Position numbers and translations under genes: made by a program. A model generated the notes under the pieces. It was not told the origin of the DNA. It did not search any database and was given only the letters and a program-made list of their open reading frames with translations. A DNA stretch of 63,333 bases from NCBI GenBank assembly GCA_964430225.1, contig CAYSFE010000002.1, forward strand, positions 1-63,333. The letters run 5' to 3'. Below, piece by piece: positions 1 to 63,333 of the stretch. How positions within the stretch are numbered: the stretch's first letter is position 1; every line of letters begins with the position of its first letter. This DNA comes from an uncultured Candidatus Saccharibacteria bacterium. Its GTDB lineage: Bacteria; Patescibacteriota; Dojkabacteria; GCA-016699595; JBAXKR01.

Positions 1-70
1 GGACATTACTTCCAAGGCAAACTACAACTTCTTTAAGTTTCCCAAATTCATTATTGATATTTAGTTTCAT
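1..70 (-). CDS. 5' end of a CDS cut by the window edge (MKLNINNEFGKLKEVVVCLGSNV...). The N-terminus resembles arginine deiminase/amidinotransferase-superfamily starts
   Basis: ATG at 68-70 on the minus strand, with the frame open to position 1. The E-x-GKLK-x-V pattern is recognised from memory only. Confidence 0.3.
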   Translation of the reverse strand, partial: MKLNINNEFGKLKEVVVCLGSNV

Positions 71-88
71 TAATAAAATTATTAATAA

Positions 89-880
89 CTATCTTAACTC
101 ATTTAATAATACCTCATAGAACTTATCTTTTGCATGTTTCTCAAACCAAGGATGATGTCCACATTTTTCTAATAATATAAACTTAAAGTGTTGTATTACT
201 TTAGTTAGAGAATCTTTTACCCCTAAGTATGGATGTGGATCATAATCTCCATTAATTGCTACTACTTCACACTTAATACCATTCCCAATTTCTAATAGTT
301 CTCCACTTTCTCTTAACTTTGCAGCTTCTGGCCATATACTATTAAAAATCTCCATATTAGGAATTATCTTCGCTTCCCTTTCACCGTTATGTTCAAAGGT
401 ATCAGCCTTTGAATATATAACTCCAAATTCTTCAAATAGGCTATTAATATTTGGAACGTCTTTTTGTTTAAAGATTTCTTCTAGTTCTTTAAGTCTTTTA
501 ATATCACTCTCACTTAAATGTGCCATCCTTGATTTATTCATTTCTACAACATACTTTTGTTCAAATGGTCCTGAAGAAATTAATATTAACTTCTTAACAC
601 TCTCGGGATATTTAGAAGCAAATACATATGTTAACCAAGCTCCCCATGACCATCCAATTAATGTTACTGGTTTATTACCATTTCTATCTATTTGTTCTCT
701 TAATTCTTCTACTTGGTCTTTTATTGTGAGTTTTGATTGAAAAGGTTCTAATACTCCAAAGCTTTTTCCTAACTCCGTTGCTACTGGTTTAAGTTCCCCT
801 GCTCCTCCTGGACCTCCGTGAACTAAAACAATACTAAAAGGTTTTTTCCCATAAAGTCGAATGTTATTAGTGTCTAGCAC
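89..880 (-). CDS. alpha/beta-fold hydrolase (proline iminopeptidase-like)
   Basis: 263-aa ORF with an HGGPGG oxyanion-region motif and a GWSWG nucleophile elbow (G-x-S-x-G). Confidence 0.7.
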   Translation of the reverse strand: MLDTNNIRLYGKKPFSIVLVHGGPGGAGELKPVATELGKSFGVLEPFQSKLTIKDQVEELREQIDRNGNKPVTLIGWSWGAWLTYVFASKYPESVKKLILISSGPFEQKYVVEMNKSRMAHLSESDIKRLKELEEIFKQKDVPNINSLFEEFGVIYSKADTFEHNGEREAKIIPNMEIFNSIWPEAAKLRESGELLEIGNGIKCEVVAINGDYDPHPYLGVKDSLTKVIQHFKFILLEKCGHHPWFEKHAKDKFYEVLLNELR

Positions 881-885
881 TTAAA

Positions 886-1644
886 TTATTTGTAATATTT
901 ATTTATCACATCAATTATTCCATCATCAATATATGATGGTGCGATATAGTGAGCAATTGCTTTTAACTCATCTACAGCATTTCCCATGGCTATCTTTAAG
1001 CCACATGCATTTAATAGTGAGACATCGTTATGACCATCTCCAATTCCAATAATTTCATCAGAAGATATACCACATATTTCAGATAGTTTAACTACAGCAT
1101 TTTGTTTAGTAGCTTTTATATTAGAAAAATAGATGTCTATTAAATGATCTCCTTCATATGAGGCTGCTTTAATTCCCACAACATCCTCATACTCAGAAGT
1201 AATTTCTTCAATTAGTCTTTCTGCTTCTGAATGTTTTAAGTTATGTATAGATACTTTCCTTACTTTTGATTCTAGGGGTACTGAATGAGTATTTTCAAAT
1301 ATGCCTATATCACTAGATGCTCGTGTAAGTTTATATGACTTAGCTCTATTTAAAATCTTGTTGGCTACAGAGCTTGGTAATATAGCTTCCCAAAGTATTT
1401 CTTCAGTTCTTGGATCAATAATAACTGCACCGTTATCTACTATACAAGGTCCAACCTTTCCTAAATGATTAGCTATATATTTAACCATAGAAAAAGGTCT
1501 TCCTGATGCTAAAGAAAATATTAGTCCATTATCTATAGCTTCTTTAATATGTTTTGTTGCTTTATCACTAGGATATGAATTAGGTGCAATAGGAGTTAAT
1601 GTTCCGTCAATATCACTTACGATTGCTTTGTATTTTTGTTTCAT
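886..1644 (-). CDS. HAD-superfamily hydrolase, Cof-type (subfamily IIB) phosphatase
   Basis: Contains the DIDGTL motif I and GDGHNDVSLL motif IV. The length and cap region are typical of Cof-like phosphatases. Confidence 0.8.
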   Translation of the reverse strand: MKQKYKAIVSDIDGTLTPIAPNSYPSDKATKHIKEAIDNGLIFSLASGRPFSMVKYIANHLGKVGPCIVDNGAVIIDPRTEEILWEAILPSSVANKILNRAKSYKLTRASSDIGIFENTHSVPLESKVRKVSIHNLKHSEAERLIEEITSEYEDVVGIKAASYEGDHLIDIYFSNIKATKQNAVVKLSEICGISSDEIIGIGDGHNDVSLLNACGLKIAMGNAVDELKAIAHYIAPSYIDDGIIDVINKYYK

Positions 1645-1670
1645 ATATTACTATTAACTACTATTTATTC

Positions 1671-2042
1671 TTAATTATCTTTAACCCAAAGTATACAACT
1701 AGAATTCTTGATCTCTGATAATTCTACCCATTTTAATTCTGAAATTTTATTTGTCTCGACTATTCGTGGTTCACCAGAAATAATTTCACAATCAAATAAA
1801 ATAAATGTCCATATCCCATCGCCATATTTCTCTTCTGTAATTCCCTTTATCTCTTTTACCTCTATATCAATGTTTAATTCTTCTTTTACTTCTCTGATGA
1901 CACATTCTCTAAGTGTTTCATTCTCTTCTAACTTTCCACCAGGTGGAACATAATTATTTCCAACTATTTCTTTCTTCAGTTTAAGTGCTAAATATTTACC
2001 TTCAGTATTTTTGATAAGTGCAGATCCAATTATTTTTATCAT
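1671..2042 (-). CDS. NUDIX hydrolase
   Basis: Nudix box GGKLEENETLRECVIREVKEELNI (GX5EX7REUXEEXGU) in a 123-aa ORF. Confidence 0.85.
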   Translation of the reverse strand: MIKIIGSALIKNTEGKYLALKLKKEIVGNNYVPPGGKLEENETLRECVIREVKEELNIDIEVKEIKGITEEKYGDGIWTFILFDCEIISGEPRIVETNKISELKWVELSEIKNSSCILWVKDN

Positions 2043-2551
2043 TTTGAGTTAAGATATTTTTTAATAAGTTTAACTGCCTTAGTATTCTTTTTAAGATTGA
2101 TTTCAAGTTCACTTTGAAATTTAATCCATAAAGGGTCATTATCTTCTCTATTATGAGGCCAAACAGAAGTGCATACAATAAGAAATAAATCGTTAGATTG
2201 CATTTCTTTTATCACATCTTCATATATTTCTTCACCAAATTCTGCAAACAAGTCTTCAAGATATCCTGCTCCAACATAACTTAACCATTTATACTTATCT
2301 ACGCAATCATTATATCTTTTACATGCCTCAACACATGCTAATACTAAATTCCAACCTTTTTTAAGGTCTTCTCGTACAATCATCATTGCATAATCCATTT
2401 CTGGTGTAAGATCTATATCAAAAGGTCCTCTCCAGTTCTTATGATTTTTTACCCAATCTTTATAGAGCTTCTTTGCAATTACTTTTGGATCGGTAGAAAC
2501 AAGTTTTGGGGGATGTAAAACATCGTAAATGTATTGATCGTATGCATCCAT
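2039..2551 (-). CDS. hypothetical protein (170 aa, probably all-alpha, Trp/Lys-rich)
   Basis: Long ORF in an operon context. Its stop overlaps the NUDIX start (ATGA). No motif recognised. Confidence 0.5.
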   Translation of the reverse strand: MDAYDQYIYDVLHPPKLVSTDPKVIAKKLYKDWVKNHKNWRGPFDIDLTPEMDYAMMIVREDLKKGWNLVLACVEACKRYNDCVDKYKWLSYVGAGYLEDLFAEFGEEIYEDVIKEMQSNDLFLIVCTSVWPHNREDNDPLWIKFQSELEINLKKNTKAVKLIKKYLNSK

Positions 2552-2570
2552 TTCTTTCAGATAAAAAACG

Positions 2571-2644
2571 TGGTTGGGAGACTAGGATTCGAACCTAGAT
2601 GATTAGCTTCAAAGGCTAATGTCCTGCCATTAGACGATCTCCCA
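2571..2644 (-). tRNA. tRNA-Gln (anticodon TTG), CCA encoded
   Basis: The reverse complement folds as a cloverleaf: acceptor TGGGAGA/TCTCCCA, anticodon arm TTAGC-CTTTGAA-GCTAA, T arm CTAGG-TTCGAAT-CCTAG, discriminator A, then CCA. Confidence 0.9.
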
Positions 2645-2649
2645 ATATA

Positions 2650-5589
2650 TTAAAGTATCTTTTTAAGCCACTGACCTGTATAGCTTTCCTTACATTCTAC
2701 TATATCACTAACACTACCTTCAAATATAACTGATCCGCCTTTATCTCCACCTTCAGGTCCAAGGTCAATAATATGATCTGCTGTCTTAATGACATCTAGG
2801 TTATGTTCTATAACTAGTACTGTATTACCTTTCTGTACCAAAGAATGAAGAACATGTAAGAGTTGTTCTACATCGTAGAAATGAAGTCCAGTTGTAGGCT
2901 CATCTAAGATATACATAGTCTTACCAGTTTGTTTCTTAGCTAGTTCAGTAGCTAGTTTTACTCTTTGTGCTTCTCCTCCTGATAAGGTAGTAGCTGCTTG
3001 TCCAAGACGTATATATCCTAGTCCTACTCTATCTAAAGTTTTTAGTTTATTGTTTATGAAAGATATATTCTCAAAGAACTTTAATGCTTCTTCTACTGTC
3101 ATATCTAAAATATCTGATATGTTCTTTCCTTTAAAATCTATTTCAAGTGTGTCTCTGTTGTATCTCTTCCCATCGCATTCTTCACAAGTAACATATACAT
3201 CTGGTAAGAACTGCATTTCTATCTTTATCACTCCATCACCTGAACACTTCTCACATCTACCACCTTTTGTATTGAAACTAAATCTTCCAGGTCCATAACC
3301 TCTCATCTTAGCTTCCTTAGTTTGAGAGAACATATCTCTTATGAAGTTAAATACTCCTGTATATGTAGCTGGATTACTTCTAGGTGTTCTTCCAATTGGA
3401 GATTGATCTATTACAACAACTTTATCAATATTCTCAACTCCATTTATCCCTTTATGTTTCCCTGGGAAATCTTTAGAGTCATATATCTCTTTCATCAAGG
3501 CTTTAGCTAAGATATCATTAACTAACGTAGATTTACCAGAACCAGAGGCACCAGTTACTGTTATGAACTTACCTAGTGGAAACTTAACAGAAATATCTTT
3601 TAAGTTATTCTCACTTGCTCCTAAAACTTCAATGTATTTACCTGAAGTCTTTTTTATTCTTTCTACTTCTAAGTCATTTACATCTTTTTCAATATTTCGT
3701 ATATCTTTTAATATCTGCTCTTTTGTTATTACTCTTCTCTTTGATATGTAGTCAGCTGTTAAAGTCTTAGACTTTTTAAGTTGTTCTAGGTTTCCTTCAA
3801 AGATTATCTCTCCACCGTGTTCTCCAGCTCTTGGCCCTATATCTACAATATGATCAGCGTTATGAATGGTATCTTCGTCATGTTCTACTACTATGACAGT
3901 ATTTCCAAGGTCTCTTAAATACTTAAGTGTTTTTATGAGCTTTTCATTATCTTTTTGATGTAGTCCAATACTAGGTTCATCAAGAACGTAAAGGACTCCA
4001 GTCAAACCTGATCCTATTTGAGAGGCTAATCTAATACGTTGACTCTCTCCCCCAGATAAAGACTTTGCTTTTCGTGAGAGGGTTAAATAGTTTAATCCTA
4101 CTGATACAAGAAACCCTAATCTTGCACTAAGCTCCTTTAATATCTGTTTAGCTATTATGTATTCATTCTTAGAAAGAGTTTTTTCATTTAATGATTCTAT
4201 GAAGGACTTAGCTTCAGTTATGGTCATATTATTTACTTCTAGGATATTTCTTTCTTTGATCTTTACAAACAAAGATTCTTTTCTAAGTCTAGCTCCCATA
4301 CAAGTAGGACACATCCTCTCTCTCATATATTCCCCTATTTCTGATCTAATATATTCTGAGTTTGTTTCTTTAAATCTACGAGCAAGGTTAGTAATCACTC
4401 CCTCAAATCTAGCATTATATATATTCCCTTTAGCTGTTTCTATTCTATGTGTTCCTTCTACACCGTAAAAGAGTATCTTTAGATCTTTTTCAGATAGATT
4501 CTTCATTGGAGTCTTAATATCTACACCATATTTCTTACATACTGTTTCCATTACCATTCTATTCCAGCTATTCATGCTATCCCACATCTTTGACCAAGGA
4601 TATATTCCTCCTTCTGCAATAGTAAGGTTCGGGTTATATATTAAATCAGGATCAATTTCAGATATTGTTCCAAGTCCAGCACAAGTAGGACAAGCCCCAG
4701 ATGGAGCATTAAAAGAAAAAAGGTTTGGTTCGAGTTTAGGAAAAGAGGATCCATCTGAAAGAACAAAGCTTTCTGAATACAAAGTGTCTTTTTTACTATC
4801 TACGTCATTTAAAATTATACTTCCCTCACTTAAGCTAAGTGCAAGTTCTACGGAATCAGTAACTCTTTTTCTAAATTCTTTAAAAGTTTTAAGATCCTCA
4901 TTTAGACTAGTATTTTCTTTATTTAGTTCTTTGTTTAATTCCCCATACTCCGGCTTTATTACTAGTCTATCTATGACAATTTCAATATTATGGATCTTGT
5001 ATCTATCTAGTTTAATATCTTCTTCAAGGTTATGTATTTCGTTATCTACTCTAACTCTCACAAATCCTTTATTTAGAAATCTTTGGAATAGCTCTTCATA
5101 TGTTCCTTTTCTGTTCTTGATTATTGGGCTAAGGATCATTACCTTTCTTTCCCCCTTACTTGTCATTATCTTATCTACAATTTCTTGTACACTTTGAGAT
5201 TCAAGTACTTTACCAGTCTTAGGGTCATATGGTTTCCCTATACGAGCATAGAGAAGTCTAAGATAGTCATATATCTCTGTTACTGTACCTACTGTGGATC
5301 TTGGATTATGTCCTGAGCTCTTTTGGTCTATGGATATGGCTGGGCTTAGTCCTTCAATATATTCAATATCAGGTTTTTGCATTAAGCCTAGGAACTGTCT
5401 AGCATATGAGCTTAGACTTTCTACATATCTTCTTTGACCTTCTGCGTATATGGTGTCAAAAGCAAGAGATGATTTACCCGATCCAGAAAGACCTGTAAAG
5501 ACAATAAGCCTGTTCTTAGGTAAAGTTAAGCTTACATTCTTAAGGTTATGTACCTTAGCATTTTTTATGACAATATTTTCAAGGGACAT
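2650..5589 (-). CDS. uvrA: excinuclease ABC subunit A
   Basis: 979 aa with two ABC modules (GLSGSGKSSLAFDT, GASGSGKSTLV; LSGGE signatures) and zinc-finger cysteine pairs (CPTCAG, CEKCSGDG). Confidence 0.97.
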   Translation of the reverse strand: MSLENIVIKNAKVHNLKNVSLTLPKNRLIVFTGLSGSGKSSLAFDTIYAEGQRRYVESLSSYARQFLGLMQKPDIEYIEGLSPAISIDQKSSGHNPRSTVGTVTEIYDYLRLLYARIGKPYDPKTGKVLESQSVQEIVDKIMTSKGERKVMILSPIIKNRKGTYEELFQRFLNKGFVRVRVDNEIHNLEEDIKLDRYKIHNIEIVIDRLVIKPEYGELNKELNKENTSLNEDLKTFKEFRKRVTDSVELALSLSEGSIILNDVDSKKDTLYSESFVLSDGSSFPKLEPNLFSFNAPSGACPTCAGLGTISEIDPDLIYNPNLTIAEGGIYPWSKMWDSMNSWNRMVMETVCKKYGVDIKTPMKNLSEKDLKILFYGVEGTHRIETAKGNIYNARFEGVITNLARRFKETNSEYIRSEIGEYMRERMCPTCMGARLRKESLFVKIKERNILEVNNMTITEAKSFIESLNEKTLSKNEYIIAKQILKELSARLGFLVSVGLNYLTLSRKAKSLSGGESQRIRLASQIGSGLTGVLYVLDEPSIGLHQKDNEKLIKTLKYLRDLGNTVIVVEHDEDTIHNADHIVDIGPRAGEHGGEIIFEGNLEQLKKSKTLTADYISKRRVITKEQILKDIRNIEKDVNDLEVERIKKTSGKYIEVLGASENNLKDISVKFPLGKFITVTGASGSGKSTLVNDILAKALMKEIYDSKDFPGKHKGINGVENIDKVVVIDQSPIGRTPRSNPATYTGVFNFIRDMFSQTKEAKMRGYGPGRFSFNTKGGRCEKCSGDGVIKIEMQFLPDVYVTCEECDGKRYNRDTLEIDFKGKNISDILDMTVEEALKFFENISFINNKLKTLDRVGLGYIRLGQAATTLSGGEAQRVKLATELAKKQTGKTMYILDEPTTGLHFYDVEQLLHVLHSLVQKGNTVLVIEHNLDVIKTADHIIDLGPEGGDKGGSVIFEGSVSDIVECKESYTGQWLKKIL

Positions 5590-5659
5590 CAGAAGATTAT
5601 ATCACAGAAATCTCAGTTCCTTTATATCGAATATATCTCTATTTTTGATGTGCTGTTTA

Positions 5660-6664
5660 TTAAGACTGCTTAATCTTTACTTTTAAACGGTCAAGAAATA
5701 GTCTAGAAAATGATCTTATTGTTGCTTTTGTTTTATTTTCAATTCTTTTTGCAACATTAGGATCAAAAACTAAGGTATTATCTGTAAGGTCTTTTACATA
5801 TGTAACTCCAGGTCTTCCTGTATTAGGTAAAAATGACATTTTTCCTTTAACCATTATAAGAGTTGCGTCTTTATAAACACCTCCAGTCAAAGTATCGACT
5901 ACTGTAACTTGACTTCTATCCTCATAGAAATCTGGGAATATAGCTTTATCTTTATTTCCTTTATAAACATCTGCAAGAAATGCAAGTTCAGCAGAATCTG
6001 TTTGATTTGTTAAGAACTCATCAAGATTTACTTTTAGTGATGTATAAACTGGAGTTGCAGTTTTTTCTTTTGATAATACTGATAAAGCTAACCCAAATAC
6101 TCTCTTAAACATTGATCTTCTTTTCTCTATTGCTATTAGCAGTGAATCATGACTTGCATCAAGAACTTTAAGTTCATGTGCCTTTCTAGATTTCATAAAA
6201 ATTCGGTTTAGACTGTCTAATAAATCACGAGAAATATATTCGTCAGGTATTAATGGAAGGAATGAAGCATTATGTCCATATGATTGTAAACCAGTAACTT
6301 TTCCTTGCTCTGTTTGTCTCGTTTCAACAGTATAAATTGGGGGTTTTTCATTTCTCAAATCAGAAATTCTAACTACCTGAGTTCCAGGTATTGTTTGATC
6401 ATTATTTAACAATGTATAGATTGAATTTATGTCCTTATTTCTCTCCTTGTAGTTATTACAAGACTGGTCTTCTCTAAATCTTCTAAGAGCACCAAACAAA
6501 GATTGTTTATTTTTTAAATTTTTAAAATGTCTTTCCCTAATAGTATCAATAAAATTACTTGCGTCTCTCTTTGCTTTGTTTTTAACAAGTTCAACAAATT
6601 TTTCGACTCTGTTTGCTACAAAGCTAGTGACTGAATCTGTATCAGGAACTGTTACTTGACTCAT
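5660..6664 (-). CDS. hypothetical protein (334 aa, soluble)
   Basis: Long uninterrupted ORF with coding-like composition. No recognisable motif. Confidence 0.5.
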   Translation of the reverse strand: MSQVTVPDTDSVTSFVANRVEKFVELVKNKAKRDASNFIDTIRERHFKNLKNKQSLFGALRRFREDQSCNNYKERNKDINSIYTLLNNDQTIPGTQVVRISDLRNEKPPIYTVETRQTEQGKVTGLQSYGHNASFLPLIPDEYISRDLLDSLNRIFMKSRKAHELKVLDASHDSLLIAIEKRRSMFKRVFGLALSVLSKEKTATPVYTSLKVNLDEFLTNQTDSAELAFLADVYKGNKDKAIFPDFYEDRSQVTVVDTLTGGVYKDATLIMVKGKMSFLPNTGRPGVTYVKDLTDNTLVFDPNVAKRIENKTKATIRSFSRLFLDRLKVKIKQS

Positions 6665-6821
6665 AATATAGAAATTACAATTAATATAATAATATTATAG
6701 GATAAAATGACTGTATTTTCAATGGATATGGCTTAAAAACCATAGAAAAGGTATGCCAAAATACCACAGTAATTTCTTACCTGGGGTGTTAAAATGTATG
6801 AATATTTTATTAGTCTATTAA

Positions 6822-7559
6822 ATGAGTAGCCAATTTGAATCATATATAGCAGTATTAGTAGTATCTCTCATATCTTTACTTGTAATACTTCTGTTTAATA
6901 AACTTAGGGTATTTTCTAAGTATTTATCATATTTAATAGCTTTAGCTTCTGGAACTCTACTAGCTGAAGTATTTATCCATATATTACCTGAACTTAATAT
7001 TTCTCTTCATCCTAGTTTTTCATTAATTATACTTTTAGCTCTAGTCTTTTACTTCTTTCTTGAGTCAATACTACATATTAGACATAGCCATGATGGACAT
7101 GAAGAAGTAAGTACTGAGTCAACAATGAGATTTGGACTAGTAATATCTGATGTTATTCATAACTTCATAGATGGTGTAGCTATTACAGCCTCTTTTAGTG
7201 TTAGTTTCCCTCTTGGTATTGCTACAGTAGTTGCCATAGTGCTTCATGAAATACCTAAAGAAGTAGGTAGTATTGCTGTCCTTATTAAATCAGGACTTAG
7301 TGTTATAAAGTCTATCAAACTTAACCTCCTAACAGCTGTATTTGGAATACTTGGAGTACTCTTTGTAAATGTATTACCACAAGGATTTGAGCCTTATCTA
7401 CTTGCATTTACTGCTGGTAATTTCCTTTACATTTCCCTTACTGATTTATTACCCGAAATTCATGATGAAAATACAAGTAGAAAAGATGCTGCACTTTCTT
7501 TCTTTATGTTTGTTCTTGGAATAGGGATTATGTACCTATTAAAGTTAGTAGAGGTTTAG
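6822..7559 (+). CDS. ZIP-family divalent metal transporter (ZupT/GufA-like)
   Basis: 245-aa polytopic protein with a His-rich loop (HSHDGHEE) and the HEIPKEVG metal-site motif. Confidence 0.75.
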   Translation: MSSQFESYIAVLVVSLISLLVILLFNKLRVFSKYLSYLIALASGTLLAEVFIHILPELNISLHPSFSLIILLALVFYFFLESILHIRHSHDGHEEVSTESTMRFGLVISDVIHNFIDGVAITASFSVSFPLGIATVVAIVLHEIPKEVGSIAVLIKSGLSVIKSIKLNLLTAVFGILGVLFVNVLPQGFEPYLLAFTAGNFLYISLTDLLPEIHDENTSRKDAALSFFMFVLGIGIMYLLKLVEV

Positions 7560-10500
7560 TGTATTAGTTCTCCATACTCTGCAATCATTTCCTTTGTTAG
7601 CTTTATCTTTGTACTTAATGTCTTTTCTACTATTGTTTCATTACTATCTTTGAATCTAAGCACTACTTCTTTATCTCCAGGGTTATTCTTAATACTCTCT
7701 TTAAGTCTCTTAAGAAGGTCTTTATCATCTGTAGAACTCACATCAATAAGGATGGAAACAGGTTTCTTCTTCTTGATAGGTTCATTCTCTAGTTTCATTA
7801 CAGGAGAATTCTCAATCTTTGTTAATACTTCAGTATGATCATTAATAGGTTCTATTGTGTCTATTAAAAGAGACTTCTGGTCATTACGCTCATTAATCTT
7901 TCCACTTATTAGATATATCTCTCCATCTTTTAATTTATCTTTATATTTCTCGTAGCTAGTATTAAAAAGTACTGAGTCCATTACTGTTTCAAGATCTTCT
8001 AGTTTAAGGAAAGCCATTGGTTTACCATTCTTCTTACTTATGATCTTTTTAGTTTCTTTTAAGATTACTAGTAGAAGTACTGGTTTGTTTAGTTCCCCTT
8101 CTAAGGCTTTATTTATACTTAATATCTTTTCATTATCTATGAGGTAGGTATAGTTACGTAGTGGATGGTTACTAAAGAAGGTACCTAGTAACTCTCTTTC
8201 CCATACAAGTTTTTGTTTATCGGTTTCTTTCTCTATATTAGGAAGTAGTGAAGCACTCTCTCCCATCACTTTACTATCACCAAAAAGAGATTCTTGATTT
8301 CTTTCATCTTTAAGCCTTGTGTATTTATTCCATACAGTAGGCATTATTGTTAGTAGTTGAGTTCTTGTTCCAAATGCATCTAGTGCTCCTGATTCAATCA
8401 AAACTTCTAAGGTTTTCTTTGTAAGATCTCCTATCCCTACTCTTCCTACTAAGTCATCAAAATGTTTAAATGGTCCATTATTGTCTCTTTCAGTAATTAT
8501 CTTCTCTACTACTTTTCTATTTATAGTCTTTATTCCTCCCATTCCAAACCTGATACATTTCTTTCCTTCCTTCTCTTCTATCCCAAACATGAGATTAGAT
8601 TTATTTACATCAGGTTGAAGTACTTCAATACCTAAGTTTCTTGCTTCTTCTACATCACGATGAAGTTTATCTGCTGTTTCAAGATCTGATTCAAGTAGAC
8701 CTATTGTAAACTCAATAGGATAGTGAGCTTTAAGATATGCAGTTTGATATGCAATCATGGCATATCCTGCAGCATGTGCTTTATTGAATCCATAGTCTGC
8801 AAAAGGCATTAGGTATTCAAAAAGTTTTTCAGCCACTTCATTACTATGTCCTCTTTTTACACATCCTTCTAAAAATTTAGCTTTTTCAGCAATCATAATC
8901 TCTTTTACTTTCTTACCCATAGCTCTTCTTAAAATATCTGCTTCTCCCATTGTGTATCCTGCAATATCCACAGCAATTCTAATGACTTGCTCTTGATATA
9001 TAGCGAAACCATATGTGTTTTTAACAATAGGTTCAAGTTCAGGTATTAGATAATCAGGCTCCTTTCTGCCATGCTTACAATCAATATATGCAGGGATAAA
9101 CTGCATAGGTCCTGGTCTATATGCAGCACACATAAAACAAATATCTTCTAAACTTTCTGGTTGTAAGTCTCTTAAATACTTTTTCATCCCATCACTTTCT
9201 AGTTGAAATACTGCTGTTGTATCTCCTCTTTTTAGTAAATCAAATGTAGCTTTATCATCTTCCGGAATCTTCCATATATCTATATGTTTCCCTTCATATT
9301 TCTCAATTGCTATAAGGGTATTTTTAATGATAGTAAGGTTTGCAAGTCCTAGGATATCAAACTTCATTAATCCTAGTTCTTCTAGTGGTTTCATTTCAAG
9401 CTGTGATATCACTCTTCCCTCTTTATCATACTGTAATGGAACATATTCATTTACAGGTTTAGGAGTTATTAGGATTCCACAAGCATGAGTAGAAGCATGC
9501 CTGGGCATATTCTCTATCTTACTTACTACTTCTATGAGTTTTTTTAGTTGTGGATCAGAGTTTACAATATCACTAAACTCTTTAACTTTCTCCATCATAT
9601 CTTTTATGGAGTAAGGTTTACCAAACTTTACTATGACAAGTTTAGATAGTTTGTCTGCTATAGCTAGATCTATTCCCATTACTCTTGCAACATCTCGAAT
9701 AGCTGCTCTACTTTTCATTCGACCTAAAGCACATATTGCTGATAAGTGATCAAATCCATATTTGTTACCGATATAGTTGACGACTTCATCTCTTCTATCA
9801 TCTTGTAAATCACAGTCTATATCAGGGGGTGAAGGTCTTTGAGGATTAAGGAATCTTTCAAAATATAGTTCCCACTTTAGTGGATCTATATCAGTAATTG
9901 AAGTAACATATGCTACAAGAGAACCTCCAACTGAACCTCTAACACCAGCAACAATCCCGTTTAATTTAGCCCAGTTAAGAAAATCTGAGACTATTAAGAA
10001 ATAGTCGTTGTAACCTTTTGTGTCTATGATCTCTAGTTCATAGTTTATCTGTTTAAGTATATTTTCTGGAATATCTGCTTCAATATTTGGGTTTTCTTTT
10101 AGGTAATTTAGGGCATCACTTAGTTTAATATGTATAGTTTTAACTTTATCTTCTTCTACAGTTAAGTTTAAAAACTTTAAAAGTTTCTCCCTTGCTTCTC
10201 CTTTTCCAAACTTTAAAAGAGATCCATACAGACAGAGTTTTCTAAGATATGTCTTTGCACTCTCTCCATCTTCTATACCAGGAAATATAGGTTGAACACG
10301 GTCATATTTAATAGAATATGCTTCTACTAAGTTAGCTACCTTTTCAGTGTTAGTAATAGCTTCTGGAATATCTTTAAAAAGTTCAACCATTTCTTCACTA
10401 CTCTTTACATAGAATTCATCTCCCCATTTTTTAGCTCTGTCTGGATCAGATAACAGATTAGCATCTCGAATACACCAGTTTATTTCTTGTAAGTCTGAAT

Positions 10501-11128
10501 CGGCTTTGTTGATATAGTGGGAGTCACAAGTTGCCACCATATCTAAACCAAATTTCTTAGCGATTTCTATTTGAGTAGGTATTAGTTTTTCACTTTCTTC
10601 TACTCCGTTTCTTTGTAGTTCTACAAATACATGTTCAAAATTATCTATGAAAAACTTTACCCAGTCTTCTGCAGCTTCTCTATCACCATGAAGAAGATTC
10701 TTATTCATAGGGCTTGATAGACATCCAGTAGTAACAATAATTCCTTTAGAATATTTAGCTAATACCTCTCTATCAACACGTGGTTTGTAGTACATGCCTT
10801 CTAGTTGACCTACTGAACATATTTTCATTAGGTTATGATATCCCTCTAAATTCTTTGCTAGTAATGTTAAATGGTATCTTTTCTTATCTAGTTTTGGATC
10901 TTTATCATGTCTTGATCTAGCTGCTACATATACCTCACATCCTATGATTGGTTTTATTCCATTTGCCTTACATTCACTCCAAAATTCATATAGACCATAC
11001 ATTACTCCATGGTCTGTCATAGCGCATGCTGTCATACCTAATTCTTTGAGTCTTTTGACAAGAGGTTTTACGCGGATAAGTCCGTCTAATAGGGAATATT
11101 CGGTATGTAAGTGTAGATGTGTAAACAT
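7556..11128 (-). CDS. dnaE: DNA polymerase III alpha subunit
   Basis: 1190 aa with an N-terminal PHP domain (FTHLHLHTEYSLLDG), a conserved palm/fingers region and a C-terminal OB region. Confidence 0.97.
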   Translation of the reverse strand: MFTHLHLHTEYSLLDGLIRVKPLVKRLKELGMTACAMTDHGVMYGLYEFWSECKANGIKPIIGCEVYVAARSRHDKDPKLDKKRYHLTLLAKNLEGYHNLMKICSVGQLEGMYYKPRVDREVLAKYSKGIIVTTGCLSSPMNKNLLHGDREAAEDWVKFFIDNFEHVFVELQRNGVEESEKLIPTQIEIAKKFGLDMVATCDSHYINKADSDLQEINWCIRDANLLSDPDRAKKWGDEFYVKSSEEMVELFKDIPEAITNTEKVANLVEAYSIKYDRVQPIFPGIEDGESAKTYLRKLCLYGSLLKFGKGEAREKLLKFLNLTVEEDKVKTIHIKLSDALNYLKENPNIEADIPENILKQINYELEIIDTKGYNDYFLIVSDFLNWAKLNGIVAGVRGSVGGSLVAYVTSITDIDPLKWELYFERFLNPQRPSPPDIDCDLQDDRRDEVVNYIGNKYGFDHLSAICALGRMKSRAAIRDVARVMGIDLAIADKLSKLVIVKFGKPYSIKDMMEKVKEFSDIVNSDPQLKKLIEVVSKIENMPRHASTHACGILITPKPVNEYVPLQYDKEGRVISQLEMKPLEELGLMKFDILGLANLTIIKNTLIAIEKYEGKHIDIWKIPEDDKATFDLLKRGDTTAVFQLESDGMKKYLRDLQPESLEDICFMCAAYRPGPMQFIPAYIDCKHGRKEPDYLIPELEPIVKNTYGFAIYQEQVIRIAVDIAGYTMGEADILRRAMGKKVKEIMIAEKAKFLEGCVKRGHSNEVAEKLFEYLMPFADYGFNKAHAAGYAMIAYQTAYLKAHYPIEFTIGLLESDLETADKLHRDVEEARNLGIEVLQPDVNKSNLMFGIEEKEGKKCIRFGMGGIKTINRKVVEKIITERDNNGPFKHFDDLVGRVGIGDLTKKTLEVLIESGALDAFGTRTQLLTIMPTVWNKYTRLKDERNQESLFGDSKVMGESASLLPNIEKETDKQKLVWERELLGTFFSNHPLRNYTYLIDNEKILSINKALEGELNKPVLLLVILKETKKIISKKNGKPMAFLKLEDLETVMDSVLFNTSYEKYKDKLKDGEIYLISGKINERNDQKSLLIDTIEPINDHTEVLTKIENSPVMKLENEPIKKKKPVSILIDVSSTDDKDLLKRLKESIKNNPGDKEVVLRFKDSNETIVEKTLSTKIKLTKEMIAEYGELIH

Positions 11129-11198
11129 GTGAATGCTATTACTTATACCAGAATATTTATGACTTGAGAAATGAATTTAAATACCATATATTTGTCTT

Positions 11199-11753
11199 AT
11201 GAAAAAGGCATTTACAATCGTTGAACTACTAGTAGTTATGGCAGTTATTGGGATACTGATAACTTTAGCTGTTACTGGAATTCAAGCCATTCAAAAGTCT
11301 CAACGAGAGTTGTCGAGACAAAATGATATGAGAAATTTAATTGCTTTTATTGAAGAATATAACTCGAAATTTCGAATGTACCCCAGACATTATTCCTTTT
11401 TTATTAATGATACAAGTGGCGAAGGTAAGGTCATATGTATATATAGACCGGAAGGTTGGTATGATGGGGTTGATACGAATTGTACAAGCACATATATCGG
11501 TAGTGGTCTATATAATCGATTAATTCTTCAACAACCAGGTGCTGAAATATATGGTAGTAATTTTAGTGGGGTTGATATAGATACTACTGTAACAGGACCA
11601 GGTGGAGATTGTGAAGTACCTAAAGGACCTGAAACCTGGACAATCTATTATAGGTCGAATATCGGCATTAATGGGGTAGAATATCCACAACAGTTTGGTC
11701 TTTATGCATGTACTGAAAATGGATTATCTCAAAAATTTGGGGAGTTAAAATAA
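11199..11753 (+). CDS. type IV pilin-like protein (prepilin-type N-terminal cleavage/methylation domain)
   Basis: N-terminus MKKA|FTIVELLVVMAVIGILITLAV with the conserved Glu5. Paralog of 57329..57901. Confidence 0.85.
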   Translation: MKKAFTIVELLVVMAVIGILITLAVTGIQAIQKSQRELSRQNDMRNLIAFIEEYNSKFRMYPRHYSFFINDTSGEGKVICIYRPEGWYDGVDTNCTSTYIGSGLYNRLILQQPGAEIYGSNFSGVDIDTTVTGPGGDCEVPKGPETWTIYYRSNIGINGVEYPQQFGLYACTENGLSQKFGELK

Positions 11754-12797
11754 TTACCTAGAAGAAAGAAGATATTTAGTTCCTCTACTTTTACCATCTA
11801 CTCTTAGTAAGTTTTTGTTTACTAGCTCATCCAGATCCCTAAATGCAGTCATGGTAGATACTTGCATCATTTCACAATACTCCTCTCTTCTAACTGTAGG
11901 AATATTTTGAAGATATCTAAGTATTTTTAATTGTCTTTGATTAAGATTAAGGAATGGTTGATCTTTCTTTTCTGTACTAATCTTATTTTTTCTGTTTAAT
12001 TCATTCACTGTTGATTCAAAGTCTTCAGTTATCTTTTCTAAGAACACTTCTATTAGACTAGTTAGATCATCTTCTGATTTAGAGGCTTCAAATATCTTTT
12101 CTAAATACATTTCCTCATTGTTATCAATGTTTTTGATGAAACTAATATATGGAAACTCAAAATATTTAGAAATCATAGAAGAAATTTCTAGTATTGTGAG
12201 TATTGTAAGTTTATTTTGAGATACAAAAGGACAAATTCTTATAAGGGAGTACCAAAGAACTATTAGATTAATTAAATCATGTGTTTTACTTATTGAGGCT
12301 TTATATGTATCTAGTGTCTGTACTAGTTTTGGTCTTATATATGTACTTGTAACTGTAAGATCCCTAAGTTCACTCCATGTATCATTACTTTTATCTACAG
12401 CTTCTCCACTTTCTCTAATCTTACTCTCCGTATTTGCTCTAAAGTTACTTAAGAGTAGTTTATTTATTTGAACAACAAAATTGATATCCCAAGTTAAATA
12501 GTTCCCTTTAAGAGAAGTTTCTACGAAGTTAAGAGCTGAATTTAGATTAAGGATTAGTTTACCTTCTACTTCATTGATTATTGGCTTTTTATTTTTGGTA
12601 AGATTTTCCACTTCTCTATATGACATATTTATACCAAGTATATGTGCCATATGGAAGAGATCGTTTATTCTTTTTTCTTCAAGTAAAAATTTGTTTTGAG
12701 ACTTTTCAAAACTTTGGTCAACTTGAAGCTTTAGTTTTTCTATCTTAACTATAGAATTTAGCATTCTATGAGTAAGAGTATATGTTGGAGATAGCAT
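11754..12797 (-). CDS. Fic-family-like protein with a C-terminal winged-HTH. The Fic active-site motif is degenerate
   Basis: Size and layout match Fic_N, Fic core and wHTH (LNQRQLKILRYLQ...FRDLDELV...GKSRGTKYLL). CPFVSQNKL (12207-12233) stands where HPFxDGNGR is expected. Confidence 0.6.
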   Translation of the reverse strand: MLSPTYTLTHRMLNSIVKIEKLKLQVDQSFEKSQNKFLLEEKRINDLFHMAHILGINMSYREVENLTKNKKPIINEVEGKLILNLNSALNFVETSLKGNYLTWDINFVVQINKLLLSNFRANTESKIRESGEAVDKSNDTWSELRDLTVTSTYIRPKLVQTLDTYKASISKTHDLINLIVLWYSLIRICPFVSQNKLTILTILEISSMISKYFEFPYISFIKNIDNNEEMYLEKIFEASKSEDDLTSLIEVFLEKITEDFESTVNELNRKNKISTEKKDQPFLNLNQRQLKILRYLQNIPTVRREEYCEMMQVSTMTAFRDLDELVNKNLLRVDGKSRGTKYLLSSR

Positions 12798-12800
12798 AGT

Positions 12801-15800
12801 TTATTTTGTTACGAAAACTTTAACGAATATCTTATCACTAAGAGCATTTACTACTTTTAGAGAAGACTTGTCAAGGTTTTTGTAATAGTACATTTCTTTA
12901 TTACCAAATCCTTCATTTGTTACGTTTGTACAATCGAGGTCTCCATTCTTACTCTCACAGTCACTTTCGATTGCTCGTAAAATGTTTATACTTCTAGGAA
13001 TTTCTCCTAAGTTATGTTTTATACTTTCTTCAGAATTAGGGGATATTTCAACCCATTTACTTTCAAACACTGACTTTCCTGCAACTTTACCATCCACATA
13101 TAGGTCACCATTTATTGTTACATCTTTAGAAAATCTTGCATTACCTTTATAGTCGATACTGAAGAGTTCAACACCAGCTTTATTAGCAATAAGTAGTTTA
13201 TTCTTACTTATTGTTTCATTAAGTTCTATTAAAATATCTGAATTTTCTGAGCTTATCTTCTTTGTTACAAAGTTATCTACGGACAACTGATCTGAATATG
13301 TAACTTTTGAATTGAACATTAGACTTCCATCTGATTCAATACTAAATTTAGTAAGTAAACTGGTTAGTTTCGAAAGATCTAAGTTTTCAAATCCTCCACT
13401 TAATGTTGGTCCAGTGGAAGTAGTACTATTTAAAGTGGTATTTAGTAATTGTGTAGTAGTATTTAAAGTTTGGTTTTGTCCATTAACAGTATTTTGTAAA
13501 GCATTAAGTCTGTCAGTAAATGCAGCAAACTCTACGTCTCTGTGGTAGTAGTATGAGTTATCAATTAAGACTACAATTTTATCGGTAGGATTTAATGGAT
13601 CCCAATCATTCAATGCTTTTCCAATAACTTGACCAGTTCGACTAGCCTTCATAGCCTTACCTTCTTCACTTGAAGAAGTGATATAGTCTCCAGCTTTAAT
13701 AGCTTCAGATAAAGAAGATATCTTTACAGGTACTCTTCCAGCTAGAGCTACTTTAGCTTTAGCATATGTATTTCCGTCATCTAATGTAATACCAGGCCTT
13801 GTAGAAACAATTCCAATTACATTAGAATCAAACTCTCCTGAACTCTTCTTAATATATTTAATTCCACTATCTGAGTTAGTACTAGATACAGAAACTATGT
13901 CTCCAGCATCAACAACAAAGCCACTTTCAATTGGGAAGTTCTCAGCAAGATCAACACCTGCAGCTAGAGATGAAACAGTAAGCCTTACACTATCTGCATA
14001 AAACGTATCTGCGGTTGTTGGGGTATCAAAAATAACATAAACCCTACCCCAGAATTGGGTAGAAGCTGGATTTACATTTCCACCATACTGAGCATATGTT
14101 GTAGTTACAGTTCCATTTGATACTGAGTCATAGTTTGTTGGAGTGCTTCTTGAACTACAGTTTGCTGCAGATGTATATGTAGCAAGTCTAAGAGTTAATG
14201 CATTTGTATTTGAGGCTGTATTTAGGTCTCTTGCAAATACGTATAGGCTATATGTATTTCCACCAGTTATTGGAATACAACCAGAAAAGATACTTGCTCC
14301 ATCAGTATTTGCTGAAAGTACTAGTGACCATGCATTGGTACCTTGTATACTTGTTGTAGAAACACCTCCAGTTCCACCTGAACCTGAAATAGAGGACAAT
14401 CCCCATCCATCAGGATTAGTTGATGATCCATCATCATTAATTTCAAAACCAGTATTTGTTATAAGTGATTCTTGATCAGCTATTCCATTAACACCTGATG
14501 TATTAATTGTGTTACCTGAAAAATTAGTTGACCCTGTAATGTCTAATTTATAAACAGGGGAAGTATTACCAATACCAACATTTCCAGAGTTAAAAACTGC
14601 AGCATAATTATATGTTCCACCTGACGCATTAAAATACCCTCCAAAGTTAGATGAGTTTGAACCTGAGTGTGTATTAGAAGAATAAATACCATATGTTGAC
14701 TGTCCATTACTTCCATTTGCACCAGTGGTTAAAATATTTATAGCCTTTTGAGTATTACTTGCAGCAGCTGTACTGTTTACAGAAAGGTCAATCAATGATC
14801 CTGAACTAAGGGTTGAAGATGATGCATATAGACCGGTACCAGATGTTAAACTATTACCATTAAGTGAAACTATAGATGAAGTAGTTGTTTGTGTAGTATT
14901 TACGGAGTTAAGAGTCACATTACCTAAGGAACTAACTTGGAATAGATCTCCGCTACCAACTGTAAGTAAACCTAAAGGAGATGTATCACCAATACCAACA
15001 TTTCCCCCATTTGTAATTAAAGCATAATTTGATGTTGCGCCTGAAACAGCACCTATGTTAACTCCAATATTTGTAGTTGCTGTTCCAGATATTGCTCCAA
15101 CCTTAATTCCATAGTTTGCACCTGTATTTGCAGAGTTTGCACCTAATTCTAATCCAAAAGAATTAGACCCAGAATTTCCCCCACTAATTGTTCCTGTTTT
15201 AATTCCATAAATTGTGAATGTATTATATAAAGCACTTGTTGGTGCTACAGTATTTCCAAGAGTAAGTTGACCAAGTATTGAAGATGTTTGTGCATATCCT
15301 GAAATATCTCCAGTTCTTATTTGCCAAACATCTCCTCCTGTACTTGCTCCTATGTCCAAACCTACACCCCCATTATCTGTACCAATCCCAGAAATAGAAA
15401 TTCCTGTTCCTTGTCCCATATTTTGAATCCTAAGTCCATAATTAGTTGACATAGTTCCAGTACCATATATATCTATCCCAATATTATTACTTGCTCCTGA
15501 GGCTGAAAAATATCCTCCAATATTTGTTGCAGATGTCCCAGTATGTGTATTAGTTGCATATAGCCCATAGGTCGTTTGGGTTGTAGTAGCATTATTTCCA
15601 CTTGTTGAAATATTTAAAACCTTTTGCGTATTACTTGCAGCAGCTGTTCCTGTTACTAAAAGATTAACTAGAGAACCGGAACTTAAAGTTGATGATGCAC
15701 CATAAAATCCAGTACCAGAGGTTAAGCTATTTCCATTAAGTGAAACAATTGAGGAAGTTGTTGTTTGTGTAGTATTTACAGAGTTAAGAGTCACATTTCC

Positions 15801-18800
15801 AAGTGAACTAACTTGAAATAGATCTCCAGATCCAACAGTAAACATTCCAGCTGGTGAAACATCACCTACACCAACATTTCCAGTGTCTCCTACGAATAGT
15901 CTTACGTTTGATCCATTTGTATCCATGAGCCTAATACCTCGAGAGTTATTTCCACTTCCACCTGTTGAATCGAATAGAATATCAGTGTAATAGTTTGATC
16001 CTGAATTATATCCCCTCAATCCCCATGCACTACTACCATCAAAGTAATATCCTGCACCGTTACTAATACTTGCCATATATACCTTGCTGCCATTATCTAA
16101 AAGAATATTGCCACCTGTAACTGTTAATCTAGCACCTGGTGCTGTTGTGCCTATTCCTACTGCTCCTGTTTTATCTACGACAAAAGAAGTAGAGTCGGTA
16201 TATGTTCCATCATCATTCACTCTAAATGCTAAGGCATTCGTACCTGTTTGAGCAGTTGTTACATTTAGTGCTGTACCTTGACCTGCTCCTGCTCCAGTAA
16301 TCCCAATTCTTAAAGCATCTCCATTAATATCTGTATCAGTAGAAGTTGTATACTCTATTTTAGCTAGTGCACTTGTCCAAGATGCTGCTGGATTACCTGT
16401 AGCTAAAATATTAAGTAGATTTGAACTTGTTAAGGCTGTTGATGTACTAGTAAGACTTAAAAGATTTCCAGTTGTAATTCCATTACCAGTAAGAGTTAAA
16501 GCATTTTCTGTAGTTAAAGTACCCCAGTCCCATTGTTGTGCGTAAAGGGTATTATCAATTGTATTTGTGCCAGCTGCTGCTGTAAAAGTATTAAATGCAA
16601 CATTGGCAAATGTAGAGGATGACCAGGTTAAATTACCGGCTCCATCATTTTTCAAATATGTATTTGATCCTCCTTGGGAACCTGGAAAACTAGTAGTTAC
16701 ATTATTTATCTTTACAATATTACCTGAGCTATTTACTTGAAACTGTGCTGCAGTTCCTACGTTAAAAAGTGATGTTAGCGTAGTACTTCCAACAGTTACA
16801 TTTCCAGCAACCGGAGAGATATAGCTATCACCTGTTTGTAAGTTCACTGAAAATCTATTATATCCACTTCCTCCACCTGAAGGATATCCGTAAACTACAA
16901 AACTTTCTGTTTCATAACCTGATCTAGAATCAAGTCTAAATATTCCACCTAATCTACCATCATCCCTAGTCCCTACTTGCGGAACATTAATTCCATATGA
17001 AAGCAACTCTCCAGATGCCTCAGTAAAACTACCAGAAGGAATAGAGGTTCCAAATAGATAACCAGCTTCAGGTGTACCTGAAGTTACAAGTCTAAGAGTA
17101 CTATCAATGTTTAATCTTCCTGAAGAAACACTTGTAACTCCAATTCCAAGATTACCTGATTTATCAATAATAAAAGGAGATGAATCAGTATATGTTCCAT
17201 CATCATTAACTCTAAATGCCAATGCATTAGTTCCTGTCTGTGCACTTGTTACATTTAGTGCTGTACCTTGCCCTGCTCCTGCTCCAGTAATACCAATTCT
17301 TAAAGCATCCCCATTAATGTCTGTATCAGTAGAAGTTGTATACTCTATTTTAGCTAGTGCACCTGTCCAAGAAGCTGCTGGACTTCCAGTTGCCAGGATA
17401 TTTAAAAGACTAGCACTTGTGAGAGCAGTTGATGAACTAGAAAGGCTAAATAGGTTTCCAGTCGTTATCCCATTTGCACTTAGTGATAATGCATTTTCTG
17501 TAGTTAAAGTACTCCAATTCCAAGTTTGTGCATAGAGAGTATTATCTATTGTGTTCGTGCCTGTTGCTAATGTAAGTCCACTTATAGCTGATGATGAGGA
17601 AACACTTGCCCAAGTTAAAGTTCCAGAACCATTGTTTTTTAAGTATGTATCTACCCCACCCTGAGAACCTGGAAAACTAGTAGTTACATTATTTATCTTT
17701 ATAATGTTTCCTGTACTGTTTACTTGAAACTGATCACTTCCACCAGCATTAAAAGATATAGGTGCTTTAACCTTACCATCACCAGTAACTACTAAAATAT
17801 CTGTGGTAGCTGCAAGAACTGTTCCTGCTGCATTTCTTTCTATAAAGTTATATCGCATGTAATTACTTGCTACAGCTGATGCTGAAATAAACTGAGTTTC
17901 AAATCCTGGATAATATCCATTAACATCGGTTGTACCAGTGTTTCCAAATACTAAGGAGGCACCACTCCCAAATGCAGTGTTAGTGTAAATTCCAACTTTA
18001 TTATCTCCATCATATTCAAATGACGCTGATTCATATGTACCTTTATTCATTGAACCTGCTGTTCCTCTGACAATATCAAAAGGATTTTGTGGGGTTGATG
18101 TACCAACTCCAACAAATCCACTTGGAACAATTAATCCGTAGTTATTTGTAGCTCCACTTGCCGAAGCATATAGTCCAACATTAGTTGTAGCAGCTCCAGT
18201 ATTAGAGAAGTATCCAGCATAATCTGTTCCGGTGGTTGCTCCAGTTTGAGAAATATTTAATGCTTTGTTTGAAGCTCCTGTTGCTGATGAGGTAAGAGTA
18301 AAAATATCTCCTGAGTTTCCAGTAATAGATAAGATATCATTAGCAGTTGTTGGAGAAAGAGTAGTACTTGTTCTACTCCAATATCCTAGTGCTCCACTTG
18401 TTGGGGCAGTAGTGGTAAGTGTTCCATTACCTCCAGAAGTATACAAAGCTCCGTTACTTGTTAAAGCTGAAAACTGAATAGTCCCACTTGAAACTATTCC
18501 AGCAGCTGCTGCAATTTGTCCTGAGCTGTTTACTTGAAATAGATCTGTATTACCTACTGTGAATAATGCTGCAGGAGTTGTGTCCCCTATTCCTACATTT
18601 CCATTAGCAATTATTCTCATTCTTTCATTTGACGCAGAATACCCTCCAGTTGCAAAGTTAATATATCCACTGGTTCCTCCTGCAACTAATGTTGTACTTC
18701 CTGTATTAATATAGCTAGCTAGAGCAATTTGATCACCTGTAAATATTCCATTACTAAAACTTGCTCCTGTTGCTAAGAACTGGCCAGCTAACCCTGATGC

Positions 18801-19748
18801 TGTATTAAAGTCAATGACTCCATATGATGCAGCAGAAGTTGCCTCTAGATTAATTCCTGAATTTACACCACCACCTGATTTAATATGTAAGAAAGCAGCA
18901 GGGGCATCAGTCCCTATTCCTACTTTTCCACTAGCATCTACTACAAATGGAGAGGTGTCAGATCCTTGATCATCTACCCTAAAACTTAATGCACCTCCAA
19001 TATTTTGAACATATATTGGAATAGCAGTTGATGAAGCTAGAGTATTCACTCCAAGTATTGATGGTGTCCCTGTTGAAACTGATGCTGTATTTTCTGATAA
19101 TAATAAACCTGTTTGACTAGCAGATGTAAGAGCCCAGTTCCATGTTTGATTGTAGTTTCCATTATTTATACTGTTATTAGCACCTGCTAATGTTAAACCA
19201 GATATTGGAACATTTGTAGATGTTCCAGCATTATCAGAATACTTAGACCTAAATGCATAAGGAACAGCTTCTAGAAGTTTTCTACTTCCAAATGTTTCCC
19301 AACTAGATCCGTTATATATTTGTATATCTAAGTAGAGTGAGTTGTTACTAAACTGAGCTAGTGAGGCTGCTCCATCTTCAAAACTACGAAGGGAACCAGC
19401 AGTAGTTCCAAGTTGTGTATTTAGTAGTCCGTTTGTAACTGTTAAAGCTACAAGATCAGTTCCAGGTGTACCTGCTGCAAATGTACATGCACCAGTTCCT
19501 GGTATTGTACCTTTTGCTGTCCAAAGACAGTCACCAGCAGCCGATGCATTATAAATACTAAATCTAAAATTATATGTTCCATCACTTACATTAGTTCCAT
19601 TTACATTTGTAAGTTTAGCTTGGAAATTAAAAGTCTCATTTATTGTTGCAAATGCTGGATTAAATACGGGTAGAAAATTAAATACTAGAATAGAAACTAG
19701 AAGGATACTAGCAAGTTTTTTATATGTTTTATTAATCATATTACCCAT
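12801..19748 (-). CDS. giant secreted/surface fibre-like protein (2315 aa), repeat-rich, with a CBM-like jelly-roll module and a C-terminal coiled-coil/beta region
   Basis: Uninterrupted 6.9-kb ORF with an N-terminal signal/anchor (KKLASILLVSILVFNFLPVFNPAFA) and Gly/Ser/Thr/Asn-rich composition. The motif GNVGIG-x3-P-x3-L-x-V recurs eight times. Confidence 0.9.
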   Translation of the reverse strand: MGNMINKTYKKLASILLVSILVFNFLPVFNPAFATINETFNFQAKLTNVNGTNVSDGTYNFRFSIYNASAAGDCLWTAKGTIPGTGACTFAAGTPGTDLVALTVTNGLLNTQLGTTAGSLRSFEDGAASLAQFSNNSLYLDIQIYNGSSWETFGSRKLLEAVPYAFRSKYSDNAGTSTNVPISGLTLAGANNSINNGNYNQTWNWALTSASQTGLLLSENTASVSTGTPSILGVNTLASSTAIPIYVQNIGGALSFRVDDQGSDTSPFVVDASGKVGIGTDAPAAFLHIKSGGGVNSGINLEATSAASYGVIDFNTASGLAGQFLATGASFSNGIFTGDQIALASYINTGSTTLVAGGTSGYINFATGGYSASNERMRIIANGNVGIGDTTPAALFTVGNTDLFQVNSSGQIAAAAGIVSSGTIQFSALTSNGALYTSGGNGTLTTTAPTSGALGYWSRTSTTLSPTTANDILSITGNSGDIFTLTSSATGASNKALNISQTGATTGTDYAGYFSNTGAATTNVGLYASASGATNNYGLIVPSGFVGVGTSTPQNPFDIVRGTAGSMNKGTYESASFEYDGDNKVGIYTNTAFGSGASLVFGNTGTTDVNGYYPGFETQFISASAVASNYMRYNFIERNAAGTVLAATTDILVVTGDGKVKAPISFNAGGSDQFQVNSTGNIIKINNVTTSFPGSQGGVDTYLKNNGSGTLTWASVSSSSAISGLTLATGTNTIDNTLYAQTWNWSTLTTENALSLSANGITTGNLFSLSSSSTALTSASLLNILATGSPAASWTGALAKIEYTTSTDTDINGDALRIGITGAGAGQGTALNVTSAQTGTNALAFRVNDDGTYTDSSPFIIDKSGNLGIGVTSVSSGRLNIDSTLRLVTSGTPEAGYLFGTSIPSGSFTEASGELLSYGINVPQVGTRDDGRLGGIFRLDSRSGYETESFVVYGYPSGGGSGYNRFSVNLQTGDSYISPVAGNVTVGSTTLTSLFNVGTAAQFQVNSSGNIVKINNVTTSFPGSQGGSNTYLKNDGAGNLTWSSSTFANVAFNTFTAAAGTNTIDNTLYAQQWDWGTLTTENALTLTGNGITTGNLLSLTSTSTALTSSNLLNILATGNPAASWTSALAKIEYTTSTDTDINGDALRIGITGAGAGQGTALNVTTAQTGTNALAFRVNDDGTYTDSTSFVVDKTGAVGIGTTAPGARLTVTGGNILLDNGSKVYMASISNGAGYYFDGSSAWGLRGYNSGSNYYTDILFDSTGGSGNNSRGIRLMDTNGSNVRLFVGDTGNVGVGDVSPAGMFTVGSGDLFQVSSLGNVTLNSVNTTQTTTSSIVSLNGNSLTSGTGFYGASSTLSSGSLVNLLVTGTAAASNTQKVLNISTSGNNATTTQTTYGLYATNTHTGTSATNIGGYFSASGASNNIGIDIYGTGTMSTNYGLRIQNMGQGTGISISGIGTDNGGVGLDIGASTGGDVWQIRTGDISGYAQTSSILGQLTLGNTVAPTSALYNTFTIYGIKTGTISGGNSGSNSFGLELGANSANTGANYGIKVGAISGTATTNIGVNIGAVSGATSNYALITNGGNVGIGDTSPLGLLTVGSGDLFQVSSLGNVTLNSVNTTQTTTSSIVSLNGNSLTSGTGLYASSSTLSSGSLIDLSVNSTAAASNTQKAINILTTGANGSNGQSTYGIYSSNTHSGSNSSNFGGYFNASGGTYNYAAVFNSGNVGIGNTSPVYKLDITGSTNFSGNTINTSGVNGIADQESLITNTGFEINDDGSSTNPDGWGLSSISGSGGTGGVSTTSIQGTNAWSLVLSANTDGASIFSGCIPITGGNTYSLYVFARDLNTASNTNALTLRLATYTSAANCSSRSTPTNYDSVSNGTVTTTYAQYGGNVNPASTQFWGRVYVIFDTPTTADTFYADSVRLTVSSLAAGVDLAENFPIESGFVVDAGDIVSVSSTNSDSGIKYIKKSSGEFDSNVIGIVSTRPGITLDDGNTYAKAKVALAGRVPVKISSLSEAIKAGDYITSSSEEGKAMKASRTGQVIGKALNDWDPLNPTDKIVVLIDNSYYYHRDVEFAAFTDRLNALQNTVNGQNQTLNTTTQLLNTTLNSTTSTGPTLSGGFENLDLSKLTSLLTKFSIESDGSLMFNSKVTYSDQLSVDNFVTKKISSENSDILIELNETISKNKLLIANKAGVELFSIDYKGNARFSKDVTINGDLYVDGKVAGKSVFESKWVEISPNSEESIKHNLGEIPRSINILRAIESDCESKNGDLDCTNVTNEGFGNKEMYYYKNLDKSSLKVVNALSDKIFVKVFVTK
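13978..14450 (-). other. CBM4/9-like carbohydrate-binding jelly-roll module inside the giant protein
   Basis: The segment starts NTGFEINDDGSSTNPDGWGL and ends FYADSVRLT. This N-x-GFE...GW start and VxL end is the pattern I associate with CBM_4_9-type modules. Confidence 0.4.
14616..15005 (-). repeat. intragenic repeat B, copy 2 (130 codons)
   Basis: Aligns to 15492..15881 at an offset of exactly 876 nt (292 codons). Shared peptide: GDLFQVSSLGNVTLNSVNTTQTTTSSIVSLNGNSLTSGTG. Confidence 0.85.
15492..15881 (-). repeat. intragenic repeat B, copy 1 (130 codons)
   Basis: See 14616..15005. Long identical nucleotide runs are visible by eye. Confidence 0.85.
16146..16742 (-). repeat. intragenic repeat A, copy 2 (about 199 codons)
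   Basis: Aligns to 17136..17729 at an offset of 987-990 nt. There are 5 mismatches in 120 nt when 16261-16380 is aligned to 17251-17370. Confidence 0.9.
17136..17729 (-). repeat. intragenic repeat A, copy 1 (about 198 codons)
   Basis: See 16146..16742. Shared peptide: FQVNS.GNI.KINNVTTSFPGSQGG...EYTTSTDTDINGDALRIGITGAGAGQGTALNVT. Confidence 0.9.
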
Positions 19749-19783
19749 ATCTGCACACTACTATACTACTGTTTTTATGAGTC

Positions 19784-22108
19784 ATGTCAATTAGTAATAT
19801 TTTTCTATTTCTGGTATATTCCGCCTATCTTATATCATTTATTTTTCTTATGAAACTTTCAAAATTAGCATCCGTAATTTTAGTAGTATTAGCATTTTGT
19901 CTTCCTTGGGTAAATTCCACGTTAACTGTAAATGTATTAGAAGAAACAAAGAACATATTTTTGCTATTAGTTGTTCTAATACTTGGAATTATCTATCTAT
20001 ATAGATCATATTTAAGGAAAGACATCAGGTTTATTAAAACACCTTTTGACTTCCCAGTAATACTTTGGATGGTAATCAATTTAATCTCAACATTCTTAAG
20101 TGTATCTTCACAATACAGTGGATGGGGAGTATTAAATAGAATGAGTGGTTCAATAGTGTCTACATTGTCACTAGGTGCTCTATATTTCTTGATAGTAAAT
20201 TTACTTGAAAATGAATCTGAAATTAGATCAATTGTAAAAGGAATGATTGTTTCTGTAGGACTGATGGCAATTGTGTACTTGTTAAAAATAACTGGAGTAT
20301 TAGATCCAGTATTTAGTGCTCTTTCAAATCAGAATATCATTTCTCCCGTTCTTGGAAATGGCTCCCTTTCTTTAGTCGGTGGGTATGATCAATTGTCTTT
20401 GTTATTCTTAGTAACAGTTCCACTTACACTTCAATATGTAGTTGATGCGAATAAGCCAATAGATAGAATTATTGGAGTATCTTCTCTAGTTTTTCAATTA
20501 GCTACATTCTTAGGGATAAACTTTAATTCTCTTCCTCTATTTAGTGCTATTGCAAGTATAGTTTTAATGCTTGCTTCAGTAATATATATATTTATAAAGT
20601 ATAGGCAGGTGTGGTTTGAGACACATATCATTTCAAGTATTATCATTGTAGCTGCAATTCTTGTCTCTATACTTTTAATGGGTATTCCTACTATTAAGTC
20701 ATCTATTAATTTGAAAACAACTTTTCCAAGAGCCCCTGAACTTAACTTTACAGATGCTTGGTATGTATCTACAAAAACTTGGACTGAGATTCCAATAAAA
20801 GGTCTACTTATTGGATCTGGTCCAGATACATATGCAATTGCCTTTAATAGATTTAAACCTGAAACTTTAGCAACAATAGAGTTTGATAAGTCTTCTTCAC
20901 AAGTATTTGAAATTATGTCGAATATCGGACTTCTTGGACTTGCAGTTTTTCTATATATGTTAGTTAAAGTACTTAACTTCACGTTTAAGAAATTGAGTAC
21001 ACTTTCAAGCCAAACTGAGTATACCTTAGTATTTGGATTATCACTTTCTGCCCTTCTCTTCTTAATTTCAAATTTCTTTAATGGAAATTATGTGACTGTA
21101 CAAACGTATTTCTATTTAATCCTTGGTCTCATGTCTGTGATGTATGTATACAACAATAAGATGAGCAATGAAGAACTGGTATTTTCTTTTAAACTTAATA
21201 GAAACAAGTTGACAGAGGAAAGAACATTAGAGCTTCTTCCAATTATAAGTTTAATACTAATAAGTGTCTTTATGGTGTACACAGTCATAACTGTTGGTAA
21301 TTCATACATGTCTTCTATCAACTTTCAAAAGGCACTGAATAAAGAGAGTGAAGCAATAAAGTTTTTAAACTCTAAAGAAAATAAAATTGAAAAACTAGAA
21401 GATAAAAAAACTTTAGTAGGGCTATATAAAGAAGCATATAACCTTGCACTTGAATCAAATAAGAACCAAACAAGAGATTACTCCTTAAGACAATTATCTG
21501 TTTACGCTCTGTATATTGTTCTAAATAACCAAAGGAAAGTTGATTCAACAGACAAAGTTCTTACTGATGATGAATTAAATGGATACTTAACATCTTTAGC
21601 TGATGCAAACGGATCTGTTAATTTATCTATCCAAGCTAACCCTAATAATTATTCCAACTATGAATCTGGATCTTTAATATTTCAACAACTATACAATTTA
21701 AATCAAAGTTTGGTTAAGGATAATAAAGACAGTAAAGATGTTGCTCTTAAAGATAGGCCATACTTTACACAAGCCTTAAGTTTAGCTAATGCATCTTTAA
21801 AGCTTAATCCAACAAGAATTGATACTATGCTAGTTCTAGGTCAACTTCTAACAGCAAGTTCAAGCCAAGAAGACATTACTACTGCAAAGAATCTCTTTGA
21901 GACTGCATATAGACTAAATAGGTCAAACCTTAACTCTGTGAGCTTATTAGGACAGTTCTATGAGGCTACCGCTAACTATACAACTGCTAAACAGCTCTAT
22001 ACATTTACAAAAGAAAACTTTGTACAAAAGGATAGCGAGCTATATAAAAACCTAGATAGTAAGATTGCAGAAATGGATAAGAAGATTGCTGAGAGCACTA
22101 AGAAGTAA
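19784..22108 (+). CDS. polytopic membrane protein, O-antigen ligase/Wzy_C-like, with a C-terminal helical-repeat (TPR-like) domain
   Basis: 774 aa. About 460 aa form many TM helices followed by an LIGSGPDTYAIAFNRF motif (hGxGxxxF..y, as in WaaL/PglL-type proteins). The soluble C-terminus is helical and repeat-like. Confidence 0.5.
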   Translation: MSISNIFLFLVYSAYLISFIFLMKLSKLASVILVVLAFCLPWVNSTLTVNVLEETKNIFLLLVVLILGIIYLYRSYLRKDIRFIKTPFDFPVILWMVINLISTFLSVSSQYSGWGVLNRMSGSIVSTLSLGALYFLIVNLLENESEIRSIVKGMIVSVGLMAIVYLLKITGVLDPVFSALSNQNIISPVLGNGSLSLVGGYDQLSLLFLVTVPLTLQYVVDANKPIDRIIGVSSLVFQLATFLGINFNSLPLFSAIASIVLMLASVIYIFIKYRQVWFETHIISSIIIVAAILVSILLMGIPTIKSSINLKTTFPRAPELNFTDAWYVSTKTWTEIPIKGLLIGSGPDTYAIAFNRFKPETLATIEFDKSSSQVFEIMSNIGLLGLAVFLYMLVKVLNFTFKKLSTLSSQTEYTLVFGLSLSALLFLISNFFNGNYVTVQTYFYLILGLMSVMYVYNNKMSNEELVFSFKLNRNKLTEERTLELLPIISLILISVFMVYTVITVGNSYMSSINFQKALNKESEAIKFLNSKENKIEKLEDKKTLVGLYKEAYNLALESNKNQTRDYSLRQLSVYALYIVLNNQRKVDSTDKVLTDDELNGYLTSLADANGSVNLSIQANPNNYSNYESGSLIFQQLYNLNQSLVKDNKDSKDVALKDRPYFTQALSLANASLKLNPTRIDTMLVLGQLLTASSSQEDITTAKNLFETAYRLNRSNLNSVSLLGQFYEATANYTTAKQLYTFTKENFVQKDSELYKNLDSKIAEMDKKIAESTKK

Positions 22109-22178
22109 GCCGAAGATAGGAGTTGAACCTACGACCCATCCCTTACGAAGGGAGCGCTCTACCACTGAGCTACTTCGG
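22107..22178 (-). tRNA. tRNA-Thr (anticodon CGT), CCA not encoded
   Basis: The reverse complement GCCGAAGTAGCTCAGTGGTAGAGCG-CTCCC-TTCGTAA-GGGAT... folds as a cloverleaf with T arm GTAGG-TTCAACT-CCTAT and acceptor GCCGAAG/CTTCGGC. Confidence 0.9.
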
Positions 22179-22185
22179 CAAATAC

Positions 22186-22560
22186 TTACTCAGATAGTTT
22201 TCCAATATATGGTAGATAGTACTTTTCCCCTTTATTCATCTTGTATAACATGAATATATGAAGAACAATTGGAACAATTGTTAAAGGAACAAAAACAATA
22301 CTTATTAATCCAAAAGTTAAGAATATTAAAGGAATCATACAAATACTTAATATAGTTCCAATAATTAACTCAGCTAATGCCACATAAATAGATTGCTTAG
22401 CGTTAAACTTAACAAGTGGGTTAGCATCATTAAGAAAGAATAGAGGGCCTATTAAAGGAAGTAATATCCACATTACAATCCCTTTTAAAAGAACATCGTT
22501 ATCTTTTACGTATTTACTTAAATCGTCTGAGGCATTTGTTTGTGTGTTTGTGTTTTCCAT
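22186..22560 (-). CDS. small membrane protein, DUF4870-like
   Basis: 124 aa with 3 TM helices. Contains the motif N-x-x-PLVKFNAKQS and a C-terminal YLPYIG. Paralog of 22638..22979. Confidence 0.6.
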   Translation of the reverse strand: MENTNTQTNASDDLSKYVKDNDVLLKGIVMWILLPLIGPLFFLNDANPLVKFNAKQSIYVALAELIIGTILSICMIPLIFLTFGLISIVFVPLTIVPIVLHIFMLYKMNKGEKYYLPYIGKLSE

Positions 22561-22583
22561 GTGTATATTATACAGCTAAGAGA

Positions 22584-22614
22584 TAAAAAAATACCACCCG
22601 AGTTCGGGTGGTAT
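22584..22614 (-). terminator. rho-independent terminator downstream of 22638..22979
   Basis: On the minus strand, a perfect 10-bp stem (ATACCACCCG-AACT-CGGGTGGTAT) is followed by a T7 run. Confidence 0.8.
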
Positions 22615-22637
22615 CTAATTTCTACATAATTGAAGAA

Positions 22638-22979
22638 TTAAGCTTTTTCAGCCATATCTCCGATTACTGGAAGTTTTACTTTAACTCCACTTTTCATCTT
22701 CATAACCATAAAGATGATGATAACTATATGTGCGACCACTACTACTAATCCAACGCACCAGCCTACTATTGGAATAATTCCACAAACTACTGAAATTATT
22801 ACTACAGCAATACCATAATATAGGGATTGTTTTGCGTAAAATTTAACAAAAGGATCAGTTTCGTTCATGTAAAATAAGTATCCTATTGGAGCAAGTAACC
22901 ATAATACGATTGCTTTTACCAACATATCATTATTCCCAGAACTAGCTGGTTTTGATTCTGCTACTACTGCGTCTGCCAT
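22638..22979 (-). CDS. small membrane protein, DUF4870-like
   Basis: 113 aa with the same topology and motifs as its paralog (DPFVKFYAKQS; KLPVIG). Confidence 0.6.
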   Translation of the reverse strand: MADAVVAESKPASSGNNDMLVKAIVLWLLAPIGYLFYMNETDPFVKFYAKQSLYYGIAVVIISVVCGIIPIVGWCVGLVVVVAHIVIIIFMVMKMKSGVKVKLPVIGDMAEKA

Positions 22980-23042
22980 TGAGTAAAGTATAAAAAATTA
23001 AACTTATGAAATGATACAACTAATTTCCTAAAAAGCAAAGGA

Positions 23043-23312
23043 TTATCTACCCCATCTCCATCTTGGTTTTTCCCCTTTCTTATAGCATATAACTATTAAA
23101 ATTATTGTAGGTATAAGGATGTATAGAAAGTAAAGAAAAACATCTTCTTCTCTTTTATCAAATAAATTTCTAATTTCTGGAATAAATAAGGGAAAGAAAA
23201 TTAAGAAGAAATATATCAAATAAACAACCCAACCTTCCCATCTTAAAGGAAGTCCCCAACCCCATCCAAATGTTTTTGCTCTAAACCAAAGTTCTTTATT
23301 TACTTTGTCCAC
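23043..23312 (-). CDS. small Trp-rich membrane protein
   Basis: 89 aa with 2 TM helices, an N-terminal WFRAKTFGWGWGLPLRWEGW and a C-terminal PRWRWGR. Confidence 0.5.
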   Translation of the reverse strand: MDKVNKELWFRAKTFGWGWGLPLRWEGWVVYLIYFFLIFFPLFIPEIRNLFDKREEDVFLYFLYILIPTIILIVICYKKGEKPRWRWGR

Positions 23313-23557
23313 CTTATATTCTTAGAATTCTTACTTACATAGTAGATAAATATTGCTGTTACTAATGCAACATATCCAACTAGTAAGAACAAATATGATG
23401 AATTTAATAATGTTTGTGTAGGAAAAGCAGTGTTTTGAGACACAAATAGTAAAGGTACAACTACTAATACAGCAAAGCCTAGTAAAACCATCCATCCATC
23501 TACTTTATCTTTTGAAGTCTTACTTACTGACTTTGGGGCAGATTTTTTCTTAGCCAT
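23300..23557 (-). CDS. small membrane protein
   Basis: 85 aa with a Lys-rich N-terminus followed by 2 TM helices. Overlaps both neighbours as in an operon. Confidence 0.45.
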   Translation of the reverse strand: MAKKKSAPKSVSKTSKDKVDGWMVLLGFAVLVVVPLLFVSQNTAFPTQTLLNSSYLFLLVGYVALVTAIFIYYVSKNSKNIRWTK

Positions 23558-24314
23558 TCTTTTTAAAATATTTAATAAATAAATTGTAAACCATTTTAAC
23601 TACAATAATTAATAAGAATATTCTAGCAAATATGAGTAAGTTTGAAAGCATGTCATATTTAGGGCTTGGTACGGTGCTTAATGACATCTGAACAAAAGAT
23701 AACTGTGAATTAATTCCAAATAATGCCCAGGCTATTACTCCAGCATAAGATAAGTTTTTCTCTTTAAAGAGGTAGTAAAGAGCTAGTAATGTTGCTACAA
23801 ACATTACAATAATAGTCCAAACATCAGCACCTATTCCAAATCCATTCCAATTCTTAGAGTAAAGGAATACTGCAATATTGGCTATAGTTGCTACACTGAT
23901 CCAACCTAGATAAATACTCATTGGAACTTTAAAGTATGAAACTTCATTACGTATATTTCTATAAATATATATTAAACTTCCTAGTAAACCTAACATTACA
24001 ATCACACTAGATGCAATTCTTAGGTTATGCCAAAGAACTATCCAAAGCATGTTAAGACAAGCAGATATGATATATGCAATAGTTACATTTCTTGAAACTT
24101 CTTTTTTAAATGAATAAATACTAAATACTACTAAAGCTATATATATTACTCCCCATATTGAAAATGTAAACGATGCAGGAGTAAATAGAGTTGGAAACAT
24201 ATCAGATATCTCTTTAGTAGTTCTACCAGCTAAGGGTAATCCTGTAGCTAATCCATTAACTATAATAGTAGCAAGAGTAAAGAAAGATATTAGGTATGGA
24301 TAGAATTTCTTCAT
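23550..24314 (-). CDS. TspO/MBR-related (tryptophan-rich sensory protein-like) membrane protein, long form
   Basis: 254 aa, polytopic. The stretch GLPLAGRTTKEISDMFPTLFTPASFTFSIWGVIYIAL matches the pattern of long TspO-like proteins as I recall it. Confidence 0.55.
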   Translation of the reverse strand: MKKFYPYLISFFTLATIIVNGLATGLPLAGRTTKEISDMFPTLFTPASFTFSIWGVIYIALVVFSIYSFKKEVSRNVTIAYIISACLNMLWIVLWHNLRIASSVIVMLGLLGSLIYIYRNIRNEVSYFKVPMSIYLGWISVATIANIAVFLYSKNWNGFGIGADVWTIIVMFVATLLALYYLFKEKNLSYAGVIAWALFGINSQLSFVQMSLSTVPSPKYDMLSNLLIFARIFLLIIVVKMVYNLFIKYFKKNG

Positions 24315-24409
24315 TATGAAAATATATAAAGTAATAAAATATATACAAACAAATTTAACATCAATTTGATAAGATGTGAAGATAGTAAGGCAGAATTAGA
24401 ATAAATAAG

Positions 24410-25327
24410 ATGAAAAACGAAATAATTATAAAACTTATTCGGGTATTAGAAGAGAGACTGTTTATTAAAATATTGAAAATTACTATTCCTCCACAAGGGA
24501 TGGATAGTCAAGTATTTATAATTATCGATAGTGAAGCGAAAGAATTTGTTATTAAATTTTCAAAATGGGCTTTTAATGACAAATTCGCATATGACCTGAT
24601 AAATAAGCATAAACTTAATATTCCAATTCCAAATGTATTAGGTAGTTTTGTATTTCAGGAAAATCAAGTACTAATACTAGAAAAGATTTATTACCCTCTT
24701 TTGGAATCTGTAAATGATAAATCTAAATATATTCCATCAATGATTAATTGTCTTAAATCAATACATGAAATAAAGTCTAATACCGCAGGACTACTAAATA
24801 CAAAATTAAATATGACTTGGAAAGAAATCTTACTTTCAAAATTTAATGGAAATGATGAGTTACTAGATTGGAGAATTATTACAAAAAGGAAAAGTTTGGA
24901 TAAAGATCTAATACTAAAATCAATTGATAAGTTAGTTATACAAATTGAAGAGAAAGAATTTCTAACTAGTAACTATTCACTTCTTCATCCCGATTTTAAT
25001 CAGAGAAATCTTTTTATAGATCCAGATTCAAATAAAATAACAGGAATAATTGACTGGAGTGAATCAATGTTTGGAGATCCAGTATATGATTTCGCTCGCT
25101 TAAGAATGTTTATTTGGCACTTTAACCTCGGAGAAGAAGTTTTGCAACAATATTATTCACTTGTAAATTTTAATGAAAAAGAAAGAGAAATAGAACAGAT
25201 ATACTTTGTATCCTTTATCATCGAGTATCTCGCATATTACTCAGAGGAGTTAGATGAATTTAATAAAAGTAGATTACTACTTCACCAAGAATATCTAAGG
25301 GTGTATATAAATAGCTTTTCAAATTAG
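24410..25327 (+). CDS. phosphotransferase-family kinase (APH/choline-kinase-like)
   Basis: Catalytic loop LLHPDFNQRNLFI and metal-binding segment GIIDWSESMFGDPVYDFA. Confidence 0.65.
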   Translation: MKNEIIIKLIRVLEERLFIKILKITIPPQGMDSQVFIIIDSEAKEFVIKFSKWAFNDKFAYDLINKHKLNIPIPNVLGSFVFQENQVLILEKIYYPLLESVNDKSKYIPSMINCLKSIHEIKSNTAGLLNTKLNMTWKEILLSKFNGNDELLDWRIITKRKSLDKDLILKSIDKLVIQIEEKEFLTSNYSLLHPDFNQRNLFIDPDSNKITGIIDWSESMFGDPVYDFARLRMFIWHFNLGEEVLQQYYSLVNFNEKEREIEQIYFVSFIIEYLAYYSEELDEFNKSRLLLHQEYLRVYINSFSN

Positions 25328-26011
25328 AGTTAAAGATTCTAGTAGTTTGTTTTTGGATAATATTACTCTTTCAGGTACTTCTTGCACTATTTGAAATCCA
25401 AGCTTAGGATTCTCAATTATTTTATCTATCTCTTTTACCATCTGATTAATAACCCTGTTTTTATCTAGGCTTGTATTAAGATATTCTTCCAAAGAAAGAT
25501 TAGGTGAGGCTACATATACCAATGTATTCTTATCAGGCCATTGCTTTTTAAATGTTGCATAAAATCTTCTTTCTGAGTACGGTTTGCAAACCAATATTAC
25601 TGATTTAGGGTTAATATTCTTTTCCTTTAATAACTTGTAACTAAGGGTAACGTTTTCTCCTGTGTGTTTTGCTTTATCTTCTATCAATATATTTTCTTTA
25701 GGTACTCCTTTTTCAATAGCAACTTTAGAAAACATTATCGCTTCAGGTTCTATCCATAAGTCTTTGGTAACAGTTCCAAGACCACCTGAAAAAAGTATTA
25801 GAGGAGCATAAGAAGATAGATAAATTTCTGTGGCTCTCTGAGCTACTCTTAAATCATGACTTCCCCCTACTAGAATTAAATCAGACTTCTTAATTGGTTG
25901 ATTTAACTTTAAGTAATCCCAAAGAACTTGTAAGTGTTTTAAAGTGTCTTCTGAAATGTTCAATTCAATATATATTCCCATCCTGGTTTCCAAGCCTTTG
26001 TTTTTCTCCAA
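25319..26011 (-). CDS. YdcF/DUF218-family protein
   Basis: Contains LILVGGSHDLRVAQRA, GGLGT and AKHTGEN motifs. The true start is probably the second Met (25981), which reduces the overlap with the upstream gene. Confidence 0.6.
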   Translation of the reverse strand: MEKNKGLETRMGIYIELNISEDTLKHLQVLWDYLKLNQPIKKSDLILVGGSHDLRVAQRATEIYLSSYAPLILFSGGLGTVTKDLWIEPEAIMFSKVAIEKGVPKENILIEDKAKHTGENVTLSYKLLKEKNINPKSVILVCKPYSERRFYATFKKQWPDKNTLVYVASPNLSLEEYLNTSLDKNRVINQMVKEIDKIIENPKLGFQIVQEVPERVILSKNKLLESLTLI

Positions 26012-26502
26012 TCTTCACTAAAAGCTTGTTTCCAAGTTTTTCCTTTAAGTAAAACATCAAGGGCTAGTTGAGGAGCTTTATGTGCCATTATAGCTACTCT
26101 TTTACCATCATAGTTTTCTTTTAGGTATTTTAAGAAATCAGAGATTCTTTCTTTTACATCTTCATAACTTTCTCCATCTGGGAATCTCTCTGTGATCATT
26201 TTTTCTTGTAAGGGTTCAACAATACTTGATTCTTTACCATTGTATTTACCATAGTTACATTCTCTAAGTCTTCGATCTTCAATTATTGTAGCAAGTCCAT
26301 TAAAAGCAAGCCTTGCTGATGTCACAGCTCTAATGAGATCAGAACAAAATACTACATCAAACTTTGTTAAATCAGTCTTGTCTTTTAAGTTTGTTACTTG
26401 TTCTATTCCTAAATCAGATAACTTAACATCACTCCATCCTGAAGATATTTCTTTCTCATTATCTGTTGTTGTTCCATGAACAAAATATGTAATGTTTACC
26501 AT
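25960..26502 (-). CDS. histidine phosphatase (phosphoglycerate-mutase-like) family protein, with VHG in place of RHG
   Basis: 180 aa with N-terminal ITYFVHGTTTDNE, a later CSDLIRA and a C-terminal AIMAHKAPQ. The layout is family-typical but the motif Arg is replaced. Confidence 0.5.
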   Translation of the reverse strand: MVNITYFVHGTTTDNEKEISSGWSDVKLSDLGIEQVTNLKDKTDLTKFDVVFCSDLIRAVTSARLAFNGLATIIEDRRLRECNYGKYNGKESSIVEPLQEKMITERFPDGESYEDVKERISDFLKYLKENYDGKRVAIMAHKAPQLALDVLLKGKTWKQAFSEDWRKTKAWKPGWEYILN

Positions 26503-26520
26503 AAATAGAGAGATAAAATA

Positions 26521-26976
26521 TTAAAGCGATTTTTCCCATTCACGAACTACTTTAAGAGAGTCTTCTTCTAATTCAGATAAATGAACTATTTCTATTGGAT
26601 GATTAAACTTGGAATTAATCTCAACTTGATCATAGCTTCCTCCATAGTATTCTGTAGATACCTTACTCTTACTTAGAGCATATACAATTCTAGATATAGA
26701 ACTCCACATAGAAGCACCTAAACACATTACGCATGGTTCCATAGAGGCATATAGCGTGCAGCCTGTAAGATTTGTTGTCTTATATTCTTTACATGCTGCT
26801 CTAATTGATTCCATTTCAGGATGACAAGTTGGGTCATTGAGTTTATTTCCTAAGGCTATTCCCTCTCCTACTACTCTTCCTTCTTTTACAATTACTGCCC
26901 CTGCTGGAAATCCTCCTTTTGAAATTGACTCTTTAGCTTTCTCAATAGCTTTTAGAAGAAATTCTTTATCATCCAT
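26521..26976 (-). CDS. CMP/dCMP-type zinc deaminase (TadA/guanine-deaminase-like)
   Basis: Zinc motifs HPEMESI and PCVMCLGA. The start is moved to Met35 of the tracked ORF because the upstream extension lies over tRNA-Gly. Confidence 0.8.
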   Translation of the reverse strand: MDDKEFLLKAIEKAKESISKGGFPAGAVIVKEGRVVGEGIALGNKLNDPTCHPEMESIRAACKEYKTTNLTGCTLYASMEPCVMCLGASMWSSISRIVYALSKSKVSTEYYGGSYDQVEINSKFNHPIEIVHLSELEEDSLKVVREWEKSL

Positions 26977-26996
26977 ATTATGAAAGTAATATATAT

Positions 26997-27072
26997 TGGA
27001 GCGAAAGACGAGATTCGAACTCGCGACCTCTTCCTTGGGAAGGAAGCGTTCTACCAACTGAACTACTTTCGC
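26997..27072 (-). tRNA. tRNA-Gly (anticodon CCC), CCA encoded, discriminator U
   Basis: The reverse complement GCGAAAGTAGTTCAGTTGGTAGAACG-CTTCC-TTCCCAA-GGAAG-AGGTC-GCGAG-TTCGAAT-CTCGT-CTTTCGC-T-CCA folds as a cloverleaf. Confidence 0.9.
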
Positions 27073-27124
27073 CCTCAATAGGATTTTACCACCAAAAATG
27101 GATTAGCTCTATTTAATATTGATA

Positions 27125-27883
27125 TTATTTTACTAATGTAGCTATTAGTAAACCACTTACACCTAATATTGCAGCTATGATCTTTCGTATCATATTACTT
27201 TTCTCTTTTAGTATTAGGAAAGCTAATACTACTGTAGTTATTGAAGAAAGTTGAGCAAATCCAATTACAAGATTTGTGTTCGTAGCTACATTTAATGCTC
27301 CATAGAAAGTAATAGCTGATATTGCGTAAAGAACAAAAGAAATAATAGAGGATTTGTTTAAATAGCTTTTAGGAGCTTTAACTATTTCAAGTGAATCCTT
27401 TGGAAAGAAAACAATTGTAGCTAGAGCAGGAAGTATAAATGCAATCGCTGTATACATATAAACTTCTACATGTTTAACTAAAAATGCATCATTTGCAGTT
27501 GCTACACCATAAGAAAGTGCTGCTAAAATACTAAAAACAAAGCCTTGGTTAAATTTAAAAGAAGATTTGTCTTTAAAATGTACTACTAATGTTGCCAATA
27601 GAATTAGCGAAATTCCAAAAGCTTGATAAATATTTAGTGAGGTACTAAATATTAAGACAGATAAGAAGATACTAATAACAGTCTTGTTTCCACTTATGAT
27701 TCTATACACAGAAGCATCTACAAGTTTTAATGCTTTAAATGTAAATATTGTCCCTAATAAATACCCAATTGTCATAATCACAAGGTTAGGAAGAAGAGTA
27801 TTTAGATCAAATCTAATATCAAGTTTTCCTATTAATATTCCAAAGATTCCTATTATTACACCACAAAACAATTGGAAAATCAC
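27125..27883 (-). CDS. EamA/DMT-family transporter. The N-terminus probably extends upstream of the tracked GTG
   Basis: 252 aa, polytopic. The in-frame upstream 50 codons (to 28033) encode a further TM helix but contain no ATG, GTG or TTG. Confidence 0.6.
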   Translation of the reverse strand: MIFQLFCGVIIGIFGILIGKLDIRFDLNTLLPNLVIMTIGYLLGTIFTFKALKLVDASVYRIISGNKTVISIFLSVLIFSTSLNIYQAFGISLILLATLVVHFKDKSSFKFNQGFVFSILAALSYGVATANDAFLVKHVEVYMYTAIAFILPALATIVFFPKDSLEIVKAPKSYLNKSSIISFVLYAISAITFYGALNVATNTNLVIGFAQLSSITTVVLAFLILKEKSNMIRKIIAAILGVSGLLIATLVK

Positions 27884-28050
27884 TGATCCTGCAATAGGAT
27901 TTGTTTTGTCATTTGAAGCAAATTTCTTTTGAAAAATAAGTGCAAGAGCGCTTGTTGTAAAGGAAATAGTAATAAGAATAAACCAAGTTATAAATATTAT
28001 GTAATATCTAATTCTTTTAAAACTACTTGAATATTATATCATCTAATACC

Positions 28051-29193
28051 CTATTCCTTCTCTTTTGAGTACTTAATTGCAGGTATTATTACAAGTACTG
28101 ATATCATTGCTGATGTGAAGATTGTAGCTGCTTGACCTATGGTTGAACCTATAACACCAAATACAAGTCTACTTATTGAAGTAGATGTTGTATTTAGAGA
28201 GTGTGAAATAGCAAATCCTTTTTCTATCCCAAGTTTATCCTGCACTGATCTAACTATTAAACCTTTAAGAACAGGTGAAGTTCCTCTAGTAAACATTCCA
28301 AGTAGTAGTAGTAATGCTGAAATCAGAATTGGATTATATGTAAATATCACAAGTGTAGCTACAATAGCCATCCCAATTTCTGCAAATATTAATACTTTAA
28401 TACTTCCATATTTATCAGCTAAGCGAGTTAAAAGTAATCTTCCAGATAAATATCCAACAAAATATATTGTATCTATTACTCCTACTGTTTCTAACTGTAT
28501 TCCTTTACTTGCAATAAAAGGAGTTAGGAAGATATATAGAGAGGAACCACCAAAAGAATCAATCATACTAGCTAGAACTGCAAACCTATACTTAGCATTC
28601 GAAAGATACTTCTTAAGGTTATAATCTACTGGTTTTGTTTTTTGTAAATCAACCTTACGAAATTCAAAAGTAATTACAAGAGCTATTAAAGAGATAATTA
28701 CACCAAATATTCCGATTTGAAAAATATCGAATTTAGATACTACAAAAGTAGTTAGTAAAGTAAATATTATTCTCCCAGTATCTCCATATGCTGTAACATT
28801 ACCGAGTGTTGTGGATATCCTATCTTGTGGAGCACTTTTAGCAGTTTTAGATAAACTTGGAGCTTCGAATAGTCCTGCTGCAATACCTCCTAATACTGTA
28901 GAGAGCATTAAGAATATTAAATTATTTGAAAATATGAAAGAAACAAAACTAAAAACATTAAAAATCAGTGCCAAGCTCATAATGTATTCATTCCCTATTT
29001 TTCTAGCAATATCACCAGATAAAAAGGAAGAAACAATTTTAGCAATAGCAAATACTGCAGTAAGAATTCCAATCCATACAAAATCGAACCCAAGTTTAAT
29101 TTGTAAAAATGGAATTAATAGAAGTAGAGATATTTCAAATCCTTTAGAGAAGAGTTGTTGAGCACAGAGTCTGAAATATATTTTCTTCGACAT
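28051..29193 (-). CDS. MFS transporter
   Basis: 380 aa with about 12 TM helices and motif-A-like loops (GDIARKIGNEY; GRLLLTRLADKYGS). Confidence 0.7.
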   Translation of the reverse strand: MSKKIYFRLCAQQLFSKGFEISLLLLIPFLQIKLGFDFVWIGILTAVFAIAKIVSSFLSGDIARKIGNEYIMSLALIFNVFSFVSFIFSNNLIFLMLSTVLGGIAAGLFEAPSLSKTAKSAPQDRISTTLGNVTAYGDTGRIIFTLLTTFVVSKFDIFQIGIFGVIISLIALVITFEFRKVDLQKTKPVDYNLKKYLSNAKYRFAVLASMIDSFGGSSLYIFLTPFIASKGIQLETVGVIDTIYFVGYLSGRLLLTRLADKYGSIKVLIFAEIGMAIVATLVIFTYNPILISALLLLLGMFTRGTSPVLKGLIVRSVQDKLGIEKGFAISHSLNTTSTSISRLVFGVIGSTIGQAATIFTSAMISVLVIIPAIKYSKEKE

Positions 29194-29222
29194 TTTAATT
29201 ATGTAGTATACTAATTATTGTA

Positions 29223-29618
29223 TTAGTCTCCGTCCCTTGCAAGCTGATTGCTGGCATGGTCATGTGTAAGGTCTCTACCGATAATTTTACGGTGCTCAAG
29301 TTCTATTTCTGGAGCCTGCCTTATCAACTGTTCAAAAACAAATGAAGAGGGATATTGATCTGACCAGTCAATATCACTTAAAGAAGTTCCAGCTTGAAAA
29401 TCATAAAAAATATGTTTTCCTCTTCTAAAAACCCGTCCAGTTAATTTTACAGCTTTTAACCTATTAACTCTTTTAATGCTCTCATGTCCCCTTTCTGTGT
29501 CTGTATCAAAAAATATACCCCTTTTTAAGTCATAAACATAACAAGTTATTTCGATGTTTTTTATGGCTTTTCTAAATTCAATGGGAGGTAATTGTTTATC
29601 TTTAAAATTTTCAGGCAT
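29223..29618 (-). CDS. hypothetical protein (131 aa), start abutting the lysS stop
   Basis: The ATG at 29616-29618 directly follows the lysS stop codon at 29619-29621. No motif recognised. Confidence 0.5.
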   Translation of the reverse strand: MPENFKDKQLPPIEFRKAIKNIEITCYVYDLKRGIFFDTDTERGHESIKRVNRLKAVKLTGRVFRRGKHIFYDFQAGTSLSDIDWSDQYPSSFVFEQLIRQAPEIELEHRKIIGRDLTHDHASNQLARDGD

Positions 29619-31529
29619 TTACTTATATAGTTCAAGTGTCTTTGTAATTGAGTCTACCTGTTCTTTATCACCAAAAACTAGTATTCCTAGTAGTTCTAAA
29701 TCTTTAATATCTTTAGTCTTTGTAATTTCAACAAGTTTCTTATCACTAGTTGTTTCTATCATTTCTCTAGTAAACTCAAAAACTTCTAAATTTAATTCTT
29801 TAGCTTTAGATCTAAGATCCTTTATGAGTGTTCCTGATTCAACTTGCTTTATCATTATTGCATGTTGAATATTTAGCTTTATCTTTTCATTATCCTTTGT
29901 CTCTATATGGTCTTGTGAAAGTAGTTTAGTTCCTACTCTACTTGCAAGGGAAGCACTAAGATGAGCTATTGTATTTAGCTCTTGCCACCCTTCTAGTTTA
30001 GATTCTTTGTTTAAGATAGCTACGGCGATTTTAGTTTGTTTTGATTTAGCAAACTCAGTTTTAATAGATTCTTTCATTGGAGGGAATGGTACTCCTTCAC
30101 GAGCTGACACTCCTTCAAATATCCAGAAGTTTCTTTCACTATGACCCCACCCAAAAGTTGGAGGCATTCCAAATTCAAGCATTTCTACAAAGTCTTCATC
30201 CATCATTTGAGCTTCTTCATCTCCTTCTTCTCTCATCTTTTGTTGTTCATCAAATCTTTCATATTGATCTATTGGATCATTTAGTTCACTAAATCCATTA
30301 CCTAGTTCTGATCCTGCAATCCATGGATGAATTCTTTCTGTTAGTCTTGGATCCTCTACCATAGATTTAGCTAGTGGAGATAGGAACTTAGGTTCGTTTA
30401 TCATGAAAGATGGACCTGATATTTCTTTTCTAAGAATTTTACCTAGAGCATCTATTCCTCTACTTACATTATCTTTCTTCTCTATCTTATTCTTTACTAG
30501 CGCGTTATTTATCTCTTCTATATTTGTTTTAAAAATGTCTATATTGAATCTATCCTTGATCAGTTTAGTAAAGTCTAATCTCTCCCATTTTTTATCAAGA
30601 TCAATTTCTTTTCCATTTAATTCAAATTTTGTTTTACCCCAGGTCTTAAGTGCTGTTTCTCTAAACATTGCTTCTATGAAATCCATTCCTTGTTTGTAGT
30701 CAGCATATGCCCAGTAAAACTCCATTGCTATATGTTCAGGAAGATGTTCATCTGAGAATCCCTCATTTCTAAATCTTGGACCTATATCAAATACCTTTTC
30801 AAATCCTCCTCCAATTAGTCTCTTAAGGGGAAGTTCATGAGATATTCTTAAATAGAAATCTTGGTCTATACTGTCCATATGAGTAACAAATGGTTTAGCA
30901 TCTGCTCCTCCTGTAGTTAGTTCAAGAACAGGAATGTTTACCTCATAGAATCCTGATTTCTTTAAAAACTCTCTATGGGAATCCCAGTATCTTGATCTTC
31001 TTTCAAATCTTCTTCGAATGTCTTCATTCATTACCATATCTAAATATCTTTTTCTTTGTCTTGTTTCTTGATCTTGTAAACCTTCCCAGTTATCAGGTAA
31101 TGGTCTAATACTTTTAGTTATGATTTTAATACCAAGCACTTGAAGAGAATCTTCTCCTCTTTGAGTTTTGGTTCCAGTTCCATATGCTTCAACAAAGTCT
31201 CCAGTGTCTAGAAGTTCAAGTAAATCTTTAAAACAAAGTCCATGTAGAGGTTTTAAATCTAAAATATCTTCTTTAATGTAGAGTTGGATTTTACCACTTG
31301 TATCCCTTAGATCAGCAAAAAGAAGTTTTCCATGTTCACGTATAGACATGATTCTACCTGCTAAGTATACCTCTTTCCCTATTTTATATTCTTCAGATAT
31401 TAGGAAGTTCTTAATATCCATTGATCTCATTACACGAGCTGGAAATGGATCAAAGCCTAAGGATTTTAATTTCTTAGCTTTTTCTATTCTAATATCTCTA
31501 ATTTGTTTTAATGATTGTCCAATATCCAT
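29619..31529 (-). CDS. lysS: lysyl-tRNA synthetase (class II) fused to a C-terminal DUF2000/PTH2-fold-like domain
   Basis: 636 aa. An OB anticodon-binding domain and class II core (FRNEG; ELGNGFSELNDP; GWGHSERN-type motifs) end near PFPPMKE. They are followed by 149 extra residues. Confidence 0.9.
   Translation of the reverse strand: MDIGQSLKQIRDIRIEKAKKLKSLGFDPFPARVMRSMDIKNFLISEEYKIGKEVYLAGRIMSIREHGKLLFADLRDTSGKIQLYIKEDILDLKPLHGLCFKDLLELLDTGDFVEAYGTGTKTQRGEDSLQVLGIKIITKSIRPLPDNWEGLQDQETRQRKRYLDMVMNEDIRRRFERRSRYWDSHREFLKKSGFYEVNIPVLELTTGGADAKPFVTHMDSIDQDFYLRISHELPLKRLIGGGFEKVFDIGPRFRNEGFSDEHLPEHIAMEFYWAYADYKQGMDFIEAMFRETALKTWGKTKFELNGKEIDLDKKWERLDFTKLIKDRFNIDIFKTNIEEINNALVKNKIEKKDNVSRGIDALGKILRKEISGPSFMINEPKFLSPLAKSMVEDPRLTERIHPWIAGSELGNGFSELNDPIDQYERFDEQQKMREEGDEEAQMMDEDFVEMLEFGMPPTFGWGHSERNFWIFEGVSAREGVPFPPMKESIKTEFAKSKQTKIAVAILNKESKLEGWQELNTIAHLSASLASRVGTKLLSQDHIETKDNEKIKLNIQHAIMIKQVESGTLIKDLRSKAKELNLEVFEFTREMIETTSDKKLVEITKTKDIKDLELLGILVFGDKEQVDSITKTLELYK
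29622..30068 (-). other. DUF2000-like (peptidyl-tRNA hydrolase PTH2-fold) C-terminal extension of LysRS
   Basis: KIAVAILNKESKLEGWQELNTIAHLSASLA ... LLGILVFGDKEQVDSITKTLELYK. This matches my recollection of the family start (KIAIIL..L..WQKLN..AFL) and end (G.AL..D...V.K.T....L). Confidence 0.55.
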
Positions 31530-31576
31530 ATGGAGTAAATTGTACGATTATATCTAGTAAGAGGCAATACTTTTAT

Positions 31577-31939
31577 CTATTGAAAAACCTGACTTAAACC
31601 TGACAAAGCTGTTAATGCGCTTATAAGGAACTCCTTACGCCTTACTGATGGAACCTTTTCGTAGTCCAGCATACCTGGAGTTAATTGGTTATAGTAAAAT
31701 GCTCGACCTCTTGATGAAATGAAAGTCAAAAAACTTGAAGTCAAAGTTAACGTCTTTGTTAAATCTAAATGTATATCTGTAATACCCTTTTGTCTTAATA
31801 TTTGTGCAGATAATGCTAATCCAACAGTAAAAATACAAAGTGCAGTATTTATATGCATTTTTCTACCAGTATTATCTTGTTCAGCGTTTTTCATGAGTAT
31901 GTATAAATTATATACGTTGATTATATCAGCAAGTCCCAT
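31577..31939 (-). CDS. questionable hypothetical protein (120 aa from Met25 of the tracked ORF)
   Basis: It is the only long frame in a 450-nt gap between divergent lysS and rsmE. It has no motif, and an antisense ORF of similar quality exists. Confidence 0.25.
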   Translation of the reverse strand: MGLADIINVYNLYILMKNAEQDNTGRKMHINTALCIFTVGLALSAQILRQKGITDIHLDLTKTLTLTSSFLTFISSRGRAFYYNQLTPGMLDYEKVPSVRRKEFLISALTALSGLSQVFQ

Positions 31940-31983
31940 AGTCACAAAATGGTGAGTAAGATATAAAATTGGTATAATAAAAC

Positions 31984-32664
31984 ATGCACAGATTCTATAT
32001 TGATCTAACAAAAACAGGTAATCTCATTACTAACTCTGAAAGCTATCATGCTATTAGGGTTTTAAGAGTAAAAGTTGGAGAAAAGATTGTTTGTTTTGAT
32101 GGGAATGGAAATGAAAGTATATGTTTAGTAAGGGTAGTTGATGAAAGTAATAAAAAACACCCATCTCTTTTAATAGATGTTCTATCAAGTCAGAAATTTG
32201 AAAAATCTAAGTTTGAAAAAGTGTTAATAGTAAGTTCTTTTAAACTTGATAGACTTGAATGGGGAATTGAAAAAGCAGTAGAACTAGGAATAGAAAGGAT
32301 AATAGTAACACAAACAAAATACTCTCAAGTCCCACTTTCTCTAGTAGAAAAGAAGATTGATCGACTAAATGAAATAGTGTTAAGTGCCTCTAAACAATGT
32401 GAAAGAAAATATATTCCTAGTTTAGAACTTAAAGAGTTTAAAGAAATACTTTCTCTTAAGGGAAATAGATATGTGGCAAATAGGGATGGTAAAGGGGTAA
32501 TTGAAAAAAATATGACTGATACATATATATTCGTAGGTCCAGAAGGAGGATTTGAAACTAGTGAATTAAAAGAATTGGTTGATTCAGGCTTTATTGAAGT
32601 TAGTTTAGCACCAAATATCTTGAGAGCTGAAACAGCAATGGCGATAGCTTCTTACTCTATCTAG
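31984..32664 (+). CDS. rsmE: 16S rRNA (uracil1498-N3)-methyltransferase
   Basis: MHRFYI start, a PUA-like N-domain (HAIRVLRVKVGEKI) and a C-terminal SPOUT knot (VGPEGGF...LAPNILRAETA). Confidence 0.85.
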   Translation: MHRFYIDLTKTGNLITNSESYHAIRVLRVKVGEKIVCFDGNGNESICLVRVVDESNKKHPSLLIDVLSSQKFEKSKFEKVLIVSSFKLDRLEWGIEKAVELGIERIIVTQTKYSQVPLSLVEKKIDRLNEIVLSASKQCERKYIPSLELKEFKEILSLKGNRYVANRDGKGVIEKNMTDTYIFVGPEGGFETSELKELVDSGFIEVSLAPNILRAETAMAIASYSI

Positions 32665-32688
32665 TTTATTAAATATTACTTGATTTTC

Positions 32689-33669
32689 ATGCAGACTAAA
32701 GGTGAAATAATAATTTTTGAAAATTCTAATAATGAAACCAAATTAGATGTAAAATTAATTAAAGAATCTGTTTGGCTTACACAAAACCAAATGGCAACTC
32801 TTTTTGGTAAGGATACAGATACAATTGGACTTCATATTAAAAATATTTACAGAGAATCCGAATTAGTTGAGAAGTCAACTACCGAGGATTACTCGGTAGT
32901 TCAATTAGAGGGTAATAGAAGGATAAATCGTAAATTAAAGCATTACAATTTAGATATGATAATTTCTGTTGGATATAGGGTGAACTCAATAAGAGGTACT
33001 AAATTTAGGATATGGGCAACAAAAATACTTAAAGAACATTTAATAAAAGGGTTTTCAGTTAATGCAAAAAGATTAAAAGAGCTTAATCAAAATATTGAAC
33101 TTATTAAAAGAGCAGTGGATAGAAAAGGTATTGATTCCGATGAAAAAGCAGGTCTTCTTGATCTTATTTTAAACTATACAAAAACATGGGTATTACTTAA
33201 TGAATTTGACGAGAAAAGTATATCTATTAAAAATATTAAAACTAAGTCTAGTTATGAATTAAGATACAAAGAATCAAAAGAATTAATTGAGTTATTAAAA
33301 AGTAAAGTTCAGGAAAATGGAAAAAATAACAGTTTATTTGGGAATGAAATTGATTTAGGGTTAGAAAGAATATTGAAAAGTATCAATCAAACGTTCGATA
33401 AAAAGAATTTATATCAATCACTAGAAGAAAAGGCTTCACATTTATTGTATTTCATAATTAAAGATCATCCATTCTCGGACGGAAATAAAAGAATTGCGTC
33501 ATTATTGTTTATAATTTATTTAAACAAAAATAAGTTTTTTTCTAAAAATAATGGAAATCCTAAAATTGATGAAAATGCTTTAGTTGTTTTAGCTCTTCTA
33601 ATCGCAGAGAGTAAACCTTCTGAAAAAGATAGTATGATATCTTTAATTATGAATTTGTTAGTAGATTAA
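32689..33669 (+). CDS. RhuM-family N-terminal domain fused to a Fic/Doc domain
   Basis: The N-terminal region matches the RhuM pattern (VWLTQNQMATLFGKDTDTIGLHIKNIY...YNLDMIISVGYRVNSIRGTKFRIWATKILKEHLIKGF). The Doc-type motif HPFSDGNKR is intact at 33466-33492. Confidence 0.8.
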   Translation: MQTKGEIIIFENSNNETKLDVKLIKESVWLTQNQMATLFGKDTDTIGLHIKNIYRESELVEKSTTEDYSVVQLEGNRRINRKLKHYNLDMIISVGYRVNSIRGTKFRIWATKILKEHLIKGFSVNAKRLKELNQNIELIKRAVDRKGIDSDEKAGLLDLILNYTKTWVLLNEFDEKSISIKNIKTKSSYELRYKESKELIELLKSKVQENGKNNSLFGNEIDLGLERILKSINQTFDKKNLYQSLEEKASHLLYFIIKDHPFSDGNKRIASLLFIIYLNKNKFFSKNNGNPKIDENALVVLALLIAESKPSEKDSMISLIMNLLVD

Positions 33670-33680
33670 GAAGTGTGAAA

Positions 33681-34634
33681 TTATTTAGTACTCTCTATTC
33701 TTACCCATGTCTTATCAAAACTTTTCTTTTTGATCTTTCTTTCATATGCAATCCTTATCCATAGTATTAGTCTTGTGGGATAAAGAAGAAGGGAGAAGAA
33801 TAGTTCTCTAAGTGATTTAGCGTACTTAATAGGGAACCAGAAATATTCTAGTTCATGCCAGAATGATCTAGTTTTGTTCTTTTCTGTTACAAACCCATAT
33901 TTCCATAGCTGAATATATCCACCTAATGATCTCGCCTTCTGGTTATACCAGTCTTTAATTGATGTAGGGTATTTTACATATACAGTTGAGGAAGGTTCAT
34001 ATGCAATTCTCTTTTTATTCTTTATGATCATATATGACATATATGCATCATCTGCTAATACATCTCGTGGTAACTTAAACTTCGGTTTATACATAGCTGT
34101 TAAGTATCCAGAAAGTGTAAAGAAATCTTTGTTCGTTATTATCTTTGAACTAGTTCCTGCCTTATTCTCCGTTAACGTTATTGTTCTTTTATGATGAGCT
34201 GCATCAGATAAAAGATGTCCCCAATACCCAAGTAGAGATGAACTTCTATCACTTGATATTGGTCTTCCAGTTACTGCTCCAATATTTGGATCTGAAAGAA
34301 GTTTACGTATAAGTGGGTTTATTGAATTTGTTCCTAAGTATGTATCTCCATCAGTGAGAATTAATATATCTCCTGTTGCTTTTCTAAAACCAAGGTTAAG
34401 TGCAGTAGGTTTACCTTCTGCAGGATCTTCAATATGTACATATTTATTGAAATCAAAGTTGAGTTCTACAAGTTTTCTTTCAGCAGTCTCACGTGTTAAT
34501 TCATCAGGGCATATGAGCATTATCTCGTAATCAATTTCGGGAATATTGTTGAATTCAGGACGTATTAAGGTCTCTAAGTTATGACCTATACTTTTATGCT
34601 CTTTCCAAGCTGTTATGATGATAGTAACTTTCAT
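33681..34634 (-). CDS. family 2 glycosyltransferase (processive-type, membrane-associated)
   Basis: MKVTIIITAWKEH start, DGD motif (LTDGDTY), a Q-x-x-R-like segment and C-terminal TM helices. The start is trimmed to avoid a divergent overlap with mutS. Confidence 0.7.
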   Translation of the reverse strand: MKVTIIITAWKEHKSIGHNLETLIRPEFNNIPEIDYEIMLICPDELTRETAERKLVELNFDFNKYVHIEDPAEGKPTALNLGFRKATGDILILTDGDTYLGTNSINPLIRKLLSDPNIGAVTGRPISSDRSSSLLGYWGHLLSDAAHHKRTITLTENKAGTSSKIITNKDFFTLSGYLTAMYKPKFKLPRDVLADDAYMSYMIIKNKKRIAYEPSSTVYVKYPTSIKDWYNQKARSLGGYIQLWKYGFVTEKNKTRSFWHELEYFWFPIKYAKSLRELFFSLLLYPTRLILWIRIAYERKIKKKSFDKTWVRIESTK

Positions 34635-34684
34635 ACGACAAATAGTATACCATTTGGGAGATAAATCTACTACAATCCTATGAT

Positions 34685-37150
34685 ATGGAACTAACCCCAG
34701 CTGAAGCACAGTATGTAAAACTAAAACAAGAATACAAAGACTCAGTCCTACTTTTTAGGATGGGAGACTTCTATGAAGTATTTGATGATGATGCAAAACT
34801 ACTTAGTAAAATACTTGGTCTTACCCTTACATCGAGATCAAAAGGAACTAAAGCTCGTCCTATGGCAGGTATTCCATACCATGCACTAAACACATATTTA
34901 GGGAGAATTGTTAAAGCAGGATTCAAAGTCGCTATTGCAGATCAACTAGAAGATTCTAAGCTTGCTAAAGGAGTAGTTAAACGAGGTGTAACACGAGTAG
35001 TTACAGAAGGTAACCTCATAGATGAAAAGAATGTCACAGATTCTGAACATGTATATATTTCATGTGTTTACCAAGATAAGAAAAAGTATGGAGTAAGCTA
35101 CTTAGATTTATCAACTGGAGAATTTAAGCTCTTTGAAACAGATAATATATATATGTTGTTAAACAAATTAAAAGTTCTTGAGGTTAGAGAGATTGTCACA
35201 ACAGAAGATGTAAAAGAAAGTTTAAGAGAACAAATACCTACTCATATTAAAGTAGTAGATAAGTATAGTTTTGATAGAGAGACAAACCGTAAAACTCTAC
35301 TTGATCATTTTGGTACCACTTCTCTTAAAGGTTTTGGTGTTGAGGAATATTTTTTAGGTATATGTGCAGCTGGAACACTATTAAAGTATGTAAGTTCACT
35401 TGAACTTAAGAAATCATTTCACATCACTAAAATCTCTCTTGATGACACATCTAAATATATGTCACTTGATTACTCTACTATTAAAAACCTTGAACTTCTC
35501 TATCCACTTAATCAAAATGAATCAAATGACTCTACCCTAATATCTGTAATAGACAAAACTCTAACACCTATGGGGAAACGTAAGATTAGGGAATATGTTT
35601 TAAGACCACTAATAGATATCAAAGAGATTAACTTAAGATTAGATCATGTAGATTACCTATTTAAAGACCAAACAGTTCTTTCAACTTTAAGAGAAAACTT
35701 AGACAATATATATGACATAGAAAGAATAGTATCAAGACTTGGACTGAACACAATCTCTCCTAAAGACTTTCTTTCTCTTAAACTGAGTCTTGAGAAAGTA
35801 ATTAATATATGTGAAATATTTAAGACTTCTAAACTTAAAATATTTTCTGATCTATCTGGTAAAAAAGATTCTCTTACCCTCATACTTGAGCTCATCTCTT
35901 CCACCATTTCAGAAGAAGCTCCTTACCTCATATCTGATGGAAATGTATTTGTAAAAGGATATGACAAAGAGTTAGACGAATTAAGATCCTTAAGAGAAGG
36001 ATCAAAAGAATGGTTAAATGAGTTTCAAAAGAAAGAGATTGAAAAAAGTGGAATATCTACATTAAAAGTAAGGTTTAATAATGTATTTGGCTACTATATC
36101 GAAATATCTAGAGGAGCTCTATCAAAAACTCCACCTAACTACATCCGTAAACAAACTCTAGTAAATGCAGAGCGTTTCATTACAGAAGAACTTAAAGTAA
36201 TGGAAGAAAAGATATTGAGTGCTGAAAGTAAAATACTTGATATAGAGACAAGACTATATGAAGAATTTAAATCATCTTTCACTAAATATATTTCTCTTTT
36301 ACAAGAAATATCTGAAAATATTTCACATATTGATGTGTTTGCAAGTTTTGCCAGTGTGTCTCTTGATAAAAAATATATTAAGCCAAATATTTTAGAAGAT
36401 GGAAAAGTAACGAAGATAAAAGATGGAAGACATCCGGTTGTTGAGAATATTTTAAAATCAGAGTTTATCCCTAACGACATTGATTTAAACAATGATAAGT
36501 TTCTAAATATCCTAACTGGTCCAAATATGTCAGGTAAGTCTACATATATTAGGCAAGTAGCTCTCATTACTCTTCTAGCTCAAATTGGATGCTTTGTACC
36601 AGCTAAGAATGCTTCTTTAAGTTTGGTAGATAAGATATTTAGTAGAATTGGAGCATCTGACAATATATCTTCTGGAGAAAGTACTTTTATGGTTGAAATG
36701 AATGAGACAGCAAATATTTTAAACAATTCTACAAGTAAGAGTTTAATAATCTTAGATGAAGTAGGTAGAGGTACATCTACATATGACGGTGTAGCTATTG
36801 CTTGGTCTATTGTGGAGTATATACATGAGAAATTAAAAGCTAGAACACTCTTTGCTACCCACTATATTGAACTTACAAAGCTAGCAAGTAAGTATATGGG
36901 GATTAGTAATTTCTCAGTTAAAGTTCTAGAAGAAGGAAAAGAAGTAATCTTTATGCATAAGATTGTAGAAGGTGCTGCTGAAAGAAGTTTTGGAGTACAC
37001 GTGGCTAAACTAGCTGGGTTACCTAAAGAAGTTACGGACAATGCTTCAAATATTCTTAAGTCATTTGAGTCAAGCAAGGAGAACAAAGTAGCTGGATCAA
37101 TAAAGAAGAAAACTAAGTCTGACATTACTCCACAAATAGAACTATTCTAA
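34685..37150 (+). CDS. mutS: DNA mismatch repair protein MutS
   Basis: 821 aa with an N-terminal mismatch-binding region (LLFRMGDFYEVF), the Walker A motif GPNMSGKSTYIRQ, and DEVGRGTSTYDG. Confidence 0.95.
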   Translation: MELTPAEAQYVKLKQEYKDSVLLFRMGDFYEVFDDDAKLLSKILGLTLTSRSKGTKARPMAGIPYHALNTYLGRIVKAGFKVAIADQLEDSKLAKGVVKRGVTRVVTEGNLIDEKNVTDSEHVYISCVYQDKKKYGVSYLDLSTGEFKLFETDNIYMLLNKLKVLEVREIVTTEDVKESLREQIPTHIKVVDKYSFDRETNRKTLLDHFGTTSLKGFGVEEYFLGICAAGTLLKYVSSLELKKSFHITKISLDDTSKYMSLDYSTIKNLELLYPLNQNESNDSTLISVIDKTLTPMGKRKIREYVLRPLIDIKEINLRLDHVDYLFKDQTVLSTLRENLDNIYDIERIVSRLGLNTISPKDFLSLKLSLEKVINICEIFKTSKLKIFSDLSGKKDSLTLILELISSTISEEAPYLISDGNVFVKGYDKELDELRSLREGSKEWLNEFQKKEIEKSGISTLKVRFNNVFGYYIEISRGALSKTPPNYIRKQTLVNAERFITEELKVMEEKILSAESKILDIETRLYEEFKSSFTKYISLLQEISENISHIDVFASFASVSLDKKYIKPNILEDGKVTKIKDGRHPVVENILKSEFIPNDIDLNNDKFLNILTGPNMSGKSTYIRQVALITLLAQIGCFVPAKNASLSLVDKIFSRIGASDNISSGESTFMVEMNETANILNNSTSKSLIILDEVGRGTSTYDGVAIAWSIVEYIHEKLKARTLFATHYIELTKLASKYMGISNFSVKVLEEGKEVIFMHKIVEGAAERSFGVHVAKLAGLPKEVTDNASNILKSFESSKENKVAGSIKKKTKSDITPQIELF

Positions 37151-37788
37151 TGCTCTACTCTACTAACAGCTTTATTCTACGTAAAAGAAATCTATCTGAG
37201 AAAGATCAGATAATCACGGTGTTCTCCAGAGATAAGGGGAAAATTGATCTTGTTTCGAAAGCTTCTAAGTCAGTTCTAAGTAAGAAAGCTTCAAAGCTTG
37301 AACTTATGAATGAAGTAAAGCTCACAATTGTAAAAGGAAAGAATTTAGATATTCTAACAGAATGTAGACTCATAGACTCTTGGAAGGAAATAAAGTTTCA
37401 GAATAAACATGGGAATTATCTTTTTATCCTAGCTGAAATACTTGTTAGTTCTGAAACTGACACTGATGAAATATCTGAAGTATATGACTCTACAGAAGAA
37501 CTCCTAAAGTTCTTAAATGTAAAAGATTTACCTATTGAAAAACTTGAATTCTATATCTCTTTCTGGGTAATAAACTATCTTAGAATACTAGGTTTTAGTG
37601 ATGATTATGAAGAGATAAAATCAGATGATTTAGAGAATAGGGTTATTAAGTATCTTTCAGATAAAGAGTTTAGTCCTAAAGTAAAACTAGATTACTCTAA
37701 AATACAAACAAAAGTTTTGCTGACTAAAAGTGTAAGTCTTTTTGAAAAAGTAATAGATAAAAAACTTAGATGTATGGAACTTATCTAA
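37150..37788 (+). CDS. recO: DNA repair protein RecO
   Basis: 212 aa with an N-terminal OB fold (ILRKRNLSEKDQIITVFSRDKGKI). The start overlaps the mutS stop (TAATG). Confidence 0.7.
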   Translation: MLYSTNSFILRKRNLSEKDQIITVFSRDKGKIDLVSKASKSVLSKKASKLELMNEVKLTIVKGKNLDILTECRLIDSWKEIKFQNKHGNYLFILAEILVSSETDTDEISEVYDSTEELLKFLNVKDLPIEKLEFYISFWVINYLRILGFSDDYEEIKSDDLENRVIKYLSDKEFSPKVKLDYSKIQTKVLLTKSVSLFEKVIDKKLRCMELI

Positions 37789-38313
37789 CTACTCTGACTG
37801 TAGTCTTAATAGTACCCCATTTTCTGCATTAGGAGCTATAACTCTTAATACTCCAGTTTCAGTTTTATCTAAACAGATAGTATATCCAGTATCTGTCTCA
37901 GTTCCGACTTGAGGATCTAATGGAACACTTGCAAGATATGTTGGAACAAGAACAGGAGTTAAATTAACTAGTCCTGCTTTGCTACCAATATTTCTCCCTG
38001 TTGGGACTGAAGTACATGTAGGAATAGCTGAAAGATTTACACCATCCACTTCTGCTTGTGCAACTGCATTAAATATTTCTGTTACATCAGACCTTCTTTG
38101 GGTATTTCTAGCATCAGAAATATTCTTGGCTGGATTAATAGCTACAAACACACCAGATAAAATAATACCTCCAAAACATAATACACATAAGACAATTATT
38201 ACTATTAAAACTATTGCCCAGACTGGAAACTTTTTCTTAGGTGTAACTGGTGTTACTGGAGTATTCTCAACCTTTGTTACGGGCTCTGTTACTTTAGCTG
38301 TACTTTCTTCCAT
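37789..38313 (-). CDS. pilin-like membrane-anchored protein lacking a canonical prepilin cleavage motif
   Basis: A 30-aa polar leader and one TM helix are followed by INPAKNISDARNTQRRSDVTEIFNAVAQ and a later LVPTYLASVPLDPQ, which is a pilin alpha1/beta-like pattern. Confidence 0.55.
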   Translation of the reverse strand: MEESTAKVTEPVTKVENTPVTPVTPKKKFPVWAIVLIVIIVLCVLCFGGIILSGVFVAINPAKNISDARNTQRRSDVTEIFNAVAQAEVDGVNLSAIPTCTSVPTGRNIGSKAGLVNLTPVLVPTYLASVPLDPQVGTETDTGYTICLDKTETGVLRVIAPNAENGVLLRLQSE

Positions 38314-38414
38314 AATATATTGGTAATAATTATGTAATGATAATAGTTCATGACTTAATATTATTCAATCTATTTGACCTTGTATTCTTCAATATTTGTA
38401 TATATATTATTCCT

Positions 38415-39092
38415 ATGAAAAGTAAAATCATCATCTCAGGTCAGCCTGGTGCAGGGTCAACCACAATATCCCTAATTCTTTCATACTTACTTAAGTATAA
38501 ATATATATACACAGGTATGGTACAAAGAGATTTAGCTAAAGCTTTGGGATATGATTCTGAAGGGGAAGCATTTGTAAGGTATACAAAAGAGAAGGAAAGC
38601 AAATATGATAAAGATGTAGATAGACTTGTTAGAGAAGAATTTCTTAAGAATGAAAAGATAATCCTAGATTCAAAGATACATGGATTTTTTGATTACTCTA
38701 ATGTTGATGTCTTAAAGGTATATGTCATTTGTTCTAAAAAGAAAAGAAACCAAAGAATTGTAGCTCAGGGAAGAAAAGATGGTTTAGAATTACTAGATCA
38801 AAGGGAAAAAGCAAATAGGGATAATTTTTTAAACCTTTATGGGTTTGATGTATTTGATGAAAAACAGATAAGGAATAAATATGATTTGGTTATAGACTCT
38901 ACCAATCAAAATATTGCTGAAACACTTCAAGAAATAATTAAGAAACTAGAAGTAGATATACCTGAATCTGATTTGGTAAATATCTCAGAGGTATATTGGG
39001 CTAAAGGAAAATCATTCTTTAGGGGTGAATTAGCTAAACAAAATCTTCTTCTTGACACTAAACCTATTGTAAATGAACTCTTAAAGCTTTAA
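38415..39092 (+). CDS. P-loop nucleoside-monophosphate kinase, cytidylate-kinase-like
   Basis: MKSKIIISGQPGAGSTTIS Walker A at the N-terminus. The start is trimmed from the tracked ORF to the Met preceding the P-loop. Confidence 0.55.
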   Translation: MKSKIIISGQPGAGSTTISLILSYLLKYKYIYTGMVQRDLAKALGYDSEGEAFVRYTKEKESKYDKDVDRLVREEFLKNEKIILDSKIHGFFDYSNVDVLKVYVICSKKKRNQRIVAQGRKDGLELLDQREKANRDNFLNLYGFDVFDEKQIRNKYDLVIDSTNQNIAETLQEIIKKLEVDIPESDLVNISEVYWAKGKSFFRGELAKQNLLLDTKPIVNELLKL

Positions 39093-39099
39093 TATATAC

Positions 39100-39221
39100 C
39101 TAGTGATTTTAGTCTTTGGCAAGCTAAGTTGTAAGTAAAAGTGCCTAAGTAATTAGGAATATGGGTGGAACCGCGACTTCTATGAAGAGGCCGTCCCAGA
39201 TATATAATTAATATATATATT
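39100..39221 (+). promoter_or_regulatory. T-box-like leader (putative tRNA-Gly-sensing riboswitch), unusually short
   Basis: - GGGTGGAACCGCG at 39163-39175 matches the T-box consensus AGGGUGGNACCGCG.
- CCGTCCC at 39191-39197 can close an antiterminator around a UGGAACC bulge.
- A hairpin (CCTAA-GTAA-TTAGG, 39144-39157) lies just upstream.
- The downstream operon contains GlyRS. Confidence 0.6.
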
Positions 39222-39821
39222 ATGGCGACAGCTGAAAACACAATTAATACATTTCAATTTGGTAGAGAGCTTAAAGTAGTACCTGATATGCATACTAAAC
39301 ATGGTGCAGAAATTATGCTTGGGATTTGTGCTGTTCTTAATGAGAATCCCTCAGATAGATTTGGCACAGGAGTCATAGGTGTTTTTGAAAAACCTTTAAA
39401 TGCTGGAACTTTAAAGCCTAAGCCTCTTGGATATCTAGTCTTTACAGTAGGACCTACCTCAATTGTGTGTTCAATGACTACTCATTTAAATACAATGGCA
39501 TTAAATTCGTCTTTACCTTCTTGGATTACTGATATTAATGAAATTGCATCTGGTAATGGATTACAGGCAGTTCCAATGGAAAAAACAGAATATTTAGTAA
39601 AAGATGGTAATGGTAATAATGTTACAAAAAAGGAATATATACCAAACAGAGCATATACTAACTTGGGTTTAGGAGAACTATTAGTTACACAATTAGAACT
39701 TTATGCAAAGTCTATAGGTATTAAGAATATAGCTTTTGATGATGCAAACGAGCATGCAGGCAAGCTTCTTAATAGATTAGGATATGTTGGAGCAAAAAAT
39801 CTTAAAAAAACATTAGAATAA
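39222..39821 (+). CDS. GNAT-fold acyltransferase-like protein
   Basis: 199 aa. The C-terminal AYTNLGLGELLVTQLELYAKSIGIKNIAFDDANEHAGKLLNRLGY resembles GNAT motif A plus beta5-alpha4. The N-terminal half is unassigned. Confidence 0.5.
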   Translation: MATAENTINTFQFGRELKVVPDMHTKHGAEIMLGICAVLNENPSDRFGTGVIGVFEKPLNAGTLKPKPLGYLVFTVGPTSIVCSMTTHLNTMALNSSLPSWITDINEIASGNGLQAVPMEKTEYLVKDGNGNNVTKKEYIPNRAYTNLGLGELLVTQLELYAKSIGIKNIAFDDANEHAGKLLNRLGYVGAKNLKKTLE

Positions 39822-39846
39822 ATATTATTTTTTATCTTTTTATCTC

Positions 39847-41232
39847 ATGGCAAAATTAACACTAGATCATATGGCATCATTTACAAAATCACGAGGTTTT
39901 GTATACCCCTCTTCTGAGATATATGGTGGATTTGCAGCTGTATATGACTATGGACACTATGGAATTCTTTTAAAGAAGAATATTGAAAGTATGTGGTTTA
40001 AGAGTATGGTTCAAGAGAGAGATGATGTATATGCTCTTGATTCTGGAATATTCATGCATCCCCTAACTTGGAAGGCCTCTGGACATCTTGATAGTTTTAA
40101 TGATGTATTAATTGAAGATAAGGTGACTCATAAAAGATATAGAGCGGATCATGTAATTGAAGAATATTTTGAAAAGAAAGGAGAGAAAGTAGATATGGAT
40201 AAAAAGACTCCTGAAGAGATGGCTAAGATAATTACTGATAACAAAATTCTTAGTCCTGATGGAAATGAACTTACCTCTCCTCGTAACTTTAGCCTTATGA
40301 TTAAGACTAACTTAGGAGTTACAGATGGTAGTTTTAGTGATGAAAGTGCTGTATATCCTAGAGCTGAAACTTGTCAGGGTATATATCTAGATTATAAAGC
40401 GGTTATGGATAGTTTAAGACCTAAACTTCCATTTGGAATAGCTCAAATTGGTAAAGCATTTAGAAATGAAATAGTAGCAAGACAGTTCATATTTAGAACT
40501 CGAGAGTTTGAACAAATGGAAATGCAATATTTCCTACATCCAACAGAAATGGATACTAAGTATGAAGAATGGAAACAATATAGACATAAGTGGTTTATTG
40601 AAATGGGAATACCAGAGGATAAAGTAAGATTTAAAGAACATACAAAACTTGCTCACTATGCATCTAAAGCATACGATATCGAATACAACTTTGATATTTT
40701 AGGTGGATTTAAAGAAGTAGAGGGAATTCATGCGCGTGGTGATTGGGATCTATCACAACACCAAAAGTTTAGTGGTGTAGATCTTACTTACTTTGATCAA
40801 GTTCGAAATGAGAAATATCTTCCAAACATTATGGAAACATCTGTTGGACTAAATAGACTTTTCTTAATGTTTCTAGACAATGCCTACACTGAAGAAGAAG
40901 TTAATGGAGAAAAAAGAATAGTATTAAAACTAGATAAAAGATTAGCTCCTGTAAAGATATCTATACTTCCTCTTTCTAAGAAGGAACCTTTATCTACTAT
41001 TGCACATGAGATAAAGAATACTTTAAGAAAAACATATTTTGTAGAGTATGATGAAACTCAAAGTATTGGAAAGAGATATAGAAGAGCAGATGAAATAGGT
41101 ACTCCATATTGTATTACAGTAGATTTTGAAACTGTAAATGATAAAAAGGTAACGGTAAGAGATAGAGATAGTATGAAACAAGATAGAATAGAAATATCTA
41201 AATTAGAAGAATATTTTAAGGAGAAGTTTTAA
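39847..41232 (+). CDS. glyQS: glycyl-tRNA synthetase, single-chain (alpha2) class II type
   Basis: 461 aa with FVYPSSEIYGG near the N-terminus, motif 2 GIAQIGKAFRNEI, and a C-terminal anticodon-binding domain (APVKISILPL). Confidence 0.95.
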   Translation: MAKLTLDHMASFTKSRGFVYPSSEIYGGFAAVYDYGHYGILLKKNIESMWFKSMVQERDDVYALDSGIFMHPLTWKASGHLDSFNDVLIEDKVTHKRYRADHVIEEYFEKKGEKVDMDKKTPEEMAKIITDNKILSPDGNELTSPRNFSLMIKTNLGVTDGSFSDESAVYPRAETCQGIYLDYKAVMDSLRPKLPFGIAQIGKAFRNEIVARQFIFRTREFEQMEMQYFLHPTEMDTKYEEWKQYRHKWFIEMGIPEDKVRFKEHTKLAHYASKAYDIEYNFDILGGFKEVEGIHARGDWDLSQHQKFSGVDLTYFDQVRNEKYLPNIMETSVGLNRLFLMFLDNAYTEEEVNGEKRIVLKLDKRLAPVKISILPLSKKEPLSTIAHEIKNTLRKTYFVEYDETQSIGKRYRRADEIGTPYCITVDFETVNDKKVTVRDRDSMKQDRIEISKLEEYFKEKF

Positions 41233-43855
41233 ACTCTTCTTCAAGTTGTTTCTTCTTTTTTCTTCTAAGAATTATTACGAATACTGTTATAACTAACGCT
41301 AACACTAAGCACGCTAGTATTACTGGCAAAGTACTTACATTTATATATGTACTTGCAACTGTACCGATATTAGGTCTTGATATGCTAGATTGTTTCGATA
41401 TAGAAGGATCTATTGCTACAATTATCTTAAACTCTCCAGATTCACTAAGGTTTCTAGTAAACTTTTGATCTCCTACAGTAATAACAGTTTCTGTTTCAGC
41501 AACATTTTTTTCAACCATTATTTCCCCATTTTTATCAGTTGTATATTTTCTATCGCCCACGTAAACATCTACTCCTAAAACTGGACTATCATTATTGTCA
41601 CGGATTAGAACGGTTATACTATCTGATACTGTTGTTGATGATGATAGTGATGAACTAGTAGCTGAAGTTGTACTTGTAGAACTTGATGTTGTTTCAGTTT
41701 CAACATTATCAGGGCAATATATTTCTTTTAATGTAGGAGTAAAGTTTTCACATCCTAATACTATTACAAGTGTTCTTTTTTCTGATTCAATATTATCTGA
41801 AGTTACAGCATAGTAAGTAAAGGTATTACTACCTGTAGGTACTGATTTAATTTCAATACTAAACTTACCATTACTGTCAGTTTGAGAAGTATAGTACGTG
41901 TCTCCTAACTTAAATTTTATAGTTATAGAAGGATCTGCACTTCCCTTTATATCCAGTGTTGAAGAAAGGAAATAGTATTTTAAGGAGTCTTTATCAGGAA
42001 TATTATTTATGAGTCCAATAGACTCAATCTTCACTTTGTTTACTTTGAAATTCTGTGAAAATGCTCCATATGGTGAAGTTAATCCAGATATTTTCCAGTA
42101 CTTATTATCCCCTATTTCCTCAGTTGTTCCATTTAAAACTCTTGTATAATTTGTACAACTCGAAGTAATGCTTTCAATGCTAACCTGATTGGGGCATAGT
42201 CCTACAACATTATCACCATCCTTTTTCGGAATATATAGATCATATGTAGAAGTAACTCCAGTAATTCCAGTTAATGCTCCAACATATGATTTATAGTTTA
42301 CACTATCACTACCTGCAACAAAGCTTGAGAAGTCTAAGTCGCTATTAAATGTAGAGTTTAAATTCGTAATATATTTTCCATTCGAATCTTCTATTCTTAA
42401 TGTTTGTGGTCCATATGAACCATATCCAGTTCCAATAGTAACTTCATTTTCTCCCACAAATCCTTTCATCCCACCTGATAGATTTTTCACTTGGTAGGTA
42501 TTTGTTAGTACCAACATATATGAGTCTAAATATGTTGTTGCACCCTTACTTATTCCCCCAATAAAATATTTGTTATCCTTTAAAGCTATTGAATTGGCTC
42601 TTTCATATTGATTTCCCCCTCCTATGTTATTGTAAGTTAAGACTCCATTTGTACCAAATGTAGTATCAGTTTCTCCATTTTCATTTATTCTTGTAACAAG
42701 TACATCCTGTCCAGTACTTACCTCTCCTACTACAATATATTTACCACTAGGATCTATAATGAAATCATGAAACTTTTCGGAACTAGTTGATATATCAAAA
42801 TATTTATACCCAGTTGAATTGAAACTTGTATCAAAGCTTGAATCTGGATTTACTCTCACAATTAGACCATCGTAATCATATGTTGGACCATTTTTTCTAG
42901 TTACACCTACGATTAAATATTTACCATTAGAAAGAACTTTAAATCTACTTGGAGTAGTCATAAAGTCTTGCATACCAGTAAATACAAATGACTTGTGACC
43001 AGTAGAATTAAATGAAGTATCTAGTCCTCCATTCTCATTTACTCTATGTAAAATTAATCCATATTCATTTCCAGGGTTGTTTCTAACACCCGCTATAACT
43101 AATTTGTTAGTTGAATCTATATCAAATCTATATCCAAAGTCACGACATCCTGAACAGTCTTCTGAATTAATTGTGAAAATACCATCACTATCAAAAGAAG
43201 TATCTAATGTTCCATTGGAATTATATTTCCAAACAACCAAGTCTCTATCATTGCTTATAGCACTTGCACTATCACCAACAACAAATATTTTCCCTGATTC
43301 TGTAATTTTTATATCTCTACCTGTATCATCTCCACTTCCTCCTGCTGCTCCATGATGTGTTAGTATTCCTGTTCCATTAAACGAAGTATCTAGAGTTCCA
43401 TCAGTATTAAATCGCCAAATGATCATATCCCATAGGTTTGTACCATCTATGTACTTTTCTCCAGTTACAACAATCTTTCCATCATTTTGTATGGCCATAC
43501 TATACGGAGTAACATTCTTGTTCTCATTTATAGTTATATACCCTAACCCACCATTAAATGAAGTGTCTGACGTTCCATTTGAATTGTATTTATATATGAC
43601 AATATTACGGTAATAGCTAGCATTAGAACCTGAACCAAGGGATAAGATCTTTCCATCGCTTAGTACTTTTGTATCATAAATTTCTTCGTCATCATTTCCT
43701 CCTAATGCGTCTCTTTGTAGACTAGAAAACGAGGAGTTTATTTCTGCAAAAGATGGAGCAGAATATCTATTTAAATTCCAAAAAGTGAATATGTAAGATA
43801 CAAGCACTAATGTGGAAAAAAGTGATAACCGTACTAATTTATCATGCAGATTCAT
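41216..43855 (-). CDS. surface protein with delta-60-type beta-propeller repeats, Ig-like/carboxypeptidase-regulatory-like modules, a Ser/Thr linker and a C-terminal TM anchor
   Basis: 879 aa with a signal peptide and repeated (D/N)GT(L/S)DTSFN..G...DGKI.V.G units. Also contains an SSSTSTTSATSSSLSSST linker and ends in a TM helix plus RRKKKK. Confidence 0.7.
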   Translation of the reverse strand: MNLHDKLVRLSLFSTLVLVSYIFTFWNLNRYSAPSFAEINSSFSSLQRDALGGNDDEEIYDTKVLSDGKILSLGSGSNASYYRNIVIYKYNSNGTSDTSFNGGLGYITINENKNVTPYSMAIQNDGKIVVTGEKYIDGTNLWDMIIWRFNTDGTLDTSFNGTGILTHHGAAGGSGDDTGRDIKITESGKIFVVGDSASAISNDRDLVVWKYNSNGTLDTSFDSDGIFTINSEDCSGCRDFGYRFDIDSTNKLVIAGVRNNPGNEYGLILHRVNENGGLDTSFNSTGHKSFVFTGMQDFMTTPSRFKVLSNGKYLIVGVTRKNGPTYDYDGLIVRVNPDSSFDTSFNSTGYKYFDISTSSEKFHDFIIDPSGKYIVVGEVSTGQDVLVTRINENGETDTTFGTNGVLTYNNIGGGNQYERANSIALKDNKYFIGGISKGATTYLDSYMLVLTNTYQVKNLSGGMKGFVGENEVTIGTGYGSYGPQTLRIEDSNGKYITNLNSTFNSDLDFSSFVAGSDSVNYKSYVGALTGITGVTSTYDLYIPKKDGDNVVGLCPNQVSIESITSSCTNYTRVLNGTTEEIGDNKYWKISGLTSPYGAFSQNFKVNKVKIESIGLINNIPDKDSLKYYFLSSTLDIKGSADPSITIKFKLGDTYYTSQTDSNGKFSIEIKSVPTGSNTFTYYAVTSDNIESEKRTLVIVLGCENFTPTLKEIYCPDNVETETTSSSTSTTSATSSSLSSSTTVSDSITVLIRDNNDSPVLGVDVYVGDRKYTTDKNGEIMVEKNVAETETVITVGDQKFTRNLSESGEFKIIVAIDPSISKQSSISRPNIGTVASTYINVSTLPVILACLVLALVITVFVIILRRKKKKQLEEEFKTSP

Positions 43856-43929
43856 TTTATTTACTAATATATTTATACATATTTTTTGAGAATATGTATA
43901 GTGGAGACTGAAACTGATATACTTTTAAT

Positions 43930-44859
43930 GTGAAAATGTTTTCTACTTTAAAACATATATATTTAGTTCTTTTTATCCTTTCCATATTTGTACTTCTTTC
44001 AATTGGATTATCTAAAACTTTAGGTAAAGATAATACTAAAGTAGTAAAGGTAGACGATGGCTATACCCTTCTTACTTCTAAAGAAAATAATACTGAATTT
44101 AAACTTACTGATAAAAGTATTTTAAATACTAATATTGATTTTGATAAAGATACATATATGTCTAATTTAGGAGTGACATATATAGATACTCCTAAGATTA
44201 AAACAATGCCTGTACTCACTTACCATAATACTCAATATATCCCAGCTTCAAGAGCAGGAGCAGCATATTATGTAGAACCTCCTATGTTTGAAAAGCAAAT
44301 GAGGTATCTATACCTATGGGGATACAAAACACTGACTATTGATGAATATATTTCAATACTAGATGGTAAAAGTAAACTTTATCCGTATATGATTTTACTA
44401 GCTTTTGATGATGGGAATAAAAATAACTATACATATGCAAGACCATCTATGGTGAAATATGGACTAACTGGAACTTTCAATGTAGTAGCAGGAAGACGAG
44501 GTATGAGTAATGCTGAGATTAAAGAAATGTCAGATATATTTGATATCGAATCACATAGTCAAACTCATGTAGATCACTCTAAGGTAGATGTAGCAAGACT
44601 TGAATCAGAAGCTTCTGCAAGTAAAAATACCTTACAAGCTATAACAGGTAAGACCATAAAGACATATACATATCCAGGGTGTGCATATAATGGGAAAGCC
44701 ATAGACGCTCTTAAAAAGTTCAATTATGAAATTGCTTTTTCATGTGCTGGTAGACATGGTATTAACCAAGAAACAAGTAGAAGATATGAGATAAGAAGAA
44801 TGCATGTAGATACTTCTATGGAATCTTTATTCATTACCTTACAAGGAAAACTTCCATGA
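43930..44859 (+). CDS. polysaccharide deacetylase (NodB-homology, CE4) with an N-terminal anchor
   Basis: LAFDDGNKNNY (the DD metal/catalytic motif) and HSQTH. Signal-anchor at the N-terminus. GTG at 43930 or ATG at 43936. Confidence 0.75.
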   Translation: MKMFSTLKHIYLVLFILSIFVLLSIGLSKTLGKDNTKVVKVDDGYTLLTSKENNTEFKLTDKSILNTNIDFDKDTYMSNLGVTYIDTPKIKTMPVLTYHNTQYIPASRAGAAYYVEPPMFEKQMRYLYLWGYKTLTIDEYISILDGKSKLYPYMILLAFDDGNKNNYTYARPSMVKYGLTGTFNVVAGRRGMSNAEIKEMSDIFDIESHSQTHVDHSKVDVARLESEASASKNTLQAITGKTIKTYTYPGCAYNGKAIDALKKFNYEIAFSCAGRHGINQETSRRYEIRRMHVDTSMESLFITLQGKLP

Positions 44860-45671
44860 GTGATTTAAAAATAGAGGAACTTATTCCAAGTGGAATATTA
44901 ATTGTTGATAAACCGAAAGGGATTACCTCTCATGATGTAATTGATCTCATAAGAAAAAAATATCAAACTTCAGCTGTTGGTCATGCAGGAACACTTGATC
45001 CTTTTGCAACCGGAGGGTTAATAGTACTTTTAAATGAATATACAAAATACTCTGATACTTTCCTTACTCTAAAAAAGTCATATATCTTTGAAGCAATACT
45101 TGGTAAGAAAACACTTAGTGGTGATCTAGAAGATAAGGTTATATCAGAAAACACTGATATTAAGTTCGAGAAAGAAATGTTTGAAGTGAAAATTAAGGAG
45201 CAACTCGATAAATATCTTAAAGAATATTATCAGGTAGTTCCAATTCTAAGCTCTATTAAAGTTGCAGGATTTAAGCTTAGAGAATTAACCAGAAACTCAA
45301 ATAATCCTATGGTTATTAAAAGAAATAAATTAGATATTTCTGATAATGAAATATTAATTCAAACTGATTCTAAGGAAAGTATTACAAGTGAGTCCGATAT
45401 CGGGGTATTTGATTTAAAAAGAGGTCTTAAATATATTCTACTACCTAAACGTAAGGTTGATATTGTTTCATACAGAGATATTAAAGTAGAAAAGAATGAA
45501 AGTGTGATTACAATGTCAGGAGAAATTGAAGTATCTAGTGGTACATATATTAGGAAACTTGTTGAGGATATTACTGAAAACTCTCTATCTATTTACTCAT
45601 ATCTTTCAAAACTATCAAGAAAGTATGATAGAGACTCTATCTTAAAAGCCATTTCTCAGCTAAAAACTTAG
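44856..45671 (+). CDS. truB: tRNA pseudouridine(55) synthase
   Basis: GILIVDKPKGITSHDV and the catalytic motif GHAGTLDPFATG. Confidence 0.85.
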   Translation: MSDLKIEELIPSGILIVDKPKGITSHDVIDLIRKKYQTSAVGHAGTLDPFATGGLIVLLNEYTKYSDTFLTLKKSYIFEAILGKKTLSGDLEDKVISENTDIKFEKEMFEVKIKEQLDKYLKEYYQVVPILSSIKVAGFKLRELTRNSNNPMVIKRNKLDISDNEILIQTDSKESITSESDIGVFDLKRGLKYILLPKRKVDIVSYRDIKVEKNESVITMSGEIEVSSGTYIRKLVEDITENSLSIYSYLSKLSRKYDRDSILKAISQLKT

Positions 45672-46440
45672 AAAGATATTCTCCATTTTCACTTTGATAA
45701 TCTCTTAAGTAGAATTCCTCTGCCAGTTCTTTTCCTACATATCTAATATGCCAAGGTTCATATATATATCCTGTTAGACTCTCAGAATTTTTATAGTAAG
45801 AAATAACAAACCCATACTTATATGCATTCTCTTCTAGGTATTTGTATAAAACTTTATTATTTTTAGAGTTATCGAAAGATGTACAAGTACTACAAGCAAG
45901 ATCTACTGTTGTACCAAGTTGGTGTTCACTATGTCCTTCTTTTGCTGAGTAAGTATTAGCACTCTCTATAGCCTCTGCTTTTGTTTTACCTTTCTTTAAT
46001 TCACCATTCATCCAGTTATTAAAAGTAACTCTTTGAGTATCAAATGATCTATATGCAGATATAACTCTAATGTTTATCTTTTTACTTTTAGCATCAAGAA
46101 ATAGACTATTTAGTGCATCTGCTGCTTCTTTGTTAAGTTTATTAGACTTAGAGAAAGGAATACTTATTAAATTTGTAGGAACATAACTTTCACTTAGAGC
46201 ATTGGTTTTGTTCACTGGATATAAAGCGCAGTCACTTTCACATACACTAGGAACTTCTAATGTAGAAATACTTGAAGAAGAAACTGATTCAATGTCATCT
46301 GTAACGTCTGGTGTATTACTAGATGTTGTTTGAGAAAGTACTATTGTTTTACTTACCTTTGTTGCCTCTTTATACATATATAGAAGTGACATGGTAAGAA
46401 GTATTCCAGCTATTGTTGTTAGGGTTAGTATCTTTTGCAC
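45637..46440 (-). CDS. D-alanyl-D-alanine carboxypeptidase, peptidase M15B (VanY-like), membrane-anchored
   Basis: SAYRSFDTQ, SEHQLGTTVDL and EPWHIRYVG zinc/catalytic motifs, plus an N-terminal TM helix. Confidence 0.85.
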   Translation of the reverse strand: MQKILTLTTIAGILLTMSLLYMYKEATKVSKTIVLSQTTSSNTPDVTDDIESVSSSSISTLEVPSVCESDCALYPVNKTNALSESYVPTNLISIPFSKSNKLNKEAADALNSLFLDAKSKKINIRVISAYRSFDTQRVTFNNWMNGELKKGKTKAEAIESANTYSAKEGHSEHQLGTTVDLACSTCTSFDNSKNNKVLYKYLEENAYKYGFVISYYKNSESLTGYIYEPWHIRYVGKELAEEFYLRDYQSENGEYLSKFLAEKWLLR

Positions 46441-46441
46441 T

Positions 46442-47530
46442 TTATAGTTTTATCAGTTTTTCGATAAAGATATCAAGTTTTCCATCTAGTACTCCTACAG
46501 TATCTGTAGTCTCTACATCTATCCTTAAATCCTTTACGAGTTTATATGGATGAAGTACATAGTTTCTTATCTGGTTCCCCCATCCTGCAATTTTATGTTC
46601 TCCTTTTACCCCTGATAACTCTTCTATTCTTTTTTGTTCTTCCATTAAGAATAGCTTTGCTTTAAGAAGCGCTATAGCTGATTTCTTGTTTGATAGTTGA
46701 CTTCTCTCATTTGAACAACTAATGGTTATCCCTGTAGGCTTATGTGTAAGTCGTATTGATGAACTTACCTTATTTACATTCTGACCTCCTGCTCCACCTG
46801 ATCTAACAGCATATATCTCAAGATCCATTTCAGGTATTACAATATCACTGTCATCCTCTTCTATTAAGGGAGCTACTTCTATACCTGCAAATGAAGTTTG
46901 TCTAAGTCCTTGTGCATTAAATGGTGATACTCTAACTAGTCTATGTGCTCCAAGTTCATGTTTAAGATATCCATAAGCATACTCTCCATATACCTCCATA
47001 CTTACAGTAGTTATTCCAGCCTCATTACCAATAATTCTATCTGTAATTTCTACTTTCCATCCTTTTGATTCAAAATATTTAAGATACATACGTTCAAGTA
47101 TTTGTGCCCAATCACATGCTTCAGTTCCTCCTTGCCCTGCATGTATACTAAATATTGCGTTATTCTTGTCATACTTACCACTAAAATATGTAAGTATTTC
47201 TACTTTGTCTAAATCATTACTTAAATCTTTAATTCCTTCTTCTATTTGTTTCTCCATAGAAGAATCAGACTCTTCTTCATATAGAGATATACTTAGATCT
47301 AGATCTTCTAGTTTAGAATTAAGTTTAGAGATTTGATCTAGTCGAGAATCAATCTCTCCTATTCTTCTCATGATCTTTTGTGCTTCGATATTGTTATTCC
47401 AAAAATCTGAAGCATTAGATTTTGTAGTTAAGACTTCCTTTTCTTTCTTAAGATCATCAATAGCTAGTTTCTTAATAATTCCAGCAACTTTGTTTTTTAA
47501 TTCTTCAATCTGTTGTTTATATTGATTCAT
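46442..47530 (-). CDS. prfB: peptide chain release factor 2 (no programmed frameshift)
   Basis: SPF tripeptide (RVSPFNAQG) and GGQ motif ([12 protein letters not shown]). The 362-aa frame is continuous from the N-terminus. Confidence 0.95.
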
Positions 47531-47600
47531 GTAATATTGCTTTATTAAAGCTTAAAGCCTACACAACATCTTATCAAACTAGTTCGGATTTAGAAACAGA

Positions 47601-48506
47601 TCATTTGGAAACCTTAGGAAGAAAAGTACGTGAAAAGAATTTTGCATCTGGAATATGTGCCTTCAAAAACTCTATAACTTGTGGAGCAGAGATCAGGGTA
47701 AAAGTTGCTTTATCCAAATCCGGTGATATTGAGCGTTGTGTTCCTACCGCTATCCATTTTTTTAAATCTTCATCAAAAATTGAGAGTGCAGCTCCTGAAT
47801 CACCAAAAAATGGAAAACCTTGCCCAATATTAATTGTTCCAAGAATTCCATCTAACTCAGAAATTTTATATATCGACATTGTTGCACAAGAAAGTGATGA
47901 GGGAAATGAATCTTCAGAAAAATGAAGTCCATATCCACATACTCTTACACTATCTCCAATTTGTATATTTGGTGTGCTGCTATTAATTAATTGAGGTTTT
48001 GAATCTGAAAGTTCAACCTTAACTTCTAGGATTTTAATGCCTAGTCCAGAGTTATAACTATACGAATATACATTTGTAACGTATGATCCAAAACCTGCAG
48101 GTAATATATCACTCCAAACAACACTCTCCACACTTGCAGAACAATGTAACTCAACTATCCAGTGATATTTATCTGCCATCCAGGTAGTACAACCGTTTAC
48201 ATGTCCTATTTCTGGAACAGAAGCTTTTGTAACAGTAATTCCCTCTAATATATTTATTTTTTCTGGAGATGTTTTAAAATCTGAATAGTTAGCCTCAGGA
48301 TCATATATTGTTTCAAGAGATGTATATTTTAATATATCGCTATTATTATTGTTTTCAGATTTTGCACTTTTAGAAGGTTCTTGAGTAGAAATTTTCTGGG
48401 GTAAAGAAAGATTATTAGATAACAATAAAAGAAGAGCTGCTGTAATTCTCTTAAATCTGTACGTAAAACTTCTTTTTTCCTGTATTTTCTGGCAGTTAAA
48501 CTCCAT
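47601..48506 (-). CDS. secreted trypsin-like (S1) fold protein, divergent
   Basis: Signal peptide, ELHCS (His region) and FFGDSGAAL (Ser region). The Asp-region equivalent (LGIKILEV) has no obvious Asp. Confidence 0.45.
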   Translation of the reverse strand: MEFNCQKIQEKRSFTYRFKRITAALLLLLSNNLSLPQKISTQEPSKSAKSENNNNSDILKYTSLETIYDPEANYSDFKTSPEKINILEGITVTKASVPEIGHVNGCTTWMADKYHWIVELHCSASVESVVWSDILPAGFGSYVTNVYSYSYNSGLGIKILEVKVELSDSKPQLINSSTPNIQIGDSVRVCGYGLHFSEDSFPSSLSCATMSIYKISELDGILGTINIGQGFPFFGDSGAALSIFDEDLKKWIAVGTQRSISPDLDKATFTLISAPQVIEFLKAHIPDAKFFSRTFLPKVSK

Positions 48507-48585
48507 GAGATATTACATGGTGCTATGGAACTTAAAAGAAGTTATTTATGCAACAATTCCAATTGTTCAATGACCTCTTACAGAT

Positions 48586-49590
48586 TTAAGATAATAATAT
48601 ATTCTCTATGATCTGAGATAGGATTATTGGGTCATGTCTAATTAAACTTCTTACTAATACATCTCCCTTAGCATTTACAATTTTTTCATTACTTAAGACA
48701 TTTTCACGGATGATCTTACTTCCCTTTAGAGTTTTAAGATCATTAATGACTTCATAGTCATTTTGAAGAATATATCTCTTAAGTATATCTGTTGGGAGTT
48801 TTCCGTTATTAACAATTACATAATTTGGTTGTTTACCAAAGTATTTTGTTATTTCTTTTACATGATCAGATGATGTGTATCCAAAAGTTTGTCCATACTT
48901 TGTAACTAGGTTTACTACATATACAAACTTTGCTTTTGTTTTCTTCATAGCTTCTCTAAATCCTTTGTTTACAGCATTAGCACATAGACTTGTATATACA
49001 TCTCCAGGGCCTGTAACAATTAAGTCTGCATTTAGTATGGTTTCTCTTACTTCTTTTGAGATAGTACTAGTTGGTTTTGTGTAAAGATTTACTATCCTAA
49101 GTCTTCCATCATGGGGGTATGGAGGTTCATCTATATTATGTTCTCCTTCTAATGTTGCTCCATTTTCATATTCTGCTATTAGGGTGGTCTTAGTACTTGT
49201 TACCGGAAGTACCCTTCCTCGAATATTTAGTATCTCTCCAGCTGCTTTTATGGCTTTAATAGAGTCATTTTCAAATATTTCTGTTAAGGCTGTAAGAAAG
49301 AGATTACCAAAGTTATGTCCTTTAAGACCATTTTCTCCTTTATCAAATCTATAGTTGAAAAGCTTACGCATAGTAAGGGAATCTTCCTCGTCATCCATTA
49401 AGGCAATTAAACACTGCCTAATATCTCCTGGGGGTAAATGACCAAACTCATCCATTAGTCTTCCACTTGATCCTCCACTGTCTGTAGAGGGTACTATAGC
49501 TGTTAAATTCACCCCTTTTATATGTTTCAAACCCTTTAATAACGTGAAACTTCCTGTTCCTCCACCCACTGTAACTATATTTTTTGTCAT
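48586..49590 (-). CDS. YvcK/CofD-family protein (UPF0052, gluconeogenesis-factor-like)
   Basis: VTVGGGTGSFTLLKGLK, VPSTDSGGSSGRL and LPPGDIRQCL motifs. The start is trimmed to Met10. Confidence 0.8.
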   Translation of the reverse strand: MTKNIVTVGGGTGSFTLLKGLKHIKGVNLTAIVPSTDSGGSSGRLMDEFGHLPPGDIRQCLIALMDDEEDSLTMRKLFNYRFDKGENGLKGHNFGNLFLTALTEIFENDSIKAIKAAGEILNIRGRVLPVTSTKTTLIAEYENGATLEGEHNIDEPPYPHDGRLRIVNLYTKPTSTISKEVRETILNADLIVTGPGDVYTSLCANAVNKGFREAMKKTKAKFVYVVNLVTKYGQTFGYTSSDHVKEITKYFGKQPNYVIVNNGKLPTDILKRYILQNDYEVINDLKTLKGSKIIRENVLSNEKIVNAKGDVLVRSLIRHDPIILSQIIENILLS

Positions 49591-49644
49591 TTGAGTAGGT
49601 AATTTGATAAAATACATCTGTATTATATGTTAAATCAATAATCA

Positions 49645-49914
49645 GTGGCAAATACAAGTTCAGCAAAGAAAGCAATTAGAGTAAGTGGAAGAAAAGCAAT
49701 GCATAACGCTCTTAGAAAGAATAAGATTGCAAATTCATTAGCTGCTGTTAAGAAAATGATAGCAAGTTCAGCATCTAGAGAAGATAAAGCTGCTGCAATG
49801 TCAAAGCTTCAAAAAGCTCTTGATAAGGCAGTTAAAGCTAAAACTTACGATAAAAATAAGGCTGCTAGAGTAAAATCTAGAATGTCTGCTAGCTTAAAGA
49901 AAGCAGCAAAATAA
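49645..49914 (+). CDS. rpsT: 30S ribosomal protein S20 (GTG start)
   Basis: MANTSSAKKAIRVSGRKAMHNALRKNKI...KNKAARVKSRM. The size and basic helical pattern are typical of bS20. Confidence 0.9.
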   Translation: MANTSSAKKAIRVSGRKAMHNALRKNKIANSLAAVKKMIASSASREDKAAAMSKLQKALDKAVKAKTYDKNKAARVKSRMSASLKKAAK

Positions 49915-49930
49915 ATAAATAAGACTGCCC

Positions 49931-50479
49931 ATGTCTAAAACATTAATAAAGCTTGTCGACGCATCTATATATCCAGCATCACTTTTAGTCGTTTCTAAAA
50001 CTATCGGCATACTCTTTTTTAATAACTTCCTTGGATTAAATTGGGGAATTGAACATACTTTAAAGCAATTCAATATATTTAGTGTAGAACTTCTTTATCT
50101 TGATAAAGCTTCAATGCTTTTATCAACTAGCTATTCAAACTTATTCATGATGGTACTTATGATCTTAGGCTTTATTCTTAAGATCGTTCAAATAAGGTAT
50201 TTACATGAATCTAGAGTTAGTCCTAAAACACTATATAGACTTAATGAATTTAATCTCTTAAGACTTATTAAATCCTCATTTGATATATATATTGAAGGAG
50301 TTATATGGCTAATCTTTTGTATTGTAGCTTGGCTAATTATCCTAACTTCTTCCCTACTAGGTATTAGCTATCTTGAAATTACATATGTTTCATTGATAGT
50401 AATCCTAATTTGTACTACATTCTTTTTAAGAGAAATATCTCTTTTGATAGAACAGTCAAAGAAAAACTTGAGTTTATGA
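49931..50479 (+). CDS. hypothetical membrane protein
   Basis: 182 aa with about 4 TM helices. No motif recognised. Confidence 0.45.
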   Translation: MSKTLIKLVDASIYPASLLVVSKTIGILFFNNFLGLNWGIEHTLKQFNIFSVELLYLDKASMLLSTSYSNLFMMVLMILGFILKIVQIRYLHESRVSPKTLYRLNEFNLLRLIKSSFDIYIEGVIWLIFCIVAWLIILTSSLLGISYLEITYVSLIVILICTTFFLREISLLIEQSKKNLSL

Positions 50480-50483
50480 CTTT

Positions 50484-50996
50484 ATGAATGATTCTTTTGA
50501 TATAAAACCTTTAGAAGTAAAGAACTATTTGCTTGCTTTATTAATAGGGCTCCCATTAATCTTTATTTTTACACTTCCTGAAATACTTACTAAAACTTAT
50601 TATAAATTAGGTGAGAAATACATGTGGATAATTTTGCCATTTATTAGTATATTTCTATTACTATTTGTAATATTCATGTTTGGTAGTCTTGTCTCTTCAA
50701 GATTAAGAAGGTATATAATTGAGAAAGATAGTATTATTATTTCTTCTTTCCTTTCTAATAAAATAGTTATTCCTTTTACAGACATTAAAAACGTATCATT
50801 TATTACTAGTAAAGATTCAATAGATCCTAGCATAATAGCATTCTACGCGAAGGATAATTCAAAGTTATTTTCATTATCTAAAGATGATTATCAACATGAA
50901 TATATAGTAAAACTTTTAGAGCTATTGAAAGAACAAAATGTTGAAATGAGTGAACAAATTGAAAAATTCATAAGAAGGAGCCTTTTAGGACTTTAA
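50484..50996 (+). CDS. hypothetical membrane protein with a soluble C-terminal domain
   Basis: 170 aa with 2 TM helices followed by a small beta-rich (PH-like) region. Confidence 0.45.
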   Translation: MNDSFDIKPLEVKNYLLALLIGLPLIFIFTLPEILTKTYYKLGEKYMWIILPFISIFLLLFVIFMFGSLVSSRLRRYIIEKDSIIISSFLSNKIVIPFTDIKNVSFITSKDSIDPSIIAFYAKDNSKLFSLSKDDYQHEYIVKLLELLKEQNVEMSEQIEKFIRRSLLGL

Positions 50997-51042
50997 GCGT
51001 AAAAACTTGAGTTTATAGCCACATATTTGGTATATATTAGAC

Positions 51043-52119
51043 ATGGAAAAACTTCAATTTGAAATTTCAGTCAAAACTATTGTTAAAATACTACTTGTAA
51101 TAGTAGGATTCTTAGCTTTCTTACAGATATATCAGATAGTTATTATCTTCTTTATTGCCTTTATTCTATCATCAGCTTTGTCTCCACTACTTGATAGGAT
51201 GACTAAAAAGAAGTTATCTAAGGGCTTATCTATTGCTTTAATATATTTGGGACTACTTCTTCTCTTATCACTTTTCATATTTGGATTCTCTGTTCCAGTA
51301 GTTGACCAAGTTCAAAAACTTATACAAAACATTCCAAATATCTTTACTTCTTTACTTAATTTAATAGGCTCGGTATTCCCAACTATTAAAGAAGCTCAAA
51401 GTTTTAGTGAGTTAGTCAAATTTGTTCAAACAAATGTTACATACGATCAGTTACTTAAGATATTTGGAACTGTAAATACTACTGGGGTAGGAAGTTTAAT
51501 AACAGGGATAGGGAGTGTATTCTCAGCAGTATTTGGAGCCCTATTTAATATCCTTATGGTTCTTACCTTAACAGGTTTTCTTTTGGCAGAACGTGGAAGT
51601 GATTCAAATGAAAAGAAAATTATTAAATCACTACTTGGTAAAAGTGCTTTACGATATACAGCTGTATTTGAAAAGGTACAAGCAAAACTAGGTTCATGGT
51701 TACTTTCTCAAATGGTACTTTGTTTACTTAGTGGAACTGTAACATGGTTAATATTTACAATATTAGGATTTGAATTTGCATTACCTGTAGCAATGATTGC
51801 AGCCTTCTTAGTTGCAATACCAGCAATAGGGCCTGCAATACTTATGCCAATAGCAGCTTTAATAGCTCTTGGATCAGGAGCATCTCCGATATTAGTAGTT
51901 GTATATATTATTGTTTATGCAATATATCAACAGATAGAGAATATTTTTATTCAACCAAGGATAATGCAAAGGGCTGTTGGGATAAACCCAATAATCACAT
52001 TAATGGGAGTATTAGTAGGAACTCAATTAGCAGGAGTAGCAGGAGCATTGATTACAATACCAGCTGTGGTAGTAATCCAAATACTTCTAACTGACTATAT
52101 GGAACATAAGGAGAGTTAG
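51043..52119 (+). CDS. AI-2E/PerM-family (UPF0118) transporter
   Basis: 358 aa with about 8 TM helices and the characteristic late segment AIPAIGPAILMPIAAL. Confidence 0.6.
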   Translation: MEKLQFEISVKTIVKILLVIVGFLAFLQIYQIVIIFFIAFILSSALSPLLDRMTKKKLSKGLSIALIYLGLLLLLSLFIFGFSVPVVDQVQKLIQNIPNIFTSLLNLIGSVFPTIKEAQSFSELVKFVQTNVTYDQLLKIFGTVNTTGVGSLITGIGSVFSAVFGALFNILMVLTLTGFLLAERGSDSNEKKIIKSLLGKSALRYTAVFEKVQAKLGSWLLSQMVLCLLSGTVTWLIFTILGFEFALPVAMIAAFLVAIPAIGPAILMPIAALIALGSGASPILVVVYIIVYAIYQQIENIFIQPRIMQRAVGINPIITLMGVLVGTQLAGVAGALITIPAVVVIQILLTDYMEHKES

Positions 52120-52146
52120 TAATATTAATTATTATATTTTTATGTA

Positions 52147-52542
52147 ATGAAGACTCCTAGATGGTTTATTTGGCTTACTTTAGGATATGCAGTATATAAT
52201 TTGTTTACGATATCTTTACATCTTGCATTTCCAGCTTTAAATGATTATACGAATAATTCAGTCTTAACGTTAGCTATGATAATGGCATGTGTAATGCTAA
52301 GTGTTTCACTATTTTATTTGATTATGTTTATATATTTCATAATTAAAAAGGCTGAGAAACATAGCTTGTGGCTATCTGGTTTACAATTGTTTGATGTCTT
52401 TTTTACAACAGTAGGAGCACTTATACTTCAAATCTTACTTACAAATAATTCACAATTGTCTTTAACTACATCGAACTTATTGGGTGCACTTATTCCTGCT
52501 GTAATGTTGATATATTGTGGTGTTTTATTGGTGAGGAAATAG
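52147..52542 (+). CDS. hypothetical membrane protein
   Basis: 131 aa with 4 TM helices. Confidence 0.45.
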   Translation: MKTPRWFIWLTLGYAVYNLFTISLHLAFPALNDYTNNSVLTLAMIMACVMLSVSLFYLIMFIYFIIKKAEKHSLWLSGLQLFDVFFTTVGALILQILLTNNSQLSLTTSNLLGALIPAVMLIYCGVLLVRK

Positions 52543-52547
52543 TTATA

Positions 52548-54995
52548 TTATGCCTGTTTGGATTTCAATTTAGATATCTCTTCTTCAAGAAGTTGTATGT
52601 ATAGAGAATATCCTATCTCATTCATCTTACCTGATTGTTCTGATCCTAATACATTACCAGCTCCTCTGATTTGAAGATCTCTTGTTGCTAGTTTAAAGCC
52701 TGATCCTAATTCTTTTGACTCCATTATTGCTTTTAATCTTTCAATATATTTCTTTTCACTGTCATTGTTTGTTAATTCATCTCCCTCATAGAAGATATGA
52801 CAATATGCTTGCTTATCTGATCTACCTACTCTTCCTCGTATTTGATAAAGTTGAGATAATCCTAGGTTTTGAGCTTTGTCTATTATTACAGTATTAACAT
52901 TAGGCATATCTATTCCATTTTCAATAATCGTAGTACATAGAAGTACATCATATTTCTTTTGATAGAAATCTAGGATTATCTTTTCTAATGTTCCTGAGTG
53001 ATTTATCTGATCATAGAAATCTTTTGATTTCATTCTTCCATGAGCTATAGCTACTCTTAGATTAGGGATTAGATCTTTTAGTTTCTTAGCTACACCATAT
53101 AGAGAGGAAATATTGTTATGTACGAAATATATCTGTCCTTTTCTTTTAAGTTCCATTTGTATTGCACTTTTAATTTCATTCATATCTAGTTTGTGAACAA
53201 ATGTTTCTACTGCTTTTCTACCAGGGGGAGGTGTTGTTATGATACTTAAGTCTTGTAGTTTAGATAATGCTAATGATAGAGTTCTAGGTATTGGGGTAGC
53301 ACTTAACGTCAGTATATGAGTTCCATATCTTAGTGCTTTAATCTTTTCTTTTTGTTTAACTCCAAATCTTTGTTCTTCATCAACTATTAAAAGAGCAAGT
53401 TTAGGAATTTTTACATCTTTAGATAGTAGCCTATGTGTTCCTATTATTAAATCTATCTCTTTCTTCTCTAGCTTATCTAGTATCTCTGTATTTTCTTTAC
53501 TTGTATTAAAGGAAGAAACCATTGCAACTTTTATGCCAAACTTTTCAAATCTTTCCTTGAATAGATTAAAATGTTGATATACTAAAATTGTAGTTGGAGC
53601 TAAAAGTGCTACTTGTGATCCATCTTCTATGACTCTAAAAGCTGCTCTTAAAGCAACCTCGGTCTTACCAAAGCCCACATCTCCTATTAAGAGTCTATTC
53701 ATTGGTTTAGTAGATGCTAAATCCCTATTTATCTCCTTTACTGCAATTTCTTGATCTAAAGTTAGTTCATATGGGAAATCATTACACATCTCTTCATACA
53801 TTGGTGTTTTACTTGTAAAACTTTTAGCTTCGGAGCTTTGTTGTAAAGCAAAGTGTAGTAGTAGTTCACGAGCTATATTCTCTACTGATTTCTTAACACG
53901 TGATTTTATATGCTCCCATTCAGTCTTACCAAGTCTAGTTATATGTGGAGATATTCCTCCTTCTCCTAAATACTTTGTAAGTTTATTGATCTGAGTAAGA
54001 GGAACGTATAGCTTATCGCTAGCAGCATATTCAAGAAGAAAATATTCCTCGTTATTCTTCTTTACAATATCCCTATATATCCCTATTCCATAGTCTTCAT
54101 GAACGATATAGTCGCCGATTTTAATATTCTGATCAAAGAAGTTATCTCCCTTCTTGGTACTCACCTTCTTAATGTTTCCAAAGACTTCTTTCTCAGATAG
54201 GAAAAGTATTTTTGAAGTGTTATCTATGAATCCTGAGCTTACATCTATGTCTATGTGTTTTACTTTTACTGAACCAAATATTTCTTCTTTATCAATATTT
54301 GTATATACCTCATATCCCTTTCCTAGATATGTCTCAATATCTTTTCTAAGTAGTTCTAAGTGTGAGAGATATATTGGTGGGAATGCATAGTCAAAGTGGA
54401 ATACTTTATCTTCTTTAGTTAATTTCTCTTTGTCATTAGAGAATATTAAGAGGACATTTTTAAAATCATTTGAGTTAGATTCAAATAGTTCTTTATCAAT
54501 ATTATCGAGTAAAAAGCTGTTGTTAAAAAGATAAAAAGATTTGATTTTAGAAAACTCTGTAGGATCTACCCTATCAGTAAGTCTAATTTCTTCTACTTCT
54601 TTATCAAAGAAACTTACTTTAATATTTCTGTCATATGCATATGGATATATGGTTATGGTATCTCCTCTAACCATATATTCTCCAATATCTGAGATATACT
54701 CTGATCTTTTGTAATGCAACCTTTCAAGAAGATCTAGCAGCTCTTTATATTTAATATCCTTATCTACTTTAGTTATAGACTTTATGAGGAGTTTGTATGA
54801 TTGATTGTTATTCCTTGTAAAAAGTATTGGAAAATTAAGATGTGTGACTATTGAGTCTATGAGGTGACTCGGAACACCAGAAACATGAATTACTTCAGGG
54901 CGTACAAAAATACCTTCATGAAGATATTTTCGAAGGTTTAAGAAGACTTCATTTTTATTCCAAAACTCTAAATTCACCTCAAATGATTTTAACAA
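52548..54995 (-). CDS. mfd: transcription-repair coupling factor, compact form (TTG start)
   Basis: CarD-like RNAP-interaction domain (GDYIVHEDYGIGIY...LYVPLTQINKLTKY), SF2 motifs (GDVGFGKTEVA, DEEQRFG, QLYQIRGRVGRS) and a TRG motif. It is only 815 aa. Confidence 0.85.
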   Translation of the reverse strand: MLKSFEVNLEFWNKNEVFLNLRKYLHEGIFVRPEVIHVSGVPSHLIDSIVTHLNFPILFTRNNNQSYKLLIKSITKVDKDIKYKELLDLLERLHYKRSEYISDIGEYMVRGDTITIYPYAYDRNIKVSFFDKEVEEIRLTDRVDPTEFSKIKSFYLFNNSFLLDNIDKELFESNSNDFKNVLLIFSNDKEKLTKEDKVFHFDYAFPPIYLSHLELLRKDIETYLGKGYEVYTNIDKEEIFGSVKVKHIDIDVSSGFIDNTSKILFLSEKEVFGNIKKVSTKKGDNFFDQNIKIGDYIVHEDYGIGIYRDIVKKNNEEYFLLEYAASDKLYVPLTQINKLTKYLGEGGISPHITRLGKTEWEHIKSRVKKSVENIARELLLHFALQQSSEAKSFTSKTPMYEEMCNDFPYELTLDQEIAVKEINRDLASTKPMNRLLIGDVGFGKTEVALRAAFRVIEDGSQVALLAPTTILVYQHFNLFKERFEKFGIKVAMVSSFNTSKENTEILDKLEKKEIDLIIGTHRLLSKDVKIPKLALLIVDEEQRFGVKQKEKIKALRYGTHILTLSATPIPRTLSLALSKLQDLSIITTPPPGRKAVETFVHKLDMNEIKSAIQMELKRKGQIYFVHNNISSLYGVAKKLKDLIPNLRVAIAHGRMKSKDFYDQINHSGTLEKIILDFYQKKYDVLLCTTIIENGIDMPNVNTVIIDKAQNLGLSQLYQIRGRVGRSDKQAYCHIFYEGDELTNNDSEKKYIERLKAIMESKELGSGFKLATRDLQIRGAGNVLGSEQSGKMNEIGYSLYIQLLEEEISKLKSKQA

Positions 54996-55019
54996 AAAAG
55001 ATACATATTTTGCTAATAT

Positions 55020-57308
55020 ATGTATGTGCAGTTACTTAAAAATTCTTTAAAAAGACTTTCTTTGTTTTTGTCCATATTCTTGGCTACTCTTTTCCTTTTA
55101 TCTAACATTCAATTTCAGTCATATGTAAGTGCAAGTTCTGATATTAAAGGGGTAAAGGATAAGCTTGAGTATAGTGTAAGTAAAGATAAGTTCATTAAAG
55201 GAGATGGAAAAATCACAGATATTGAAAAGAACACTAAGAGATACTTAGAAACAGCTCCAGATGATACATACTATGCAAATACTTCTCTTAATAATTCTGT
55301 AAATGGACAAATGGATAGTTGGAACTTAAGAGGGATAGGATTAAACCCAACAGATGAAGGTCCTGACTCTGCATGGAAAACAAATACAGGGAGTAGTAAT
55401 ACCGTTGTCGCAGTTATTGATACAGGGATATATCTTACTCATGCAGATCTATCACCAAGCCTTTGGACTAATTCTGGTGAGACCCCAGGGAATGCAATTG
55501 ATGATGATAACAATGGGGCAATTGATGATGTAAATGGATTTAATTTTGCCGATAGTTTAGATGGGAATTCTGATGGAGACTTTAAAGATCCTGGTGATAT
55601 TAATGATGCAAATGTTTTGGATATTAACGGTCATGGTACACATGTTTCAGGAATCATAGCAGCTAAAGGTAATAACGTGGAAGGAATTGCTGGTGTATGT
55701 TTCAATTGTAAGATTATGACTCTTAAAGTAGTTAATGCTCAAGGTTTTGCATATGATAGCGATATTGCTCTAGCAATCTACTATGCTACAGATATGGGAG
55801 CTGATGTAATTAATATGAGTTTAGGAGGTGGTGGATATTCAGAGTCTATTAATGATGCAACTACATATGCGTTTAATAACGGGACATTGGTTGTTTCTGC
55901 TGCTGGTAATAACGGAGGAGATGCATCAGACTCATATCCAGGTGCTGCTAAATATACTGTATCAGTTGGAGCTTTAGACTATACAAATACTAGACCTTCA
56001 TTTTCAAAAAATGGTAATAGGCTAGATATTTCAGCTCCAGGGGTAAGTATTTTATCTACAAAATTAAATACACAATCTACTAATTGTATTAACGGTGTAA
56101 GCTACTATTGTCTATCAGGGACTTCTATGGCTTCTCCTCATATAGCTGGTATAGCGGGATTGATAAAGGATAACAATCCAAGTTTTACACCTAAGGATAT
56201 ACGTGCTGCTCTTTTAAATAGTACTACTGATTTAGGGTCAGCTGGTTTTGATACAGAGTTTGGATATGGAAAAGTAAATGGAATCACTGCTCTATCTCAA
56301 GCTGCTTTAGGAAATGATGTAACTCCTCCAACTGTATCTCTAACAGCTTTAGGTAGTCCCGATGTAAAGGGAACAGTTAACTTTTCTGGAAGTGTAAATG
56401 ATACAAATATATATATGTATACACTTAGAGTTATTCAAAGTGGATCATATGTAGTAAAAGAAAGATCTGGAAGAGGAAATGTTTCAAGTGCAACTTTAGT
56501 AAGTATTGATACGACTGATATCTCAGACGGAAACTATACTGTGAATGTAGTAGCAGAAGATATGAGTGGTAATCTTACAACTTCAAATACATTAAGTATT
56601 AGTATTGATAATACTCCACCTGAAAGTTTCAACATGATATCTAGTCCATATATTACGGATACAACTCCTCTATTATCTTGGCAAGCTGCTACTGATGTAA
56701 ACTCACCGGTGAAATATGACGTTGTAATTGATAGTGTTACAGTTTCTAGTGATCAATTGGGAACAAGTTATCAAGTTTTAACTCCATTTGTAGATGGTGT
56801 AAGTCATACACTTTCAATAGTTGCTAAAGATCCTTTAGTAAACACGAGAACTGTTAATTCATCAATTGGAGTAGATTTAACACCACCAAGTGTTGGATCT
56901 CCAACAAACACTATTAATAGTAATCAGGTAACTATTACATACTCATACTCTGATTCATTCTCAGGTATATCTAGTCACCAGATGTCTCTTAATGGAGGTG
57001 CTTATCAATCCTTTACCTATCCATATTCTGTAACTTTAACAGATAGTCCATATACATATTCTATTAAGGTAATTGATCAAGCAGGAAACTTTACTACAAT
57101 TACCGGATCTTTCACTATAGACTCAAGAAAATCTTACTTAACAACAAAAGCCGATTTTAATACAGATTCAAAAGTAGATCTTTCAGATCTTTCTATTCTT
57201 GCTACAAATTGGAATTTAGATAATAATAATGCTGATGCAAATGGTGATGGAAAAACAGATCTTTCTGATCTATCAATACTTGCAACTAATTGGAACCAAA
57301 GTTATTAA
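55020..57308 (+). CDS. secreted subtilisin-like serine protease (S8) with Ig-like modules and a C-terminal dockerin
   Basis: Signal peptide and catalytic triad motifs VAVIDTGI, HGTHVSGIIAA and SGTSMASPHIAG. Several beta modules follow, then the dockerin repeats. Confidence 0.9.
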   Translation: MYVQLLKNSLKRLSLFLSIFLATLFLLSNIQFQSYVSASSDIKGVKDKLEYSVSKDKFIKGDGKITDIEKNTKRYLETAPDDTYYANTSLNNSVNGQMDSWNLRGIGLNPTDEGPDSAWKTNTGSSNTVVAVIDTGIYLTHADLSPSLWTNSGETPGNAIDDDNNGAIDDVNGFNFADSLDGNSDGDFKDPGDINDANVLDINGHGTHVSGIIAAKGNNVEGIAGVCFNCKIMTLKVVNAQGFAYDSDIALAIYYATDMGADVINMSLGGGGYSESINDATTYAFNNGTLVVSAAGNNGGDASDSYPGAAKYTVSVGALDYTNTRPSFSKNGNRLDISAPGVSILSTKLNTQSTNCINGVSYYCLSGTSMASPHIAGIAGLIKDNNPSFTPKDIRAALLNSTTDLGSAGFDTEFGYGKVNGITALSQAALGNDVTPPTVSLTALGSPDVKGTVNFSGSVNDTNIYMYTLRVIQSGSYVVKERSGRGNVSSATLVSIDTTDISDGNYTVNVVAEDMSGNLTTSNTLSISIDNTPPESFNMISSPYITDTTPLLSWQAATDVNSPVKYDVVIDSVTVSSDQLGTSYQVLTPFVDGVSHTLSIVAKDPLVNTRTVNSSIGVDLTPPSVGSPTNTINSNQVTITYSYSDSFSGISSHQMSLNGGAYQSFTYPYSVTLTDSPYTYSIKVIDQAGNFTTITGSFTIDSRKSYLTTKADFNTDSKVDLSDLSILATNWNLDNNNADANGDGKTDLSDLSILATNWNQSY
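57153..57305 (+). other. dockerin-like module (two Ca-binding loop-helix repeats)
   Basis: Tandem repeats DFNTDSKVDLSDLSILATNWN and DANGDGKTDLSDLSILATNWN. Confidence 0.65.
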
Positions 57309-57328
57309 TATTTTTTAAATTTATTATT

Positions 57329-57901
57329 ATGAAAAACAATATAAAATCAGCATTCACTATAGTTGAGCTTTTGGTAGTAATGGCTGTTATCGGGATTCTT
57401 ATCTCACTAGCTGTTGTTGGTATTCAAGCAATACAAAAGTCACAAAGAGAAACTACTAGAGCTAATGATGTAAAGAATTTAGTGGCAAGCTTAGCAGAAT
57501 ATTACGGGAAATATAGAACATATCCTGGAACATTAGATGATTCTTCGTCTGAACTTAAGCTAGATAATGTAGGTGGTAACCAAGGTGTTTGTTTATTTAA
57601 ACCTGGACAAGGTACAGACTCTTCTTCTCAAAATGGTGATGGTGATTGTGATGTAGAAACTGAATCAGGTTCAGGGTTATACAGTATTCTTAAATTTGGT
57701 CAGTTGAATATGGTTATTGGCTTGGCTGATTTAACAAGTGTTCTACACTCAACCTACGTATGTGCTGATGTTGAAATGACTGCTGATCTTTGGAGAATTG
57801 TATATGCGAATCGTGGTAGTGGAAATTCAACTCAGGCTTATGGTTTATGGTATTGTTCAGAAAATGGAAAATCAATTAATTTTGGAGAAAGTTATAACTA
57901 A
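57329..57901 (+). CDS. type IV pilin-like protein (prepilin-type N-terminal domain)
   Basis: MKNNIKSA|FTIVELLVVMAVIGILISLAVVGIQAIQKSQRE. The C-terminus WYCSENGKSINFGE parallels YACTENGLSQKFGE of 11199..11753. Confidence 0.85.
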   Translation: MKNNIKSAFTIVELLVVMAVIGILISLAVVGIQAIQKSQRETTRANDVKNLVASLAEYYGKYRTYPGTLDDSSSELKLDNVGGNQGVCLFKPGQGTDSSSQNGDGDCDVETESGSGLYSILKFGQLNMVIGLADLTSVLHSTYVCADVEMTADLWRIVYANRGSGNSTQAYGLWYCSENGKSINFGESYN

Positions 57902-57904
57902 AAT

Positions 57905-59095
57905 ATGAAAGCAATAGTGTCAAAGTCAATTATTTACGTAAGTGTAGTTTTATTCACACTATTTTCTTTCATACCTTCAGCTTTTGCTGCTACATCAAGT
58001 TTTAGTGTAAGTAATCCTGGAAAAAAGAATACAGGAGAAACATTTAGTGTGAATATTAATGTATCTGGGAGTGAAGCATATAATGCTGTGACTGCTAATG
58101 TAAGTTTTACTAATCTTACATATGTAAGTGTATCAGCAAATTCAGAATGGACAGGAGTAAGTGGTCCTACTAGATCAGGTAGCTCTATTACCTTCTCTGG
58201 AGCTAAACTAGGTGGTAGTTTTACAGGTAGTAAAAGAGTTCTTACTGTTACATTTAGAGCTCCTAGTAGTGCTGGAACGTCAAGTATTAGTGCTTCTGGA
58301 ACAATAGCTCTTGCAGATGGAGCTGGAACTAAAGTAAATGGTAGTAGTGGAAGTACAAGTATTACCATTCAGACCCCTCCTCCACCTACCCCAACTGTAG
58401 TAAGTGCACCTGCTGTATCTTCAAGTACTCATCCTGATTCAAATACTTGGTATGCTCTTAATACAGCAACATTAAGTTGGAATAAAGAGGAAGGTGTTAC
58501 AGCTTTTAGTTATATTCTAGATCAAAATACAACAACAACTCCAGATGATGTTTCAGAGGGAGTTGATACATCTAAAACATTTACATCAGTATTAGAAGGT
58601 AAAACATATTTCCATATTAAAGCATTAAACCCTGTTGGATGGAGTGGTGTTACACATTTCTTAATTCAAACAGATTTATCTAAACCATATCCTTTTAGTA
58701 TTACTAAGATTAAAGGAGATGATGGAAAAACTACAATATATTTCTCTACAGATGATGAATTTTCAGGAATAGCAAAATACACCCTTCAATTGAACGGACT
58801 TGAAATGGGTGAAGTAAAGAGTAAATATATTCTTGAAACTGATAGTAATGATATTGAGGTTACTGCTTATGACAAGGTTGGAAATATAAATACTGCAGTT
58901 TATTCAAACTCTATAAGTAGTGCTTCATCAACTTCTGTTCCAGTAAGGATTGATGAGGGAAATATAAACCCCTTATTGAATTTTATTGCCAACAATATTG
59001 TTTGGATAGTTATACTTGTATTACTAGTAGTCCTTATTCCAATTTTAATATTTGTGATCAGAAGAATTCTTTTAAATAGAGTCAACAAAGCTTAG
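57905..59095 (+). CDS. membrane-anchored surface protein with an N-terminal cohesin-like module
   Basis: Signal peptide (..PSAFA|A), a beta-rich module, a PPPPTPT linker, an STHPDSNTWY-type Ig-like module, and a C-terminal TM helix plus RR. Confidence 0.55.
   Translation: MKAIVSKSIIYVSVVLFTLFSFIPSAFAATSSFSVSNPGKKNTGETFSVNINVSGSEAYNAVTANVSFTNLTYVSVSANSEWTGVSGPTRSGSSITFSGAKLGGSFTGSKRVLTVTFRAPSSAGTSSISASGTIALADGAGTKVNGSSGSTSITIQTPPPPTPTVVSAPAVSSSTHPDSNTWYALNTATLSWNKEEGVTAFSYILDQNTTTTPDDVSEGVDTSKTFTSVLEGKTYFHIKALNPVGWSGVTHFLIQTDLSKPYPFSITKIKGDDGKTTIYFSTDDEFSGIAKYTLQLNGLEMGEVKSKYILETDSNDIEVTAYDKVGNINTAVYSNSISSASSTSVPVRIDEGNINPLLNFIANNIVWIVILVLLVVLIPILIFVIRRILLNRVNKA
57989..58372 (+). other. cohesin-like module
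   Basis: About 128 aa (SSFSVSNPGKKNTGETFSVNINVSG...VTANVSF.NLTYVSVS...ITFSGA...LTVTFRAPSSAGTSSI). The alternation resembles the cohesin beta-sandwich pattern. Recognised by eye only. Confidence 0.45.
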
Positions 59096-59752
59096 ATATC
59101 TCTTTTCCATATTCTTCCAAGATAAGATATATTCATCGTCTGAAAGCTTTTCTACAATTAGGTGGGAGTTATTCTTAAGGAAATTCCAAGTTGTAATAAA
59201 CATCTTTCCATCTGATCTTAAATGTTCTTTGAGTACATTAATTATCTCACTTCTCTTTTCACGAGATGGTATATGGTGAAGTGTAGCTATACAAACTATT
59301 AAATCAAACTGTTCATTTGATAGTTTCTCTTTTAAAAGTGGAGTGTTTGAAATATCACATACATCAAAAATAGCTTTTACATCTTTAACATCTTTTAAGT
59401 TTTCCTTAGCAATATTTAAAAGATTCTCTGAGTTGTCTACTCCTAAATATTCTACTCTTAGATTATGTCTGCCACTTAAATATTTAGCAAATCTTCCATT
59501 TCCACATCCTAGGTCTAATACTCTTAACTTATCTCTACCATCAAAATCCTGGTTGAGATTACCTAGAATAAAAACAAAATTGTCGTCCATCTCAATCCTT
59601 TCATCCTTATTCTCTTTGAAAACTAAATCAAACAAATCCCAGTAGTGTTTATTTCTTGTATCTGAGAAATCTTTAGCAATGAGATTATAGAAGTTTTTAT
59701 TAAGGTCTACTTTTTCTTGATCACTTAGTATATCCATAATTGGAGTATACAA
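59072..59752 (-). CDS. class I SAM-dependent methyltransferase
   Basis: Motif I VLDLGCGNGRFAKYL and a post-I acidic residue (GVDNS). Confidence 0.8.
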   Translation of the reverse strand: MYTPIMDILSDQEKVDLNKNFYNLIAKDFSDTRNKHYWDLFDLVFKENKDERIEMDDNFVFILGNLNQDFDGRDKLRVLDLGCGNGRFAKYLSGRHNLRVEYLGVDNSENLLNIAKENLKDVKDVKAIFDVCDISNTPLLKEKLSNEQFDLIVCIATLHHIPSREKRSEIINVLKEHLRSDGKMFITTWNFLKNNSHLIVEKLSDDEYILSWKNMEKRYLSFVDSI

Positions 59753-59765
59753 TATAAAAGTATAT

Positions 59766-59795
59766 AAAAAAATAGTCCCACAATTAAGTGGGACT
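59766..59795 (-). terminator. rho-independent terminator downstream of the 32-aa Lys-rich ORF
   Basis: On the minus strand, a stem (AGTCCCAC-TTAATT-GTGGGACT) is followed by TATTTTTTT. Confidence 0.75.
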
Positions 59796-59818
59796 TTCGA
59801 AGATCTTCGAGAAAAAAT

Positions 59819-59917
59819 TTACTTTCTTCTTTTAGCGGTCTTCTTAACAGCTTTCTTTGCTGTCTTTTTCTTAGCAGTTTTCTTAACTGCTTTTCTTACT
59901 GCTTTTTTCTTTGCCAT
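59819..59917 (-). CDS. 32-aa Lys/Ala-rich basic peptide (MAKKKAVRKAVKKTAKKKTAKKAVKKTAKRRK), below the ORF-track size cutoff
   Basis: ATG at 59915-59917 and TAA at 59819-59821. A dedicated terminator lies 23 nt downstream. The K-A/T-V periodicity resembles histone H1-like tails. Confidence 0.45.
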   Translation of the reverse strand: MAKKKAVRKAVKKTAKKKTAKKAVKKTAKRRK

Positions 59918-60018
59918 CTAATTGCAGTTTAAAAAGTAATATATTTAAAGATACAACATGTGTGGAATATTGCAATACCTTTCTATAAGATTACGATTCA
60001 CCACTTTAGAGCAATAAA

Positions 60019-61011
60019 CTAGAACTTTATTTTCATTACTTCTTTCATTTCTGATAGTGTCTGATTAGCTATGTCAGATACTACTTTAGAAGATGCTAAA
60101 ACATTTTGAAATAGTTCGTCTTGTTTTAACTCTGCTTCTTTTCTTCTTTCGCGAATAGGGTCTAAAAATGTTTTAAGTGCAATGAAAAGTTTTTCTTTTA
60201 CTTCTACATCTCCAACCTTACCTTCAACGTATCTTTCTTTTAAATCTTTTACCTCATCTTTATTTGTATTAAAGATGTCATGATAGATAAAAGCTACATT
60301 TCCTTCTAAGTGTCCTTTGTCTGTTGCTTTGACACGGGTTGGATCTGTATATATTGAATTTACCTTCTTTTTTAATGTTTCATCGCCATCTGATAAATAG
60401 ATACAGTTGTTAAGTGATTTACTCATTTTAGAATTACCATCAGTACCTGGTAAGTTTTCAGTCGTTCCAAACAATGCTTCGGGCTCAGGTAAGATATTTA
60501 CAGAATATGTTTGATTAAACTTACGAGCAATCTCTCTTGCATCTTCTATCATAGGAGCTTGATCTTTTCCTACTGGTACAAGATCAGCTTTAACACAAAG
60601 TATGTCTGCTACTTGATGTATAGGGTAGTAGAAGAAACCAAGGGGAGTAGATTCAGTCATTCCCTTCTCTGCTATTTCTGTTTTAATTGTTGGATTATGC
60701 ATTATCTTTTGAACTGAAACAAAGTTTGAAAGATATACAAATATTTCATTAATTGCACTTACTTCGCTTTGTATAAAGATTTTACATTTATTAAAGTCGA
60801 GTCCTACAGCGTAGTAGTCTTTAATGACTTCAATTATGTTATCTCTAACTTTAGATGGATTATTAAAGTTGTCTGTCAGACCTTGAATGTTGGCAATCAT
60901 GATGTGTGTATCGTATTCATTTTGTAGCTTTACTCTGTTTGCTAAAGTTCCTACATAATGACCTAGGTGTAATTTCCCTGTTGGTCTATCTCCAGTTAAA
61001 ATTCTTTTCAT
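60019..61011 (-). CDS. trpS: tryptophanyl-tRNA synthetase
   Basis: 330 aa with the HIGH-type motif GKLHLGHYVG and KMSKS. Confidence 0.95.
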   Translation of the reverse strand: MKRILTGDRPTGKLHLGHYVGTLANRVKLQNEYDTHIMIANIQGLTDNFNNPSKVRDNIIEVIKDYYAVGLDFNKCKIFIQSEVSAINEIFVYLSNFVSVQKIMHNPTIKTEIAEKGMTESTPLGFFYYPIHQVADILCVKADLVPVGKDQAPMIEDAREIARKFNQTYSVNILPEPEALFGTTENLPGTDGNSKMSKSLNNCIYLSDGDETLKKKVNSIYTDPTRVKATDKGHLEGNVAFIYHDIFNTNKDEVKDLKERYVEGKVGDVEVKEKLFIALKTFLDPIRERRKEAELKQDELFQNVLASSKVVSDIANQTLSEMKEVMKIKF

Positions 61012-61169
61012 AAAAGTATATGTGTAATATTTAAGATATGTTAGGTGATAAAGATATATTTATCAATATTTTAGATGTGAAAAATTTAGGGCTTATGCCC
61101 AAAGAAGAATATGTGTAGAAAAACTTAATTTCATAGATGTATTATATCACTACAGAGATACATATTAAA

Positions 61170-61856
61170 TTAATAAATCTGAACTGAAGCTTTTCTCCAA
61201 TTATCAAATCTCTTTTTAACTTCAGGATTCAAGTGATTTACTGCAATTGTTAAATCTTTAATAAAAGTAGTACGATTTCCATTCTGCCAGGCTCTTTGAT
61301 TTAATATGTCAAGTACAAGATTAGCGATAATGGACATTTGGGGTTCTACATTGTTACTGAATGCAAATCTAACAAAATCCTCTAACTTTTTTGATTCTTT
61401 ATATTCAAAATCTAATTCATTCACACTCTTTCTATTTTTTATATCTCTTAGTCTATCTTCAACAAGTAATAATAAATGAGTATTTACCTCACTAAACATT
61501 GGATTAAATTCAGAAAGTAGTAATTCATATGTAAAAGCATCTACTAGTCTTGTTAAGAAATCTTCTCTAATAGCTAAGAATTGCTTATCTTTTTCTTTTC
61601 TAACCATTAAATATTTACTTTCGGATAAGGCACTTAGAAGTCCATTTTGAAATCTAGTAAATAAAGATTGAGTACTTTTCTGATTAGGTGCTGAATATCC
61701 TTCAATTAATAATTTACGAATAAGGTTTCTTCTGTTACTTGAATATTTTTCAGAAAGAATAATTAGTTCAACACTATTTTCTGGAATTCTAGAAGAAGGG
61801 TTAGAACCATTTTGATTGCTCATTGCTTGATCACCTTCTTGTGTAGGAGGAGACAT
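61170..61856 (-). CDS. hypothetical protein (228 aa, helical)
   Basis: Long ORF between rlmN and trpS on the same strand. No motif recognised. Confidence 0.5.
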   Translation of the reverse strand: MSPPTQEGDQAMSNQNGSNPSSRIPENSVELIILSEKYSSNRRNLIRKLLIEGYSAPNQKSTQSLFTRFQNGLLSALSESKYLMVRKEKDKQFLAIREDFLTRLVDAFTYELLLSEFNPMFSEVNTHLLLLVEDRLRDIKNRKSVNELDFEYKESKKLEDFVRFAFSNNVEPQMSIIANLVLDILNQRAWQNGNRTTFIKDLTIAVNHLNPEVKKRFDNWRKASVQIY

Positions 61857-61878
61857 ACTATGATACTAGCATATATTT

Positions 61879-62901
61879 CTATTTACGCAATATATTCTTG
61901 TTTGCTAGTTGGCCACAAGCTGCCTGTATCCTATCTCCCATAGTTATACGAATAGTTACAGGGATATTTGCACTCTTTAAAATATCATGAAATGCAAATA
62001 TCCTGTTACGACTAGATTTCTTTAAGTCTTCTCTTTCCATAATTGGATTAAGTGGAATTAGATTAATATGTGCGAGTCTATTCTTCATTAATTTAGCTAA
62101 TTCCCAAGCATCTTTAGCACTATCATTAACATTATCTATCATTGTATATTCATAGCTTACTCTTTTATGTGAATAGTCTTCCCACTCTCTGATGAAAGCC
62201 ATTAGGTCATTGAGGGAATATATTTTTGCTACTGGCATAAGCTTTTCTCTTAACTCTTGATTAGGAGCATGAAGAGATATAGCCAGTCTTGTTTTAAGAC
62301 CTTCTTTCATGAATGACTTTAATTGCCTAATATATCCTGAAGAAGATACTGTAATATGTCTATCCCCTAAACCAAATTCTTCCTCATTAGTGAATACTTT
62401 CAAACACTCAACCACGTTTGCATAATTAAGCATTGGTTCTCCCATACCCATAAATACAATATTACTTACCCTAGTCTTTCCTTCATATTTCTTATCCTTT
62501 AACCATCTAGCCCAAAACATTACTTGGTCTACTATCTCATTTGATGTTAGGTTTCTCATAAATCCCATAGCTCCAGATGCACAAAAGATACATCCGACAG
62601 GACAGCCTACTTGAGATGACACACATACTGAGTTCCTACCATCAGTAAATCTCATAAGGACTGATTCTACTAATTTCCCATCATGAAGCTTAAATAGGGC
62701 CTTGTAGGTCTTAGATTCCTCATCTTCAAGGAGCTTTTCTAGCTCCAGACTTGTAAAAGGGATGGTATTAGATATATACTCTCTCTCGAGCTTAGATAGA
62801 GTTGATATATCGCCGTAACTACCCACGATATCCTTAAAGAATGCCTTATTTAAAAGCTTTAATTTAAGAGGACTTAGTTTTTCTAGAGATTTAAAATACA
62901 T
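61879..62901 (-). CDS. rlmN: 23S rRNA/tRNA (adenine-C2)-methyltransferase, radical SAM
   Basis: CPVGCIFCASG (CxxxCxxC) and GMGEP motifs, plus a C-terminal catalytic Cys region (AACGQL). The start is trimmed to MYFKSLEKL. Confidence 0.9.
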   Translation of the reverse strand: MYFKSLEKLSPLKLKLLNKAFFKDIVGSYGDISTLSKLEREYISNTIPFTSLELEKLLEDEESKTYKALFKLHDGKLVESVLMRFTDGRNSVCVSSQVGCPVGCIFCASGAMGFMRNLTSNEIVDQVMFWARWLKDKKYEGKTRVSNIVFMGMGEPMLNYANVVECLKVFTNEEEFGLGDRHITVSSSGYIRQLKSFMKEGLKTRLAISLHAPNQELREKLMPVAKIYSLNDLMAFIREWEDYSHKRVSYEYTMIDNVNDSAKDAWELAKLMKNRLAHINLIPLNPIMEREDLKKSSRNRIFAFHDILKSANIPVTIRITMGDRIQAACGQLANKNILRK

Positions 62902-62917
62902 ATGATAATTATACACT

Positions 62918-63274
62918 ATGAAAGAGGGAGAGAATAAAACAAAAATTGAATATCTTCCTATAGATAGAGAAACATTTGTTAAAACCTTCTTTCCATTAGA
63001 TAGAGTTGATGTTCCTATGTTTTCAGTCACTGTAGATTTAACATTTGGATTTATTAAAGGTGAGAATAAACACAGGGTTCATATTGTAAGGGTAAGTTGG
63101 GAAGATAATGACAGTATTGTTGGTTTTGATTCTCGAGAAAAAAAACATGTTATATATGACGCGAATACAAGTCCGGTTGAAATTTTATCGGGCTATCATA
63201 ATGGAAATATTCGAACTTCACTATTTAACCTACTCTCTTCTAAAATAGAGAGGTTTAAAAAGTTATTTGCTTAA
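62918..63274 (+). CDS. hypothetical protein (118 aa)
   Basis: ORF divergent from rlmN. No motif recognised. Confidence 0.4.
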   Translation: MKEGENKTKIEYLPIDRETFVKTFFPLDRVDVPMFSVTVDLTFGFIKGENKHRVHIVRVSWEDNDSIVGFDSREKKHVIYDANTSPVEILSGYHNGNIRTSLFNLLSSKIERFKKLFA

Positions 63275-63280
63275 CTATAT

Positions 63281-63310
63281 TTGAATATCCCCTCTTATTA
63301 ATAGTATAAT
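63281..63310 (+). promoter_or_regulatory. sigma70-like promoter for the downstream tRNA
   Basis: TTGAAT (63281-63286), an 18-nt spacer, then TATAAT (63305-63310). The tRNA 5' end lies 13 nt further on. Confidence 0.5.
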
Positions 63311-63322
63311 GATTGATATTAT

Positions 63323-63333
63323 GCCGGGGTGGC
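63323..63333 (+). tRNA. first 11 nt of a tRNA (GCCGGGGTGGC...), possibly a class II tRNA such as Leu. Truncated by the window edge
   Basis: GC-rich acceptor-like start followed by U8-G9-G10-C11, directly after a consensus promoter. Confidence 0.3.

Follow-up and report, generated by a model that had tools for sequence, protein, structure and literature searches.

The leader that precedes a GNAT-like open reading frame (ORF) and the glycyl-tRNA synthetase (GlyRS) gene glyS in the window, i.e., the whole 63,333-nt stretch of DNA that was analysed, is a glycine-specific T-box of minimal architecture, ~95 nt long, that is missed by standard annotation. Judged from its sequence, the segment 39102-39233 is very probably a functional element sensing tRNA-Gly. 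We propose, with moderate confidence in the explanation as a whole, that this minimal T-box sequesters the start codon of the ORF by means of a hairpin that derives from a transcription terminator.

The sequence uGGGUGGAACCGCG at 39162-39175 is the conserved T-box sequence AGGGUGGNACCGCG, with the 7-nt bulge UGGAACC at 39166-72. The original prediction had read a T-box sequence at 39163-39175 of the forward strand, and this reading holds as GGGTGGAACCGCG; a search of the window for the 13-mer with N finds a single occurrence, also when two mismatches are allowed, against 0.06 expected. CCGTCCC likewise lies at 39191-39197, where it had been placed. A scan with the Rfam model RF00230, also called for by the prediction, gave a significant match of 37.3 bits spanning 39058-39201 (E=6.6e-7 when 401 nt were searched, and E=1e-4 when the complete window was run against all 4227 Rfam families), the sole significant non-tRNA Rfam match in the window. 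The alignment deletes 82 Stem I positions, and as the score does not reach the RF00230 gathering score of 93, a default Rfam scan is silent at this leader. At gathering thresholds no T-box was returned in the window or in 20 Patescibacteria GlyRS loci, and Rfam used in this way is insensitive to the ultrashort glycyl T-box class. A score under the gathering threshold would suit a chance resemblance to the T-box consensus, an explanation that is effectively refuted by the window-wide E value, the unique 13-mer, the position upstream of GlyRS and the family-wide covariation and conservation described below.

The discriminator, Stem III, the Rfam match and the covariation in relatives bear out the T-box-type leader that had been predicted. 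Its proposed limits, 39100-39221, enclose a real leader but are too narrow, as the competing hairpin includes the start codon and the element therefore extends to at least 39229. The suspicion of a CPR-like genome also proved right, since every one of the best GlyRS matches is to a Patescibacteria MAG (at most 65% identity in GTDB), with Dojkabacteria-labelled proteins matching at 63-65%.

Architecture and specificity of the leader

The elements of the leader and the genes that follow it are these:

39067..39095, forward strand: possible weak promoter (TTGTAA, 17 nt, TAATAT), read by eye, 8 of 12 consensus positions
39102..39107, forward strand: AGUGAU, homologous by alignment and stem listing to GYGAUGA, the 5' half of the Stem I-base K-turn in relatives
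39108..39128, forward strand: ultrashort Stem I, UUUAGU/GCUAAG, 6 bp (arms 39108-13 and 39123-28), from the sequence and the stem listing
39129..39143, forward strand: single-stranded purine-rich linker, 15 nt, whose 3' end is the conserved Stem III flank AAAGUG
39144..39157, forward strand: Stem III, CCUAA-GUAA-UUAGG, 5 bp with a GNRA-type loop, then AA, from the Rfam alignment
39162..39198, forward strand: discriminator (antisequestrator), from the Rfam alignment, the family alignment and covariation
39193..39229, forward strand: sequestrator hairpin GUCCCAGAUAUAUA / UAUAUAUU(A)UGG(C)GAC, from MFE folds
39222..39224, forward strand: AUG at which the GNAT-like ORF starts, lying within the 3' hairpin arm
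39222..39821, forward strand: GNAT-like ORF, 199 aa, Pfam Acetyltransf_1 at E=0.0036, below the cut-off of that family
39822..39846, forward strand: U-rich spacer AUAUUAUUUUUUAUCUUUUUAUCUC, found as the same sequence directly after the terminator hairpin in sister contigs L214 and L216-L219
39847..41232, forward strand: glycyl-tRNA synthetase, alpha2 type, from Pfam tRNA-synt_2b and HGTP_anticodon and from homologues

The transcript would start near 39102. The promoter candidate scores below the threshold of the promoter scan; the substitutions of relatives at 39099-39101 fit a functional RNA that begins at ~39102, and in family members the promoter -10 box lies 10-25 nt upstream of the Stem I hairpin. 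A mere 15 nt separate the upstream stop codon from Stem I, upholding the view that a Stem I platform or a Stem II would have no room, and the distance from that stop codon (39090-92) to the T-box is ~70 nt, not ~90 nt as first given. A long Stem I with K-turn, S-turn internal loop, AG bulge and distal loop is absent; of the K-turn the 5' half alone is recognisable, its 3' half (GGAG) being missing from the leader. A pairing of 39099-39104 with 39152-39157 was rejected, being broken in L001, L212 and L219.

The apical specifier loop of Stem I has 9 nt, CUUUGGCAA, and presents the specifier GGC at 39118-39120 followed by the stacking purine A39121. The stem around GGC-A had been put forward as TTTAGT/GCTAAG and is confirmed, its arms covarying in relatives. 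The same loop is found in L087, L118, L153, L161, L178 and L204, and L206, whose GlyRS is 76% identical, has the stem ACUAGU/ACUAGU. The alternative pairing of GGCA with UGCC was rejected because UGCC shares positions with the conserved flank AAAGUG and with Stem III. The linker takes the place of Stem II, and neither a Stem II nor a IIA/B pseudoknot is present in the leader; four positions substituted in relatives (39130, 39133, 39134 and 39137) fall inside it. Stem III, described before as a stem-III-like hairpin, is found where it was predicted, with a folding energy of -4.5 kcal/mol, and stands with its purine flanks directly 5' of the T-box.

In the discriminator, helix A1 (39162-65/39195-98) and helix A2 (39173-75/39192-94 plus 39177-80/39187-90, with A39176 and C39191 unpaired) surround the bulge, in which UGGA (39166-69) is complementary to the tRNA 3' UCCA; its folding energy is -9.0 kcal/mol. 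The outermost A1 pair is U39162-A39198, where most family members have A-U. These pairs, which covary in relatives, make up the antiterminator layout that had been predicted around UGGAACC. An inner CTTC-TAT-GAAG hairpin, predicted in addition, does exist in the window but is not kept by relatives, and was rejected as it is destroyed in L003, L214 and L218; what relatives keep is CUUC (39177-80) with GAGG (39187-90), extending A2 and closing a 6-nt loop (39181-86) that varies freely.

Glycine specificity, as originally predicted, is indicated by GGC and its following A in the apical loop, by UGGA, which matches a U73 tRNA, by the GlyRS downstream and by the relatives. Those relatives that were retrieved without a specifier requirement carry UUGGCA (L008), GUGGCA (L023), UUGGCAA (L206), GUGGCG (L210) and GGA (L015). 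The tRNA-Gly of the window (26997-27072, reverse strand) had been named as the partner, and its discriminator U, followed by an encoded CCA, does fit UGGA; its anticodon, however, is CCC and because of this it is not the reader of the GGC specifier. The expected ligand, tRNA-Gly(GCC), was not found in the window.

A family of ultrashort glycyl leaders

T-boxes of this kind, ~95-nt glycyl leaders upstream of GlyRS, are found in several Patescibacteria MAGs and ~20 metagenome contigs. They combine an ultrashort Stem I carrying a GGC-A apical loop with a canonical Stem III and discriminator, and have neither a distal platform nor a Stem II. Forty distinct leaders located 40-300 nt upstream of GlyRS genes fit the specifier-to-T-box pattern, and ~20 of the 40 have the same ultrashort Stem I. 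The ultrashort glycyl relatives score 30-60 bits in Rfam; at E<=0.01 two of them (L008 and L015) were missed despite clear T-box motifs, and these, with L023, L206, L208 and L210, were retrieved via GlyRS homology alone. The GlyRS proteins of the metagenome leaders are all ~50% identical to those of named GTDB loci, at which no taxonomy could be assigned. Most family members are transcriptional, and those without a U tract bury the Shine-Dalgarno sequence and/or the AUG, as in L100, where the helix covers AGGA and AUG.

The original prediction had recommended aligning the glyS upstream regions of relatives, and the alignment yielded both covariation and the glycine specifier. Among 25 members, 89.5% of the A1/A2 cells are paired versus 73.5% in shuffled alignments (0/500), and double-change cells number 55 versus 19.7 (0/500), with the columns fixed by the search pattern being invariant and contributing nothing. 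The column-wise test covers A1/A2, since Stem I (loops of 5-10 nt) and the 5' arm of Stem III are out of register in the MAFFT alignment. As the stems are short and their loop sizes flexible, per-sequence shuffles of the flanks are uninformative for Stem I and were replaced by a cross-combination permutation, in which native arms form 4.9 bp on average versus 2.9 bp for cross-combined arms (0/5000 permutations). Stem III is a different helix in every family member, always paired, between AAAGYG and AA.

Closer to the window, in relatives where identity at the third codon positions of GlyRS is down to 76-79%, the leader is still 95-97% identical. Relatives of the window come from the sources JGI 3300012956 and SRR140923xx. 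The leader substitutions are confined to loops, linker and 5' flank and avoid every paired position, the specifier and the T-box bulge. Such a pattern is specific to RNA structure and argues against the suggestion that the leader is conserved as an anchor for the exchange of ORF cassettes, or that its AU palindrome is a promoter for a short-leader mRNA. The ORF has diverged far more than the sequence on either side of it, the heptamer ATATTAT is present at both junctions and -10-like hexamers are frequently seen shortly before ATGs in the genome, all of which would agree with that suggestion, but the architecture covaries across unrelated contigs and terminator alleles free of the cassette keep the same leader; we regard it as quite improbable.

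The competing hairpin, its proposed origin and its proposed output

What the original prediction overlooked is the expression platform, formed by pairing of the antiterminator 3' half with the AU tract and AUG. The resulting sequestrator is the MFE structure, with -10.6 kcal/mol, or -14.1 kcal/mol with an optional extension (39189-91/39231-33). It excludes A1/A2 and is nearly isoenergetic with the antisequestrator (-10.6 vs -9.0 kcal/mol), and it buries the AU tract and the start codon, U39223 and G39224 having probabilities of 0.22-0.25 of being unpaired. As codon 2 the ORF has GCG, which at 2.3% of Ala codons is the rarest one for alanine here and whose third base forms a pair with C39195. 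Since AU palindromes fold easily, the z-score for the fold of 39160-39235 is unremarkable, at -1.0. Separately, -10-like hexamers inside the AU tract could yield a distinct short-leader transcript. In agreement with the original prediction, the terminator scan found no intrinsic terminator on the forward strand in 38300-41500 and no Shine-Dalgarno sequence precedes the ATG at 39222; no U run follows the hairpin in the window, and just 3 of 37 long ORFs have any SD-like 4-mer.

Sister alleles with a true terminator, likewise overlooked, place this hairpin in context. Sister contigs L214 and L216-L219, whose GlyRS is 95-96% identical, share the leader, after which come a 21-bp terminator, a U tract and glyS. 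These terminator alleles, L206 included, differ from the window by no more than a few loop substitutions in Stem I, linker, Stem III and discriminator, and they also share with it the U-rich tract ahead of glyS and the 5' arm of the competing hairpin. The sequestrator is homologous to the terminator hairpin of all six. In the terminator alleles, however, the 21-bp hairpin stands directly before the U tract and glyS, an arrangement of transcription attenuation, whereas the window has a weaker hairpin, a different 3' arm that contains AUG-GCG-AC and still pairs with GUCCC, and a 600-nt hypervariable ORF between hairpin and U tract. The L214 hairpin folds with ~-24 kcal/mol (z = -3.4) and has a U-rich tail; the terminator scan did not call it, and it is called a terminator from the fold and this tail. 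We propose that the window hairpin was once an intrinsic terminator, of the kind still employed by sister strains immediately ahead of glyS, and that insertion of the ORF would have parted hairpin from U tract and rebuilt the 3' arm around the new start codon. On sequence comparison, the spacer at 39822..39846 is the former terminator U tract, now split from its hairpin by the ORF, and GlyRS is the ancestral target of the T-box. Since the core of the sequestrator has no substitutions among the ORF-bearing alleles, it is the comparison with terminator alleles, together with energetics, that argues for it.

According to the mechanism that we propose, uncharged tRNA-Gly(GCC), whose gene lies outside the window, would be read at two points only. 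Its anticodon would contact GGC in the apical loop of the ultrashort Stem I and its free 3' UCCA would contact UGGA in the bulge, with Stem III and its purine flanks helping, and helices A1/A2 would be stabilised by this binding. A truncated Stem I without Stem II has been reported to show barely detectable tRNA affinity (PMC7583486), which counts against binding by two contacts. When tRNA-Gly is charged, A1/A2 would not be stabilised and 39193-39199 (optionally from 39189) would pair with 39214-39229, forming the hairpin that hides the AU-rich tract and the AUG of the ORF. Shine-Dalgarno sequences are hardly used in this genome, for which reason initiation would be blocked once the AUG and the AU tract are hidden, and the switch would therefore be translational and reversible. 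We give start-codon sequestration somewhat better than even chances of being the output. The GNAT-like ORF would then be the gene under direct control of the window T-box, and control of GlyRS would be indirect, via mRNA stability or Rho-dependent polarity, or lost.

It is conceivable, if unlikely, that the aptamer is intact and the output was destroyed by insertion of the ORF, leaving a leftover hairpin, read-through and two constitutive genes. The U tract is now 600 nt away, and L211, whose GlyRS is 93% identical, has no T-box at all, which shows the regulation to be dispensable in the clade. Against this, the ORF-bearing alleles have diverged (41-87% identity of the ORF, ~22% difference at GlyRS third codon positions) while their aptamer varies in loops and linker only. 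The hairpin with the AUG arm has no substitutions in L001, L003 and L005 and varies only in L212, by a 2-nt indel in the AU run and a single base change within the optional extension; the sequence of the 3' arm is new and still pairs, the two folds are nearly isoenergetic and a rare GCG codon supplies a pairing base.

A transcriptional output of a non-intrinsic kind has similarly low odds in our view. Here the hairpin would pause the polymerase, or the untranslated leader and ORF would be exposed to Rho, and tRNA-Gly would control read-through into ORF and GlyRS without a U tract. The L208 relative (GlyRS 69% identical) has a rho gene, the ancestral mechanism in the sister alleles is transcriptional and polarity would keep GlyRS under control. 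The sequence after the hairpin is, however, coding and A-rich, and an AUG lodged within the arm and a helix weakened from ~-24 to ~-11 kcal/mol fit the reversible translational switch better.

The ORF itself is hypervariable, being 41% identical to that of L212 (GlyRS 95% identical) and absent from sister alleles, and it has three homologues in a database of 5.8 billion proteins. PADLOC and NCBIfam gave no match for it. Its AlphaFold model has a pLDDT of 74, and a fold search with this model found generic GNAT similarity at low TM-scores, too little to assign a function, with tRNA-acetylating GNAT toxins such as TacT among the weak top matches; the captured gene may itself act on glycyl-tRNA-Gly.

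We advance the broader reading tentatively and at rather less than even odds, namely that a two-contact T-box suffices for sensing tRNA-Gly, that such glycyl leaders form a widespread class, that the GNAT gene captured a terminator arm and that its product may act on glycyl-tRNA-Gly. If true, CPR bacteria and other uncultured lineages have an unannotated glycyl class that operates at the level of transcription as well as translation, and in this strain a hypervariable GNAT-like gene took the 3' arm of a T-box terminator as its start site, which turned a transcription attenuator into a translational switch that sequesters a start codon, in an organism lacking Shine-Dalgarno sequences. T-box regulation exists in CPR/Patescibacteria, invisible to Rfam at the gathering score; literature searches for T-boxes in these groups found none, and the novelty of the class is judged against reviews, a 2023 preprint and the TBDB methods. 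The TBDB pipeline discarded leaders <100 nt and ran its class II model on Actinobacteria only (TBDB methods), and it is for these reasons likely to miss the ultrashort glycyl class. The two alleles, terminator and AUG-sequestering hairpin on nearly identical leaders, are a natural experiment that allows tests of the conversion of a transcriptional into a translational riboswitch and of translation gating in genomes without Shine-Dalgarno sequences.

Comparison with known T-boxes

The glyQS/glyS T-boxes of Bacilli (B. subtilis, G. kaustophilus; RF00230) share with the window leader a GGC specifier followed by a purine, the lack of Stem II with a short single-stranded linker, a Stem III with purine flanks, the AGGGUGGAACCGCG bulge with UGGA for U73 of tRNA-Gly and the place upstream of glycyl-tRNA synthetase. 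In contrast to them, Stem I in the window is a 6-bp hairpin with the specifier in its apical loop, having half a K-turn and no S-turn internal loop, AG bulge or distal-loop elbow platform; the window allele has no intrinsic terminator and scores 37 bits versus the gathering score of 93.

The ultrashort ileS T-boxes of Actinobacteria (Sherwood, Grundy and Henkin 2015, as related in PMC7583486 and bioRxiv 10.1101/2023.02.28.530422) resemble the window leader in that the terminal loop holding the specifier caps a very short Stem I, that an elbow-binding platform is lacking and that the output is predicted to be translational, with sequestrator and antisequestrator of similar stability; they are described there as having a Stem II with S-turn and a IIA/B pseudoknot. 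An ultrashort Stem I is said to need Stem II for tRNA affinity and transcriptional T-boxes to require a long Stem I platform (PMC7583486), and ultrashort Stem I to be confined to translational ileS T-boxes (bioRxiv 10.1101/2023.02.28.530422). Glycine-specific leaders without platform and Stem II, mostly with terminators, depart from these accounts and would therefore offer a ~95-nt natural minimal system for tRNA recognition and charge sensing. Whereas the ileS class senses tRNA-Ile and masks a Shine-Dalgarno sequence, the window leader has a single-stranded linker in place of Stem II, is specific for glycine and buries an AUG and an AU tract in a genome with almost no Shine-Dalgarno sequences; the genes regulated here would be the GNAT-like ORF and glyS instead of ileS, and the new glycyl family, unlike the ileS class, is mostly transcriptional.

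The T-box motif and its match to known leaders

Re-reading of the sequence located the T-box sequence GGGTGGAACCGCG at 39163-39175 and CCGTCCC at 39191-39197, with the hairpin CCTAA-GTAA-TTAGG at 39144-39157 and GGC followed by A (39118-39121) enclosed by TTTAGT (39108-39113) and GCTAAG (39123-39128), all where the original prediction had placed them. With N left free, the 13-mer occurs once in the window at up to two mismatches, 0.06 occurrences being expected.

Features of the glyS locus
Ending with the stop codon 39090-39092: cytidylate-kinase-like gene, upstream of the element
About 39102-39233, plus strand: putative minimal glycine T-box leader
39222-39821: 199-aa ORF, sub-threshold GNAT match (Pfam E=0.0036)
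39847-41232: alpha2-type glycyl-tRNA synthetase (GlyRS) gene, glyS, downstream of the 199-aa ORF

The space between the upstream stop codon and the T-box sequence, previously put at about 90 nt, is actually about 70 nt, and only 15 nt separate the stop codon from the specifier hairpin. A default Rfam scan of the window reported three tRNAs and nothing else. Once E-value reporting replaces the default cut-off, the T-box family RF00230 surfaces, aligning with 39058-39201 at 37.3 bits, a score that fails the Rfam threshold (E = 6.6e-7 in a 401-nt search, 1e-4 for the entire window against all 4227 families, among which it is the sole significant non-tRNA match). This alignment takes in Stem III and the antiterminator, both canonically paired, with 82 positions of Stem I deleted. 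The element has the discriminator, Stem III, specifier and genomic context of a T-box; what it lacks is a long Stem I, any Stem II or intrinsic terminator, and a score above the Rfam threshold. It is a genuine T-box relative. As predicted, a terminator scan found none on the plus strand of 38300-41500.

The tRNA-Gly at 26997-27072 (minus strand), to which the bulge had been matched, has U73 and an encoded CCA, which together match the UGGA of the bulge; its anticodon, however, is CCC, so that a GGC specifier must have as its ligand a GCC isoacceptor from outside the window. T-box specifiers prefer C at the third position independently of codon usage, a preference that fits the use of GGC (39118-39120), the rarest glycine codon in window ORFs (3.1%). 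In a search of 185,579 species genomes the best GlyRS matches all came from Patescibacteria MAGs (at most 65% identity), and Dojkabacteria-labelled proteins in a large protein database match at 63-65%; the assignment of this genome to the CPR is therefore sound. The glyS gene and a convergent 879-aa ORF (41216-43855, minus strand) overlap at their 3' ends by 17 nt (41216-41232), and in the related contigs L001 and L003 a minus-strand gene overlaps in a matching way.

A family of ultrashort glycyl leaders

A motif search of GlyRS loci found TGGAACCGCG just 5' of glyS in three further loci, L008 (Nealsonbacteria), L015 (Moraniibacteria) and L023 (a record labelled 'uncultured Micavibrio sp.'), each with a short leader, a hairpin with the apical loop UUGGCA, GUGGCA or UUGGAU, and a classical terminator; none of the three reaches the Rfam gathering score. 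Scanning metagenomes with TGGCA-N35-65-GGTGGAACCGCG-N6-30-CGTCC returned 120 loci, including 40 distinct leaders 40-300 nt upstream of a GlyRS gene. Some of these 40 are of the ordinary long-Stem-I type, which match the pattern because the specifier belongs to the 3' strand of Stem I. About 20, with a promoter-like -10 box just 10-25 nt upstream, share a single architecture: GYGAUGA (K-turn 5' half), a stem of 3-7 bp, an apical loop with UGGCA, the returning strand of the stem and then GGAGC, a short linker, AAAGYG, Stem III, AA and the T-box, with neither distal platform nor Stem II. All ultrashort glycyl leaders score 30-60 bits with Rfam, and the apical loop of the window, CUUUGGCAA, is identical in six GC-rich members. 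Most members carry terminators; five (L091, L100, L199, L127, L108) have no U run and bury a Shine-Dalgarno (SD) sequence, and the helix of L100 covers the AUG as well. On the low-GC metagenome contig L145, a canonical T-box (1284-1487, minus strand; 108 bits, enough to pass the gathering score) and an ultrashort glycyl one (4814-4911, minus strand; 45 bits) coexist in one organism.

The structure is supported by covariation. In a 25-sequence alignment (alignment A1), the helices A1 and A2 flanking the T-box bulge pair in 89.5% of cases versus 73.5% in shuffles, with 55 double-change cells versus 19.7, a number reached by 0/500 shuffles, and the pairing collapses once partner columns are slid. 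Columns set by the search pattern are invariant and uninformative, and the signal comes from free pairs; the window A1 pair U39162-A39198 is A-U in most members. Because Stem I loop lengths vary between 5 and 10 nt, this stem was tested by arm compatibility across members rather than by columns: native 5' and 3' arms form on average 4.9 bp, versus 2.9 bp when cross-combined between members (0/5000 permutations). The Stem III helix differs in every member, and its flanks are always AAAGYG and AA.

From terminator to probable start-codon sequestration

Loci whose GlyRS is 95-96% identical to that of the window fall into two types.

Two locus types
Type S (window, L001-L005, L212, L213, L215): leader, AUG-containing hairpin, variable ORF, U-rich spacer, glyS
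Type T (L214, L216-L219): same leader, 21-bp hairpin, then directly AUUUUUUAUCUUUUUAUCUU and the glyS AUG

The type T hairpin, AGAGGCCGU-CCCUAAGUAUAU...AUAUAUAUUUAGG-U-ACGGUCUUU, has about -24 kcal/mol (z = -3.4), and the window spacer 39822-39846 is the U tract of type T. The outgroup L206 (GlyRS 76%, same upstream gene) likewise runs from the leader through a terminator and U tract into glyS, with Stem I compensatorily changed (ACUAGU/ACUAGU, loop UUGGCAA); L210 and L208 (GlyRS 69%) also carry terminator-type T-boxes. Given the terminators of type T and these three loci, the ancestral state is a transcriptional ultrashort glycyl T-box. In L211 (GlyRS 93% identical) the T-box is wholly absent upstream of glyS (560-740), and therefore evolution adds or removes T-box control of this gene within very short distances; in L211 the terminator of the upstream gene precedes promoter-like TGTGATATATT and a glyS with another N-terminus (MNQKELF).

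In type S the ORF separates the hairpin from its U tract. The original 3' arm, UUUAGG-U-ACGGUC, has been replaced by UAUGG-C-GAC, which still pairs with GUCCC and now starts the ORF. In the minimum-free-energy fold of the window, G39193-A39206 pairs with U39214-C39229 (bulges A39222 and C39226), enclosing the AUG at 39222-39224; U39223 and G39224 have a predicted probability of being unpaired of just 0.22-0.25. The second codon of the ORF, GCG, pairs through its last base with C39195 and is the alanine codon least used in window ORFs (2.3%). This sequestrator (-10.6 kcal/mol; -14.1 with the non-conserved extension 39189-39191/39231-39233) and the A1+A2 antisequestrator (-9.0 kcal/mol) are predicted to be nearly isoenergetic. 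The genome is almost devoid of SD sequences, SD-like 4-mers preceding only 3 of the 37 window ORFs of at least 200 aa, which excludes an SD as the target of regulation in this organism. Hexamers resembling -10 boxes are enriched about 3-fold 0-30 nt upstream of window ATGs, with TATAAT 5-7 nt before those at 31984, 62901(-), 49617(-) and 5589(-), a pattern suggesting many leaderless or very short-leader mRNAs.

Between the window and L001-L005, the contigs of the three ORF homologues known, leader identity is 95-97%, against 76-79% at GlyRS third codon positions and 63-87% for ORF DNA, a sign of purifying selection on the leader. Across the window, L001-L005 and further alleles, all changes are confined to a few unpaired places and to L212.

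Changes in the leader
39099-39101: 5' flank
39130, 39133, 39134, 39137: linker
39149: Stem III loop
39181-39186: 6-nt A2 loop (UAUGAA, UUUGAA, GAAUUA, GAAUCA, AACUAA)
L212 only: one TA-length change in the AU run, one substitution at 39231

The CUUC/GAGG arms of A2 are invariant in all alleles compared, which fixes the A2 register and disfavours the inner CUUC-UAU-GAAG hairpin originally drawn. Since the type S helix is retained, is weakened to near-equality with the antisequestrator, and has otherwise stayed strictly conserved as ORF identity fell to 41%, we infer that type S is no relic and works as a reversible translational switch. The heptamer ATATTAT stands at both junctions of the inserted ORF (39217-39223, 39822-39828), where it may be a footprint of recombination or, the DNA being AT-rich, a coincidence.

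The ORF itself, absent from sister alleles, has only three homologues among 5.8 billion proteins and is hypervariable (41-84% protein identity with large indels; window 39222-39821, L212 2292-2978, L005 754-1464) in contigs whose GlyRS is 95-96% and leader about 96% identical. Its AlphaFold model (pLDDT 74) gives weak GNAT matches (E ~1e-3, TM 0.3-0.45), the best being the tRNA-acetylating toxins AtaT, KacT, TacT and GmvT; TacT acetylates Gly-tRNA-Gly. PADLOC and NCBIfam gave no match. Small unannotated ORFs also lie between T-box terminator and glyS in L210 (2668-2985, ~105 aa) and L023 (~2584-2955, ~124 aa); neither is GNAT-like, and NCBIfam has no match for that of L210. Small genes may thus have been inserted repeatedly at this position.

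Relation to known T-boxes

Our literature searches, which covered the field in part so that an earlier mention is possible, found no T-boxes in CPR/Patescibacteria. Leaders shorter than 100 nt were discarded by TBDB, which applied its class II model to Actinobacteria only. The function predicted from sequence and structure is that of a T-box, in a new architectural variant. It is, as read from its specifier and context, glycine-specific and ultrashort without Stem II, and the window allele would have gained a start-codon-sequestering output from gene insertion into the terminator. All ultrashort T-boxes have been stated to regulate ileS (10.1101/2023.02.28.530422, a 2023 preprint), whereas the window family is glycine-specific and lies upstream of GlyRS. 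Transcriptional T-boxes generally need a long Stem I platform, and tRNA binding by a truncated Stem I without Stem II is barely detectable (PMC7583486, a 2020 review); in contrast, the terminator-bearing members of the glycyl family have neither platform nor Stem II.
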